Assembly (NCBI GenBank): GCA_963733255.1
Contig: CAVTCH010000019.1
Coordinates: forward strand, 303,791-367,790
Length of the DNA: 64,000 nt
DNA from: an uncultured Actinomycetes bacterium
GTDB taxonomy: Bacteria > Actinomycetota > Thermoleophilia > UBA2241
Reading direction: 5' to 3'
The notes under the pieces are model-generated. The model had not been told where the DNA came from, made no database searches, and was given only the letters and a program-made list of their open reading frames with translations. Shown piece by piece: positions 1-64,000 of this stretch (within the stretch, counting starts at the first letter, position 1; each line of letters begins with the position of its first letter). The position numbers were made by a program, and so were the translations under genes.

Positions 1-154
1 TGCTGTGGATGCCCTCCTTGACGGCGGCGTCCTTGGCCTTGCTCCTCTGATTCAGGAACATCGGGATGGCGATCGCCGCCAGGATGCCGATGATGATGAT
101 CACGATCAGGAGCTCGATGAGCGTGAAACCTCTCTACCCTGTGCGCCTTCTCAT
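1..154 (-). pseudogene. Type IV pilin copy B (5' part only; runs off the window), in-frame TAG in the leader peptide
   Basis: From ATG at 154 (purine-rich RBS upstream) reads MRRRTG*RG|[42 protein letters not shown]; TAG at 134-136; class III signal motif GFTLIE. Confidence 0.8.
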
Positions 155-201
155 CTTTCTTCCTTCCTCGTGTCGCTCAGTAGTTTTCGATCTCAGTCTG
201 C

Positions 202-229
202 CCCTCGGCAGGAAACCGAGAATGCCTAA
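202..229 (-). promoter_or_regulatory. Candidate sigma28 (FliA/WhiG)-type promoter of pilin copy B
   Basis: TTAGG-N15-GCCGAGGG, compared with consensus TAAA-N15-GCCGATAA. Confidence 0.4.
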
Positions 230-233
230 ACGC

Positions 234-334
234 CTAGACTTGGGCGACTGGACCCGGGCGACCCTGGTGGCGCGGGCGACTCGACCCGGGCGACTGGACC
301 GGGACGACCCTGGCGACCCGGGCGACGCGGGTGA
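234..334. repeat. Degenerate short tandem repeat tract between the pilin genes
   Basis: About 8 units of CTGGACCCGGGCGA (14 bp) or CCCGGGCGA (9 bp) variants. Confidence 0.75.
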
Positions 335-377
335 AGGTCGCCGCCCTCCGCCGGCCGGCGGCGACACCCGAACGAAG

Positions 378-417
378 TGAGGGGAACGGCCTCGTCTGCG
401 AGAGACCGTTCCCCTCA
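378..417 (-). terminator. Hairpin downstream of pilin copy A
   Basis: TGAGGGGAACGG...CCGTTCCCCTCA inverted repeat about 27 bp after the stop at 444. Confidence 0.65.
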
Positions 418-443
418 GGACGTTCAATTCAGGCGAACCTGGA

Positions 444-858
444 TCACGGAACCTGGAACTGTCCGTTGTTGGACAGGTGGCCCTGCAGCGTGAAGGTGCT
501 ACTGGCCGGGATGTTGGTGTAGGTGTAGTTGCCCTGGTCGGTACCGCTCAGCATGTAGGCACCGGTCGTGGAGAACGGGTTCTTGGGCCAGTTGTCCACG
601 TAGTTGTTGCCGTTGGCGTCGACGAGCTGCGTCTTGTCGGTGATGGTGCCGCGGGAAGGCGTCGCTGTGGTCGACCGCGTAGCTCTGGATACCCACCTGG
701 ATGCTGTGGATGCCCTCCTTGACGGCGGCGTCCTTGGCCTTGCTCCTCTGATTCAGGAACATCGGGATGGCGATCGCCGCCAGGATGCCGATGATGATGA
801 TCACGATCAGGAGCTCGATGAGCGTGAAACCCTTCTGGCCTTTGGTGAAACGCTTCAT
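444..858 (-). pseudogene. pilA: Type IV major pilin copy A, frameshifted near 651
   Basis: ATG 858 with GGGAGG RBS; [10 protein letters not shown]|FTLIELLIV...DHSDAFP; the pilin-like C-terminus ([26 protein letters not shown]...GNYTY...GQFQVP*) continues in another frame to TGA at 444-446; span 415 nt = 3n+1. Confidence 0.8.
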
Positions 859-924
859 ATGAATTGTCACCTCCCTTCCCAATCGAGTTGGAACCTCACA
901 AACCTGCGTTCGAGAGGGGCCACG

Positions 925-967
925 AAGAAACGACCCGCGGCGCCTCTCCGGCTAGCCACAGGTCGTT
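925..967 (-). terminator. Putative expression-platform terminator of the riboswitch
   Basis: Minus strand AACGACCTGTGGC...GCCGCGGGTCGTT stem followed by TCTT, between the aptamer and the pilin RBS. Confidence 0.55.
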
Positions 968-987
968 CCTACAGCGTCGTGCTCGCT

Positions 988-1075
988 GCGGCGGCAACCC
1001 AGCCGACTCTCTGCGCTCCGTGAGCCCTGTGGCTTTGCGCCCCGCCCTCACAGGCGGTTTGCCTTTGCGCCTTCG
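988..1075 (-). promoter_or_regulatory. c-di-GMP-I (GEMM) riboswitch
   Basis: Minus strand GGCAAACCGCCT-GTGA-GGGCGGGGCGCAAAGCC...GGGTTGCCG matches the GEMM-I pattern (GGCAAAC, GNRA loop, CGCAAAGC, GGGTTGCC); G at the ligand-specifying position; lies in the pilin 5' leader. Confidence 0.88.
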
Positions 1076-1144
1076 TACCAAGGTTGCCCCACCGCCAGCT
1101 CGCTAGACACTTTTCTGTTTGGCCTGGCTGCCGGTTCGAAAAGG

Positions 1145-1172
1145 GTATCGGTTGCCGTCCGCGATGACTTGA
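1145..1172 (-). promoter_or_regulatory. Candidate sigma28 (FliA/WhiG)-type promoter of the riboswitch-pilin transcript
   Basis: TCAAG-N15-ACCGATAC. Confidence 0.6.
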
Positions 1173-1302
1173 GAAACGACCGGTCGTGAACCCTTCACAA
1201 TGGCCTGGGCGCAACACGGCCGGGTCCTGCCCCACCGCGGCGATCCGCCCGGAAACGCCCGGCGCGGGCGCGAGAGCTTGAGCGATCAATCGGAGCCGAG
1301 GC

Positions 1303-2040
1303 CTAGAAGACGCGCCGCGTCATGACCTGCTTGAGACGCGCGAGAGCCTTGATCGACTCGCGCGAGACCTTCTTCTGGGTCAGACCCAGAGCGGCGGCCA
1401 CCTCGTGCTGGGTGAACTCGCGAAAGAACAGGAGGTAGATCAGCTTGCGCTGAAAGGCGGTGAGAACGTCGAGGGCGTCGTAGAGCGCGATGCGATCCTC
1501 GATCGGCAGCGCGAACGAGGTGAGGTGCAGCGACCGGACCTCACCCGGGTTCGCCGTCGGCTCGCCGTCGTCGGCGTAGTTGTCGGACAAGCCCTTGAGG
1601 TCGATGCGCGCGTAGACGTTGAGGACTTCGAGGATGCCGGCCTCGCTGATGTTCAGCTCGGCGGCGATCTCGGAGAGCTGGGGCGGCCGCCCCAGCTTGC
1701 GCGTGAGGTTGCCGACCGCCTCCTCGATCTGCCGGTAGACCCGCTTGACCCAGCGTGGCTGACGCAGCAGCAACGAGTCGCGCAGATGATGGCGGATCTC
1801 GCCCTCGATGACCGGCACGGCGTAGGTCGAGAAGCGCACGCCCTTGGTCGAATCGAAGCGCTGGACGGCCTTGATCAACCCCAGGTTCGCTACCTGAAGG
1901 AGGTCCTCGTATGGCTCGTCCGCAGTCGCGAAACGCTTGAGCACGTGGTGCAGCAGTCGCTGATTGTCACGCACCACCTGGTCGAGACTGGCCGGCGAGC
2001 GGGTGGCCGCGTACTCGGCTACCAGCTGCTCGTTGTTCAA
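1303..2040 (-). CDS. SigB/SigF/SigG-family RNA polymerase sigma factor
   Basis: Region 2 EDLLQVANLGLIKAVQRFD...FSTYAVPVIEGEIRHHLRD, region 4 HTH TQHEVAAALGLTQKKVSR; TTG start 22 bp after pilC. Confidence 0.9.
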   Translation of the reverse strand: MNNEQLVAEYAATRSPASLDQVVRDNQRLLHHVLKRFATADEPYEDLLQVANLGLIKAVQRFDSTKGVRFSTYAVPVIEGEIRHHLRDSLLLRQPRWVKRVYRQIEEAVGNLTRKLGRPPQLSEIAAELNISEAGILEVLNVYARIDLKGLSDNYADDGEPTANPGEVRSLHLTSFALPIEDRIALYDALDVLTAFQRKLIYLLFFREFTQHEVAAALGLTQKKVSRESIKALARLKQVMTRRVF

Positions 2041-2062
2041 CGGGGCCCCCAGGCGGAAGCGG

Positions 2063-3286
2063 CTACTGCTTGACGATGTTCATCATGTTGAAGATAGGCA
2101 GGTACATCGAGATGACGACCGTGCCCACCAGGGCGCCCACGAAGAGCATCATGATGGGCTCGAGGATCGAGGTCAGTGACTTGACCGCGGCGTTCACCTC
2201 GTCTTCGTAGAAGTCGGCCACCTTCTGCAGCATGCTGTCGAGAGCGCCCGTTTCCTCGCCTACGGCGATCATCTGCACGACCATGTCGGGAAACACGGCG
2301 ACACCCTTGAGGGGCTCCGAGATGGTCTGGCCCTCCTTGACGCTCACCTGGACCGCGGCCATGGCGTGCTCGATGACGACGTTGCCGGCCGACTTGCCGG
2401 TGATCTCGATGGCCTGCAGGATCGGCACACCGCTCGACACCAGGGTGCCGAGCGTACGCGAGAAGCGCGCCACGGCGATCTTGCGGATCACCTCGCCGAT
2501 GCCCATCGGCACGTGCAGCTTGAAGCGGTCCCAGACTTCGGTCCCCTTGTCGGTGCGCTTCGCCCTTTGGATGATGACTATCAGAGCGATGATCGCGACC
2601 ACGACGATGGCGCCCTTCCAGCTCTTCATGATGTCGGAGGCGCCGACCATGATCCGGGTCAGCATGGGCAGCTTGGCGTTGCCGAGCGACTTGTACATGC
2701 CGGCGAACACCGGGATCAGAAAGAGCACCATGCCGATCAGCACGATGATGGCAAACGACGCGATCATGATCGGGTAAGTCATAGCCGATTTGACGGCGCG
2801 CCTGATGGCGTCGTCCTTTTCGAGCTGGCTCGCGAGCCGGTTCAGGACTTCGTCGAGGATACCGCCGATCTCTCCGGCCCGTACCATGTTCACGTACAGC
2901 GGCGAGAACACCTTCGGGTGCTTCTCGAGGGCATCCGACAAGGCGATGCCGGCTTCGACGTCGCCCCGCACCTGGGTGAGCACCTTGGCGAGCTTCGGGT
3001 TCTCGGTCTGCTCTTCGAGCACCGACAGGGCGCGCAGCATGGAGAGCCCCGAGTTGATCATGGTGGCGAACTGCCGCGAGAAGACGGTGAGGTCCCTGGC
3101 CTTGACGCGTTGCATACCGGCGAAGATGTCGGTCTGGGCGAGGCCCGTCTTGACCTCGTTGATGTCGACGACCGTGAGGCCCCTGTTGCGCAGGCTGGCC
3201 GCGACCGCCGACTTGTTGTCGCCGTCGACCTGGCCCGACGAGGTCGAGCCTCGGCCGTCGAGAGCCTTGTATGTGAACTTGGCCAT
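2063..3286 (-). CDS. pilC: Type IV pilus inner membrane platform protein PilC (T2SS F family)
   Basis: FSRQFATMINSGL, MVRAGEIGG, VGEETGALD, MYLPIF motifs; ATG at 3286 with GGAGG. Confidence 0.95.
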   Translation of the reverse strand: MAKFTYKALDGRGSTSSGQVDGDNKSAVAASLRNRGLTVVDINEVKTGLAQTDIFAGMQRVKARDLTVFSRQFATMINSGLSMLRALSVLEEQTENPKLAKVLTQVRGDVEAGIALSDALEKHPKVFSPLYVNMVRAGEIGGILDEVLNRLASQLEKDDAIRRAVKSAMTYPIMIASFAIIVLIGMVLFLIPVFAGMYKSLGNAKLPMLTRIMVGASDIMKSWKGAIVVVAIIALIVIIQRAKRTDKGTEVWDRFKLHVPMGIGEVIRKIAVARFSRTLGTLVSSGVPILQAIEITGKSAGNVVIEHAMAAVQVSVKEGQTISEPLKGVAVFPDMVVQMIAVGEETGALDSMLQKVADFYEDEVNAAVKSLTSILEPIMMLFVGALVGTVVISMYLPIFNMMNIVKQ

Positions 3287-3364
3287 GAGTCCTCCGTCAC
3301 TTCCCGGCGACGCCGGCAGCAAGTCGCTGATCAAGCCGAACGGCTTCGGCCCTTCTCGAGACTG

Positions 3365-3391
3365 TTCTCGTCATGCTCAGGCAAACCTTTA
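3365..3391 (-). promoter_or_regulatory. Candidate sigma28-type internal promoter upstream of pilC
   Basis: TAAA-N15-GACGAGAA; the -35 element overlaps the pilT TAA stop codon. Confidence 0.5.
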
Positions 3392-4468
3392 GCTCACCCT
3401 GGCCGTCTGACCGGCGGCGCCGAGCAGGCGGTTCAGGTCTTCGGGCGTGCTCGAACGACGCTGGGCCAGCTCGCGCGAGATCATGCCGCGGCGCACCAGA
3501 TCGGCGAGCGAGGCATCCATCGTCACCATGCCGTGCATGGTGCCGGTCTGCATCACGGAGTAGATCTGATGCGTCTTGCCCTCGCGGATGAGGTTGCGCA
3601 CGGCCGGCGTCGGGATCAGCAGCTCGCAGGCGACCACCCGGCCGCGGCCGTCGCGTGTCGGCAGGAGCTGCTGCGTGCAGACGCCCACCAGGGTGGTCGA
3701 GAGCTGCACGCGGATCTGCTCCTGCTGATGCGGCGGAAAGACGTCGATGATGCGGTCGATGGTCTGCGGCGCATCCTGGGTGTGCAGCGTGGCGAACACG
3801 AGGTGCCCGGTCTCAGCCGCCGTGAGCGCCGTGGCCATGGTCTCGGTGTCGCGCATCTCGCCCACGAGGATGACGTCGGGGTCCTGGCGCAGCACACTCT
3901 TGAGCGCCCGGTTGAACGACTTCGTGTCGGCCCCCACCTCGCGCTGGTTGATCATGCACTTCTTGTGGCGGTGGAGGAACTCGATCGGGTCCTCGATCGT
4001 CATGATGTGCTCTTCGCGGACCTCGTTGATCTCGTCGATCATGGCCGACAGGGTGGTCGACTTGCCGCAACCGGTCGGGCCGGTCACCACCACGAAGCCG
4101 CGCGGCTTGGTGGTGAGCTGGTGCAGCGCCTTGGGCAGTCCGAGGTCTTCGAGCTTCTTGATCTGGATGGGGATCAGGCGGAAGGCCGCTCCCAGGCTGT
4201 TGCGCTGGAAGTAGGCGTTGACCCTGAAGCGGGCCCGGTTGGGCACCGAGTACGAGAAGTCCATCTCCCAATCGTTCTCGAGGCGCTGACGCTGCTCCTG
4301 GGAGAGGATGCTGTAGATCAGCTCGCGGGTGTCGTTGGCGCCCAGACGCGGATAGTCGAGTCGTTCGAGAACGCCGTTGACGCGCACGATCGGCGGCGCG
4401 CCGACGGTGAGGTGCAGGTCGCTCGCGTCACGCTCGAGAACCTCAAGCAGGATGTCGACTAGATCCAT
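3389..4468 (-). CDS. pilT: Type IV pilus retraction ATPase PilT
   Basis: ASDLHL, Walker A GPTGCGKSTT, TIEDPIE, AAETGHLVFATLHT, AVRNLIRE motif. Confidence 0.95.
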   Translation of the reverse strand: MDLVDILLEVLERDASDLHLTVGAPPIVRVNGVLERLDYPRLGANDTRELIYSILSQEQRQRLENDWEMDFSYSVPNRARFRVNAYFQRNSLGAAFRLIPIQIKKLEDLGLPKALHQLTTKPRGFVVVTGPTGCGKSTTLSAMIDEINEVREEHIMTIEDPIEFLHRHKKCMINQREVGADTKSFNRALKSVLRQDPDVILVGEMRDTETMATALTAAETGHLVFATLHTQDAPQTIDRIIDVFPPHQQEQIRVQLSTTLVGVCTQQLLPTRDGRGRVVACELLIPTPAVRNLIREGKTHQIYSVMQTGTMHGMVTMDASLADLVRRGMISRELAQRRSSTPEDLNRLLGAAGQTARVS

Positions 4469-4496
4469 CGTTATCGTCCCCTCGGAAGGCAGATTG

Positions 4497-6587
4497 TCAG
4501 ATGATGACCCGGGCGATCTCTTCGATCGACGTTGCGCCCGCCAGCACCTTGTCGATGCCGTCTTCGCGCAGGTTCTTCATTCCCTCGGCCTGAGCCACGC
4601 GGCTGATCTCGTCGGCGCTCTTGCGCTCGACCGTCAGCCGGCGGATGGCTTCGCTTACGATCATAACTTCGTAGATCCCGAGCCGTCCCTTATAGCCGGT
4701 GCCGTTGCAGCGAGAGCAACCCTTCGGTCGGTACAACGTCACCTGCCCCATGTCAAAGACTTCGGGCGGAAAGTCGTTCTTCTTGAGCATCTCCTCGGAC
4801 GGCTCATAGGGTTCCTTGCACTCCTTGCAGAGGCGCCGCGCCAGGCGCTGGGCGAGGACGCAGTCGACGGCCGACGAGGTCAGGAACGGCTCGATGCCCA
4901 TCTCCGTGAGTCGCGAGAGCGCGCCCGGCGCGTCGTTTGTATGCAGCGTGCTGAGCACGAGGTGGCCGGTGAGGGCCGACTCGATGGCGATGCTCGCGGT
5001 CTCGCGGTCGCGGACCTCGCCGACCATCACGATGTCCGGGTCGCAGCGCAGGATCGAGCGCAGGGCCGCGGCGAAGGTCATGCCGGCCTTCACATTGACC
5101 TGCACCTGGTTGATCCCGTTGAGCCGATACTCGACCGGGTCCTCGACCGTGATCACGTTCTTCTCGGGCGAGTTGATAATGTTCAGCGTGGCGTAGAGCG
5201 TAGTCGACTTGCCCGAGCCGGTCGGCCCCGTGACGAGGATGGCGCCGTACGGGCGCGTGAAGGAGCGCTTGTAGCGCTTGAGCGCCTTCGCCGAGAAGCC
5301 GAGATCGGTCAGATCGAGCATGACGTTGCTCTTGTCGAGCAGACGCATGACGATCTTTTCGCCGTAGACCGTGGGCAGGGTGGCGACGCGCATGTCGATG
5401 GGCTTGCCGCCCACCACCAGGCCGATGCGACCGTCCTGAGGTACGCGACGTTCGGCGATGTCGAGCTCGGCCATGACCTTGAGGCGCGAGATCACGCCGC
5501 TCTGCATGCGCCGCGGCACCGACATGACCTCGTGCAGGACGCCGTCGAGACGGAAGCGGATGACGAGCTCCTTGGCCTGGGGCTCGAAATGGATGTCACT
5601 GGCGCCGTCGTCGACCGACTGCGCGATCACCGAGTTCACGAGCTTCACGATCGGCGGCTCTTCGGTCATCTCGCGGATGTCGGTGATCTCTTCGTCGCCG
5701 GTGACCACGGAGTCCGGGTTCTCGTGGACCTGGTCGTCGAGCCGGTTCAGCTTGCTGATGGCCCCGAACACGTCCTCCTCGCTGGCGATGGCCGGCAGGA
5801 TCGTGTAGCCGGTCATGATGCGCAGGTCGTCGGCGACCAGGACGTTGGCCGGATCGACCATCGCGACCTGCAGGGTCGTGTCGTCGATGAACCGCACCGG
5901 GATCGCGCCGTAGCGCCGGCACAGCCTCTCGGACATCAACCCGGCGGCGGACATGTCGAGCTGGACGGTCGTGAGGTCGAGATACTCGATGCCGAACTTG
6001 GTGGCGAGCGCCTTGGTCAGGTCGAGCTCCGACACGACCTTGTCCTCGAGCAGCATCTGACCGAGGCGCTGACGGGTCTCCTTCTGGCGGACCAGGCAGG
6101 CCTCGATCTGCTCGTCGGTGACGAGGCCCATGTCGACCAGGATCTCGCCGAGACGCTTCTTGCTCGCGCGCAGCGGCACCGGAGAGCCGGAGGCGGCCGC
6201 CTCGTCGGCGGCCTGCAGCCGTTCGAGGACGGCATTGACGCCTCCGGAGTGCGACGCGCCGTTACCGGAAACGTCGTCGTCATCGTCGCCGTCGCCGTCG
6301 GCCCCGGCCTCGGGGGGCTCGTCGTCGGGGATCTCGATCGGCTTGACGGTCGTGAGCAGGTCGGCCTCGGCCAGACCGGACAACGCGTCGAACATGCCGT
6401 CCGTGTCGAATACCTCATCGTGGCCTGTGCTCACGAAACCATCCGTTTCCTCATCGTCGGGTACCTGGACATCCCATTCGTCGGTTTCGGCCGGGTCGTC
6501 TTCACGCGGGACGACCTCGACCTCGGGCCGGCCGTCGTCGCCGGTCGCCAGACGACCTTCTGATGCGCTCTCATCGTCGTGCGGCAC
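4497..6587 (-). CDS. pilB: Type IV pilus assembly ATPase PilB with acidic N-terminal extension and MshEN motif
   Basis: RLGEILVDMGLV MshEN-like motif, ASDIHFEP, GPTGSGKSTT, tetracysteine motif (CKEC...CSRC); start uncertain. Confidence 0.93.
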   Translation of the reverse strand: MPHDDESASEGRLATGDDGRPEVEVVPREDDPAETDEWDVQVPDDEETDGFVSTGHDEVFDTDGMFDALSGLAEADLLTTVKPIEIPDDEPPEAGADGDGDDDDDVSGNGASHSGGVNAVLERLQAADEAAASGSPVPLRASKKRLGEILVDMGLVTDEQIEACLVRQKETRQRLGQMLLEDKVVSELDLTKALATKFGIEYLDLTTVQLDMSAAGLMSERLCRRYGAIPVRFIDDTTLQVAMVDPANVLVADDLRIMTGYTILPAIASEEDVFGAISKLNRLDDQVHENPDSVVTGDEEITDIREMTEEPPIVKLVNSVIAQSVDDGASDIHFEPQAKELVIRFRLDGVLHEVMSVPRRMQSGVISRLKVMAELDIAERRVPQDGRIGLVVGGKPIDMRVATLPTVYGEKIVMRLLDKSNVMLDLTDLGFSAKALKRYKRSFTRPYGAILVTGPTGSGKSTTLYATLNIINSPEKNVITVEDPVEYRLNGINQVQVNVKAGMTFAAALRSILRCDPDIVMVGEVRDRETASIAIESALTGHLVLSTLHTNDAPGALSRLTEMGIEPFLTSSAVDCVLAQRLARRLCKECKEPYEPSEEMLKKNDFPPEVFDMGQVTLYRPKGCSRCNGTGYKGRLGIYEVMIVSEAIRRLTVERKSADEISRVAQAEGMKNLREDGIDKVLAGATSIEEIARVII

Positions 6588-7422
6588 TTCGCATCACTTC
6601 CAGTGGCGCGCCCCGCCCCGTCCAGAGCTCGAACGAGAGCGCGGCCTGCCAGGCGAGCATGTCCAAGCCGTCGATAGCCCGAGCTCCGATGGCCCGGGCA
6701 CGTTCGAGAGGCACCGTCGGCCGCTGTCCGTAGACCACGTCGAAAACGATATGGTCACGTCGCATGGTATCGACCAAAACCGCCGGCACTTTAAGTGGCT
6801 CGCTCATTCCGAGCGGGCTGGCGTTGACCAGGATGTCGGCCTCGCGGACGTGAGATGCGGTCAGAGCGTCCAGCGTCACGACCCGAAACCGTGCTCGCTC
6901 GTCGACGGCCCCCAGCAGGCGGGCGAGCTCCTCAGCCCTCGCCGGCGAGCGATTGACCACCGTGATGGTCCGTACTCCCAGACGCACGAGGCCGAGCGTC
7001 GCCGCCCGAGCGACCCCGCCGGCGCCGAGCACAAGAGCGCCGGCGCCGTCCAGAGGTTCACTTACGACGTCACGCAGAGCGGCCACGAAGCCGCCGACGT
7101 CGGTGTTGTGACCTTCGAGCGCGCCGCCGGCGACGACGATCGTGTTCACCGCCTCGATCAGGCGGGCGTCGCCGGACACGTCGTCCAGGAACGGCAGCAC
7201 GGCAGCCTTGTGGGGCATCGTGACGTTGGCGCCGCGAAAGCCGAGACCCGCCAGGCCGCCGACCGCGGCTTCGAGCCGCCCCGCGGCGACCGGCAGCGGC
7301 ACGTACGCCATGTCCAGTCCCAGCGCCGCGAAAGCCGCGTTGTGCATCGCCGGCGAAAGCGAATGCGCCACGGGCCAGCCGATGATGCCCGTCAGGACCG
7401 TGCTCCCTGTGATCGTCGCCAC
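6571..7422 (-). CDS. aroE: Shikimate dehydrogenase
   Basis: IGWPVAHSLSPAMHN, GANVTMPHK, AVNT, NTD, GAGG motifs. Confidence 0.95.
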   Translation of the reverse strand: MATITGSTVLTGIIGWPVAHSLSPAMHNAAFAALGLDMAYVPLPVAAGRLEAAVGGLAGLGFRGANVTMPHKAAVLPFLDDVSGDARLIEAVNTIVVAGGALEGHNTDVGGFVAALRDVVSEPLDGAGALVLGAGGVARAATLGLVRLGVRTITVVNRSPARAEELARLLGAVDERARFRVVTLDALTASHVREADILVNASPLGMSEPLKVPAVLVDTMRRDHIVFDVVYGQRPTVPLERARAIGARAIDGLDMLAWQAALSFELWTGRGAPLEVMRSAARR

Positions 7423-7492
7423 GTCTCGTTCCCCCGGGTCTCTTCTTAAGTAGCCGCGTCACGCGTCGCAAGACCGACGCTTGCAAGCTTGC

Positions 7493-7520
7493 ACATCGGC
7501 AGGCGACATCCTGCCCTGGA
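7493..7520 (-). promoter_or_regulatory. Candidate sigma28-type promoter upstream of aroE-pilB-pilT
   Basis: TCCAG-N15-GCCGATGT. Confidence 0.55.
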
Positions 7521-7575
7521 GACCCGACCGACCGGACGCGCGGGCGCGACATCCCGCCGGCGGATGGGAGTGACC

Positions 7576-7974
7576 CTAGGACCGCGGTCGCGACTCGCCG
7601 GCGCTCAGATAGTCCTCGAGTATCTGCGCCGCCGCTCTGGCGTCGAGCGCCCCCGCTCCCCCCCGCTGCTGGGCGATCGCCGTGGTGAAGCGCTCATCGT
7701 AGAGCACCACCGGCACGTCGATCGCCTTTCGCAAGCGAGCTACGAACGAGCGTACTTCGCGAGCCTGCGCGTGTTCGCCGCCGTCGAGCGAGACCGGCAG
7801 GCCCACCACGACCCGCGACACCGCCTCGGACGCCACGATGTCGCGGAGGTTCGAGAGGCCCGGCGCCGTGCCGGCGCGTTCGACGACCCCGAAGGGCCGG
7901 GCGATCGTGCCGGTCTCGTCTGAGATCGCGACCCCGGTGCGAGCGGCGCCGTAGTCGAGCGAGAGCAGGCGCAC
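7576..7974 (-). CDS. ruvX: YqgF/RuvX family pre-16S rRNA nuclease
   Basis: LDYGAARTGVAISD, VVGLP, DERFTT motifs; follows alaS. Confidence 0.93.
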   Translation of the reverse strand: MRLLSLDYGAARTGVAISDETGTIARPFGVVERAGTAPGLSNLRDIVASEAVSRVVVGLPVSLDGGEHAQAREVRSFVARLRKAIDVPVVLYDERFTTAIAQQRGGAGALDARAAAQILEDYLSAGESRPRS

Positions 7975-7976
7975 CG

Positions 7977-10625
7977 TCAGCCTTCGAGGAGCTCCCGGGC
8001 CCGGGCGACGCCGGCCTCGAGCGCGGCCGCCATGCCGGCGACGTTGTCGCCGCCGCCCCGAGCGAGCGTCGGCTTGCCGCCGCCGCGGCCGCCGATGGCG
8101 GGCATCATCGCCGCGAGGACATCGCCGGCGCGCAGCCCACGGCCCACGAGGGCGTCGGTGGCCGCTACCAGGGCCGCGACACGACCGTCGAAGACGGCCA
8201 GCAGCGCCACGGCCGCGTCGGGCCGCCTGGCGCGGATCTCGTCGGCCAGGGCGAGAAGCTCGTCGGGCCGCTGCACGGCGACCTCGCCCGCGACCAGCGT
8301 CGCCCCGCCCACGGCGTGAGCGTCGGCCAGAAGCTTCTCGACGCGATCGTGACGCTCGCCGGTCTCGGCCGCGCGAGCCGCCTGCCTGAGCTCTTCGGTC
8401 TCGGCCAGACGGCGGCGGACGGCGTCGGTGACGCGATCGGACGGAACGCCGAGCTCACCGGCCAGCTCGAGCTCGCGCGCCTCGACGCCGCGGTAGTACT
8501 CGATCGCCGCCGCCGACGTGATCGCTTCGACGCGCCGGGTGTTGGCGCCGACCGAGGTGCTGGCGGTGATCTTGCACAGGCCGATCTGGGAGGTCGACGA
8601 GACGTGGGTGCCGCCGCACAGCTCGCGGCTGAATTCGTCGATCTCGAGCACCCGCACGAACTCGCCGTACTTCTCCTCGAAGAAGGCCAGCGCGCCGATC
8701 TCGGCGGCGTACTCGCGAGTGGTGACGAAGGGCCGGACCGGGTGGTTTTCGACGATCCGGCGGTTCGCTAAGTCTTCGATCTGGCGTAGCTCGGCCGGCG
8801 TCGGCGCGCGCCGGGTCTTGTAGTCGAAGCGCAGCCGGTCGGGGGTGACCAGCGAGCCCGCCTGACGCACCTCGTCGCCGAGCACGATGCGGAGGGCGTT
8901 GTGAAGCAGGTGGGTGGCGGTGTGATTGCAGGCCGTCTGGTGGCGCCGCACGGCGTTGACCATGGCCTTGGCGCGCTCGCCGGAAACGACGCTGCCCTCG
9001 GTGAGCCGACCGACGATGACCTGGTCGTTCTCGAAGCGCAGCACGTCGGTCACATCGAGCTTGCCTGAGTCGGTGTGGATCCAGCCCGCGTCGGCGACCT
9101 GGCCGCCGCCCTCGGCGTAGAAGGGCGACTCGTCGAGCTTGAGAGCCACCCTGCCGTCGGCCAGTATGCGAGCGGCCCGCACCATGCTGTAGACCTCGAG
9201 GCGCTCGTAGCCGACGAAGGTGGTCGGCAGAGCCGCGCTGTCGCGCTGGAAGGTCTCGATCTCGCCCGGCCCGGTCTCGCCGGCGCGCTGGGCCTTGCGG
9301 GCCCGCTCGCGCTGTTCGGCCATCAGGCGCTCGAAGCCCTCCTCGTCGACGCTCATCCCCCTGTCCTGGACGATCTCGCGCGTGAGGTCGAAGGGAAACC
9401 CGTACGTGTCGTGGAGCTCGAAGGCGACGGCCGGCGGCAGCTCCGCGCCGGAGTCGCGCGCGCGGCGCAGGGCCTCGTCCAGGATGGCCATGCCCTGCGC
9501 GAGCGTGTGCGTGAAGCGCGCCTCCTCCTCGCCGGCGATGCGAACGATCGTGTCGCGGCTCGCGACCAGCGCCGGATACGCGGCGCCCATGAGCTCGATG
9601 ACGCGCTCGCAGAGGCGCGCGAGGAACGGCTCGTCGAGGCCGATCGAGACGCCCTGCTGCACGGCGCGGCGGATGATGCGCCGCAGCACGTAGTCGCGCC
9701 CCTCGTTGCCGGGCAACACGCCGTCCATGATGAGAAAGGCGATGCCGCGGGCGTGGTCGGCCATGACGCGCAGGGCGCGCGTCACAGCTTCGGTCGAGCC
9801 GTAGGTCTGGCCGGAGAGCTGCTCGCCGAGCTCGATCAGCGGCCGGAAGGCGTCGGTCTCGAAGATCGTCGTGACCCCCTGGTGGATCGCGCTGACGCGT
9901 TCGAGGCCCATGCCGGTGTCGATGCTCTGCGCGGCGAGCGGCGACAGGCCGCCGCGCTCGTCCATCTCATACTGTACGAAGACCAGGTTCCAGTACTCCA
10001 TCCAGCGGTCACACTCACAGCCGGGGCCGCAGTCGGGCCGCCCGCAGCCGAGCTCCTCGCCCATGTCGTAGTAGAGCTCGGAGCATGGTCCGCAGGGCCC
10101 CGTGGCGCCGGCCGGTCCCCAGAAGTTGTCGCTGCGTCCGAGGCGCACGATGTCGCCGTCCGAGAAGCCGTGCGACTTCCAGATCGCGATGGCCTCGTCG
10201 TCGACGGGCACCTGCTCGTCGCCGCCGAACACGCTGACCTTGATCCGTGCCCGGTCGATGCCGAGCTGCTCGGAGAACTCGAGCGCCCAGGCTATGGCGT
10301 CGCGCTTGAAGTAGTCGCCGATCGAGAAGTTGCCGAGCATCTCGAAGAAGGTCTCGTGGCGCGCCGTGTGCCCGACGCTCTCGATGTCGGAGGTGCGAAA
10401 GCAGCGCTGACAGGTCGTCAGCCGCGCGGCGGGCGGCGTGTCGACGCCGAGGTAGTAGGGCTTGAACTGCTGCATGCCGGCCGTCGTGAACAGCACGCTG
10501 GGGTCGCCGGCCGGCACGATCGAGGCCGGCGGCGGCGCCAGGTGTCCCCGCGCCTCGAAGAACTCGCTGAACGCGCGGCGGATCGCCGCCGACGACAGCA
10601 TCGGACCAGTCCCTGGGAGGGTCAT
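7977..10625 (-). CDS. alaS: Alanine--tRNA ligase
   Basis: FTTAGMQQFK, TFFEMLGNF, DTGMGLER, NHTATHLL, ELCGGTH, GGRGGG. Confidence 0.97.
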   Translation of the reverse strand: MTLPGTGPMLSSAAIRRAFSEFFEARGHLAPPPASIVPAGDPSVLFTTAGMQQFKPYYLGVDTPPAARLTTCQRCFRTSDIESVGHTARHETFFEMLGNFSIGDYFKRDAIAWALEFSEQLGIDRARIKVSVFGGDEQVPVDDEAIAIWKSHGFSDGDIVRLGRSDNFWGPAGATGPCGPCSELYYDMGEELGCGRPDCGPGCECDRWMEYWNLVFVQYEMDERGGLSPLAAQSIDTGMGLERVSAIHQGVTTIFETDAFRPLIELGEQLSGQTYGSTEAVTRALRVMADHARGIAFLIMDGVLPGNEGRDYVLRRIIRRAVQQGVSIGLDEPFLARLCERVIELMGAAYPALVASRDTIVRIAGEEEARFTHTLAQGMAILDEALRRARDSGAELPPAVAFELHDTYGFPFDLTREIVQDRGMSVDEEGFERLMAEQRERARKAQRAGETGPGEIETFQRDSAALPTTFVGYERLEVYSMVRAARILADGRVALKLDESPFYAEGGGQVADAGWIHTDSGKLDVTDVLRFENDQVIVGRLTEGSVVSGERAKAMVNAVRRHQTACNHTATHLLHNALRIVLGDEVRQAGSLVTPDRLRFDYKTRRAPTPAELRQIEDLANRRIVENHPVRPFVTTREYAAEIGALAFFEEKYGEFVRVLEIDEFSRELCGGTHVSSTSQIGLCKITASTSVGANTRRVEAITSAAAIEYYRGVEARELELAGELGVPSDRVTDAVRRRLAETEELRQAARAAETGERHDRVEKLLADAHAVGGATLVAGEVAVQRPDELLALADEIRARRPDAAVALLAVFDGRVAALVAATDALVGRGLRAGDVLAAMMPAIGGRGGGKPTLARGGGDNVAGMAAALEAGVARARELLEG

Positions 10626-10670
10626 GCGCACCTCATCGTCGCGTTATGTCTACCCGTCAGAGCCGGTGCG

Positions 10671-11750
10671 TCACAGCGCACCCTCGCCGATGTTCGCTCG
10701 TAGCTTCTCGAGCGCCCGGCGGATGAGCCGTGACACATGCATCTGCGAAATGCCGACGCGCGCGGCGATCTGCGACTGCGTGAGGCCTTCGAAGAAGCGC
10801 AGATGAAGGATGTAGCGCTCGCGAGCGTCGAGCTTGGCGAAGCCCGGCGCGAGCATGGTGCGATCCTCCATGGTGTCGTAGGCCGCTTCTTCGGTGCCCA
10901 TGTAGTCGATCAGACCGGTCTCGTCGTCGCCCGACTCGCCGTTGGGCGCGGCCTGCAGCGAGACCGAGTTGTAGGCCTGGCTGGTCTCGAGCGCTTCGAG
11001 CACTTCTTCGGGCGTGGCCCCGGCCGCTTCGGCGATCTCGTTGATGGTCGGCGAACGCTGCAGCTTGGGCACGAGCTCATCGATCACCTTGTTCAGGCGG
11101 ATGTTCAACTCCTGCAGGCCACGCGGCACGCGCACCGACCAGCCCTTGTCGCGGAAGTAGCGCTTGATCTCGCCGATGATGTTGGGTGTGGCGTAGGTAG
11201 TAAGCTCGACGCCACGTGTGAGGTCGAACCGGTCGATGGCCTTGATCAGACCGATCGAGCCGACCTGCACCAGATCGTCGAAGTGCTCGCCACGCGACGA
11301 ATACCGCCGCGCCAGCGAGCGCACGAGCGGCAGATACATCGTGATCAGCTGGTCGCGCGCCCGGCGGTCGCCGTGCAGGTGATAGCGACGAAGCAGGAAC
11401 TGGTCGAGCTTCTCGGATTCGTCCTTGCCACGACTCGTGGGCGGCACGACGCGGGCGATCAGGTCTTCGTCGTCGTCCTCGGTCTCGTCGGAGAGCGCAC
11501 CGGCTCGGGTCTCGTCGTCGTCGGTCTCGCCGTCGGTCTCGCCCTGGTCGTCGGCCTCGGTCTCTTCGCCGTCGTCGGGCTTGTCGCCCTCGACCGCGTC
11601 GCGTGAGCCGAGCGAGTCATCGTCTGACCCAGGGTCGCCCCGGCGCGCGTCGGGCGCCCGTCGCTCGTCGGCGCCGGACGTCGTCTCTTGCCCTTCGGGC
11701 GCTCCGGCGAGCTCGTCGCCGGGCCGGTCAGTCGTGTCGGCGTCAGCCAT
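10671..11750 (-). CDS. SigB/SigF-family stress sigma factor with long acidic N-terminus
   Basis: DDLVQVGSIGLIKAIDRFD, TYATPNIIGEIKRYFRDKGWSVRVPR, GISQMHVSRL; start MADAD at 11750. Confidence 0.93.
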   Translation of the reverse strand: MADADTTDRPGDELAGAPEGQETTSGADERRAPDARRGDPGSDDDSLGSRDAVEGDKPDDGEETEADDQGETDGETDDDETRAGALSDETEDDDEDLIARVVPPTSRGKDESEKLDQFLLRRYHLHGDRRARDQLITMYLPLVRSLARRYSSRGEHFDDLVQVGSIGLIKAIDRFDLTRGVELTTYATPNIIGEIKRYFRDKGWSVRVPRGLQELNIRLNKVIDELVPKLQRSPTINEIAEAAGATPEEVLEALETSQAYNSVSLQAAPNGESGDDETGLIDYMGTEEAAYDTMEDRTMLAPGFAKLDARERYILHLRFFEGLTQSQIAARVGISQMHVSRLIRRALEKLRANIGEGAL

Positions 11751-11757
11751 GCAGACC

Positions 11758-12147
11758 TCAGCCGCCGCGCCGCTTGGCGAAGGCGACACAGTAGCAGTCG
11801 TCGGGCGCTGCGCAGACCTGGACGGACTGGACGACCCCACGCATGACCGTCTGCAGGTCGAAGCGTCCGGACCCGGCGGCGCCGGTGAGGCTCTCTTTGA
11901 GGACCGCGGAGCGGAATGGTCCGGCGGTCACGGTCACGCCGTCGTCGCCCACCTCGATGACCAGCTCGTGACGCGGCCCCTCGCCCGCGCTCTCGGCGGC
12001 CGACAGCAGCTCCTCGACGGCCACGTACAGATCCTGGATCGCGTCGAGGGGCAGGTCGACGCGCGCGGCCACACCGCCCAGGACCATGCGCACGACCGGC
12101 AGCGCGCCGGGTGAGGCAGTGACTTCGAGACGGATGGTATCTGCCAT
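11758..12147 (-). CDS. Degenerate RsbW-like anti-sigma factor
   Basis: N-terminal VVRMVLGGVAARVDL..DAIQDL.VAVEE pattern of RsbW/SpoIIAB; directly upstream of the sigma gene; ATP-binding motifs eroded. Confidence 0.7.
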   Translation of the reverse strand: MADTIRLEVTASPGALPVVRMVLGGVAARVDLPLDAIQDLYVAVEELLSAAESAGEGPRHELVIEVGDDGVTVTAGPFRSAVLKESLTGAAGSGRFDLQTVMRGVVQSVQVCAAPDDCYCVAFAKRRGG

Positions 12148-12159
12148 GATCGGCCTCGC

Positions 12160-12429
12160 CTAGATCGCCGGCTCGTCGTCGCGTGGCGCCGCCGCGACGA
12201 GCGCCTGATCGACCTGGCTCTCGCGTACGCGGGCCGCCCGCAGGCCGTCGTCGAGCGCCAGCCGCGCCCTGCGGCGAGCCACGCCGTAGCCGCGCCGCAC
12301 CTCGGAGGGCAGCTGCAGCAGTACCTCGGTGTAACTCTGGCCCGTCGTCTGCACACGTTCGCGCACGTAGAAAGCGACGCTCGCGCCGGCGAGCGCGCCA
12401 CCGAAAATGAGGGTCCCCCACAGCCTCAC
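12160..12429 (-). CDS. Small membrane-anchored hypothetical protein (YtxH-like position)
   Basis: GTG start overlapping the upstream stop; N-terminal hydrophobic LWGTLIFGGALAGASVAFY; about 89 aa. Confidence 0.6.
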   Translation of the reverse strand: MRLWGTLIFGGALAGASVAFYVRERVQTTGQSYTEVLLQLPSEVRRGYGVARRRARLALDDGLRAARVRESQVDQALVAAAPRDDEPAI

Positions 12430-13046
12430 GCGCCACTCTCCTCGTTCACACCGCTCGCCGGTTCGGGAGCCGGTGGCTCGGGCGCCTCGGGCGCGGGCGT
12501 GGCGCCGGCGGCTCCCGCCGCGGCGTCGGCGGCGGGGGCTTCGGCCGGTCGTGCCGGCGTCGCCGGCGGCTCGTCGTAGCCGGACGGCGGGCTCCACGAA
12601 GCGCCGCTCGGCGCACTCTCGTCGGATTCGGGCTCGGCGGCGTCGGCGCCGCGGTTGAAGAAGCTCGAGACGGCCTGCGAAACGCCTGCACCGAAGGCCG
12701 CCGCCTTCTTGGCCGGCACCGTGATCGCCGACTCGACCATGCGTGTCGTCTGGTCGACCTTCTCGGTGGCATCGACCACGCTCGTCATCACGACACCGAC
12801 CTTGTCGAGCTCGGTGTTGACGCCGTCGAGAGTCTCGGTCGCCTGCTTGAGGAGCGGCACCACCTCGGTGTCGACGTCGGTCATGAGCTTCTCGGCGGAG
12901 CGCAGCGTGCCGCCCAGCCGCACGAGGGCGTAGATCAGCCCGATGCCGACCGCGACAAGAAAGAACGCAGCGGCATAGCGCAACGCCATCGAGGGCGTGC
13001 TGGCACCCACGATCCACAGTGAATCAGTCATCGGCGTCGCCTCCAT
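12426..13046 (-). CDS. DUF948 (YoxC/YtxG-like) membrane protein with Pro/Ala/Glu-rich tail
   Basis: TM helix then coiled region LGGTLRSAEKLMTDVDTEVVPLL...LDKV. Confidence 0.75.
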   Translation of the reverse strand: MEATPMTDSLWIVGASTPSMALRYAAAFFLVAVGIGLIYALVRLGGTLRSAEKLMTDVDTEVVPLLKQATETLDGVNTELDKVGVVMTSVVDATEKVDQTTRMVESAITVPAKKAAAFGAGVSQAVSSFFNRGADAAEPESDESAPSGASWSPPSGYDEPPATPARPAEAPAADAAAGAAGATPAPEAPEPPAPEPASGVNEESGA

Positions 13047-13068
13047 CGTCGCGCTTCGGGCCTCGCTC

Positions 13069-14157
13069 TCAGCGCGGACACCCTATCACACCGGCAGAGG
13101 CCGTTGAACGTCGCGCGCCGGCCGTCGTGACGATGCCGCCGCCGACCACGACATCGTCTCTGTAGAGCACCGCCGACTGCCCCGGGGCGACCCCGGCGAA
13201 CGGCTCGCCGAGCTCGATCCGGGCGCGATCGCCGCCCAGCTTCGTGAGCGACGTGACGGTCACGGGCGCGGCCTTGTAGCGCAATTGGGCCATGAGACCC
13301 CTGCCGTCGCCGAGACCGCGGTCGGCGAGCTCGCGGACTTCGACGGACCGTACGGCCAGCCGGTCGGCGGGGCCGACCACGACGCGCCCGGACTCGGGCT
13401 CGACGGCCAGCACGTACAGCGGCTCGTCGGCGCTCACGCCGAGGCCACGCCGCTGGCCCACCGTGAACCGCCACCAGCCGTCGTGGCTGCCGAGCACGCG
13501 CCCGTCACCGTCGACGATCTCACCCGCCCGCCCGGGAGCGCCGCGTGTCGCCAGGAACTCGCGGTGGTCGCCGGGCGCAAAGCAGACATCCTGACTTTCG
13601 GCCTGCTCGGCCGGGGGAAGGCCGGCACGACGAGCCCACGCGCGGACCGCGGGCTTGGTGAGCTCGCCCAGCGGCAGCAGAAGGCGCTCCAGTGTCTCCG
13701 GGGGTACGCGCCAGAGCATGTACGACTGGTCCTTGTCGCGGTCGCGACCGCGCGCCACGCGCGCTGCGCCGGCCACCCGCACGACTCGCGCATAGTGGCC
13801 GGTAGCCACCCACGCGGCGCCGAAATGGTCGGCCAGCAAGAGCAGCCGTTGCAGGCGCCCGGGATTGCACTCGATGCAGGGATTCGGCGTCTCCCCGGCC
13901 AGGTACGACGCGACGAACGGCGACACCACCTCGGCTTCGAACCGCGGCTCGTCGTTCACGCTGAAGTGAGGGCTGCCGATGGCGTGGGCGCTTTCCCTGG
14001 CGCGCGCCAGGGCCGCCGGCGAGCAGCAGCTTCGTTCGTCGTCTTCCGGCCAGAGCTTCAGGGTGGCGGCCCGCACCTGGTAGCCGGCCTCCCGCAAGGC
14101 GAGGGCGGCCACGGCGCTGTCGACGCCGCCGCTCAGGCCTACGACGACGCTTTTTTT
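13069..14157 (-). CDS. mnmA: tRNA 2-thiouridine(34) synthase MnmA (no proximal start codon; see findings)
   Basis: VVVGLSGGVDS PP-loop, SCCS, TPNPCIECN, ATGHYA, KDQSY, ESQDVCF, TVGQRRGLG, APGQSAVLY. Confidence 0.95.
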   Translation of the reverse strand, partial: KKSVVVGLSGGVDSAVAALALREAGYQVRAATLKLWPEDDERSCCSPAALARARESAHAIGSPHFSVNDEPRFEAEVVSPFVASYLAGETPNPCIECNPGRLQRLLLLADHFGAAWVATGHYARVVRVAGAARVARGRDRDKDQSYMLWRVPPETLERLLLPLGELTKPAVRAWARRAGLPPAEQAESQDVCFAPGDHREFLATRGAPGRAGEIVDGDGRVLGSHDGWWRFTVGQRRGLGVSADEPLYVLAVEPESGRVVVGPADRLAVRSVEVRELADRGLGDGRGLMAQLRYKAAPVTVTSLTKLGGDRARIELGEPFAGVAPGQSAVLYRDDVVVGGGIVTTAGARRSTASAGVIGCPR

Positions 14158-14552
14158 CCGAGCACCTTCGCGACGTCTCCGGCGCGGCCCGCCTTGGTCA
14201 GGTAGTCCTCGATGGCGAGGTGCAGGGCGTCGGCGGCGAGGTTGGAGCAATGCATCTTCTGGGCCGGCAGCCCACCGAGCGCCTCGGCGACGGCCCTGTT
14301 GGAGATCTCGGCGGCTTCGTCGAGCGTCTTGCCCATGACCATCTCGGTCACCATGCTCGAGGTCGCCACCGCGGCGCCACAGCCGAACGTCTTGAACTTG
14401 ACGTCGGTGATGCGGTCGTCGTCGACCTTGATCGTCATGCGCATGACGTCGCCGCAGACCGGATTGCCGATCTGCCCGGCGCCGTCGGGTTCTTCGACCT
14501 CGCCGACGTTGCGAGGGTTCGAGAAGTGGTCCATCACGAGATCGGTGTACAT
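14139..14552 (-). CDS. iscU: Fe-S cluster scaffold protein IscU/NifU
   Basis: MDHFSNPRNVG, GNPVCGD, FKTFGCG, KMHCSNLA. Confidence 0.96.
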   Translation of the reverse strand: MYTDLVMDHFSNPRNVGEVEEPDGAGQIGNPVCGDVMRMTIKVDDDRITDVKFKTFGCGAAVATSSMVTEMVMGKTLDEAAEISNRAVAEALGGLPAQKMHCSNLAADALHLAIEDYLTKAGRAGDVAKVLGKKASS

Positions 14553-14556
14553 GTGC

Positions 14557-15714
14557 CTACCTCTTCACGTAGAGCGGACTCATCTCGCGCAGCCGCGCGA
14601 CGATGGGCGGGAAGACTTCGAGGAAGTAGTCGACGTCGGCGTCTGAGTTCTCGTGGCCGAGCGTGAGACGAACGCTGCCGTGAGCCTCCTCGGCGGCGTA
14701 GCCCATGCCGAGGATGACGTGCGAGGGCTCGAGCGAACCCGACGCGCAGGCCGAGCCGCTCGCCACCGCGACACCCTTGCCGTCGAGCTGCAGGACCATC
14801 GACTCGCCCTCGATGAAGCGCACCGAGACGCAGACGTTGCCCGGCAGCCGGTCTGTGGGATGGCCCAGATAGACCGTGTCGTCGATAGCCGAGAGCAGAC
14901 CTTCGGAAAGGCGGTCGCGGAGCGCTTCGAGCCGGGGGCGCTGGCTGGGCATCTCGGCCACGGCCAGCTCGAGCGCGGCGCCGAGACCGACGATGCCGGG
15001 CACGTTCTCGGTGCCCGAGCGCAGCCGTCGCTCGTGGCCACCGCCGTGCAGGATGGGCGCCACGCGTGTACCACGCCTGATGTAGAGCGCGCCGATGCCC
15101 TTGGGCCCGTACAGCTTGTGGCCCGACAGCGACAGCATGTCGACGCCCAGGTCGGCGACGTCGATGGGCAGCGCGCCCACGGCCTGGACGGCGTCGGTGT
15201 GGAACGCGGCGCCGTGCTCGTGCGCGATCCGGGCAAGCTCCTTGACGGGCTCGATGGTACCGACCACGTTGTTGGCGAACATGATGGACGCGAGACGCGT
15301 ATCGTCGCGAAACGAGGCGGCGTAGGCGTCGGTGTCGACGACGCCCCGGCTGTCGACCGCCGCGAAGGTCACCTCCCAGCCCTGGCGCATGAGGGCCCGC
15401 GCCGTCTCCATGACCGCGGGGTGCTCGATCGCGCTGACGATCAGATGCCCCGGCTCGAGGCGCGCAAGGAAGCCGCTCAGAGCCAGGTTGTCGGCCTCGG
15501 TGCCGCCGCTCGTGAAGACGATCTCCTTGTCGGCCGCGCCGAGCGCCGCCGCCACCTGGACACGAGCCTTGTCGACGGCTGCGCGGGTCTCGCGGCCGAA
15601 CCGATGGATCTCCGACGGATTGCCGTAGCGCTCCACGAAGTAGGGCTCCATCTCGGCGAAGACGCGCGGGTCGACCGCGGTCGTCGCCGCGTGGTCGAAG
15701 TACACGGTTCTCAT
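14557..15714 (-). CDS. iscS: Cysteine desulfurase IscS/NifS
   Basis: YFDHAATT, FTSGGTEADN, SGHKLYGPKG, SGSACASG. Confidence 0.96.
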   Translation of the reverse strand: MRTVYFDHAATTAVDPRVFAEMEPYFVERYGNPSEIHRFGRETRAAVDKARVQVAAALGAADKEIVFTSGGTEADNLALSGFLARLEPGHLIVSAIEHPAVMETARALMRQGWEVTFAAVDSRGVVDTDAYAASFRDDTRLASIMFANNVVGTIEPVKELARIAHEHGAAFHTDAVQAVGALPIDVADLGVDMLSLSGHKLYGPKGIGALYIRRGTRVAPILHGGGHERRLRSGTENVPGIVGLGAALELAVAEMPSQRPRLEALRDRLSEGLLSAIDDTVYLGHPTDRLPGNVCVSVRFIEGESMVLQLDGKGVAVASGSACASGSLEPSHVILGMGYAAEEAHGSVRLTLGHENSDADVDYFLEVFPPIVARLREMSPLYVKR

Positions 15715-16124
15715 GTCGTGATCGCCTCCACGCAAAGTTCATCGAGACTTATGTCGCCCAGCGCTCGGCTGATGGCGTCGTCGAGACGCCGCCACACGGC
15801 CTGCGACGCACAGCTGCCGGCCCTGGCGCAGCCGCCTTCGTCGGGCAGGCAGCCGACCAGCGACAACGGGCCTTCGATGGCGGTGACGATGTCGGCCACC
15901 GAGATGGCGCCGGCCGACCGCGACAGCCGGTAGCCGCCGCTCGCTCCGCGCGTGCTGGCGACCAGGCCGCCCTCGCGCAGACGAGCGAGGATGCGCTCGA
16001 GGAAGGCGGTCGGCATGTCTTCGCTGCGGGCAATCTCGGTGAGGGGCACGGGATCGTCGCTGTCGGCGCGCGCCAAGTAGATCATGGCGCGCAGGCCGTA
16101 CTCGCAGCGGGACGAGATCCGCAC
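15711..16124 (-). CDS. Rrf2-family regulator (IscR-like, three Cys)
   Basis: YGLRAM, LVASTRGASGGYRL, CLPDEGGCARAGSC; heads the iscS-iscU-mnmA operon. Confidence 0.92.
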   Translation of the reverse strand: MRISSRCEYGLRAMIYLARADSDDPVPLTEIARSEDMPTAFLERILARLREGGLVASTRGASGGYRLSRSAGAISVADIVTAIEGPLSLVGCLPDEGGCARAGSCASQAVWRRLDDAISRALGDISLDELCVEAITT

Positions 16125-16150
16125 CCCATGCCTCCCTGGCTCGCGGGCCG

Positions 16151-16202
16151 ATACACAACAGAATCAGTCGGGATTATGTACCACAGGGGTCGCACTCGTC
16201 AA
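16151..16202 (-). promoter_or_regulatory. Housekeeping promoter with overlapping IscR/Rrf2-type operator
   Basis: TTGACG-N18-CATAAT, overlapped and followed by AATCCCGACTGATTCTGTTGTGTAT (16151-16175), resembling IscR type-1 sites. Confidence 0.6.
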
Positions 16203-16320
16203 ACGAAAAGGGAGCGCCGCGCCGCGTTCGCGGCCGCCCGAACCGTGCGCCGGCGAGACGTTCGTGACCGCAGGGCGACACGACGCGAGGCCGCGACACG
16301 TCACATCGGATCGCGACGCA

Positions 16321-16352
16321 GAGCGGCCCCGGACGATCGTCCGGGGCCGCTC
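16321..16352. terminator. Perfect 32-bp palindrome, likely terminator
   Basis: GAGCGGCCCCGGACGATCGTCCGGGGCCGCTC downstream of the 16436 ORF. Confidence 0.6.
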
Positions 16353-16435
16353 AGGCAGACTTGGAGACGCGGTCGAGGGGCTACGGATCGGGCGTCGGCC
16401 CTGCGCGGAGGGCGCGCCCGCGGCCCCGCGAAACC

Positions 16436-16975
16436 CTAGGAGCCGAGGGCGTTCGCGACCACCTGGGACATGACCTTCTCGCTGATCCAGCCGGTGTATT
16501 CCTGGTAGACGCTGCCGTCGGGAGAGATCACGGCGAACGCCGGCGGCTGGCTGATCTTGAGCTGGGCGAGCACGTCGCCGAGCTCCGAGGCCTTGTGCGC
16601 CTCGAACGAGAAGAACGAGCCCTGGGCCGCGTACTTGGCCTTGATCGTGTTGAAGTAGCCGAGCATCTGCTGGTCTTCGACCGGGCCGGCGCAGTAGACG
16701 AGCAGGATGACGCCGCGCTTTTCGGTCAGCGGGTTCTTGATGAAGCCGGGCACGTTGCCGGACTGGGCGTTGACGGAGAGTGTCGGATAGCCGGTGATGC
16801 CGTAGCTGCCGGCCGTGTTGTAGGCGCCGACGACGGTCGTTGGGGTGACGGTCGCCTTGGGAGCGTTGGTGGCAAGGACGATGCCGCCGGTGAGGAGCGC
16901 CATGATCGCGGCCCCCATGACGATGATCAGGGCCGCCTTAATGAGAAACGACCGGTACGCGGGCTGGCCACTCAT
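16436..16975 (-). CDS. Membrane-anchored exported protein, possible thioredoxin-like fold without CxxC
   Basis: ATG 16975 with GGAGG; N-terminal TM; C-terminal PPAFAVISPDGSVYQEYTGW resembles the thioredoxin cis-Pro strand. Confidence 0.65.
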   Translation of the reverse strand: MSGQPAYRSFLIKAALIIVMGAAIMALLTGGIVLATNAPKATVTPTTVVGAYNTAGSYGITGYPTLSVNAQSGNVPGFIKNPLTEKRGVILLVYCAGPVEDQQMLGYFNTIKAKYAAQGSFFSFEAHKASELGDVLAQLKISQPPAFAVISPDGSVYQEYTGWISEKVMSQVVANALGS

Positions 16976-16993
16976 CTTCGCCTCCATCAGAAA

Positions 16994-17142
16994 AGGCTCC
17001 ACCTTGCCGTGTTCGCTTTCTTATTGAACCTGCAAGAGCAGGTGGGTGCCCTCCCGGCGGTCCACGGACCGACCGGAGTCGGGCTCCCGGCGCGTGAGTG
17101 TTGGCTCAATAACGCCACGAATCACGCACAAGGTCGAGCAAC
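16994..17142 (-). ncRNA. ssrS: 6S RNA (SsrS)-like
   Basis: Closing stem GCTCGACCTTG/CAAGGTGGAGC; TTGAGCCAACAC...GGGAGC...GAGGGCACCCACCTG...CAGGTTCAA motifs typical of Firmicutes-type 6S; lies directly downstream of aspS; extended -10 TGCTAGCAT just upstream. Confidence 0.75.
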
Positions 17143-17226
17143 CGGCATGCTAGCAGACGATAACTCGTCCCACAATTTGTCGGCAGTCCGGCGAAATGCT
17201 TGAGTAACTGAAAAACGGGGCGAACG

Positions 17227-18990
17227 TCAGGCGGGCCGCACGCGCAGGTCTTGCAGCTGGCGCGCGTCGACCGGCGCGGGCGCGCCGGTCATGGGGTCTG
17301 AGCCCGAAGCGGTCTTCGGAAAGGCGATGACGTCGCGGATCGACGATTCGCCCGCCAGCAGCATGACGATGCGATCGAAGCCCAGGCCGATGCCGCCGTG
17401 CGGCGGCGCGCCGTACTCGAGCGCTTCGAGAAACCAGCCGAACGACTCGTCGATGCGCGCGTCGCTCATGCCGAGCGTGCGCAGGATGGAGCGCTGCAGG
17501 GCGGCGTCGGGGATGCGCAGGGAACCCGAGCCGAGCTCGACGCCGTTCAGGACGAGATCGTACTGGGCGCCCTTCACGCGAAGGGGTTCGCTGTCCAGGT
17601 AGGCGAGCGTGTCGTCGGTCGGCAGGCTGAAGGGGTTGTGGCCGTAGGTGAGGACGCCGGTCTCGGGGTCGATCTCGAAGAGCGGAAACTCGACGACCCA
17701 CAGCAGCGACCAGCGTCGGGCCGGCTCGGGGGCGAGCAACCCGATGAGCGCTCCGCGCAGGGCGCCCAGCACGCCGGCCGCGGCGAGCGCCTGGTCGGCG
17801 GCGAAGACGATCAGGTCGCCGGGCTCGGCGGCCGTGCGGTCGACCAGGGCGGCCTGCTCGTCGGCCGACAGGAACTTGACGATCGGTCCGCGCAAGGCCC
17901 GGCCTTCTTCGACGTACACGTAGGCCATGCCCCTGGCGCCGTGGGCCTTGGCATGCTCGGTGAGACCGTCGATCTGGGCGCGCGACAGGCGGGCGCCGCC
18001 GGGCGCCCTGATCGCGCGCACCACGCCGCCGGCGGAAACAGCGCCGCGGAACACCTGAAAGCCGCTGTCGCCGAACACGTCGGACAGCTCGACGATCTCG
18101 AACCCGTAGCGCAGGTCGGGCTTGTCGGAGCCGAAGCGCAGCATGGCTTCGTCGTAGGTGAGCGTCGGCAGCGGCAGCTCGAGCGGCCCCTCGCCCACGG
18201 CCTCGAAGATCGCCGCCATGAGGCCTTCGAGCAAGGCCCGGATCTCGGCGGCCGTCATAAACGACATCTCGGCGTCGATCTGGGTGTGCTCAGGCTGGCG
18301 GTCGGCGCGCAGGTCTTCGTCGCGAAAGCAGCGCGCGAGCTGGTAGTAGCGGTCGACCCCGCCCACCATCAGGATCTGCTTGAACATCTGCGGCGACTGC
18401 GGCAGCGCGTAGAAGCTGTGCGGCTGCAGGCGTGAGGGCACGAGAAAGTCGCGCGCGCCCTCGGGTGACGAGCGGGTCAGCATCGGCGTCTCGATCTCGA
18501 GAAAGCGATTGGCGTTCAGGTAGTCGCGCGCCGCCGTGGCGGCGCGGTGGCGCAGCTCGAGACGAGCCAGCATGGGAGCCCGGCGGATGTCGAGGTAGCG
18601 ATACCTGAGCCGCAACGTCTCGTCGACGTCGTGCCCCTCGCCCGATTCGATCTCGAACGGCGGCGTGCGCGCCGCCGACAGCAGGGTGGCTGCGCCGACC
18701 CGCACTTCGATCTCGCCGCTCGGCAGACCGGGGTTGACGGTTTCGGGCGAACGCGCGACCACCTCGCCGCTCGCGCGCACCACGTACTCGGACCGCAGGC
18801 CTTCGGCGAAGTGGTGCGCTGCGGGCGCGACACGGGGGTCGAAGACGAGCTGCACGAGGCCGGAGCGATCGCGCAGGTCGACGAAGATCAGGTTGCCGTG
18901 GTCGCGGCGACGGGCGACCCAGCCGGCGAGGCTCACTGTGCGACCGACGTCGGCGGCCCGCAGCTCGCCGGGCAGCGCGCTGCGCATCAC
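17227..18990 (-). CDS. aspS: Aspartate--tRNA ligase (possibly non-discriminating)
   Basis: [51 protein letters not shown]; His in RDHG is typical of non-discriminating AspRS. Confidence 0.97.
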
Positions 18991-20339
18991 GCCTCTCCCC
19001 CGCCGTTGCCGCCCAGCGGGTTGCCGTTGCCGTTGCCGTGATGGTGACCGTGACCGTCGAGGCCGTCGTCGTCGAGCCAGTCGTCGAACCAGTCGCCGAG
19101 CTCGTCGACGGCGACGTCTTCTTCGTCGCCGTTTTCGAGGTCGCGCACGCGCACCTCGCCGTCGGCGACGCCGTCGAGGCCGACGAGCACTGCCAGCTCG
19201 GCGCCGCTGCGGCCGGCCTGCTTGAGCTGCGCCTTGGCGCTGCGCGCGACGAGATCGCACTCGGCGTCGATCAGCAGATCGCGACGCAGGTGCTGGGTGA
19301 GCGCGAAGGCGTCGGCTCGAGCCTCGTCTGAGAATGCCACCACGTAGGCGAGCGGGCCCTCGTCCTCTTGTTCTTCGAGGCCCGAGACGAGCGTGACGCG
19401 CTCGAGGCCGCTGCCGAACCCGAAGCCCGGCGTGGGCGGCCCGCCGATCAGCTCGACGAGGCCGTCGTAGCGCCCGCCTCCGCCGATGGTGCTCTGGGCA
19501 AAGCCCAGCGAGTTGGACTGGTATTCGAACGTGGTGCGCGTGTAGTAGTCGAGACCTCGCACCAGCCTGAAGTCGAGGACCGGGTCGAGGCCGACCCTGC
19601 GCAGCAGCTCGAGCACCGTGTCGAAATGTCGCCGGCACGGTTCGCAGAGATGGTCGACCAGGTGCGGCGCGCCGGCCAGCACCGCGCGGCAGCCCTCGAC
19701 CTTGCAGTCGAACGTGCGCAGCGGGTTGGTGGTCGTGCGTTCGCGACACTCGCCGCAGAGCTCGTCGGCATGGGCCGCGAGGAACTCGCGCAGCAGCTCG
19801 GTATAGGCCGGCCGGCACTGGGCGTCGCCCATGCTGTTCACCGCCAGGGTGAGGTCGCCGATCTCGAGCTCGTCGTAGATCTGGCCGAGCATCGCGATAA
19901 CTTCGGCGTCGACCAGTGGGTCGTCCGAGCCCAGGGCTTCGGCCCCGAACTGGTAGTGCTCGCGATAGCGACCGGCCTGGGGGCGTTCGTAGCGGAACAT
20001 CGGGGCGTAGTACCAGAGTTTGACCGGCTTGGTGAGCTTGAACATGCCGTGCTCGACGTAGGCGCGGCACACCGGCGCGGTGCCTTCGGGGCGCAGCGTG
20101 AGGTCGCGCCCGCTGCGGTCGGGGAACGAATACATCTCCTTGCGCACGATGTCGGTCGCATCGCCGACCCCGCGCGCGAACAGCGCGGTCTCCTCGAACT
20201 CGGGCGTGACGATCTGACGAAAGCCGTAGGAGGTGAACACATCGGCCACGATGGCCACGATGTCGGCCCGCCGTTCGGCGTCGGCCGGCAGCAGATCGTA
20301 GGTGCCTTTAGGGGCCCGCGGGGCCTTTGGGGCGCTCAC
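18987..20339 (-). CDS. hisS: Histidine--tRNA ligase
   Basis: [41 protein letters not shown]. Confidence 0.97.
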
Positions 20340-20986
20340 CAGCGATGCTCCGGATCGTGGCGCAGGGGCGAGAGGAACGGATTGAGAGCGAGCTCGCGGC
20401 CGAGCGACGTGTCGGGCCCGTGCCCGCAGTGCACCAGCGTGTCGGGCGGGAAGCGACGTACGAGGGCGGCGATCGAGTTGAGGAGCTGGTCGGTGTCGCC
20501 GCCGGGCAGGTCGGTGCGGCCCACGCTGCCCTGGAACAGCAGGTCGCCCGAGAACAGGTGGCCTTCGATGAAGAAGGTGTAGGATCCGGGCGAGTGGCCC
20601 GGGGTCGGAAGGGCGGTGACGGGTACGACGAGGTCGAGCTGCTGCTCGGTCTCGAGCAGCAGCGGCTCGACCGACACCGCCTGAATGGGAAAGCCGGCGA
20701 GTGGCCCGGTGGCCGGCTCGGTGAGCTGGTCGACGTCGGGCGCGCCCACGTAGACGGGCAGCTCGAAGCGCCGCGCCAGGGCGTCGACGGCGCCGAAGTG
20801 GTCGAAGTGGCCGTGCGTGACGAGGATCGCCTGCGGGCGCGCGCCGATCTCGTCGAAGGCGTCGGCCAGCGCGTCGGCCTCGTCGCCGGGGTCGATGACG
20901 AGCGCCTTGCCGTCGGCGGCGACGATGAAGCAGTTGGCGCCGAGCGGCCCGAGGGTCAGCATGAAGACATCGAAATGGTCGGCCAT
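20336..20986 (-). CDS. MBL-fold metallo-hydrolase (glyoxalase II-like)
   Basis: THGHFDH, TPGHSPG, FSGDLLF, GRTDLPGG, GHG motifs. Confidence 0.92.
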   Translation of the reverse strand: MADHFDVFMLTLGPLGANCFIVAADGKALVIDPGDEADALADAFDEIGARPQAILVTHGHFDHFGAVDALARRFELPVYVGAPDVDQLTEPATGPLAGFPIQAVSVEPLLLETEQQLDLVVPVTALPTPGHSPGSYTFFIEGHLFSGDLLFQGSVGRTDLPGGDTDQLLNSIAALVRRFPPDTLVHCGHGPDTSLGRELALNPFLSPLRHDPEHRW

Positions 20987-21087
20987 AGTGCAATCCTTAC
21001 CGTGCGCGGGTGAGCGGCTTACGCTATCAGGCCGGGGACGCCGTCGTCGAGCGTCGGGGCGCGCGCGGCCCTGGCCGGCCGACCGCC

Positions 21088-23370
21088 CTAGCTCGATACC
21101 ACCCGGTAGGCGTCGTAGACCGTGCCGATGGCCTTGAGGTTGGCGATGATGTTGGCGAGCTGGTGGACATCGCCGATCTCTAAGACGAAGCGGTCCCTGA
21201 CGACCCCGTCGGACAGCGTCTGCACCGCGCCGCCGACGATATTGGAGCCCGAGTCGGACAGGGTGCGGGCGATGTCTTCGAGCAGGTGGTTGCGGTCGAG
21301 CGCTTCGACCTGGACTTCGACCCGGAACGCCTGCGCACCCAGCCCCTCCCAGGAGACGTTCGTGAAGCGCTCGCGGTTCTTGGCAAACAGGGCCCGCGCG
21401 TTCTTGCATTCGGCGCGGTGGATGGTGACCCCCTTGCCGAGCGAGATGTACCCCAGGATCTCGTCGCCGGGGATCGGCTTGCAGCACTTCGCCATGCGCA
21501 CCACGATGTCGTGCATGCCTTCGACGGCGATGCCGAACTCACTCGACGCGCCGCCGGCCAGCGCCGCTGCGTTCGATTCGGTCGGGAGCATCGCGATCTC
21601 GGGCACCGCGGCCTGTTCGCCGCCACTGCGCTGCAGGACCTTGTTCACCACCGCGCGCACGGGGATGCGCCCCGAGCCGAGCGCCACGTAGAGGTCGTCG
21701 GCCTTCTGATAGCCGAGGTCCTTGACGGTCCGCGAGAAGACGTCGGACGTGAGCAGCTTCTGGGCCGGCAGCCCCTGCCGGCGCAGGGCTTCCTGCAGCA
21801 GGTCGCGACCCGAGTGCTCGGAGTCTTCGCGCTGCTCGCGGCGGAAGTGCTGGCGGATCTTCTGCCGGGCGCGCGGCGTCGTGGCGATGCCCAGCCAGTC
21901 TCGTGAAGGTCCGCGGCTCGAGCGCGAGGTGATGATCTCGACGATATCGCCGGAGTTCAGCGTGGTGTGCAGCGGCACGATGCGACCGTTGATCTTGGCG
22001 CCCACGCAGTGCGCGCCGACGTCGGTGTGCACGGCGTAGGCGAAGTCGATCGGCGTGGAGCCCTGCGCGAGGCTCTTTACCTCGCCCTTGGGAGTGAAGA
22101 CGAAGACCTCGTCCTCGAAGAGGTCGATACGCAGCGTGTCCATGAACTCTCGGGGGTCGCCCGCGGTCTCGGACTGCCACTCCATCATCTGCCGCAGCCA
22201 GGCGAGCTTGTCGGCGGGACGGTCGCCGTCGCCCTTGGCCTTGTAGAGCCAGTGCGCCGCGACACCGAATTCGGCCGTCTGATGCATGTCGAACGTGCGG
22301 ATCTGGATCTCGAGCGGCTTGCCCCCCGGCCCGATGACGGTCGTGTGCAGCGACTGGTAGAGGTTGAACTTGGGCATCGCGATGTAGTCCTTGAAGCGTC
22401 CGGGGATGGGTTTCCAGACGGCGTGGATCACACCGATGGCGCCGTAGCAGTCCTTGACGGTCTCGACCAGGACCCGCAGGGCCGTAAGGTCGAAGATCTC
22501 GTTGAACTCCTTGCCGCGCCGGCTCATCTTGATATAGATCGAATAGAAGTGCTTGGCGCGTCCGGTGATCTCGGAGCGCACGCCCACCTTGGAGAGCTCG
22601 TCTTCGAGGAACCGCGCCGATTCGGTGATGTAGTCTTCGCGATCGGCGCGACGCTGCGACACCATGCGCTCGATCTCGGCGTACTTGCGCGGGTGAAGGG
22701 TCGCGAAGGCAAGGTCTTCGAGCTGCCACTTGACGCTGTTGATGCCCAGCCGGTGGGCCAGCGGCGCGTAGATCTCGAGTGTCTCCTTGGACTTCTGGAT
22801 CTGCTTCTGCTTGCCCAGGTAGCACAGGGTGCGCATGTTGTGGAGGCGGTCGGCGAGCTTGATCAGGATCACGCGGATGTCTTCGGCCATGGCCACGATC
22901 ATCTTGCGGTAGTTTTCGGCCTGCTCCTCTTCGGTGGAGGTGAAGCTGATCTTGGTCAGCTTGGTGACGCCGTCGACCAGCATCGCGATCACGTCGCCGA
23001 ACTCGGAGCGGATGACTTCGATCGGCGTGTCGGTGTCTTCGACCACGTCGTGCAGCAGGGCGGCCGCGATGGTCGAGTCGTCGAGCCGCAGCTCGGCGCA
23101 GATCAGGGCCGTGCCCACGGGGTGGTTGATGAAGTCCTCGCCGCTCTTGCGAGCCTGCCCGCCGTGTTTTTCGCAGGCCATCTCGAAGGCGCGCGTGATG
23201 AGCGCCTCGTCGACGTCGGGGTTGTAGACCGCCACCGCCGCGAGCACGCGCTCCAGCAGCTCGCGCTGCTTTTCGGCGGCAGGAGCCAGCGGCCCCAGCG
23301 GAGCGTGGCCTAGAGGCGGATGCTCAGGCAGTGTCTGAGAAATGTCGTCGTCTGGAATCGTTCGTACCAT
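21088..23370 (-). CDS. relA: Bifunctional (p)ppGpp synthetase/hydrolase Rel
   Basis: HD domain LLHDVVED, KLADRLHNMRTL, YQSLHT, EIQIRT, TGS and ACT domains; start uncertain (overlaps recJ by 61 bp). Confidence 0.96.
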   Translation of the reverse strand: MVRTIPDDDISQTLPEHPPLGHAPLGPLAPAAEKQRELLERVLAAVAVYNPDVDEALITRAFEMACEKHGGQARKSGEDFINHPVGTALICAELRLDDSTIAAALLHDVVEDTDTPIEVIRSEFGDVIAMLVDGVTKLTKISFTSTEEEQAENYRKMIVAMAEDIRVILIKLADRLHNMRTLCYLGKQKQIQKSKETLEIYAPLAHRLGINSVKWQLEDLAFATLHPRKYAEIERMVSQRRADREDYITESARFLEDELSKVGVRSEITGRAKHFYSIYIKMSRRGKEFNEIFDLTALRVLVETVKDCYGAIGVIHAVWKPIPGRFKDYIAMPKFNLYQSLHTTVIGPGGKPLEIQIRTFDMHQTAEFGVAAHWLYKAKGDGDRPADKLAWLRQMMEWQSETAGDPREFMDTLRIDLFEDEVFVFTPKGEVKSLAQGSTPIDFAYAVHTDVGAHCVGAKINGRIVPLHTTLNSGDIVEIITSRSSRGPSRDWLGIATTPRARQKIRQHFRREQREDSEHSGRDLLQEALRRQGLPAQKLLTSDVFSRTVKDLGYQKADDLYVALGSGRIPVRAVVNKVLQRSGGEQAAVPEIAMLPTESNAAALAGGASSEFGIAVEGMHDIVVRMAKCCKPIPGDEILGYISLGKGVTIHRAECKNARALFAKNRERFTNVSWEGLGAQAFRVEVQVEALDRNHLLEDIARTLSDSGSNIVGGAVQTLSDGVVRDRFVLEIGDVHQLANIIANLKAIGTVYDAYRVVSS

Positions 23371-25889
23371 CGTCGATAGGTGGCGGAGATCGCCAAGTCG
23401 ATCTTGCCCTCCGTCTTTCTCACTCCCTTCTTGCCGTCGCTCGCGGCCAGCAAACCGGCTTCGGACAGCGTGCTCACGGCGGCCGCCAGCGTCGGCAGCC
23501 CCGCGAGAAAGCCGTGCCGGCCGAGCAACTCGGCATCGAGGCCGGGCTCGTCGCTCGCGCCACTGGCGGCGAGCACGCGATACACGCGCCGGCAGACAGC
23601 CTCGAGATCGTAGTCCGAGGCGATCACGGCCTTCGTGAAGTCTACCTCACTCTCACCCCACAGCACGTGAACGCAGGCCTGCGGGGCCGTCGCCAGCAGG
23701 ATCTCGCCGAACAGGCCGCCGTCGAACGGCGGGTCGACGAAGGCCACGTGGTCGAAGGCGCCCACGAGCTCGGGGTTGGCGGCGGCCGTCACCGTGTCGG
23801 CCATGACCACGTCGGGCTCGTCGCCGACGCCGTCGCCGCACACGGCCAGCCCGAGGCGCGACACGGCGCAGGCGCCGTTCAGATAGAGGTAGGTGCGCCC
23901 GAGCCCGGGAAGGTAGGCAGCCCGCGTGAGCAGCGGCCGGCGGCGGCCGACGTCGGCTACCAGCACCAGCAGCCGGCCGCCTGCCGCCACGAGCGAGGCG
24001 AGCGCGGCTTCGACGGGCCGGGAGCGACGGTCGAACAGGCGTCGCTCGCGGCGCAGAGCGGCGACCGTCGCGGCTCCGTCGGTCAGCGTCGCCCCCGGGA
24101 GGTCGGCGTCGGCGAGCGCCTCCCAGAACTCGTCGCCGGAGACCCGCTGCGGGCACGTGACGACACACTCGCCCTCGCACAGGTCGGCGCCGGGCGGCGC
24201 GAGCTCGAACGCGCCCTTCACGAGCGCCTGCGGCCTGACCATGCCGTTGAACGAGTTCTTCACGTAGGCCAGCGGCACGTCGTACCGCTGGCCGGGCCGC
24301 AGCTCGTTGACGGCCGAAAAGCCGAATCGCACACCCGGCGCCGTGACGCCGTCGAGGCGCACGTCGCACTGCATGTGCCGCCGGTTGCGGGTGAGCCGGC
24401 AGGCGCCGATCTCGGCGCCATGAAGCAGCAGCAGGGGCCGCGGGTTGCCGAACCCGTGGGGCTCGAAGAGGTCGAGCTCGTCGGTGAGGCCCAGCGTGAG
24501 CTCGTCGCCGGCAGCGACCGCCTCGACGGTGATGAGGCTGCGAAAGTCGTCGGCGCTGAGGCACTCGTCGGCGTAGCCGGCCAGTGCCTCAGCAAAGCTC
24601 GCGACGTCGTCGGTCTTGAGGCTCAGACCACAGGCCGCTTGGTGCCCACCGTAGGTGAGCAAGCGGTCGGAACAGGCCGTCACGCCGGCAAGCAGATCGA
24701 AGGCCGGGATGCTACGCCCCGAACCTTTGGCGACACCATCGGTCTCGCTGAGCAGGATGGTGGGCCGGCCGGTCTGATCGGCCACGCGTGACGCGACGAT
24801 GCCGACCACACCCACGTGCCAGTCGGGGCTCGACAGCACGATCGCGGCCGGCAGCGGATCGGCCAGCCGCGCGAGGGCCTCGCGCAGGATGACCGCCTCG
24901 ATCTCCTGGCGTTCGGCGTTCAGCTGCCCGAGACGCTGGGCGAGCGGCAGGGCCGCGGCGCGATCGGAAGCCCCGAGGAGCTCGACCGCCTGGGCGGCGT
25001 CGTCGAGGCGCCCGGCGGCGTTCAGTCGCGGGGCCAGGCGAAAGCCGATGGTCGACGCGTCGACGTCGTCGGGCCGCGTCTCACTGATCTCGAGAAGGGC
25101 GGCCAGACCGGGCCGAGGGGCGCTGCGCAGGCGACCCACGCCCATGGCCACCAGGCCGCGGTTCTCGTCGAGCAGCGTCGCGACGTCGGCGACAGTGCCG
25201 ACCGCCACCACGTCGAGGTAGGGACGCAGCGCGAGCGGCAGCTCGACGCGGTCGTCTCCGCGCTCCTGCAGGAGCGCGTGGGCAAGCTTGAGCGCGACCC
25301 CGACGCCGGCCAGCTCGCGGCAGGGATAGTGACCCAGCTTGGGGTTCACCACGATGCCCTCCGGCAAAGGTCCGAGGGGCTCGTGATGGTCGGTGACGAT
25401 CACGTCGAGGCCGATCTCGCGCGCGTGGGCGACCTCGGCGTGAGCGCCGATCCCGCAGTCGACGGTGACGACGAGGCCGACCCCGGCCGCCGCGAGCTCG
25501 TCGAGCGCCTCGGCGGAGAGGCCGTAACCGTCGGCAAAGCGGTTGGGCAGCCGCCAGACCACGTTTGCGCCCATGTCGACGCGCAGGAACTCGCTGAGCA
25601 GGAACGTGGCGGTGATGCCGTCGGCGTCGTAGTCGCCGTACACGGCGATCGTCTCACCCCGGCCAAGGGCGCGATCGATGCGCTTGCGCGCCTCGGCCAT
25701 GCCGTCGAGCAGGTAGGGGCTGTGGACGCGAAAGTCGGGGTGCAGGAACTCGTAGGCGGCAGCCGGGTCGGTGAAGCCTCGCCGCGCGAGGATCTCGGCG
25801 GCGAGCCGGCCGATCCGGAGCTCGTCGGCGAGCAGCGCGGCGACACGCAGGTCGCACGGTTCGATCCGCCAGCTCTGCTCTCTCATCAT
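23310..25889 (-). CDS. recJ: ssDNA exonuclease RecJ with C-terminal extension
   Basis: YGDYDADG, TVDCG, TDHH, PRLNAAGRL, GSGRS, GGH motifs; about 300 aa extra C-terminus. Confidence 0.95.
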   Translation of the reverse strand: MMREQSWRIEPCDLRVAALLADELRIGRLAAEILARRGFTDPAAAYEFLHPDFRVHSPYLLDGMAEARKRIDRALGRGETIAVYGDYDADGITATFLLSEFLRVDMGANVVWRLPNRFADGYGLSAEALDELAAAGVGLVVTVDCGIGAHAEVAHAREIGLDVIVTDHHEPLGPLPEGIVVNPKLGHYPCRELAGVGVALKLAHALLQERGDDRVELPLALRPYLDVVAVGTVADVATLLDENRGLVAMGVGRLRSAPRPGLAALLEISETRPDDVDASTIGFRLAPRLNAAGRLDDAAQAVELLGASDRAAALPLAQRLGQLNAERQEIEAVILREALARLADPLPAAIVLSSPDWHVGVVGIVASRVADQTGRPTILLSETDGVAKGSGRSIPAFDLLAGVTACSDRLLTYGGHQAACGLSLKTDDVASFAEALAGYADECLSADDFRSLITVEAVAAGDELTLGLTDELDLFEPHGFGNPRPLLLLHGAEIGACRLTRNRRHMQCDVRLDGVTAPGVRFGFSAVNELRPGQRYDVPLAYVKNSFNGMVRPQALVKGAFELAPPGADLCEGECVVTCPQRVSGDEFWEALADADLPGATLTDGAATVAALRRERRLFDRRSRPVEAALASLVAAGGRLLVLVADVGRRRPLLTRAAYLPGLGRTYLYLNGACAVSRLGLAVCGDGVGDEPDVVMADTVTAAANPELVGAFDHVAFVDPPFDGGLFGEILLATAPQACVHVLWGESEVDFTKAVIASDYDLEAVCRRVYRVLAASGASDEPGLDAELLGRHGFLAGLPTLAAAVSTLSEAGLLAASDGKKGVRKTEGKIDLAISATYRRWYERFQTTTFLRHCLSIRL

Positions 25890-26007
25890 CGCCCCATCCT
25901 ACAGGCGCCGGCAGACGGACGCGGCACTCGAGCCCGAGAGCGCCGCGCGACCCAGAGCGAGCGGCGACGCGACGCGTGACTGCCGGACACGAGATCGGGG
26001 GGCGTCG

Positions 26008-26367
26008 TCAGGATGCCGCCGGCGGCGCGGCGGCGCCGGGTGGCGCGGCGGCGCCGGACGCCGGCCCGGCGCCGGGACTCGCCGCGACCGGCGGCGAGCC
26101 TTCTGCCGCGCGCAGACGAACATAGGTGCGCTGCAGTTCCTCTTGGAGGAGACGGCGATCGCGCGCCATGAGCAGGCCCGCGGCGACGGCCGAAAGCAGG
26201 CCGACCACGACGACCACGGCCGCGACGAGAGCCGCGACCGACAGCAACGAGGCCTTGTGCCAGGTGCCGACCACATAGTCGAGGTCGACCCTGGCGCCGC
26301 GGCTGGCGACACCGACGGCCACGACGAGCGCGGCGACCACCAGCAGCGCGGTGAAGATCTTTCTCAT
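26008..26367 (-). CDS. Small two-TM hypothetical protein (LapA-like)
   Basis: Two hydrophobic helices followed by a short coiled coil and a Pro/Ala tail. Confidence 0.6.
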   Translation of the reverse strand: MRKIFTALLVVAALVVAVGVASRGARVDLDYVVGTWHKASLLSVAALVAAVVVVVGLLSAVAAGLLMARDRRLLQEELQRTYVRLRAAEGSPPVAASPGAGPASGAAAPPGAAAPPAAS

Positions 26368-26484
26368 GATGCGGCTACTTCCGGAGTGCGACTGCCGCCG
26401 CCAGTATAGCGTGCCGCGCCGGTCGCGCGGAGAGGGAGACGCCGGCACCGGGGACGACCCGTCGACCGGCGGAGCACGCGGCGG

Positions 26485-27492
26485 CTACGAGCCGATCGTC
26501 ACGTGGGCGGCGGCGCGCGCCCTCGCGAGCCAGGCCTCGAGCAGCGCGGCGCGACGTTCCAGCTTGAGCTGCGCCACGATGGCCGGGCGGGCCGTGGCCA
26601 GTGACTGCGTGTGCGCGGCACGGCGCCCCAGCACTTTGAGCACATGCCAGCCGCCGGCCGCCTGGACGGGTCCGACCAGCACGCCGCGACGCGCTACCGC
26701 GAGCACCCGTCTGAGCTGCGCCGGCAGCGACGCCGTCGTCACCCAGCCGACCACGCCGCCGGCGGCCGTCGACTGCTCGTCCATCGAGTAGGCGCGCGCC
26801 ACTTCGGCGAACGGGTAGCCCGCGTGCAGCCGGTCGACGACCGCCTTGCCCAGCGACTTCGTCTTGACGACGATCTCCGCCAGGCGGACGGCGGCCGGCG
26901 TGGTGAGCTGCGCGCGCTGGGAACGATAGAAGGCGGCCACCTGCCGATCGGTGACGGCGGCCGCAGGGAACTTGCGCGCGCCGAGCCGCTCGGCCAGCAG
27001 GGCAGCTCGCAACTCGTCGCGGTAGTCGGCCAGAGTAAGGCCGACGGAAGCCAGCGACTGCTGCAGGGCCGTGGAGCCGCCGAGGCTTGTGGCCACCTGC
27101 GTGAGCCGCGCGTCGACGTCGGACTCGGCGACGCTCACGCCCAGCCGGTCCGCCTCGGCCGTCAGCAGATGACGCCGGATCGTCGCCTCGAGGGCCTGGC
27201 GGTAGGTGAGCGCCTTCGTCGACAAGCGCGAAAAGGACATCGCGCGTTCGACTTCGGCCTTTGTGACAGGGTCGCCGTTGACGCGGGCCACGACCGCGGC
27301 AGAGCCGCCGGCCGAGCCCGCGGCGGACGATGTCGGACTCGGGCTCGCCGTCGCGGCGCCGTGGTCGCTCGCCGTCGAGCAGCCCCCCGCCAGCAGCAGG
27401 GCGCCAAAAGCCAGGGCGACGAGGACGAGCGCGGCGCGCGGCGCGGCCCTGCGCGCGGACGAGGCATTGGTACTGCGGAACGCGCTGCTCAC
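26485..27492 (-). CDS. SurA/PrsA-like peptidyl-prolyl isomerase lipoprotein
   Basis: Lipobox LLLAGGC, VVARVNG, FAEVARAYSMD...GGVVGW, GWHVLKV parvulin motifs; start estimated. Confidence 0.85.
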   Translation of the reverse strand: MSSAFRSTNASSARRAAPRAALVLVALAFGALLLAGGCSTASDHGAATASPSPTSSAAGSAGGSAAVVARVNGDPVTKAEVERAMSFSRLSTKALTYRQALEATIRRHLLTAEADRLGVSVAESDVDARLTQVATSLGGSTALQQSLASVGLTLADYRDELRAALLAERLGARKFPAAAVTDRQVAAFYRSQRAQLTTPAAVRLAEIVVKTKSLGKAVVDRLHAGYPFAEVARAYSMDEQSTAAGGVVGWVTTASLPAQLRRVLAVARRGVLVGPVQAAGGWHVLKVLGRRAAHTQSLATARPAIVAQLKLERRAALLEAWLARARAAAHVTIGS

Positions 27493-27508
27493 GTGGACGC
27501 GACGGACG

Positions 27509-28525
27509 TCAGACGCTCGCCGGCTCAGCGCCGGCGGAACCGTACAGTGTCGGAAAGTGACAGGCGACCATATGGTCGTCTCCGGCGCCGCCCACGACCC
27601 GCAGGGCCGGCATCTCGATGGTGCAGGGGTCGGTCTGCATGCGGGGGCAGCGGGGGTGGAACACGCAGCCCGACGGCGGATTGGCGGGGCTCGGCACGTC
27701 ACCTTCGAGGATCAGCCGGCGGCGCTGGCGTTCGGTGCGCGGGTCGGGGATCGGGACGGCCGACAGCAGGGCTTCGGTGTAGGGATGCTGCGGTTTGATG
27801 TAGAGCAGGGCGCTGTCGGCGATCTCGGCTATCTTGCCGAGGTACATGACCGCCACCCGGTCGGAGATGTGCTTGACCACCGAAAGGTCGTGGGCGATGA
27901 ACAGATAGGTCAGCTTGAGCTCTTTCTGGAGGTCTTCGAGCAGGTTGATCATCTGCGCCTGGATAGAGACGTCGAGGGCGCTGACCGGTTCGTCGCAGAT
28001 GATGAGACGCGGGTTCAGGGCCAGGGCGCGGGCCACGCCGATGCGCTGACGCTGACCGCCCGAGAACTCATGCGGGTAACGCTCGGCGTGCTCTACCGTC
28101 AACCCCACCGTTTCGAGCAGGTCGAAGACCCGCTTCTTGCGCTCGGATTCGGTGCCGATGTCGTGGATGCGCAGGGGCTCGGCGATGATGCTCTTGACCG
28201 TCTTGCGCGGGTTGAGGCAGGCGTACGGGTCCTGGAAGACGATCTGCATGTCGCGGCGCAGGCGCTGCAGCGACGCGCGCGAGGCGGCCATGACGTCGAG
28301 CCCGTCGAACGAGACCGTTCCGCCGGTGGCCGGCAGCAGACGCAACAGCACCCGGCCGGTCGTCGACTTGCCGCAACCGCTCTCGCCCACCAGGCCCAGC
28401 GTCTTGCCCTCGTCGATAGAGAACGACACGCCGTCGACCGCGTAGACGTGGCCGGTGGTGCGCTTGAGCACGCCCGACTTGATCGGGAAGTACTTCTGTA
28501 AGTCTCTGACCTCGAGGATGCTCAC
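27509..28525 (-). CDS. oppF: Oligopeptide ABC transporter ATP-binding protein
   Basis: [36 protein letters not shown]. Confidence 0.93.
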
Positions 28526-29550
28526 GACGCCGCCCTCTGGCGAAAGCGCGGCAGTCCGGCGCGGATCTTTTCGCGCTCGGCCAGCGGGATCCAGCAATGG
28601 ACCCCGTGGTCGGGTCCGACGATCTCGACGGCCGGGAACTCGCCGGCGCACACGGGCAGCTCGTACGGACAGCGCCCCGAGAACGGGCAACCGTCGGGCA
28701 GCAGCAGAAGGTTGGGCGGCTGACCCTTGATCGGCGTGAGGCGCTGTTTTTCGGTCTCGTCGAGCCGCGGCAGCGAGCCCAGCAGGCCCCACGTATAGGG
28801 CTGGTGCGGGTTGTAGTAGACCTCGTCGACTGAGCCGAACTCGACCGTGCGCCCGCCGTACATGACCATCACCTTGTCGGCCATCTGGGCGACGACCCCC
28901 AGGTCGTGGGTGATCATGATGACGCCGCTGTGGTAGGCCACCTGCATCTCGCGGATGACGTCCATGATCTGCGCCTGGATCGTCACATCGAGCGCGGTCG
29001 TGGGTTCGTCGGCGATCAGGATGTCGGGGTTGCAGGAGATCGCCATCGCGATCATGCCGCGCTGGCGCATGCCGCCGGAGTACTCGAACGGATACTGGTT
29101 GACGCGCTGCTCGGGGTCGGGGATGCCGACCTTGGCCAGCAGGTCGGTGGCCATCTTCCACGACTCGCGCTTGCCCTTACCCTGGTGGCGCCTGATGACC
29201 TCGGCGATCTGATCGCCCACCTTGAACACCGGGTTGAGGCTCGTCATGGGGTCCTGGAAGATCATCGCGATGTCGTTGCCACGGATGTCGCTCATCTCTT
29301 CTTTGGACACTGCCAGCAGGTCGCGACCCTTGTGTACGATGCTGCCGCCCACGATGCGACCGGGCGGATCGGGGATCAGCCGCATCAGCGACATGGCGGT
29401 GACCGTCTTGCCCGAGCCGGACTCGCCCACGATGCCCAGGGTCTCGTCGCGATCGAGCGAGAAGCTCACGCCGTTGACCGCCTTGACGACGCCGGCGTGC
29501 GTGAAAAAGTGCGTGCTCAGGTCGGTGACTTCGAGAAGCCGCTCAGTCAT
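28522..29550 (-). CDS. oppD: Oligopeptide ABC transporter ATP-binding protein
   Basis: [34 protein letters not shown]. Confidence 0.93.
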
Positions 29551-29552
29551 GC

Positions 29553-30521
29553 CTATTCCTTGAGCTTGGGGTCGGTGGCGTCGCGCAGCCCGTTGCCGAA
29601 CGAGATGAAGCCGAACACCGTGATCACCAGGGCGAGGCAGGGAAACAGCTCCATCCACCACTGGCCCGCCTGCAGGTAGTTCAGATAGTCGGAGATCATG
29701 TTGCCCCAGCTCGCGGTCGGCGGCTGCACGCCGATGCCCAGGAAGCTCAGAGCCGCCTCGGTGACGATCGCGCCGCCGATGCCCATCGCGATCGAGACGT
29801 ACACGGGCGCCATGCTGTTGGGCAGCACGTGGCCGAAGATGATGCGCATGTCGCTGGCGCCGGCGGCCTTGGCCGCCTCGACGTACTCCTGCGTCTTTAC
29901 GCTCAGGACCGTGCCCCGCACGATGCGGGCATACGACGCCCAGCTCAAGAGGCCGATGGCGATGAACACGTTCCTGAACCCGGGTCCGAGGACGACCACG
30001 AGCAGCAGCACGAACAGGATGTAAGGGAAGGCGAAGAAGACGTCGGCCACACGCATGATCACCGAGTCGATCTTGCCCCCGTAATAGCCTGACAGCGGGC
30101 CGAGAGCCAGGCCCAGCGCCAGCGCGATGCTGACGGCGATGACGCCGACCAGCAGCGAGATGCGCGAGGCCACCAGCGTACGCGAGAACACGTCGCGACC
30201 TTCGTAGTCGGTGCCGAACCAGTGCTGCAGCGACGGCGGCTGTTTGGTGATGTGAAAATTGACCGCGTTCGGGTCGTACGGCGCCAGGTAGCCGCCGTGG
30301 ATGCCCGTGACGCCGGCGATGATCTGGGCCACGCCGACGATCAGGAAGACGATGATGATGCCGAGGCCTACGAGCGCCAGCTTGTTGCGCCGCAGGCGTC
30401 GCCAGGTGTCGGCCCACAGACCGAGCGGCTTGGCGCTGACCGGCTGGTTCTCGGAACCGACCGGCATCGGTGAGTCAAGCTGTGGCTCCGCGAAGGAGGC
30501 GGCGGATTCGGTGTCGGTCAT
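29553..30521 (-). CDS. oppC: Oligopeptide ABC transporter permease
   Basis: [27 protein letters not shown]. Confidence 0.93.
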
Positions 30522-30527
30522 CGCCGC

Positions 30528-31484
30528 CTACTCATAGCGGATGCGCGGATCGACGTAGGCGTAGGCCACGTCGACCACCAGGTTGGCGATGACGTAGACG
30601 AACGTGGCGAACAGCACGCCGCCGACCACGACCGGCAGGTCGCGCGCGGTGATCGCCTGGTAGACCATGAGGCCGACGCCGTAGCGCGAGAACACCGTCT
30701 CGGTGAGAATCGCTCCGCCGAGCAGCGCGCCCAGGTCGATACCGGCGATCGTCATGACCGGGATGAGCGCGTTCTTGAGGCTGTGCTTGAGGATCACCGT
30801 ACGCTCGGGCAGGCCCTTGGCGCGGGCCGTGCGCACGTAGTCGGAGCGGATCACTTCGAGCATGGAGGCGCGCTGCATGTACGAGATGTAGGCAACCTCG
30901 ATGATGCCGAGGGTGACGGCCGGCAGGATGAGGTGGGAGAGGTTGTTCCAGTCGGCGGGGATGATCTTGAGGAACGTGCTGCCACCCGTTCCGTAGAACG
31001 GCAGGATGCCCAGGTAGACCCCGAAGAAGTACTGCATGAAGACCGCCAGCACGAAGACGGGGATGCCCCAGATGATCAGCGCCGTCGTGGTCAGCGCGCT
31101 GTCCCAGACCGTGTACTGCCGCAAGGCGGAGTACACCCCCAGGGGGATGCCCAGCAATTCGATGAGCACCGCCGCGATGGCGAGCTGGGCGGTGTTGGGG
31201 ATGGCGCTCTGCAGCATCTGGCGAACCGGCCGCTCGAACTGGTACGACTCGCCGAAGTTGCCGTGCGCGAGACGATCGACGAAGCGCGCGTACTGCACGT
31301 AGATGGGCTTGTTCAGGCCGAGCTCGACCCGGATCTCGGCGACGCGCTGCGGCGTCGCGTTCTTGCCGGCCAGCAGGTAGGCGGGGTCGCCCGGGATCAG
31401 GAACATGATGAGGAACGTGATGATGCTCACGCCGATCAGCACGAACACGAGTTGCACAAGGCGTCTGACGATGTAGCCGAACAC
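30528..31484 (-). CDS. oppB: Oligopeptide ABC transporter permease
   Basis: PGDPA, LGLNKP, DYVRTARAKG, DPRIR. Confidence 0.93.
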   Translation of the reverse strand: MFGYIVRRLVQLVFVLIGVSIITFLIMFLIPGDPAYLLAGKNATPQRVAEIRVELGLNKPIYVQYARFVDRLAHGNFGESYQFERPVRQMLQSAIPNTAQLAIAAVLIELLGIPLGVYSALRQYTVWDSALTTTALIIWGIPVFVLAVFMQYFFGVYLGILPFYGTGGSTFLKIIPADWNNLSHLILPAVTLGIIEVAYISYMQRASMLEVIRSDYVRTARAKGLPERTVILKHSLKNALIPVMTIAGIDLGALLGGAILTETVFSRYGVGLMVYQAITARDLPVVVGGVLFATFVYVIANLVVDVAYAYVDPRIRYE

Positions 31485-31570
31485 GTCTGTCGGTCTCTTT
31501 CCTGTCGGTCGGTCCGGAGCGCCCGGTCCGCGCCGGCACGCGACCGGCGACGAACGCGGGATTCTTGGGC

Positions 31571-31611
31571 GGGGCGGCGCGCCGGCGCATGTTGCGCCGG
31601 CGCGCCGCCCC
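31571..31611. terminator. Strong intergenic hairpin between oppA and oppB
   Basis: GGGGCGGCGCGCCGGCGCA-TGT-TGCGCCGGCGCGCCGCCCC (19-bp stem). Confidence 0.7.
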
Positions 31612-31667
31612 CTTCAGCCTGCGGTCAGCTTACCGCAAACAGCCTGGACCCGGTGAAGGTCACAGGG

Positions 31668-33338
31668 TCACTTGGCGACCCACACCAGGTTCATGTCCTC
31701 GCTGCCCATCGGGTCGTGCTGCTGCCCGAGGACGCGCGTGTTCATGATGCGATAGTCCCGATAGAAGTACAACGGGATGACCGGCGCGTCGGCCAGGATC
31801 AGCTTTTCGGCCTGCGCATAGAGCTGCAGCCGCTGCGTCTGGTCGACGGTGCCGCGCGCGGTGGCGAGCAGCTTGTCGACGGTCGGGTTGGAGTAGAACG
31901 TGAAGGTGTTCGCACCCGAGACGCTGCTCTGGAAGAGCGGGTACAGGAAGTCGTCCATCGACGGATAGTCGGCCAGCCAGCCCAGACGGTAGAGCTGGTC
32001 CTGCGTACCCTGCGAGCACTTGGTGAGGTAGGTGCCCCACTCGTAGCCCGTCATGGTCGCGTTGATGCCGACGGCCTTCCAGCCGGCCTGCACCGGACCG
32101 AGGATCTTGTCGTGATCGGCGCCGGTGTTGTACCAGAGCTTGAGGGTCGGGATGGTGCCCAGGCCCGCCACGATCTGCTTGGCCTTGGCGGGGTCGTACG
32201 GATACGGCAGGCTGGAGAGGTTCCAACCCGGGATGCCGACCGGCACGACGCCGTTGGGCACGAGCGGCACGCCCTCCATGACCTGGATGGAGCCGGCGCG
32301 ATCGGTCGCATACGACAGGGCCTGGCGCAGCGGCAGGTTCTTGGCGCCGCCGAGGACCGGGTCCTTCTGGTTGATGCCGATGAAGTAGATGCCGAGGTTT
32401 GGCCACTTCTTGGCGATCCAGCCCTTCTGGGCGGCCATCGTCGAAGATGACTGGACCTGCCCGACCGGAACGGTCGTGAAGTCGATGTTGCCGGCCTGGA
32501 AGGCGAGCCATTCAGTGGAGGGGTCGGTGAACTCGGGCATGTGGATGGTATCGACGAACGGACCGTTGGTCGCGCTCGCGTTCCACCAGCTCGGGTTCTT
32601 GGTCAGGTCGACCTCCTGGTTGTGGACCCACTTCGAGAGGAGATACGGGCCCGTGCCGATCGGCTTCTGCTCGAAGGTCTTGAGGCCTTCCTTCATGGCG
32701 TAGGCGACGGGCCACACCGAGAGGATCGGATGGCCGAGGCTCGCCGGGAACTCGGCGAACGGGTACTTCAGGGTGACCTGGAGCGTCCACTTGTCGAGCG
32801 CCTTGACGCCCGTGAGGCCGTTCTTGGCCGCGCCGGTCTCGTCTGTGCCGACGATGGGCTCGAGGATGTACGCCGGCGTGCCGGTGACCCAGTTCTTCGG
32901 GTTGGCGACGGCGTTCCAGCTCGCGACGAAGTCCTGTGCCGTCACTTCGGTGTTCACCGGGGGCTGGAACATGACGCCCTGCCGGATATGGAACGTGAAG
33001 ACCTTGGCGTCGGAGCTCACGGTGTAACCGGTGCAGAGGTTCGGCACCGTGTTCATCGTGACGCCGTCCTTGGCGACCTGGTACTTGAACAGACCTTCGA
33101 AGATCTGGCGCACCACGTTGTAGCCGATGCTCTCCTGATAGGTGTTGGGAGCGATGCCCACCGGCTCGCCGTCGAGCGGATAGTTGTACGTGCCGCCGGG
33201 CGTCGGTGTGGCGTTGGTCGTCGGAGTGCTGCTGCCCGAGTTGCTACTGCTGCCGCAGGCAGACAGGACGAGGGCGAGCGCCACCAGCAACACTGCTGCG
33301 AATAGCGCCCCCCGTGACCTCATCCTGAGGTTCTTCAA
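31668..33338 (-). CDS. oppA: Oligopeptide ABC transporter substrate-binding lipoprotein
   Basis: Lipobox LSAC, family-5 SBP motifs (IFEGL, PIGTGPY, GWLADYP); TTG start with AAGGAGG. Confidence 0.92.
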   Translation of the reverse strand: MKNLRMRSRGALFAAVLLVALALVLSACGSSSNSGSSTPTTNATPTPGGTYNYPLDGEPVGIAPNTYQESIGYNVVRQIFEGLFKYQVAKDGVTMNTVPNLCTGYTVSSDAKVFTFHIRQGVMFQPPVNTEVTAQDFVASWNAVANPKNWVTGTPAYILEPIVGTDETGAAKNGLTGVKALDKWTLQVTLKYPFAEFPASLGHPILSVWPVAYAMKEGLKTFEQKPIGTGPYLLSKWVHNQEVDLTKNPSWWNASATNGPFVDTIHMPEFTDPSTEWLAFQAGNIDFTTVPVGQVQSSSTMAAQKGWIAKKWPNLGIYFIGINQKDPVLGGAKNLPLRQALSYATDRAGSIQVMEGVPLVPNGVVPVGIPGWNLSSLPYPYDPAKAKQIVAGLGTIPTLKLWYNTGADHDKILGPVQAGWKAVGINATMTGYEWGTYLTKCSQGTQDQLYRLGWLADYPSMDDFLYPLFQSSVSGANTFTFYSNPTVDKLLATARGTVDQTQRLQLYAQAEKLILADAPVIPLYFYRDYRIMNTRVLGQQHDPMGSEDMNLVWVAK

Positions 33339-33559
33339 GGTGACCTCCTTTGATCACACGGAAAACGGACGGATCTGGTGCGGGCTCCCTGACGCTCACC
33401 GGCTGCGACTACGCAAGCGGCCGGCTCACTCCCGCACGTTCGGCGATAGACACGACCCCCTTTCGTGGTCGAACACCGTGCCGATGTGTTCTTCGTGACA
33501 CCTTACCACGGTCCTGCCGGGCCGCCCAGCGGGCCCAAAACCCCCCCGCGTGCGGCAGT

Positions 33560-33781
33560 TTACTGAAGACGCCAGACCAGGACGAACGTGTTGATGAAGA
33601 GCACCACCGCCGTGGCGATCGTGTAGCGCGTCAGATTGCGCTCCATGACGCTCGCCTGGGCCGCGAACGAGAAACCGGTGGTGCTGCTCATGCCGGCATC
33701 CTTGCCGGAGTGGAGCAGCACCAGGATGACGAGCAACACGCAGACGCAGAGTTGTAGGGCGATGAGAAACGCGTTCAGCAC
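33560..33781 (-). CDS. secG: Preprotein translocase subunit SecG
   Basis: LVLLHSGKDAG...MERNLTRYT; two TM helices; 73 aa. Confidence 0.9.
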   Translation of the reverse strand: MLNAFLIALQLCVCVLLVILVLLHSGKDAGMSSTTGFSFAAQASVMERNLTRYTIATAVVLFINTFVLVWRLQ

Positions 33782-33833
33782 GAGAGGGACTCCTTAGTTT
33801 GCCGTAACCGTGCGACGTGACGGTACACGCTCA

Positions 33834-33862
33834 ACCATAATAATCCATAGTCGGTTATGCAA
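33834..33862 (-). promoter_or_regulatory. Housekeeping promoter of secG
   Basis: TTGCAT-N17-TATGGT. Confidence 0.5.
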
Positions 33863-33949
33863 CAGGGGGGCGCGCCCGCGTGAGACCGCGGCGCGCCGGG
33901 GCGCCGCGGCGCGGCCGACGCCGGGCGGCCGGCCGGTGAACGGCCGGGC

Positions 33950-35557
33950 TCACGAGCGTTCGCCGCGCAACAGATCGCGACCGGTCATGTCGGCCGGTGT
34001 CGGCACGCCGAGCAGGTCGAGGACGGTCGGCGCGATGTCGGCCAGGATGCCGTCGTCGCGCACGACGGCGCCGTCGAGCGTGGCCACGAAGGGCACCGGG
34101 TTGGTGCTGTGGGCCGTGTTGGGGCCGCCGTCGGGATCGATCATGTGATCGGAGTTGCCGTGGTCGGCTGTGATCAGGCAGACGCCGCCGCGGGCCCGCA
34201 CGTGCTCGACCACCCTGCCCACGCACGTGTCGACGGCCTCGACGGCGGCCATCGCCGCCGCCAGCACCCCCGAATGGCCCACCATGTCGGCGTTGGCGTA
34301 GTTCACCACCACGAAGTCGAATGCGTCCGAGTCGATGCGGCGGACGAGCTCGTCGGTGAGCTCGTAGGCGCTCATCTGGGGCTTCTCGTCGTAAGTGGCG
34401 ACGTCGCGCGGACTGGGGATCAGGACGCGGGTCTCCCCCGCCACCTCGCGCTCGACCCCGCCGTTGAAGAAGAAGGTCACATGGGCGTACTTCTCGGTCT
34501 CGGCGATGTGGAGCTGCCGCAGGCCGCGCTCGGACAGGGTCGTGGCCAGCACGTGCTCGACCCGCTGTGGCGCGAAGGCGACCGGCACGGGGAACTCCAG
34601 GCTGTACCGGGTCATCGTGAAGAAGGCCACCCGGGGCGCGTGTGGCCCCCGGTCGAACTCGGCAAACGACTCCTCGAAGAAGGCGCGGCTCAGCTCGCGA
34701 GCGCGGTCGGGGCGGAAGTTGAAGAAGAGGCAGACGTCGCCGTCGCGCACGCGATTGTCCATGGGCTCGCCTACCACGGTGGGCCGCACGAACTCGTCGG
34801 TCTCGCCACGCGCGTAGGCGTTGGTCACGGCCGACTGCGCATCGGACGCGCGCTCGCCGCGACCGTAGACGAGCGCGTCGTAGGCGAGCTTGACCCGGTC
34901 CCAGCGCGTGTCGCGGTCCATCGCGTAGTAGCGCCCCACGATGGTGCCGAAGCGCCCCACGCCCACGTCGTGCATATGCTGCTCTATCTCGGCCAGGTAC
35001 CCGGCCGAGCTGTGCGGCGGCGTGTCGCGCCCGTCGAGGAAGGCGTGCACGACGAGGTCGGACAGCCCTTCGCGGCGCGCCATCTCGATGCACGCCTCGA
35101 GATGGCCCATGTCGGCGTGCACACCGCCGTCGGAGACCAGCCCGAGCAGATGAAAGGTCGCGCCGCGCTCGCGAGCCGTGCGGAAGGCTTCTTTGAGCAC
35201 CGGATTGGCGAAGAAGTCGCCGTCGGCGATGGCTTTGGTGATGCGCGTCAGGTCCTGGTAGACGACGCGGCCGGCGCCGATGTTCAGGTGGCCGACCTCG
35301 GAGTTGCCCATCTGGCCCGCGGGCAGCCCGACCGCGCCGCCCGAGGCCCCCAGCGTGCCGTGCGGGCAGGTCGCCCACAGCCGGTCGAACACGGGCGTGT
35401 CGGCGAGCTCGACCGCGTTGCCCGGCCCGGGCTGGGCGTAGCCCCAGCCGTCGAGGATCATGAGCACGACGGGACGGTACGTGCGACCCGTCGGAGAGAG
35501 GGCGGCGTCCGGCACGGACGCCGCCCTCTCCGCGCCGTGCCCGGCCGGCTCGTTCAC
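33950..35557 (-). CDS. gpmI: 2,3-bisphosphoglycerate-independent phosphoglycerate mutase
   Basis: ILDGWG, GNSEVGH, SDGGVH, GRYYAMDRD, AETEKYAHVT, DMVGH, TADHGN. Confidence 0.97.
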   Translation of the reverse strand: MNEPAGHGAERAASVPDAALSPTGRTYRPVVLMILDGWGYAQPGPGNAVELADTPVFDRLWATCPHGTLGASGGAVGLPAGQMGNSEVGHLNIGAGRVVYQDLTRITKAIADGDFFANPVLKEAFRTARERGATFHLLGLVSDGGVHADMGHLEACIEMARREGLSDLVVHAFLDGRDTPPHSSAGYLAEIEQHMHDVGVGRFGTIVGRYYAMDRDTRWDRVKLAYDALVYGRGERASDAQSAVTNAYARGETDEFVRPTVVGEPMDNRVRDGDVCLFFNFRPDRARELSRAFFEESFAEFDRGPHAPRVAFFTMTRYSLEFPVPVAFAPQRVEHVLATTLSERGLRQLHIAETEKYAHVTFFFNGGVEREVAGETRVLIPSPRDVATYDEKPQMSAYELTDELVRRIDSDAFDFVVVNYANADMVGHSGVLAAAMAAVEAVDTCVGRVVEHVRARGGVCLITADHGNSDHMIDPDGGPNTAHSTNPVPFVATLDGAVVRDDGILADIAPTVLDLLGVPTPADMTGRDLLRGERS

Positions 35558-36321
35558 GCGGGCGTCACGAAGTTCACGATGCGGGCGAACTCAGCCGGCT
35601 CGAGGCTGGCCCCACCGACCAGCACGCCGTCGATGTCGGGCTGCGCCATGAGCTCGTCGATGTTGGCCGCCTTGACGCTGCCGCCGTAGAGGATGCGCAC
35701 CTGGTCGGCTGCGGCGCCGAGGTTCGCCCGCACCCGCGAGCGCACGTAGGCCACGGTCTCCTGAGCCGTCTCGGGAGTGGCCGTCTTGCCCGTGCCGATC
35801 GCCCAGATCGGCTCGTAGGCGATGGCCAGCGACGTGAGCTCCTCGGCCGTGACGACGGCCAGGTCCTCGTCGATCTGGCGGCCGATCTTCTCTTCGGTGC
35901 GGCCGGCGACGCGCTCGTCGTCGGTCTCGCCGCAGCAAAGCACCGGCAACAGCCCGTGGTCGAGCGCCACACGCACCTTCCGGGCGAGGGCCGTGTCGGT
36001 CTCGGCGAAGTACTGCCGGCGCTCCGAGTGGCCGAGCACGACGGCGGCGACGCCGGCCTCGCTCAGCATCGCGGCCGAGATCTCGCCCGTGTAGGCGCCC
36101 TCAGCGGCGTAGTGCATGGTCTGGGCGCCCACCATGACGCTCGTGCCGCCGGTCTCCGCAGCGAGCGCCGCGAGGTCGGTGAACGGAGCGCACAGCAGGA
36201 TGTCGCGGTCGTCGACGCCGCTCACGAGCGGCGCGAAGGCGCGAGCGTAGGCGACGGCCTCGGCCTGCGTCTTGTACATCTTCCAGTTTCCGGCCATGAG
36301 CGGCCTGCGCGCGAAGGTCAT
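35554..36321 (-). CDS. tpiA: Triose-phosphate isomerase
   Basis: AGNWKM, GHSERR, AYEPIWAIGTG, YGGSV, LVGGAS. Confidence 0.97.
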   Translation of the reverse strand: MTFARRPLMAGNWKMYKTQAEAVAYARAFAPLVSGVDDRDILLCAPFTDLAALAAETGGTSVMVGAQTMHYAAEGAYTGEISAAMLSEAGVAAVVLGHSERRQYFAETDTALARKVRVALDHGLLPVLCCGETDDERVAGRTEEKIGRQIDEDLAVVTAEELTSLAIAYEPIWAIGTGKTATPETAQETVAYVRSRVRANLGAAADQVRILYGGSVKAANIDELMAQPDIDGVLVGGASLEPAEFARIVNFVTPA

Positions 36322-36397
36322 CGTCTCGGTCTCCTCATCGTCTTGGTCTTCCTCGGGCGCCCTCCGGGCGCTCGTCGGCGGCGTGGACTGGATCTCG

Positions 36398-37579
36398 TCA
36401 GGCGTCGAGCAGCGCCTCGACGCCCGGCAGCTCGCGGCCCTCGAGGAACTCCATCGAGGCGCCGCCGCCGGTCGAGACATGGGTGATGCGGTCCTCGAGC
36501 CCGAAGGCCCGCACGGCGCTCACTGTGTCGCCGCCGCCGACCACGCTGACGCCGGGGCAGCGTGCCACGGCCTCGCCCACCGTGCGCGTGCCGGCGGCGA
36601 ACTCGGCCACCTCGAACAGGCCCATGGGACCGTTCCAGAAGATCGTGCCGGCCGCGCCCAGGCGCTCGGCAAAAGCCGCGGCAGTGGCCGGCCCGATGTC
36701 GAGGCCCATCTCCGCAACCGGGATGTCGTTCGCCGCGACCACCCGGCGGGCGACCGTCGCGGTGGGTTCGGCGGCCACCACGATGTCGGTCGGCAGCACG
36801 AAGTCGCACGACGACGACGCGGCCGCCACGAGCAGTCGGGAGGCGACGTCGGAGAGGCCTTCCTCGACCCTGGAGCGGCCGACTTCGAGGCCCCCGGCCG
36901 CAAGCAACGGAAAGCACATCGCGCCGCCGACGAGGATGGCGTCGGCGACGGTGAGCATCTTCTCGATGACGCCGATCTTGTCGGACACCTTGGCGCCGCC
37001 GAGCAGCACGACGAACGGTCGCGCCGGGTCGGTCAGCAGGCGGCCGAGCACCTCGAGCTCCCGGGCCATGAGCAGCCCGGCCACGCCCGGAAGGACGCGC
37101 GGCACGCCGACCGTCGAGGCGTGCGCCCGGTGAGCCGTGCCGAAGGCGTCGTTCACGTACACTTCGGCGAGCCCTGCGAGCTGCGCCGCGAAAGCGGCGT
37201 CGTTCTCGGTCTCCTCGGCGTGAAAACGCAGGTTCTCGAGCAGCAGCACCCCGCCGGGAGCGAGCGCCCGAGACGCCCCGACGACGTCGGGACCGACGCA
37301 GTCGTCGACCTTCTCGACCGGCCGTCCGAGCAGCTCGGACAGCCGGGCGGCGATCGGGTCGAGACGCAGTCCGGGAACGACCTGCCCCTTGGGCCGGCCC
37401 AGGTGAGAGGCCAGCACCACCGCGCAGCCGTGGTCGAGAAGGTACTCGATCGTGGGCAGCGCGGCGCGGATGCGGGTGTCGTCGACCACCGCCCCGTCGT
37501 TCAACGGGACGTTGAAGTCGACGCGCACGAAGACGCGGCGCCCGTCGACCGGGTAGTCGGTCAGAGCTCGTTTGGCCAT
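36398..37579 (-). CDS. pgk: Phosphoglycerate kinase
   Basis: RVDFNVP, SHLGRP, NDAFGTAHRAH, GGAKVSDK, STGGGA. Confidence 0.97.
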   Translation of the reverse strand: MAKRALTDYPVDGRRVFVRVDFNVPLNDGAVVDDTRIRAALPTIEYLLDHGCAVVLASHLGRPKGQVVPGLRLDPIAARLSELLGRPVEKVDDCVGPDVVGASRALAPGGVLLLENLRFHAEETENDAAFAAQLAGLAEVYVNDAFGTAHRAHASTVGVPRVLPGVAGLLMARELEVLGRLLTDPARPFVVLLGGAKVSDKIGVIEKMLTVADAILVGGAMCFPLLAAGGLEVGRSRVEEGLSDVASRLLVAAASSSCDFVLPTDIVVAAEPTATVARRVVAANDIPVAEMGLDIGPATAAAFAERLGAAGTIFWNGPMGLFEVAEFAAGTRTVGEAVARCPGVSVVGGGDTVSAVRAFGLEDRITHVSTGGGASMEFLEGRELPGVEALLDA

Positions 37580-37609
37580 GGGGCCCTCCTCAGGCGTCGG
37601 CGGGCCGGT

Positions 37610-39744
<2,135 letters not shown>

Positions 39745-39748
39745 CGCG

Positions 39749-41020
39749 TCACCGCGTCAGGCCCAGCACGACGGCGGCGAGGCGTTCCGAGTCGTGCCGG
39801 AAGAAGTCGCCCTCGTGCGCGAGGCCGGCGTGGACGACCCGCACTCCCTGGGCCTCGAGCGCTCGATCGTCTACCTCCACCGGCGCCGCCCCGCCCGCGT
39901 GGTAGACCGCGGCGAGCTCCGCCGAGATCGGGGTGTCGTTGACCAGCACGTCGTCGATCAGGCCGGCGGCGCCGTGCCGGGCGAGGGCGCTCACATGGTC
40001 CGCGGCGCTGTAGCCGTCGGTCTCGCCGGGCTGGGTCATGACGTTGCAGACGTAGATCACACGGGCTCTCGTGCGCTTGAGGGCGTCGCGCACCTCGGGG
40101 ATCAGCAGGTTCGGCACGATGCTCGTGTACACGCTGCCCGGGCCCAGGACGACGAGGTCGGCGCCGGCGATCGCTTCGAGGGCCGCCGGCAGGGCCCGGG
40201 GCCGGCCGGGGTCGAGCCAGACGCGCAGCGGCAGGCGTGCGCTCAAGGTGATCGACGACTCGCCGTCGACCCGCTCCCCTCCCTGAAGCTCGGCGCGCAG
40301 CGTGACGCTTTCGAGCGTGGCGGGCAGGACCCGGCCGCGCACGTTGAGCACGCTGGTCGACTCCTTCACCGCCCGCTCGAAGTCGCCCGTCACGGCGGCG
40401 AGGGCGGCCACGAACAGGTTCCCGAAGCTGTGCCCCTGCAGCCCGCCCTCCTGCGGGAACCGGTACTTGAACAGCCGGCTCATGAGCGATTCGTCGTCGG
40501 CCAGGGCGACGAGGCAGCTGCGTATGTCGCCCGGCGGCAGCACGCCCAGGCCGCGGCGCAGCAGGCCCGAGCTGCCGCCGTCGTCGGCGACCGTCACGAC
40601 GGCCGTGAGGTTGCTGCTGTGCTCCTTCAGCCCAGAGAGCAGCACCGACTGGCCGGTGCCGCCGCCGATCGCCACGATGCGCGGGCCGCGGGCCAGGCGG
40701 ACGTCGCTGCGCCTGGCCGTCACGCCCGGTCCGCCGGCGGCCCGGGCGAACCGGTAGAGGCTGCGCGAGCCGAGCAGGAGCACGACCAGGCCGGCCGTAA
40801 GACAGACCGCCACGAGCAGCAGGGCCGCCGACACGTGACCGGTGATCCAGGTGCCGCCCACGTCGTGGCGCCGGCCGCTCGAGACCAGCACGCCCAGCGC
40901 GAACCACCCCGCGATGCCGACCAGCACCCCGCCGGCGCACACGGCCAGCACGCGACGTTTCATGCCGAGACCCGGATAGAGCCACTGCAGGCGGGTCAGG
41001 CGGGAATGTCGGGGAGCCAC
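39749..41020 (-). CDS. yvcK: YvcK/GlmR family protein with N-terminal TM segments
   Basis: IGGGTG, VTVADDGGSSG, PPGDIR, GHSFGNL, GPGSVYTS, NVMTQPGET. Confidence 0.93.
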   Translation of the reverse strand: MAPRHSRLTRLQWLYPGLGMKRRVLAVCAGGVLVGIAGWFALGVLVSSGRRHDVGGTWITGHVSAALLLVAVCLTAGLVVLLLGSRSLYRFARAAGGPGVTARRSDVRLARGPRIVAIGGGTGQSVLLSGLKEHSSNLTAVVTVADDGGSSGLLRRGLGVLPPGDIRSCLVALADDESLMSRLFKYRFPQEGGLQGHSFGNLFVAALAAVTGDFERAVKESTSVLNVRGRVLPATLESVTLRAELQGGERVDGESSITLSARLPLRVWLDPGRPRALPAALEAIAGADLVVLGPGSVYTSIVPNLLIPEVRDALKRTRARVIYVCNVMTQPGETDGYSAADHVSALARHGAAGLIDDVLVNDTPISAELAAVYHAGGAAPVEVDDRALEAQGVRVVHAGLAHEGDFFRHDSERLAAVVLGLTR

Positions 41021-41032
41021 GGCCGGGCCGGG

Positions 41033-41902
41033 TCAGCCCCGGCTCATGTCGCGATGGCGCACCGTCGTCTGAAAGCCTTCGGCGGCGTAGCGGTCGGCCA
41101 GCCAGCTCGCGATCGTCACCGAACGGTGGCGGCCGCCGGTGCAGCCGATGCCGATCGTGAGGTGCGCCTTGCCTTCGGCCACATAGCGCGGGAACAGGTA
41201 ATCGAGCAGGGGCAGCAGCGCGGCGAAGAACTCGTCGGCGTCGACCGACTTCAGCACGTACTCGCGGACCTCAGGGTCGAGCCCGCTGAGCGGTCGCAGA
41301 TCGAGGTCGTAGAACGGGTTCGGCAGGAAGCGCACGTCGAACAGCAGGTCGGCGTCGATCGGAATGCCGTACTTGTAGCCGAACGAGACGAAGCTGAAGG
41401 TGATGCTCTGCCGCTGCCCGCGGTGGATGATCTCCTCGTTCAACCAGAGCTTCAGCTCCTGGATCGTGACGCCGCTCGTGTCGATGATGTGGTTGGCGCG
41501 CTCGCGCAGGGCGTCGAGCAACTCGCGTTCACGCCTGATGCCGTCGAGTACGCTCTCGTGGGCCGCCAGCGGATGCCGGCGGCGGCTTTCCTTGAAGCGC
41601 GCCACGAGGACGTCGTCGGAGGCCTCGAGAAAGACCAGCGAGTACTCGACGCCGGACGCGCCGAGCTCGTCGAGCACGCGCTCGATCTCGGCGAAGTACT
41701 CGCCCCCGCGCACATCGCACACGACGGCTACGCGACGCACCTTGCTGCCCTCGACACGGAAGAGGTCGACGAGCGGCGACAGAAGCTGCGGCGGCAGGTT
41801 GTCGACACAGAAGTAGCCGGCATCCTCGAAGGCGTCGATGGCCTGAGTCTTGCCCGCGCCGGACAGCCCCGAGAGGATGACGAACGGGATGGTGGCGGTC
41901 AC
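41033..41902 (-). CDS. rapZ: RNase adapter RapZ (YvcJ)
   Basis: GLSGAGK, CVDNLP, RRRHPL, SFGYKYG, DVRFLPNP, GCTGGRHRS. Confidence 0.95.
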   Translation of the reverse strand: MTATIPFVILSGLSGAGKTQAIDAFEDAGYFCVDNLPPQLLSPLVDLFRVEGSKVRRVAVVCDVRGGEYFAEIERVLDELGASGVEYSLVFLEASDDVLVARFKESRRRHPLAAHESVLDGIRRERELLDALRERANHIIDTSGVTIQELKLWLNEEIIHRGQRQSITFSFVSFGYKYGIPIDADLLFDVRFLPNPFYDLDLRPLSGLDPEVREYVLKSVDADEFFAALLPLLDYLFPRYVAEGKAHLTIGIGCTGGRHRSVTIASWLADRYAAEGFQTTVRHRDMSRG

Positions 41903-42459
41903 CGGGATCCTCCGGTCGCGCCCTCGAGGGCCAGCAGCCGGGGCTTCCACGACGGGTCGTCGCCGTAGTTGCCCAGGCGGCCGTCGCTGCGCGTAACGCG
42001 GTGACAGGGCAGGATCACCGGCAGCTCGTTGCGCGCCATCACCGAGCCGGCGGCGCGCCAGGCGTGCGGGTGGCCGGCGTCGCGCGCCAGGTCACGGTAG
42101 CTGACCGTCCTGCCGTAGGGGACTCGGGCGAGCGCGCGCAGGATGTCGGCCTCGAACGTGGTGCAGCCGAGTTGCTCGAGATAGGCGTCGAGGTCGAGCG
42201 GGAACGACACGCGCTCTCCGTCGAAATAGCGCGAGAGCAGCGCGCACCAGCGCTCGTCGTCGAGCGCCGCCCCCGCCGGCGCGCGCCGCGACGGATCGGG
42301 GATCTCCAGCTCGACCGGCTGTCCGCCGGCCATCACCACGCGGCCCAGACCGTAGGGGGTCGAGTAGAACGCCTCACGGCGCGTCGCACCACCCGCTCCG
42401 CGGTCCATCTCGCGCCGTGCTCCGCGCGCGGCGTCGCCCGCGGTCGCGCTCCTGCTCAT
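41899..42459 (-). CDS. ogt: Methylated-DNA--protein-cysteine methyltransferase
   Basis: VPYGRTVSY, RAAG, active site PCHRV; start estimated. Confidence 0.9.
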   Translation of the reverse strand: MSRSATAGDAARGARREMDRGAGGATRREAFYSTPYGLGRVVMAGGQPVELEIPDPSRRAPAGAALDDERWCALLSRYFDGERVSFPLDLDAYLEQLGCTTFEADILRALARVPYGRTVSYRDLARDAGHPHAWRAAGSVMARNELPVILPCHRVTRSDGRLGNYGDDPSWKPRLLALEGATGGSR

Positions 42460-42604
42460 CTGCCACCTCTCGATCGTAGGGCCCGGCGCCGCCCGGTACA
42501 CTTCGTGCCGCGCGCGCCGGCGGCCTCACAGCGATTCGCCTTACACTGTTTCACTCTCCGACGGCGACGCCGTCACGCCGCTCCCCCCCGCGCTCGCGCC
42601 GGCG

Positions 42605-44488
42605 TCAGCCCGCCTTGTGCAGGTGCGCGTAGATCTCACGCGCCACCCGCCGCGGCAAGCCCGGCACCTGCTCGATCTCGTCGCGCGAGGCGGCGATGAA
42701 GCGTTCCGGGCTGCCGAAATGGGTCAGGATCGCCCGCCGCCGCACTGGTCCGACCTTGGGCAACTCGTCGAAGATCGACGCCCTGCGCAGATCGGTCCCG
42801 CGCCGCTGCCGATGAAAGGTTACTGCAAAGCGGTGGGCCTCGTCGCGTATGCGCTGCAGAAGCAGCGACGCCGGATCGTCGGCCGGCAGCGACAGCGGCG
42901 CCGAGCGCCCCGGTACGAAGACCTCCTCGCGCTGCTTGGCCAGGCCGATGGCGGCAACCTCGGTCGCGCTCTCCCGCAGTGCCTGGAGCGCCGCGGCGAG
43001 CTGCCCCTTGCCGCCGTCTATCACGATCAGGCTCGGACGGCTGGCGAAGCTTTCGTCGTAGCCGGCTTCGGCCGCCTCTGACGACGAGCCGCCGGCGAGT
43101 CGCCGGAAGCGGCGTCCGACCATCTCGTGGATCATGGCGAAGTCGTCCTGGCCTTCGACCGAGCGGATGGCGAACTTGCGATAGTGGGCCTTGCGCGGTC
43201 GGCCGTCCTCGAAGACCACCATCGAGCCGACGGCGTGCTGGTCGCCCAGGTTGGAGATGTCGTAGCACTCGATGCGCAGCGGCAGCTCGCTCATCCCCAG
43301 GGCGTCACGCAGGCGCACCAGCGCGGCCTCGCGGGACTCGCGGGTGCGGGCGAGGCGCGCCTCTTCCTCGTGAGCCGCCTGCGCGGCGTTGTCCTGGGCC
43401 ATCGCCAGCAGCCGGCGCTTGGGACCGCGCAGCGCCGGGCGCACCTCGACGCGCGCCCCCCGCCGCGCCGACAGCACGGTCGCAAGCTCACCGGCGGCGC
43501 TCGCGAGCGGCGCGATCACTTGCGCCGGTATCGTCACGCCGTCGCCGTAGTAGCCCAGCGCGAACTCCTCGACGAGCTCGCCCGCGTCGCGACCGGCGGT
43601 GTTCTCGACGAAGAAGGTCTGGCGCGAGACCAGCGCCCCGTCACGCACGCGGAACACCTGCAGGTTGCCACCGGGGTCGCCCTGCCACAGTCCCAGCACA
43701 TCGAACGAGCCCGAGCCCTCGTGCTCGACCGCCTGACGCTCCTGCACGTGGTGGATCGCTTCGAGCCGATCGCGCAGCAGAGCCGCCTTCTCGAACTCGC
43801 GGGCCGTCGCGGCCACGCGCATCTCCTGCTCGATGTCGCGGCCGACGTCGGTCAGCCGGCCGCGAAGAAAGGCGACGACCTGGTCGATCACCTCGAGATA
43901 GTCGTCGCGCGAGACGCGTTCGTCGCACGCGCCCAGCGAGCGCCCGATCGCGTACTGAAGGCAGGGAGCGCCGCTCGGCCGGCCGGGCTTCTGCCCCTTG
44001 CACTTGCGGTACGGGAAGATGCGGCCGATCAGCTCGAGTGTCTCACGGACCTTGCGGGCGCTGGAGAAGGGGCCGAAGTACAGGTTGCCGGGCAGGTGGC
44101 GCCCGCGAAAGAAGCGCACCCGCGGCCACTCGTCGTTCAAGGTGATCTCGATGAACGGGTAGCTCTTGTCGTCGCGCAGGCGCAGGTTGAACGGCGGCCG
44201 TGCCTCCTTGATGAAGTTGTCCTCGAGCAGCAAGGCTTCGGTCTCGGACGCCGTCACGACGTACTCGATCGTGCGCGCCCGGGACACCATCTCGGCGATG
44301 TGGCCGCCCGGAGCCGCGGCACCGCCCCGAAAGTACGACGCGAGCCGCTTGCGCAGGTCCTTCGCCTTGCCAACGTAGAGCACGCCGCCGTCGGCATCGA
44401 GCCAGCGGTAGACGCCGGGCGCCGTCGGCGCCCGGCGGGCCGTCTCGCGCAGTGCGACGACCGGATCGTCGTGTCGTTCGTCGTTCAT
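42605..44488 (-). CDS. uvrC: Excinuclease ABC subunit C
   Basis: GIY-YIG PGVY...YVGKAK, RIECYDIS, IDGGKGQ, RDEAHRFA, HhH. Confidence 0.97.
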   Translation of the reverse strand: MNDERHDDPVVALRETARRAPTAPGVYRWLDADGGVLYVGKAKDLRKRLASYFRGGAAAPGGHIAEMVSRARTIEYVVTASETEALLLEDNFIKEARPPFNLRLRDDKSYPFIEITLNDEWPRVRFFRGRHLPGNLYFGPFSSARKVRETLELIGRIFPYRKCKGQKPGRPSGAPCLQYAIGRSLGACDERVSRDDYLEVIDQVVAFLRGRLTDVGRDIEQEMRVAATAREFEKAALLRDRLEAIHHVQERQAVEHEGSGSFDVLGLWQGDPGGNLQVFRVRDGALVSRQTFFVENTAGRDAGELVEEFALGYYGDGVTIPAQVIAPLASAAGELATVLSARRGARVEVRPALRGPKRRLLAMAQDNAAQAAHEEEARLARTRESREAALVRLRDALGMSELPLRIECYDISNLGDQHAVGSMVVFEDGRPRKAHYRKFAIRSVEGQDDFAMIHEMVGRRFRRLAGGSSSEAAEAGYDESFASRPSLIVIDGGKGQLAAALQALRESATEVAAIGLAKQREEVFVPGRSAPLSLPADDPASLLLQRIRDEAHRFAVTFHRQRRGTDLRRASIFDELPKVGPVRRRAILTHFGSPERFIAASRDEIEQVPGLPRRVAREIYAHLHKAG

Positions 44489-44532
44489 GTCACCGTCGAT
44501 TATCGCACCACCCGAGCCGCGGCATTCGGACT

Positions 44533-44560
44533 CTCGGCTTCAGACCCTCGGCTTCAGACC
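44533..44560. repeat. 14-bp perfect tandem direct repeat in a divergent promoter region
   Basis: CTCGGCTTCAGACC x2. Confidence 0.8.
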
Positions 44561-44750
44561 CTTTGCCTGCGGAGCCCCTGGCAGCCCGACCCTCGCTCGC
44601 GCCGGTTCCTCATAGGTTGCTTAGTACCATCGGGTATCTAAACGCATGTCCCATGGAGAAACGCCCCCGCACACACCGATGATAGGCAAGGAACGGATGC
44701 AGGAGATGGGCGGACGGCTCGAGCCGTCCCACCCACTGGTGGAGGTCGGT

Positions 44751-47700
44751 ATGGCTCAGGTGCGCACCCTGAAAGAGCGTTTCATCACCACGATCATCGT
44801 CGCCGCCGTGGTGATCACGGCGGCTATCTGGAGCGGCGTGGCGCTGGCGGCGACTCCGGGGCCGGTCCCCGGACTGGTCTCGACGACCCATCCCGACCCC
44901 TCGCTGTGGTATCAGTCGGTCAGTCCGGCGTTCACGTGGAGCGCGGCCCAGGAATCGGGCGGCACGATCGCCGGCTATTCGTTCGCGCTCGACCGCAGCG
45001 CAGGAACCTTGCCCTCGGTGTCGGGCGGCACGAGCCCCCTCTCGTTCTCGGCGGCCTCCACCTACGCGGTCGGCTCGAGCCCGGCCGAAGACCGGGTCGC
45101 CGATCTGGCCGGCAACGGCATTCAGGATATCGTCGTCGAGAACTCCGCCTCCAACACGGTGAGCGTGCTGATGGGCAAGGGCGACGGCACGTTCAAGACG
45201 GCCGTCAGCTACGCGACCGGGGCCAACCCCTGGTCGCTCGAGATCGGCGACGTGAACGCCGACGGCAAGCTCGACATCGTGACCTGCAACGAATCGGACA
45301 GCACGGTGAGCGTGCTGCTGGGCAACGGCGACGGCACGTTCAGGACCGCCGTCAACTACTCGACCGGCACCGACACCAACCCGGAGTGCATGCGCCTCGC
45401 CGATCTGAACGGCGACGGCCGGCTCGACATCGTCACGGCCAACGCCTCCGCGGCCAGCAACAACATCAGCGTGCTGCAGAATCGGGGCAACGGCACGTTC
45501 GGTGCGCCCGCGACCTTCGCCACCGCGACCCACCCGACCTCGATCGCCGTCGGCGACCTGAACGGCGACGGCAAGCAGGACATCGTCACGGCCAACTACG
45601 CCAGCAACAACGTCAGCGTGCTGCTCGGCAAGGGCGACGGTACGTTCCAGACGGCGGTCAACTACGCCTGCGGGGCCGAGCCCGAGACGGTCGTCGTCGC
45701 CGACTTGAACGGCGACGGCCACTCCGACATCGAGACGGTCAACTACAGCCCCAGCTCACTCAGCGTCCTCCTGAACAAGGGTGACGGCACCTTCGGCGGC
45801 CATGTCGACTACAACACGGGCTCCGGCCCCTATTCGCTCGACGTCGCCGACGTGAACCACGACGGCGTCCCCGACATCGTCACCACGAACCACGTCGCCA
45901 ACACCGTGAGCGTGCTTCTGGGCAACGGCAACGGCACCTTCGCCGCCCATGTGGACTACGCCACCGGTAAGGGTCCTTTCTGGGTGGCGCTAGGCGACTT
46001 CAACAGCGACGGCTTCGGCGACATCGCCGTCACCAACGAGACCGACGGCACGACCAGCGTGTTGCTCGGCAGCGAGTACTTCAGGTCCGCGTCGTCGACC
46101 CTGGCCGCTTCCTTCACGGGCAAGGCCGACGGCATCTGGTACTTCCACGTGCGCGCCGTCGACAGCAACGGGGTGGGCGGCGCGACCGCCACGATCGCGG
46201 TGCGCATCGACACGACGACCCCCACGACGTCGGCCCCCGGACTGCAGACCGCCAGCAACGGCGCCTGGACCAACGACCCGACGGTCACGCTCTCGCCCAG
46301 CGACTCGGGCTCAGGAGTCCAGACGACTTATTACACGATCGGCGGCGGCGGCCAGCAGATCTACAGCAGACCGTTCACCGTGGCCACTGACGGCAGCACC
46401 ACGGTCACCTACTGGTCGGTCGACGCGGCCGGCAACATCGAGAGCACCCACACCGGCTACCTGAACCTCGACACCACGGCGCCGGTCACCACAGCCGGCG
46501 GCCTGAACACCACGAACACGACCGGCTGGACCAAGACGACGCCCGTCACTGTGAGCCTGACGGCCGCCGATACGGGCGGCTCGGGCCCGGCGACCACCCG
46601 CTACCGCCTCGGCTCCAGCGGCGCCTTCAGCACCTACAACGGCTCCTTCACCGTCTCGACAGAGGGTTCCACCGAGATCGACTACTACTCGACCGACGCC
46701 GCCGGCAACGTGGAGAGCACCCACGTCGGCTACGTGAACATCGACACCACAGCTCCCGTCACCGCGGCCCCCAGCCTGGCAGCCGACCCGGCGAGCGGCT
46801 GGTCGAACACCAGCCCGGTGACGGTCACCCTTGCGCCGAGCGACTCGGGGTCGGGCCCGGCGGCCACCTGCTACCGCCTGGGCTCCAGCGGCGCCTTCAC
46901 CAGCTACAGCGGCCCCTTCACCGTCTCGACAGAGGGTTCCACCGAGATCGACTACTACTCGACCGACGCCGCCGGCAACGTGGAGAGCACCCACGTCGGC
47001 TACGTGAACATCGACACCACCGCGCCCGTCACTGCCGAGACGGGCGCCGACGGCGACTGGCACACCGCCGCGGTGACCGTCGACTTCACGGCAGATGACG
47101 GCGGTGGCAGCGGGGTGTCCGCCACCGAGTATCGGGTCGACCCGGCAGACGACAGCGCCCCCTGGACGAGCGGCGCCTCGGCGACGATCGAGGCTCCGCA
47201 GGGCGGCGGCAACGACGGCGTCCATACGGTCGAGTACCGCTCGACCGACGTGGCCGGCAACACCGAGGCCTACAAGACGTGCACCGTCAAGATCGACACG
47301 ACGGCGCCGGTGACGCTCGACAACGCCGGCACCTCGTGGCACGCGGTGCCGTTCATGCTCGAGCTCACGGCGCACGACGTGGCCGGCACCACGACGCAGT
47401 ACAGCCTGGGCGACGACTCGCACTGGCAGACCGGCACGACCGTGGCCTTCAGCACCGCCTGGAAGCGCGGCGGCGGCAGCGGATCGTACACCGTCTACTA
47501 CCGCTCGACCGACGACGCCGGTCTGGTCGAAGCGGAGCATCATGTGACCGTCCTGATCGACACGTCGCGCCCGATCACCACCGACGACGCGCCCAGCGGA
47601 CCGCAGGCGACCGACGTGACCGTGCACCTGACCGCCACCGACACCTGGTCGGGCGTGGCGCAGACCTGCTACCAGATCGACGGTGGCGACTGGACGCAGG

Positions 47701-47837
47701 GCACGTCGGTGCTGATCCCAGCTCTGGCCGCTCACGCCAACGACGGGCTCCACACCATCAGGTACTACTCGGTCGACAACGCCGGCAACACTGAGGCGGG
47801 CTACCGGGTGTGCACGGTGCGGATCGTCACGCCGTAG
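44751..47837 (+). CDS. Secreted FG-GAP/VCBS-repeat beta-propeller protein with tandem Ig-like (DTTAP) domains
   Basis: Signal peptide (..GVALA); 7 D(L/V/F)NxDGxxDI-type repeats each followed by an SVLL..GDGTF-type segment; six ~90-aa repeats ending in Y(Y/W/R)S(T/V)DxAGN-like motifs; ATG 44751 with GGAGG. Confidence 0.88.
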   Translation: MAQVRTLKERFITTIIVAAVVITAAIWSGVALAATPGPVPGLVSTTHPDPSLWYQSVSPAFTWSAAQESGGTIAGYSFALDRSAGTLPSVSGGTSPLSFSAASTYAVGSSPAEDRVADLAGNGIQDIVVENSASNTVSVLMGKGDGTFKTAVSYATGANPWSLEIGDVNADGKLDIVTCNESDSTVSVLLGNGDGTFRTAVNYSTGTDTNPECMRLADLNGDGRLDIVTANASAASNNISVLQNRGNGTFGAPATFATATHPTSIAVGDLNGDGKQDIVTANYASNNVSVLLGKGDGTFQTAVNYACGAEPETVVVADLNGDGHSDIETVNYSPSSLSVLLNKGDGTFGGHVDYNTGSGPYSLDVADVNHDGVPDIVTTNHVANTVSVLLGNGNGTFAAHVDYATGKGPFWVALGDFNSDGFGDIAVTNETDGTTSVLLGSEYFRSASSTLAASFTGKADGIWYFHVRAVDSNGVGGATATIAVRIDTTTPTTSAPGLQTASNGAWTNDPTVTLSPSDSGSGVQTTYYTIGGGGQQIYSRPFTVATDGSTTVTYWSVDAAGNIESTHTGYLNLDTTAPVTTAGGLNTTNTTGWTKTTPVTVSLTAADTGGSGPATTRYRLGSSGAFSTYNGSFTVSTEGSTEIDYYSTDAAGNVESTHVGYVNIDTTAPVTAAPSLAADPASGWSNTSPVTVTLAPSDSGSGPAATCYRLGSSGAFTSYSGPFTVSTEGSTEIDYYSTDAAGNVESTHVGYVNIDTTAPVTAETGADGDWHTAAVTVDFTADDGGGSGVSATEYRVDPADDSAPWTSGASATIEAPQGGGNDGVHTVEYRSTDVAGNTEAYKTCTVKIDTTAPVTLDNAGTSWHAVPFMLELTAHDVAGTTTQYSLGDDSHWQTGTTVAFSTAWKRGGGSGSYTVYYRSTDDAGLVEAEHHVTVLIDTSRPITTDDAPSGPQATDVTVHLTATDTWSGVAQTCYQIDGGDWTQGTSVLIPALAAHANDGLHTIRYYSVDNAGNTEAGYRVCTVRIVTP
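46645..47020 (+). repeat. Intragenic duplication with 270-bp period and 106 bp identical
   Basis: 46645-46750 is identical to 46915-47020; flanks are similar. Confidence 0.9.
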
Positions 47838-47843
47838 CGCGGG

Positions 47844-50771
<2,928 letters not shown>

Positions 50772-50788
50772 GCGACTCCTTTCGGTGG

Positions 50789-51418
50789 TCAGTCCAGTAG
50801 CAGGAGGCCGGTCCAGACAGGCCGGTCGGTGGCCGGCATCTGCACCGGCAGCCCGGCCGCGGCGGCCGTCGCCAGGACGTCGATGCCCACCGCCTCCATG
50901 GAGGGCCGGGCCTGGAACGGCTTGCGGCACGGTGCGGTGGTCGATGTGCCCGCCTCGGCGGCGACGCAAGCCTCGCAGAGACGACATTCGCCGCCGCCGA
51001 AGCCGGCGGCGAAGGCGCAGCCGGCGGTCAGGGCTTGGGCTTCGAGCGCCGTGAGGACGGCGTCGAGGCCGTTCTGGCTTGCGGCCAGCACACCCTGGTA
51101 GCCGGAGTCGGCGGTGAGCTCGTCGAGACTCTTGGCGCCGTAGCGGTGAGCGATGTCGGCCGCGGTCAGCGGGATGGCCTGCTGCACGACGATGGCGACG
51201 GTGTAGCGGCTCAGAGTGGCGGCGAACTCGGCGGCCGTGAGCACGAACGGCGGACACATGAGGTTGCGGCCGTAGCCCGTGCACAGCGGCACGCGGCACT
51301 TGAGCGTGACCCGCGGGTCGACGACCACCGCGCGCGCCGGCAGCGGGCGCGCCGCCTGGGCGCCGAGCTCGAGCGCGCGTTCGCAGAGCGCCCGCGACTG
51401 CTGCTCGGATCCGATCAT
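50789..51418 (-). CDS. DUF2284 Cys-rich putative metal-binding protein
   Basis: [46 protein letters not shown]. Confidence 0.85.
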
Positions 51419-51470
51419 GGTGTCTCCCCTGTCGTGAACGACCGCTGCGGCCCGCTGTCGGCAGGCCGCG

Positions 51471-53489
51471 TCAGGCCACCGTCGCCTGCCGCCGCCCCAG
51501 CTCGCGCGACAGCTCCCTGATCTCGTCGCGCAGCTTGGCGGCATATTCGAACTTGAGCTGGTCGGCGGCCGCGAACATCTCGGCTTCGAGGTTGGCGATG
51601 AGCCGCTCGAGGTCGGCGGCCGGCATGGCCGCGCCCTCGCCGACCGCCTTGAGCCCCCGACGCCGCCCCTTGGCGGGCACGGCCGCCTGCTGCGAACTCA
51701 TCTGGGCGATGTCGGTGACCCCTTTGACGATACTGCGCGGCGTGATGCCGTGCTCCTCATTGTAGGCCGTCTGGCGCCGGCGACGGCGGTTGGTCTCGTC
51801 GATCGCAGCCCGCATGGCGGCCGTCTCGCGGTCGGCGTACATGATGACCGTGCCGTGCACGTTGCGCGCGGCCCGGCCGATCGTCTGGATGAGGCTGGTC
51901 TGGCCGCGCAGAAAGCCCTCTTTGTCGGCGTCGAGGATGGCCACCAGCGTGACTTCGGGCATGTCGAGCCCCTCGCGCAGCAGGTTGATGCCCACCAGGA
52001 TGTCGAACTCGCCCAGGCGCAGGTCGCGCACGATCGCGAGACGATCGAGCGTGTCGATCTCGCTGTGCAGGTAGCGCACCCTGAAGCCGTTCTCGATCAG
52101 GTAGTCGGTGAGGTCTTCGGACATGCGCTTGGTGAGGGTGGTGATCAGCACGCGCTCGTCGCGAGCGATGCGCTGGCGCGCCTCGTTCATGAGGTCGTCG
52201 ATCTGGCCCGCCGTGGGGCGCACCTCGACGGCCGGGTCGATGAGCCCCGTCGGGCGGATGATCTGCTCTGCGATGTTCAAGCTCTCGCGCATCTCGAACT
52301 GCCCGGGCGTGGCGCTGACGAAGATGATCTGCGGCACCTTGGCGACGAACTCGTCGAAGCGCAGCGGCCGGTTGTCGAGGGCGCTCGGCAGCCGAAAGCC
52401 GTAGTCGACCAGCGTCTGCTTACGCGAGCGGTCGCCTTCGTACATGCCGTAGATCTGCGGCACCGTCATGTGCGACTCGTCGATGAAGACGAGAAAGTCG
52501 GGGGGAAAGAAGTCGAGCAGGCAGTTGGGCGTGGCTCCGGGCTGCTTGCCGAGCAGGATGCGCGAGTAGTTCTCGATGCCGTTGCAGAAGCCCATCTCGC
52601 GCAGCATCTCCATGTCGTAGTGGGTACGCTGCCGCAGCCGATGGGCTTCGAGGACCTTGTCGTGCTCCTCGAACCAGGCGCACCGTTCGTCGAGCTCGCG
52701 CTTGATCTCGACGAGCGCCCGCTCGACCGCCGGCGGGCTCGTGACGAAGTGCGTCGCGGGGTAGATCGCGACGTACGGCGGCTTGTCTAAGACCTCGCCG
52801 CTGACCGGATCGATGCGGGTGAGGGCTTCGATCTCGTCGCCCCACAGTTCGACGCGGACGACCGTGTCCTGGTCGGCCGGCCAGAGCTCGAACGAGTCGC
52901 CGCGCACGCGGAACTTGCCGCGCGCCGGTTCGTAGTCGTTGCGCTGGTACTGGATGTCGACCAGCTTGCGCAGGACGGCGTCGCGGTCGATGTGGTCGCC
53001 CGTTCGCAGCAGGACCACGCTCTGCAGGTAGTCGTCGGGCGAGCCCAGGCCGAAGATGCAGCTCACGCTCGCCACGATGACCGTGTCGCGCCGCATGAGC
53101 AAAGCGTTGGTGGCGGCGTGACGCAGCCGGTCGATCTCGTCGTTGATGGACGAGTCCTTCTCGATGTAGAGGTCTTGCTGCGGGACGTAGGCTTCGGGCT
53201 GGTAGTAGTCGTAGTAGCTCACGAAATACTCGACCGCGCTGTCGGGCAGGAACTCGCGGAACTCGTTGCAGAGCTGCGCCGCCAGCGTCTTGTTGTGAGC
53301 GATGACGAGCGTGGGCTTGCGCGACTGGGCGATGACGTTTGCCATGGTGAAGGTCTTGCCGGAGCCCGTGACTCCCAAGAGCGTCTGGTAGCGGTCGCCA
53401 CGCGTGACGCCCTGGACGAGGCTGTCGACGGCCTGCGGCTGGTCGCCGGTGAGGTCGTAGGTCGAAGTGAGCTGGAAGGTGTCCGTCAT
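51471..53489 (-). CDS. uvrB: Excinuclease ABC subunit B
   Basis: [43 protein letters not shown] domain. Confidence 0.97.
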
Positions 53490-53511
53490 GGTGTCAGCGA
53501 TCGTAGCAGAG

Positions 53512-53525
53512 CGAACATATGTTCG
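53512..53525. promoter_or_regulatory. LexA/SOS box (Gram-positive GAAC-N4-GTTC type) in the uvrB promoter
   Basis: Perfect palindrome CGAACATATGTTCG overlapping the -35 of minus-strand TTGCGA-N17-TACGAT. Confidence 0.9.
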
Positions 53526-53532
53526 CAACGCC

Positions 53533-54153
53533 TCATTTGTGGGGCGCCGGGCCGAGCTCCTGCCCGTAGGCCCGCCGGTAGAGCTTTCGCAGGGCCAGCA
53601 CGCGGGTCACGTAGTCGCGCGTCTCGGTGAAGGGGATGTCCTGCGGAGTGAGCTTCCCCCCTGTGGTCGTCAACCACGCATCGACGTTGCTCTGGCCGGC
53701 GTTGTAGGCCGCCACCGCCATGGTCACCGAACCGTGATAGTGGTCGAGGAGCTGGCGCAGGTAGTAGCAGCCGTAGAGGATGTTGACCCGGGCATCCACC
53801 AGGTCGGAGGCGACGAACGCGGTGCCCCCCGTCGTGCGGGCGATGTCCTGTGCCGTCGAAGGCAGGACCTGCATGAGCCCGACCGCGCCCTGGTGTGAGC
53901 TGACGTTGTCGCGAAAGCGGCTCTCTTCGTAGATGATCGCCGCCACGAGGGCGGGATCGAGCGCGTTCTTGCGAGCCGCCGCCCGGATGGCGTCGGTGTG
54001 CGAGAGCGGATACACGGCGCGCACGAACCAGCTCGGCTTGGTGACGGACAGCAGCCCCCAGGCGGCCGCCAGCGCGACCACGACGAGGCCGCCTATGAGC
54101 AGCGCGCGACGCAAGCGGTCAGTGCGCGGGGGGCGCCGCGGCGCGGCGGCCAC
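53533..54153 (-). CDS. Lytic transglycosylase (SLT domain) with N-terminal membrane anchor
   Basis: [25 protein letters not shown] motifs; start uncertain. Confidence 0.9.
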
Positions 54154-54757
54154 CCTCCGCCAGGATCGAGGCGTAGACCTCGCCGACGAAGGCCTTGAGG
54201 CCGTCCCGCCCCCCCACGTTCTCGAACACGAAGTCGCTGCGTTCGGCCTTTTCGGGCTCGGGCAGCTGACGCGCGGCACGGCGTGCGAACTCGGAGGCCG
54301 TGACCTTCGCCGACAGCCGCTTGCGCCGGGCCCCTTCGGGCGCCGTGACGAGAAGGATGAAGTCGAACACGTCGGCCATGTCGGTCTCGAAGAGCAGCGG
54401 CACTTCGGCCACCAGGAGAGGCGGCTGCGGCCGGCGGGCCTCCTGCTGGCGCGCCCAGGTGTCGATCAGCCGTTTGACGTGCGGGTGCAGCAGGCTCTCG
54501 AGCCAGACGAGCTCGCCGGCGTCGTTGAAGACGACCTCGGCGAGCGCCGGCCGGTCGATCCGCTCGTCGTCTACGACCTCGCCGCCGAAGTGGCGCTCCA
54601 CCCGGTTGATGATGGCCTGCTCGGCGAGCAGATGGTGGACGAGCTCGTCGGCCGACACGACCTCGGCACCCAGCTCGGCAAGGTATGCCGTGGCGGTGGA
54701 CTTGCCCGAACCGATGCCGCCGGTCACACCCAGGCGAGGGATACGATGTACGGTCAT
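54119..54757 (-). CDS. coaE: Dephospho-CoA kinase
   Basis: GVTGGIGSGKST, IDRPALA..VF, LHP, EVPLLFE. Confidence 0.95.
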   Translation of the reverse strand: MTVHRIPRLGVTGGIGSGKSTATAYLAELGAEVVSADELVHHLLAEQAIINRVERHFGGEVVDDERIDRPALAEVVFNDAGELVWLESLLHPHVKRLIDTWARQQEARRPQPPLLVAEVPLLFETDMADVFDFILLVTAPEGARRKRLSAKVTASEFARRAARQLPEPEKAERSDFVFENVGGRDGLKAFVGEVYASILAEGGRRAAAPPAH

Positions 54758-54775
54758 TGCTCCACGATCATCCAG

Positions 54776-54811
54776 GGGGGCGGCGGTCCGCCGCTGCGGA
54801 CCGCCGCCCCC
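54776..54811 (-). terminator. Hairpin after rpsA
   Basis: GGGGGCGGCGGTCCGC-CGCT-GCGGACCGCCGCCCCC. Confidence 0.7.
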
Positions 54812-54835
54812 TGACGGGGTCGATCTGCCGTGCGC

Positions 54836-56380
54836 CTACGCTTCGGGAGCCGGCTCGTCGGGCGCTTCGGAGGCCGCGTCCGCGTCGCCGTCGGTCGCGG
54901 CGGCTTCGCCTGCGGCGTCGTCCGCGTGAGCGTCGGTGTCGTCGGCGCCGGCGTCGGAGCCGGCCGGGAAGACCTCGTCGCTCAGGCCGAGCGTCGGGGC
55001 GTCGGCGGCCTCGTCGGCCGCGACGGTCTCGGCGATCGCTTCGGCGACGGCCTCTTCTTCGGCGACCTCTTCGATCACGGCTTCAGCCACCTCGTCGGCC
55101 ACCTCGTCGGCGGCCACCGTCTCGGCGATCTCCTCGGCGACGGCCTCTTCTTCGGCGACCTCTTCGACGGCCTCGGCGGCGAGCGCCTCGTCTTCTTCCG
55201 ACTCCGGAGGCTCAGGCTTGATCAGGGGCTCGACGGTCTGCCCCTCGACGCGCTTGATGCTGAGGCTCAGGCGGCGACGATCAGAGTCGATCTCGATGAC
55301 CTTGACCAGCACCTGCTGGCTGACCGAGACGACCTCGTCGGGACGCTCGACGTGCCGGTTGGCAAGCTCGGAGATGTGCACGAGACCCTCGATGCCCTCG
55401 TAGATCTCGACGAAGGCGCCGAAGGCCACGATCTTGGTGACGCGGCCCTGGACGACGTCGCCGATGCGGTGCTCGGCGACGATCTTCTGCCAGGGGTCTT
55501 CCTGGGTCTGCTTGAGGCCCAGGCTGATGCGCTGACGGTCGCGGTCGATGTCGAGTACCTTGACCTTGACCTCCTGGTTGACCTGCAGCACTTCGGAGGG
55601 GTGGTTGATGTGGGTCCACGACAGCTCGGAGATGTGGATGAGGCCGTCGATGCCGTCGAGGTCGACGAAAGCGCCGAAGTCGACGATGTTCGAGATGGTG
55701 CCGGTGACGATGTCGCCGACGTTCAGCTCGTCGATGATCTGCTGGCGGACCTCCTTACGCTCCTCTTCGAGGACCGCGCGGCGGCTCAGCACGACGTTGT
55801 TGCGGTTGCGGTTCATCTCGATGACGCGGCAGGAGAGCTCCTGGCCGACGTATTCGGAGAGGTCCTGTACCCGGCGGATGTCGACCAGCGAGGCGGGCAG
55901 GAAGCCACGCACGCCCAGGTCGAGGATCAGGCCGCCCTTGACGACCTCGATGACCGTGCCCTGCACCGGCACGCCGCTCTCGTGCGCCTCTTCGATGCGC
56001 TTCCAGGCCTTCTCGAAGCGCGCCCGCTTCTTGGACAGGATAAGTCGCCCGTCGGCGTCTTCCTTCTGCATGACGAGCGCGTCGATCTCTTCGCCGAGCT
56101 GGACTTCGTCGGAGGTGTTGACCGACTTGCGGATCGACAGCTCGCTGACGGGAATGACCCCTTCGGACTTGTAGCCGATGTCGACCAGCACCTCGTCCTT
56201 GTCGATGCGCACCACGGTGCCGGTGACGATGTCGCCCTCACTGAAGATGTTGATCGTGAGGTCGTAGTTGGGGACGATCTGGCCGTCGACCTCGGTGAGG
56301 TAGCCCTCGCTGTCGGCGATGATCTGGGCGTTCTCGGGGGAGATGTGGACGGGGGCGGCTTCTTGCGTGTTCTCGGTCAT
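54836..56380 (-). CDS. rpsA: 30S ribosomal protein S1 (four S1 domains plus acidic tail)
   Basis: VDIGYKSEG, GFLPASLV, DFGAFVDL, GLVHISEL; extended -10 TGGTACAAT at 56479-56487. Confidence 0.96.
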   Translation of the reverse strand: MTENTQEAAPVHISPENAQIIADSEGYLTEVDGQIVPNYDLTINIFSEGDIVTGTVVRIDKDEVLVDIGYKSEGVIPVSELSIRKSVNTSDEVQLGEEIDALVMQKEDADGRLILSKKRARFEKAWKRIEEAHESGVPVQGTVIEVVKGGLILDLGVRGFLPASLVDIRRVQDLSEYVGQELSCRVIEMNRNRNNVVLSRRAVLEEERKEVRQQIIDELNVGDIVTGTISNIVDFGAFVDLDGIDGLIHISELSWTHINHPSEVLQVNQEVKVKVLDIDRDRQRISLGLKQTQEDPWQKIVAEHRIGDVVQGRVTKIVAFGAFVEIYEGIEGLVHISELANRHVERPDEVVSVSQQVLVKVIEIDSDRRRLSLSIKRVEGQTVEPLIKPEPPESEEDEALAAEAVEEVAEEEAVAEEIAETVAADEVADEVAEAVIEEVAEEEAVAEAIAETVAADEAADAPTLGLSDEVFPAGSDAGADDTDAHADDAAGEAAATDGDADAASEAPDEPAPEA

Positions 56381-56539
56381 ATCGGTAGCTTGCCTTCCTT
56401 TCCGGCGTGCGTCGCGGTCCGTAGCTGACAGAAATGACTCTTGACCCTGAAGGACCGCAGCGGGTCGCGAGTCCTGCGATTGTACCACCCGCAGTGTTCT
56501 CTCAGCCAGGCTTTGGGGAGGCGCGGTCGGGCCGCTCGC

Positions 56540-59167
<2,628 letters not shown>

Positions 59168-59255
59168 GGACCAATACTACCGCGAACGCCGCCGGCGACG
59201 ACGGAGAGCGGGCGGCGCGACACCGACTTCGGCCACGGGCAAAGGAGCGACCGAC

Positions 59256-59687
59256 ATGGGCAGCAGCGAGTTCACACGGGGCCGCACGATCGTCGCCCGC
59301 CTGGCGCACGGCGCCGACCTTCTCGACGAGATCGTGACTCTCGCGCACCACCATGGGATCGAGTCGGGCGCGTTGCAGGGCCTGGGCGCCCTGCAGCGCG
59401 CCCGGCTCGCCTTTTACGACCAGAGCGGCAAGAGCTACAAGGAGTTCCTCCTCGAGGAGCCGCTCGAGTTGACGGCACTGTCCGGCAACCTCTCACGGCG
59501 CGACGAGGCGCACACGGCGCACGTGCACCTGACGCTGGCCGCACCCGACGGCAGAGCGTTCGGCGGCCACGCGGCGCCGGGCTGCATCGTGTTCGCCTGC
59601 GAGCTGATCGTCACCGAGCTCCTGGGTCCGCCGCTGGAACGCGCCTACGACGGGGTCACCGGCCTGCCTCTCTGGCGCGGGTTCTAG
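59256..59687 (+). CDS. PPC/DUF296 domain protein
   Basis: RLAHGADL, GLGAL, ELTALSGN, HVH, FGGH motifs; ATG with AAGGAG. Confidence 0.88.
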   Translation: MGSSEFTRGRTIVARLAHGADLLDEIVTLAHHHGIESGALQGLGALQRARLAFYDQSGKSYKEFLLEEPLELTALSGNLSRRDEAHTAHVHLTLAAPDGRAFGGHAAPGCIVFACELIVTELLGPPLERAYDGVTGLPLWRGF

Positions 59688-59694
59688 GCCCTGC

Positions 59695-60852
59695 TCACGG
59701 CGCAGCGGCCCGGGGGGACAGACGGGTGATCACGCCGACGCCGCCGACGACCGTGCCGTCGCCGTCTGTGTCCGGCTGTGTGTGCAGGCTGATGACGCCG
59801 CTCACGCCCTCGACCGACAGGTGGGGCCCGTCGTACGACGACTCCCGGCCGGCCAGGGCGGCGGTGAGGGCTGCTTCGCAGGACCGTCCGCAGAGCCCCC
59901 GCAGATCGGCCCCGTAGCAGTCCTCCCGCGATCTCGCCATCATCGTCGCGAAGGCGTGGTTGCAGGCGGCCACGCGCAGGTCGTGATCGAAGAGGAAGAT
60001 GCCGACCGAGGCGCGCTCGAACAGCGAGCGGTACAGACGCTCCGAGCGCATCAGCTCCTCTTCGGCCCGGCGGCGCTCCGTCATGTCCCGGATGATCACC
60101 ACCACGCCGCCGTCCGGCAGCGCCACATGGCGTCCTTCGAAGAAGGCGCGCCCCGCGGCCGGGGTGTCGACGGCGGCCTCGAAGGTCTGGACCTGGTGCG
60201 ACAGCCGCGCGGCCGCGATCGCCTTGCGCACACCACGGCCCATCGCGGCCGGCAGGAACTCTTCGGGGCGGCGACCGACGACGTCGTCGGACGTGACGTA
60301 GGCGTCGAACCCCGAGCCGATGTTGAAATCGACCACGCAGCCCTCGGGATCGAGCCTGAAGTAGAGGTCGGGCAGCGCGTGCAGCACGCCGTGGAGCTCG
60401 TCGACGACCGCGGCGTAGAGGGTCTCGGCTCGCTTCTGCGCCGTGATGTCGGTCATCGTGAGGACGGCGCCGGTCGCGCGACCGCGCTCGTCGGGCGGCA
60501 GCGGGTGGCCGTCCACCAGCAGCCAGGCCGGTTCGCCCGCGCCCTCGAGATCGGCGCCGACGACCGTGGGGGTGATGCTGCCCCCGGCGCACAGGCCGGT
60601 GAGGGCTCGGGCATCGAGATCGCCCAGCGGGCGCCCGTCTTCGACGAAGGGCGCGGCCGGCAGCCAGTCGTAGTCGGTGAGCGAGCGACCGACGATCGCG
60701 GACCGGCTGAGACCGAGCATCTCGGAGGCGGAGCGATTGCAGTCGACGATGATCGCGCGCGCGTCGCAGATGATGACGCCGCTCGAGATGGCGTCGCCCA
60801 GGAGCTGACCCAGGTCGTGCACCGCCGTCGCCGTGACTGATCGCCGCCCCAT
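59695..60852 (-). CDS. Multi-PAS domain protein with no output domain
   Basis: Three PAS/PAC units with linkers TDITAQKRAE and RDMTERRRAEEEL; ends directly after the third PAS. Confidence 0.8.
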   Translation of the reverse strand: MGRRSVTATAVHDLGQLLGDAISSGVIICDARAIIVDCNRSASEMLGLSRSAIVGRSLTDYDWLPAAPFVEDGRPLGDLDARALTGLCAGGSITPTVVGADLEGAGEPAWLLVDGHPLPPDERGRATGAVLTMTDITAQKRAETLYAAVVDELHGVLHALPDLYFRLDPEGCVVDFNIGSGFDAYVTSDDVVGRRPEEFLPAAMGRGVRKAIAAARLSHQVQTFEAAVDTPAAGRAFFEGRHVALPDGGVVVIIRDMTERRRAEEELMRSERLYRSLFERASVGIFLFDHDLRVAACNHAFATMMARSREDCYGADLRGLCGRSCEAALTAALAGRESSYDGPHLSVEGVSGVISLHTQPDTDGDGTVVGGVGVITRLSPRAAAP

Positions 60853-61048
60853 GCGCCCCTCGTCGCCGCCGTCGAGTCGACCACGCGAAGTGGCACGTCG
60901 GTCCCGCGATCAGACCGGCCGCACCACCGCGTCGTTCCGCCCTCGATGATGATTAGACAGCACGCAGCCGTGGACTAGCCAGCGTGTACGAGGGCGGTCG
61001 GAGAGGGCCGTGCCGCGGAGGCGGCGCAGAGAGCCGAGAGAGGTGGGA

Positions 61049-61137
61049 TGGTGTCGGAAGGGGGACTTGAACCCCCATGAGGAAATGCCCTCACTAGGCC
61101 CTCAACCTAGCGCGTCTACCAATTCCGCCATTCCGAC
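61049..61137 (-). tRNA. tRNA-Leu (anticodon GAG)
   Basis: GTCGGAATGGCGGAATTGGTAGACGCG-CTAGG-TT-GAG-GG-CCTAG, long variable arm, GTTCAAG T-loop, encoded CCA. Confidence 0.96.
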
Positions 61138-61574
61138 ACACACGTGCCCGGGCGCCCAGAGCCCGGACGAGGAAGTATAGATGCCCGCCACAGCCCGGTC
61201 AACGCGCCGCGAGGCGGTTGGCGGCGCCCAGCGGAAGTGCGGCGGGCGGGCCGGGGATACCCGGCCCGCCCGCCGTTCGCTCTGCCCGTCGGCGGCGCCA
61301 GACGGAACGGACTTGCCTCGTGGGCGCCGGCGGACCAGCCGCCGCGCGCCCGCACCGGGGCCGCCCCGGCGAGGACCGCTCAATGGCGCCACAGTGCGCC
61401 GCCGACAGACTGGTCTGGCGACTGCGACGAAGGCCAACGGCCTTCTGCTGCGACTATAGGACGACGGCCGTGTCATGACAACGTAGACGTTGCGACGTGG
61501 ACGTTGGCCGGCAACGGCCTCGCCGGGGAACGGCGGAGATAGACTTGCGGCAAGCGCGGCGGCGACGAGCCCGG

Positions 61575-61670
61575 CACGCGCCTGCTCGCACCGGCGCACG
61601 GCTGCTCACACCGGTGCACGGCTGCCGCGGCGCACGGCTGCTCACACCATCGCACGGCTGCCGCGGCGCG
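61575..61670. repeat. Short tandem repeat upstream of the DUF72 gene
   Basis: GCACGGCTGC core x4 plus one degenerate copy, in alternating 20/16-bp units (36-bp period). Confidence 0.75.
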
Positions 61671-61689
61671 CGCCACCGCCGGAGGTCAG

Positions 61690-62694
61690 ATGACCCGCAC
61701 CAAAGCGACACGCATCCTGGTCGGCAACTGCTCCTGGACCGACCCCACGCTGATCGCCTCCGGCGGCTTCTATCCGGCGGGCGTCACGAGCGCCGCCGGA
61801 CGCCTGGGCTTCTACGCCTCCCAGTTTCCCATCGTCGAGGTCGACTCCACGTTCTACGGTCCACCGAACGCCCGCAACGCCCAGCTCTGGGCCGAACGCA
61901 CGCCCCCCGGTTTCATCTTCGACGTCAAGGCGTTCGCCCTCCTCACGGGCCACGGCGCCCCGCCCGAGCGGCTCACACCCGACCTGCAGGCGCTCGTGCC
62001 GCCCCTGGCCGCCGGCAAGCGCAACGTGTACCTGCGCGATCTGCCGCCCCAGGGCGAGGCGCTGCTTTGGGAGACTCACCGCCGCGCCCTGGCGCCGCTC
62101 CAGGCCGCCGGCAAGCTCGGCGCGGTGCTGTTCCAGTTCCCGCCCTGGTTTCGGGCCGGTCACGCCGGTCGCGAGCACATCCGCAAGGCGGCCGCCGAGC
62201 TGCACCCCTTCCCCATCGCCGTCGAGTTCCGCGGTGGAGGCTGGCTCAGCGACGAAGCTTCCACCGCCCGCACGTTGTCGTTCCTCGAACACGAAGGCGT
62301 CGCCTACGTCTCGGTCGACGAGCCCCAGGGGTTCTCCAACAGTACGCCGCCGCTGGCGGTCGCCACGGCCGACCTCGCGGTCGTGCGCTTCCACGGCCGC
62401 AACCGCGAGACCTGGCAGGTACGCGGCCGCGCCGCGTCCGACCGCTTCAAGTACCTCTACGACGAGACCGAGCTCGGCGAGTGGGTGCCGCAGATCCGCA
62501 CGCTCGCTGCCCGCGCCGCGAGCGTGCACGTGCTCTTCAACAACAACTACCGCGACTTCGGCGTGCGCAACGCCCGCCAGATGACCTCGCTCCTCGGCCT
62601 CGCCGGCGGCGGCTCCGCCGGTCTTGACGAGCACGGCGGCCTGCCGCCCGGCGACGACGGTCGCGGATCTCCCGGGCAGGCGCGGCTCCTGTAG
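61690..62694 (+). CDS. DUF72 (YecE-like) protein
   Basis: GNCSW, VEVDSTFY, FDVKA, LFQFPPW, VEFR, VRFHGRN, YLY, FNN motifs. Confidence 0.92.
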   Translation: MTRTKATRILVGNCSWTDPTLIASGGFYPAGVTSAAGRLGFYASQFPIVEVDSTFYGPPNARNAQLWAERTPPGFIFDVKAFALLTGHGAPPERLTPDLQALVPPLAAGKRNVYLRDLPPQGEALLWETHRRALAPLQAAGKLGAVLFQFPPWFRAGHAGREHIRKAAAELHPFPIAVEFRGGGWLSDEASTARTLSFLEHEGVAYVSVDEPQGFSNSTPPLAVATADLAVVRFHGRNRETWQVRGRAASDRFKYLYDETELGEWVPQIRTLAARAASVHVLFNNNYRDFGVRNARQMTSLLGLAGGGSAGLDEHGGLPPGDDGRGSPGQARLL

Positions 62695-62866
62695 CCGCAC
62701 GCTCCGCCGGCGCCGCCGAACAGCCGTCGGCCACGCGCCGTACGGCCGCCGCCCGCGTGCCTGCCGCCACGGCGTCACCGACGCGCACGAACGCCGGCGC
62801 CCAAAACCGATATCATTGTCCCCTTGGGAACGGGCGCGGCGGGAGGTTGCGATGGAGGTTCCGGGC

Positions 62867-64000
62867 ATGACGCGCGACGAGCGACTCGCGCTCAAAGACG
62901 AGGCCGTCGGACTGCTTTCCCGACTTTTGCAGGCCGATACCACAAACCCGCCCGGCAACGAGACCCGCGCCGCGCTCGTGCTGGCCGAGTACTTCGCCGC
63001 CAACGGCCTCGAAGCGCGGCTCATCGGCGACCTGCCGGACCGCCAGAACCTGATCGTACGGCTGGCCGGCACGCGGCCCGGACCGACGCTCGGACTCCTC
63101 GGCCACCTCGACGTCGTGCCGGCCGAACCCGATGAGTGGGCTCTGCCGCCGTTCTCCGGCGCGGTGCGCGACGGCTACGTATGGGGACGCGGCGCCACCG
63201 ACATGAAAAACCAGGTGGCGGCCCAGGCCGTGGCTGTGGCGCGCCTGGCCCGCGAGCACGCGCCGTTCGCCGGCGAGCTGCTGTTCATCGCCACGGCCGA
63301 CGAGGAGCGCGGCGACTACTGCGGCGCGCGCTGGCTGGCCACGCAGCACCCCGAGCTCGTGCGCTGCGACTTTCTGCTGAACGAGGGCGGCGGCACCTAC
63401 TCGGTCGTCGACGGCGTCCGCCTCTACCCTCTGACCGTCGGCGAGAAAGCCTTCGCCGACTTTCGCATCACCGTCCACGGCCGTGGTGGTCACGGCTCGG
63501 TGCCGCTCCACGATCTGAACCCGATCGAGCGCCTCGGCCGGGTCATCGCGGCCCTCGCCGATCACGACGCCGGCGTGGCCGTGGCCCCGTTCACCGCCCG
63601 CTACATCGACCGTCTCGTTGCGGATCCCGCCCTGCGTGAGCGCCTCAAGGACCCGGCGCTCGCGCGCCCCGCCGTCCGGGAGCTGCACCGCACCGACCCC
63701 GAAGCCGCCTACCTGATCGAGCCGTTGCTCGGCTTGACCTTCTCGCCGACGATCCTGCACGGCGGCGGCGAAGCGGTCAACGTCATCCCCTCGCATGCCA
63801 CGGTCGACATCGATTGCCGCATGCTGCCCGGACAGGGGCCCGACGACGTGCGCCGCGAGCTCGACGCCGCGCTTGCCGGCATCGATGGCTGGGAGTTCGC
63901 CTGGACCGACCTCACCGACGGCAACGAGTCGTCGGTGCCCACGCCGCTGAGTGAGGCGATCGAGCGGGTCATGGACGGCCTGGTGCCGGGGGCCGAGGTC
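62867..64000 (+). CDS. M20/M25/M40 family metallo-hydrolase (3' end beyond the window)
   Basis: DTTNPPGNE, GHLDVVP, WGRGATDMK, ADEE, NEGG, GGHGS, VNVIP in one open frame to the window edge. Confidence 0.92.
   Translation, partial: MTRDERLALKDEAVGLLSRLLQADTTNPPGNETRAALVLAEYFAANGLEARLIGDLPDRQNLIVRLAGTRPGPTLGLLGHLDVVPAEPDEWALPPFSGAVRDGYVWGRGATDMKNQVAAQAVAVARLAREHAPFAGELLFIATADEERGDYCGARWLATQHPELVRCDFLLNEGGGTYSVVDGVRLYPLTVGEKAFADFRITVHGRGGHGSVPLHDLNPIERLGRVIAALADHDAGVAVAPFTARYIDRLVADPALRERLKDPALARPAVRELHRTDPEAAYLIEPLLGLTFSPTILHGGGEAVNVIPSHATVDIDCRMLPGQGPDDVRRELDAALAGIDGWEFAWTDLTDGNESSVPTPLSEAIERVMDGLVPGAEV

Follow-up and report, generated by a model that had tools for sequence, protein, structure and literature searches.

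A conserved slippery heptamer at the iscU-mnmA junction probably directs -1 frameshifting to an IscU-MnmA fusion protein in one bacterial family

Few non-mobile bacterial genes are, to our knowledge, subject to conserved programmed -1 frameshifting; examples are dnaX, copA, chlD and csoS2. In dnaX (tau/gamma) and copA (CopA/CopA(Z)), the heptamers are A_AAA_AAG and C_CCA_AAG, respectively, copA using CCCAAAG, and tRNA-Lys(UUU) is the tRNA that slips in the A site. Both motifs are described as among the most efficient in Escherichia coli, and an A_AAA_AAA cluster of insertion sequences is a proven case of frameshifting (PMC5009743, PMC4066793). The background level of -1 product is reported as roughly 0.05% (PMC4066793). 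Within the IS3 family (OrfA/OrfAB of IS911, IS3 and IS1222), the upstream ORF is described as ending a few codons past A_AAA_AAG/A and the downstream ORF as lying at -1 without a start of its own, with a short protein and a fusion as products. The chelatase subunit gene chlD (AAA+/VWA) is a conserved cellular case in which one locus yields a short and a long protein; the frameshifted chlD genes of actinobacteria are reported to have AT-rich slippery sites and downstream structures (PMC9227772).

Here we analysed an iscU-mnmA junction that has the IS3-type layout, in a window of 64,000 nucleotides, by which we mean the whole stretch of DNA studied. In contrast to the IS3 family, its genes are chromosomal housekeeping genes rather than parts of a mobile element, and folding analysis revealed no convincing stem-loop or pseudoknot stimulator at the site. 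Compared with dnaX and copA, the heptamer ends in A instead of G, and the shifted product would be long and the only route to the enzyme, whereas theirs is the shorter one. Since the genome encodes both tRNA-Lys(UUU) and tRNA-Lys(CUU), a heptamer ending in A rather than G would be expected for re-pairing in the A site. The proteins and the pathway are unrelated to those of chlD. We found no report of an iscU-mnmA frameshift in the literature. The searched part of a recoding review (PMC5009743) contains neither mnmA nor NifU nor thiouridylase; the main text of the GeneTack paper (PMC3711429) lacks these terms and trmU, and that of a preprint (10.1101/2025.10.02.679949) lacks mnmA, NifU and thiouridine, although the supplementary cluster lists of either could hold the case.

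The genes of the window operon follow the order Rrf2 regulator, cysteine desulfurase, iscU and mnmA, and mnmA is single-copy in the genome (Table 1). As first described, iscU ends GGA AAA AAA GCG TCG TCG TAG, preceded by GTG CTC, with the A7 run at 14151-14157 on the minus strand and the zero-frame stop three codons past the heptamer. A_AAA_AAA has the correct X_XXY_YYZ phase when read in the frame of iscU, to which mnmA lies at -1. The predicted slip product, ...VLGKK-SVVVGLSGGVDS..., comprises 134 + 360 = 494 amino acids, the length given in the preliminary description. Consecutive AAA lysine codons were noted there as conspicuous; AAA accounts for only 7.7% of lysine codons genome-wide (1024 AAA vs 12226 AAG). 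The 3.1-Mb genome (69.8% G+C) has 12 A7/T7 runs against about 8 expected; the rarity of AAA among lysine codons and the invariance of the run across relatives indicate that its presence here is more than chance. All three Pfam domains of MnmA match the downstream frame, the match beginning at residue 34 of the ORF. The leader started by the upstream TTG is Arg-rich, as had been noticed, and is read from the wrong frame of iscU. We rejected this TTG as an mnmA start because it is not conserved, being absent from the other nine scored junctions of genus g1. Downstream of mnmA, a membrane protein gene matches DUF948 at 36.5 bits, slightly below the 37.2-bit Pfam cut-off.

Table 1. Coordinates of the operon, the slip site and related features in the window.
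Feature	Position	Strand	Evidence
Rrf2-family regulator, operon gene 1	15711..16124	-	ORF; Pfam Rrf2 127.7 bits
Class-V aminotransferase, NifS/IscS-type cysteine desulfurase	14557..15735	-	ORF; Pfam Aminotran_5 291 bits, full profile
iscU, 137 aa, zero frame, C-terminus ...VLGKKASS, TAG	14139..14552	-	Pfam NifU_N 172 bits
iscU stop TAG	14139-14141	-	Sequence
Slippery heptamer A_AAA_AAA, iscU frame; invariant G at 14150 next	14151..14157	-	Sequence
mnmA, -1 frame, slip site to TGA 13069-13071; 362 codons from first AAA	13069..14157	-	
mnmA-frame ORF, sole in-frame start TTG at 14250	13069-14250	-	
TTG, only upstream canonical start in mnmA frame of window; not conserved	14248..14250	-	
MnmA peptide upstream of every canonical start, SVVVGLSGGVDSAVAALALR			
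PP-loop SGGVDS, ATP-binding motif of MnmA	14116..14133	-	
MnmA CC pair	14023-14028	-	
MnmA CxxC (C94, C97)	13867..13878	-	
MnmA last signature Cys, C192	13582-13584	-	
Neighbouring DUF948-like membrane protein gene, shown for context	12426..13046	-	Pfam DUF948

Both proteins carry the residues expected of their types. In IscU, C33, C58, H101 and C102 are invariant in 36 relatives, and we take their cluster-ligand roles to be those of E. coli IscU. With a NifU_N domain, three ligand cysteines and a histidine before the third of them, the protein is predicted to be an IscU-type Fe-S scaffold. MnmA (Pfam tRNA_Me_trans, _M and _C) has a PP-loop of the SxGxDS pattern, and its C44, C45, C94, C97 and C192 vary hardly or not at all across 40 aligned sequences. 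These residues form the CC-CxxC-C motif described as defining C-type MnmA (PMC7025502). The window enzyme is thus a predicted Fe-S-dependent tRNA 2-thiouridylase of the C type, and this signature supports the earlier suggestion that so cysteine-rich an MnmA could be Fe-S dependent.

To place the junction in its family (f1), whose members are uncultured actinobacteria of soil and sediment, 89 genomes were searched, 83 of which had mnmA; 80 junction loci were read and 78 could be assessed. In 63 of the 78, a heptamer in phase with iscU is combined with mnmA in the -1 frame; it is A_AAA_AAA in 17 (including L008, whose contig starts at the run) and C_CCA_AAA in 46. These 63 junctions represent 63 species-level genomes of at least 8 genera, between which MnmA identity falls to as little as 52%, and come from separate assemblies, many of them highly fragmented (hundreds of contigs). 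Genus g10 has C_CCA_AAA at the same place as A_AAA_AAA, and genera g5 and g9 have C_CCA_AAA_AAA, which combines both heptamers. The comparison therefore supports the proposal that mnmA is reached solely by a -1 shift at the end of iscU. According to the preliminary description, relatives with separate genes and no conserved A-run would speak against recoding, and the family shows both patterns: the run is conserved in the window's genus and six further genera, whereas g6 and g7 have separate genes with starts of their own. In a tree of 28 MnmA sequences, from which L019 was left out as interrupted, all slip-type lineages group together (support 87/85) in a clade that also contains g6 and g8 but not g7; given a polytomy in this tree, the slip site may have arisen once or more than once.

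Conservation is concentrated at the heptamer. It and the G that follows are 100% conserved in all unique junctions, both of the A7 type (16/16) and of the C_CCA_AAA type (44/44), against 41-95% at flanking positions. Downstream, variation sits on third positions of the -1 frame, starting within the overlap with iscU, and amino-acid entropy is lower in the -1 frame (0.18 and 0.39 bits) than in the iscU frame (0.51 and 0.95 bits). The residues between the heptamer and LSGG are thus conserved in the -1 frame with wobble variation, indicating that they are translated. The 13 codons upstream of the heptamer are poorly conserved in both frames (1.07-1.29 vs 1.29-1.45 bits), so the switch of frame is sharp on the downstream side only. 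Across diverged relatives, the shift site is conserved beyond what coding would require.

In six other families of the class (f2, f4, f6, f7, f8 and f10), NifU_N is fused in frame to MnmA, and all nine N-terminal extensions tested from these families (9/9) pass the NifU_N cut-off. This in-frame form, which the preliminary description had not foreseen, is the usual one in the sampled families of the class. Two in-frame IscU-MnmA proteins, P0072 and P0077, share 54-55% identity with the window MnmA. The domain order, NifU_N and then the PP-loop MnmA in one polypeptide, is that of the predicted slip product, but the sister-family genes are ordinary single ORFs, in contrast to the -1 arrangement in f1. 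Read by eye, many of the sister-family NifU-like domains lack the third cysteine, and those of f6 lack the second, whereas f1 IscU retains all four ligand residues and, if the frameshift operates, would also be freed as a separate protein. The in-frame fusions indicate that a tethered NifU_N-MnmA form exists in nature and is functional.

We found no convincing stimulatory RNA structure after the run. The GC-rich stems previously noted there exist as sequence, but the 80 nt after the heptamer fold no better than shuffled sequences (z = -1.27), 18 of 200 shuffles folding equally well. In both heptamer groups, the helices predicted by RNAalifold begin at +12 to +19 or at +1, against the usual 5-9 nt, and almost all their pairs are invariant and so give no covariation signal. 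A candidate stem, CUCGUCGC/GCGGCGGG, uses codons also present in relatives with separate genes, and the codons of CTCGTCGC...GCGGCGG are likewise shared with such relatives. An upstream AAGG(TG) element resembling a Shine-Dalgarno sequence is not conserved in g10. The family has a second conserved -1 junction, in an AAA+/VWA locus similar to that of chlD (for example at G000:C2:129439-129445), with the same two heptamers in 28 of 30 f1 loci; a clear hairpin follows that site, whereas none is evident at iscU-mnmA.

Programmed -1 ribosomal frameshifting, which would yield both the 137-aa IscU and a fusion of IscU to a C-type MnmA of 494 aa in total, is in our judgement the probable explanation of these data. 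It is quite unlikely that mnmA is instead initiated independently or by coupling (termination and re-initiation), at a start close to the iscU stop that is non-canonical or overlapping, with the heptamer conserved for another reason, such as a need for Lys or Pro-Lys in both proteins. Individual relatives do fit such initiation. In two A7-type relatives, a start coincides exactly with the iscU stop (ATG in TAATG in L003, GTG in GTGA in L014), so coupled re-initiation could contribute in those two; L021 (genus g8) has kept mnmA with neither heptamer nor canonical start, which means that a non-canonical start, possibly ATC after GGAG, is used somewhere in the family; and L055 has TTG as a Leu codon directly before the PP-loop Ser. 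Against this, both genes are visible in 62 junctions, and 60 of these lack any ATG, GTG or TTG 2 to 30 codons before the PP-loop Ser; in 37 of 60 junctions, the part of the -1 frame that runs from its upstream stop to the heptamer is free of canonical starts. Every potential ATG, GTG or TTG of the window mnmA lies either past the SGGVDS PP-loop or in the non-conserved leader, and three database gene calls (P0001, P0061 and P0067) start past or within SGGVDS. Loss of this loop would matter, as its D13A substitution is reported to abolish the activity of Thermus thermophilus MnmA (PMC7025502). Independent initiation also sits poorly with the wobble pattern between the heptamer and LSGG and with an invariant AAA where 92% of lysine codons are AAG. 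Moreover, L071, the sole g10 genome without the heptamer (CTT CCA GAA), has gained an ATG in the mnmA frame (TAA-ATG). Judged from the sequences, the downstream MnmA coding region appears to depend on the shift, without initiation of its own.

Slippage might also occur during transcription, RNA polymerase adding an A on A7/T7 to give A8 mRNAs that encode a plain fusion. The A7 run is a homopolymer of the kind that causes slippage, and one extra A yields exactly the mnmA frame. However, 46 of the 63 slip-type junctions are C_CCA_AAA, with four A's and three C's; four A's are far too short for efficient polymerase slippage, which favours the ribosome as the slipping machine. AAAAAAA is reported to be under-represented in all frames in E. 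coli, possibly owing to slippage (PMC4066793). No indel was found at the run in the contigs of 4 sequencing runs (Logan contigs, from which minority variants are dropped); one DNA and two RNA contigs, the latter from two studies, cross it with 7 A's and 0 gaps, with flanks of less than 31 nt. We therefore regard transcriptional slippage as an improbable sole explanation, though in the A7 genera it could add to ribosomal slippage. A sequencing artefact (an error in the homopolymer) or gene decay (an in-frame fusion turned pseudogene by a recent frameshift) is very improbable. The assembly does contain gross homopolymer artefacts outside the junction (C8:177596-182875) and is a 19-contig bin with 4% contamination. 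Yet the same frame arrangement recurs in 63 junctions of separate assemblies; mnmA is an intact single-copy gene subject to purifying selection, as MnmA identity is 52-90% and the catalytic cysteines are invariant; and no difference separates 13920-14168 from the matching contig of another run. An eighth A hiding a plain fusion, the alternative raised in the preliminary description, is rejected on these grounds, since the conserved C_CCA_AAA heptamer, with four A's, cannot be a homopolymer miscall.

Under programmed ribosomal frameshifting, ribosomes translating iscU would meet A_AAA_AAA with tRNA-Lys(UUU) on both AAA codons. The majority would continue in the zero frame through Ala-Ser-Ser to the stop and release free 137-aa IscU; a fraction would move back by one base, pair again with AAA AAA, take AGC as the next codon and proceed through mnmA to give the 494-aa fusion. 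The expected masses of the two products are about 14.5 and 53 kDa. As the sole product that carries the PP-loop, the fusion would be the one form in which the single MnmA of this genome is active. With an Fe-S-dependent C-type MnmA, the tether would couple the supply of Fe-S clusters or sulfur to tRNA 2-thiolation. The sequences show the layout of the site, the pattern of its conservation, the absence of a usable mnmA start and the in-frame fusions of sister lineages; ribosomal slippage, its efficiency and this purpose of the tether are what we infer.

The identity of the slip codon raises the further possibility of feedback. The A-site codon is AAA in both heptamer types, and by canonical pairing AAA is read only by tRNA-Lys(UUU), one of the tRNAs that MnmA thiolates. 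Frameshifting by -1 at G_GGA_AAG is reported to increase in E. coli when tRNA-Lys(UUU) lacks s2U34 (PMC3296357). We tentatively suggest, as a possibility that we think less likely to be true than false, that the frameshift senses tRNA thiolation: under-thiolated tRNA-Lys would raise slippage and thereby IscU-MnmA synthesis, and full thiolation would lower slippage, in an autoregulatory loop like that of RF2. The likeness to prfB (RF2) is speculative and lies in a slip codon decoded by a molecule whose supply the gene product controls; the shift is +1 in prfB and -1 here, and a stop codon and release factor there correspond to a sense codon and a modified tRNA here. Since the tRNA that decodes the slip codon is itself a substrate of the enzyme, the feedback model is directly testable. 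If true, the feedback would in addition determine how much of the Fe-S scaffold is free and how much is tethered to MnmA.

The gene calls for MnmA in this clade are wrong, being truncated and lacking the ATP-binding loop, and annotation pipelines therefore under-report intact MnmA. At the probable frameshift site, two core pathways meet: the assembly of Fe-S clusters and the thiolation of wobble uridines. The NifU_N-MnmA fusion, encoded either in frame or through the frameshift, occurs in seven of the sampled families of the class. It provides natural genetic evidence for a C-type MnmA working directly with an IscU-like partner, and bears on how, and whether, MnmA enzymes use Fe-S clusters.

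Open reading frames and Pfam matches placed mnmA last in a four-gene operon on the minus strand, after genes for an Rrf2 regulator, a cysteine desulfurase and iscU. The iscU gene ends GGA AAA AAA GCG TCG TCG TAG, so that A_AAA_AAA, read in the frame of iscU, fits the X_XXY_YYZ heptamer pattern, and mnmA lies at -1 relative to that frame; the -1 codons CGG AAA AAA AGC GTC GTC GTA GGC CTG AGC GGC GGC GTC GAC AGC encode RKKSVVVGLSGGVDS. The only upstream ATG, GTG or TTG in the mnmA frame is a TTG at 14250, within iscU. A -1 slip would give a product of 494 aa (134 IscU residues, then 360 of MnmA). The preliminary description of this junction (A7 at the iscU end, mnmA at -1, a lone upstream TTG and a fusion of ~494 aa) was exact in every point. 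Four nucleotides separate the desulfurase stop from the iscU ATG (14552-14557), a tight operon packing. The desulfurase ORF, if begun at its listed TTG (15735), is overlapped by 25 nt by the Rrf2 ORF (from 15711), which suggests that the true desulfurase start lies further downstream.

Features of the iscU-mnmA operon in the window
Feature	Position	Strand	Basis
Rrf2 regulator	15711-16124	minus	ORF + Pfam
Class-V cysteine desulfurase	14557-15735	minus	ORF + Pfam
iscU	14139-14552	minus	NifU_N, 172 bits
mnmA	end at 13069	minus	three MnmA Pfam domains, all present
A7 run, heptamer A_AAA_AAA	14151-14157	minus	sequence

The mnmA gene is single-copy in the window's genome (3.1 Mb, 19 contigs, 69.8% G+C), where AAA accounts for 7.7% of Lys codons, A7/T7 runs number 12 against ~8 expected, and tRNA-Lys genes comprise one UUU and two CUU. 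Outside the window, homopolymer blocks (A x 2502, T x 272, T x 150 and a G run) at C8:177596-182875 are almost certainly an assembly artefact.

The window's family (f1; genera g1-g11, g1 being the window's own) comprises 89 genomes; a search of every one detected mnmA in 83 at E <= 1e-30. Eighty junction loci were read, and 78 were assessable, the N-terminus lying outside the contig in L007 and L085. In 63 of the 78, iscU carries a slippery heptamer in its own frame and mnmA follows at -1. Seventeen junctions carry A_AAA_AAA: 11 in g1 (including L008, whose contig begins at the A run) and one each in g2, g3, g4, g5, g9 and g11, the g5 and g9 sequences being C_CCA_AAA_AAA. C_CCA_AAA occurs in 46 junctions (L035 and L064 included), every one in g10 and always nine codons ahead of a TGA located inside the CTG AGC codons of LSGG. 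The slip site described in the window is therefore kept by most relatives, whereas g6 and g7 have separate genes: 13 of the 15 heptamer-less junctions (g6, 11; g7, 2) have their own mnmA start, with iscU not visible within the 450 nt fetched in six of the 11 g6 loci. The g10 locus L071 is the sole one in its genus with a destroyed heptamer (CTT CCA GAA), and the sole one in which mnmA has an in-frame ATG (as TAA-ATG), 12 codons ahead of the Ser of the PP-loop (SGGVDS, the ATP-binding motif of MnmA). Such pairing of heptamer loss with ATG gain is the pattern predicted by a functional slip site. In L021 (genome G018, g8), mnmA lies 56 nt past the iscU stop with neither heptamer nor ATG/GTG/TTG; GGAG followed by ATC, about 60 nt ahead of the PP-loop codons, might be a non-canonical start. 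Frame-split or truncated tblastn matches to MnmA in L013, L019, L024 and L026 mark frame breaks within the gene, which may reflect assembly errors or decay.

Consistent with translation from iscU, no ATG, GTG or TTG was found 2 to 30 codons ahead of the PP-loop Ser in 60 of 62 junctions with both genes visible; the exceptions are the A7-type L003 (ATG in TAATG) and L014 (GTG in GTGA). The Leu codon immediately before this Ser is TTG in L055. Between the upstream stop and the heptamer, the -1 frame held no canonical start in 37 of 60 junctions scored, and in 5 more it was open as far as the locus edge. None of the nine other g1 junctions has the window's TTG. Public MnmA gene calls in the clade are 336-362 aa long, with N-termini (MAALALREAGY... 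or MDSAVAALKL...) past or within SGGVDS. The PP-loop binds ATP, and D13A there abolishes Thermus MnmA activity (PMC7025502); proteins as called are thus predicted to be inactive.

The slip site itself is strongly conserved. Among unique sequences, neither the heptamer nor the G after it varies (16/16 for A7; 44/44 for C_CCA_AAA), against 41-95% conservation at positions up to 10 nt away in either direction. Variable positions 3' of the heptamer (+8, +11, +14, +17, +20/+26, +35, +38 etc.) are third positions of the -1 frame, starting already within the overlap with the iscU tail. Across the 12 codons past the heptamer, amino-acid entropy was 0.18 bits in the -1 frame versus 0.51 in the iscU frame for the A7 group, and 0.39 versus 0.95 for g10. 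Because the IscU tail upstream of the heptamer varies in both frames, the frame switch is sharp on the downstream side only.

A homopolymer error hiding an ordinary in-frame fusion had been proposed as the alternative. The 63 family junctions rule out such a miscall as the cause of the frame break: many of the assemblies with a heptamer are split into hundreds of contigs, and C_CCA_AAA, with four A's, contains no long homopolymer, so that the pattern does not stem from systematic miscalling. Weak support comes also from four public runs, whose contigs show no indel at the A run; their flanks fall short of the required 31 nt, and minority variants are lost in contigs. One DNA contig is identical to the window over 13920-14168, and RNA contigs from two studies (13976-14181; 14128-14243) are gapless across the run.

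Polymerase slippage may contribute additionally at A7 in the genera that have it. A run of four A's, as in the 46 g10 junctions, is too short for efficient polymerase slippage, leaving ribosomal -1 frameshifting as the sole mechanism covering both groups. What the two motifs share is a canonical heptamer whose A-site codon is AAA. C_CCA_AAG and A_AAA_AAG belong to the motifs most prone to shifting in E. coli, and one IS cluster with A_AAA_AAA is a proven case (PMC5009743, PMC4066793). As tRNA-Lys(CUU) is also encoded, a heptamer ending in A would let the A-site tRNA re-pair. No convincing stimulator was found: the 80 nt past the A run folded no better than shuffles (z = -1.27), and the helices proposed by RNAalifold are nearly invariant, as the P-loop coding sequence would impose anyway. 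Collectively, family junctions, conservation and the start scan support the initial interpretation that mnmA is reached by a -1 slip, and ribosomal frameshifting is the probable mechanism: the ribosome would slip on the heptamer at the end of iscU and then read mnmA, producing IscU-MnmA.

Scanning other A7 runs revealed a second -1 slip site outside the window (C2:129439-129445). A MoxR-like AAA+ gene there ends ...GAR KKA-stop, and the next gene, encoding a VWA protein, lies in the -1 frame (GC3 0.94). Of 30 f1 loci, 28 have an AAA+ gene that ends in A_AAA_AAA (16) or C_CCA_AAA (12), then G and, only a few codons on, a stop, while the VWA gene is at -1; g6, g7 and g8 are among these 28. By comparison of genera, a predicted GC-rich hairpin past this heptamer varies in sequence with pairing kept. 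The site resembles the frameshifted chlD genes (PMC9227772). Its sharing of both heptamers indicates that they are recoding signals of the lineage, supporting frameshifting at iscU-mnmA, and that the use of AAA is not peculiar to mnmA. Our literature search, which covered main texts, found no iscU-mnmA frameshift; within that scope, the junction is a new conserved example, in cellular genes, of a mechanism already known.

Six other families of the class (f2, f4, f6, f7, f8 and f10) encode fusions directly. The database proteins P0072 (522 aa) and P0077 (586 aa) are true IscU fused in frame to MnmA, with 54-55% identity to the window's MnmA. Among 47 junctions scored by eye, one per genus (two unpublished genomes of the 401-genome search count in the 388/401 tally only), long in-frame N-terminal extensions with IscU-like motifs occur in f2 (13/13), f4 (4/5), f6 (6/6), f7 (6/7), f8 (1/1) and f10 (1/1); NifU_N exceeded the Pfam cut-off in 9/9 tested (53-79 bits). 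All 14 f3 MnmAs (L099-L112) have a shorter in-frame domain of ~80 aa without Cys (consensus ...GLTLLEAAAV.GE.LA.DALANA...), for which a single Pfam test, on L099, gave neither NifU_N nor any other match; the domain may be what is left of a decayed NifU-like one. The third Cys is gone from many fused NifU-like domains, whereas C33, C58, H101 and C102 are all invariant in f1 IscU. Source names place the relatives in a clade within Thermoleophilia (Actinomycetota). In the MnmA tree (28 rows, L019 left out), f1 is a single clade (100/99), and all slip-type lineages fall in one clade (87/85) with g6 and g8 nested within and g7 outside; its polytomy is compatible with one slip-site origin plus losses or with several origins.

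The proposed Fe-S dependence of this MnmA agrees with its CC-CxxC-C signature (C44, C45, C94, C97, C192), which Shigi et al. associate with a [4Fe-4S] cluster needed for thiolation (PMC7025502). In E. coli, -1 frameshifting at lambda G/GT rises when tRNA-Lys(UUU) lacks s2U34 (PMC3296357). At iscU-mnmA the slipping tRNA is a substrate of the very enzyme that the slip would produce; should the E. coli effect carry over, under-thiolated tRNA-Lys would raise IscU-MnmA synthesis; by this analogy, negative feedback on tRNA thiolation is conceivable, if rather unlikely. A second nifS-iscU pair lies at C4:9622-11405, preceded by a small gene, DsrE-like by eye (pair and small gene together, C4:9622-11748), and SufB/SufD were not found in the genome (95% completeness). 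Judging from gene content, Fe-S assembly seems to depend on two minimal NifS-IscU pairs. Given the second pair and no SufBD, the window's operon may be a dedicated tRNA-thiolation module, in which the tether would hand cluster or sulfur to MnmA.
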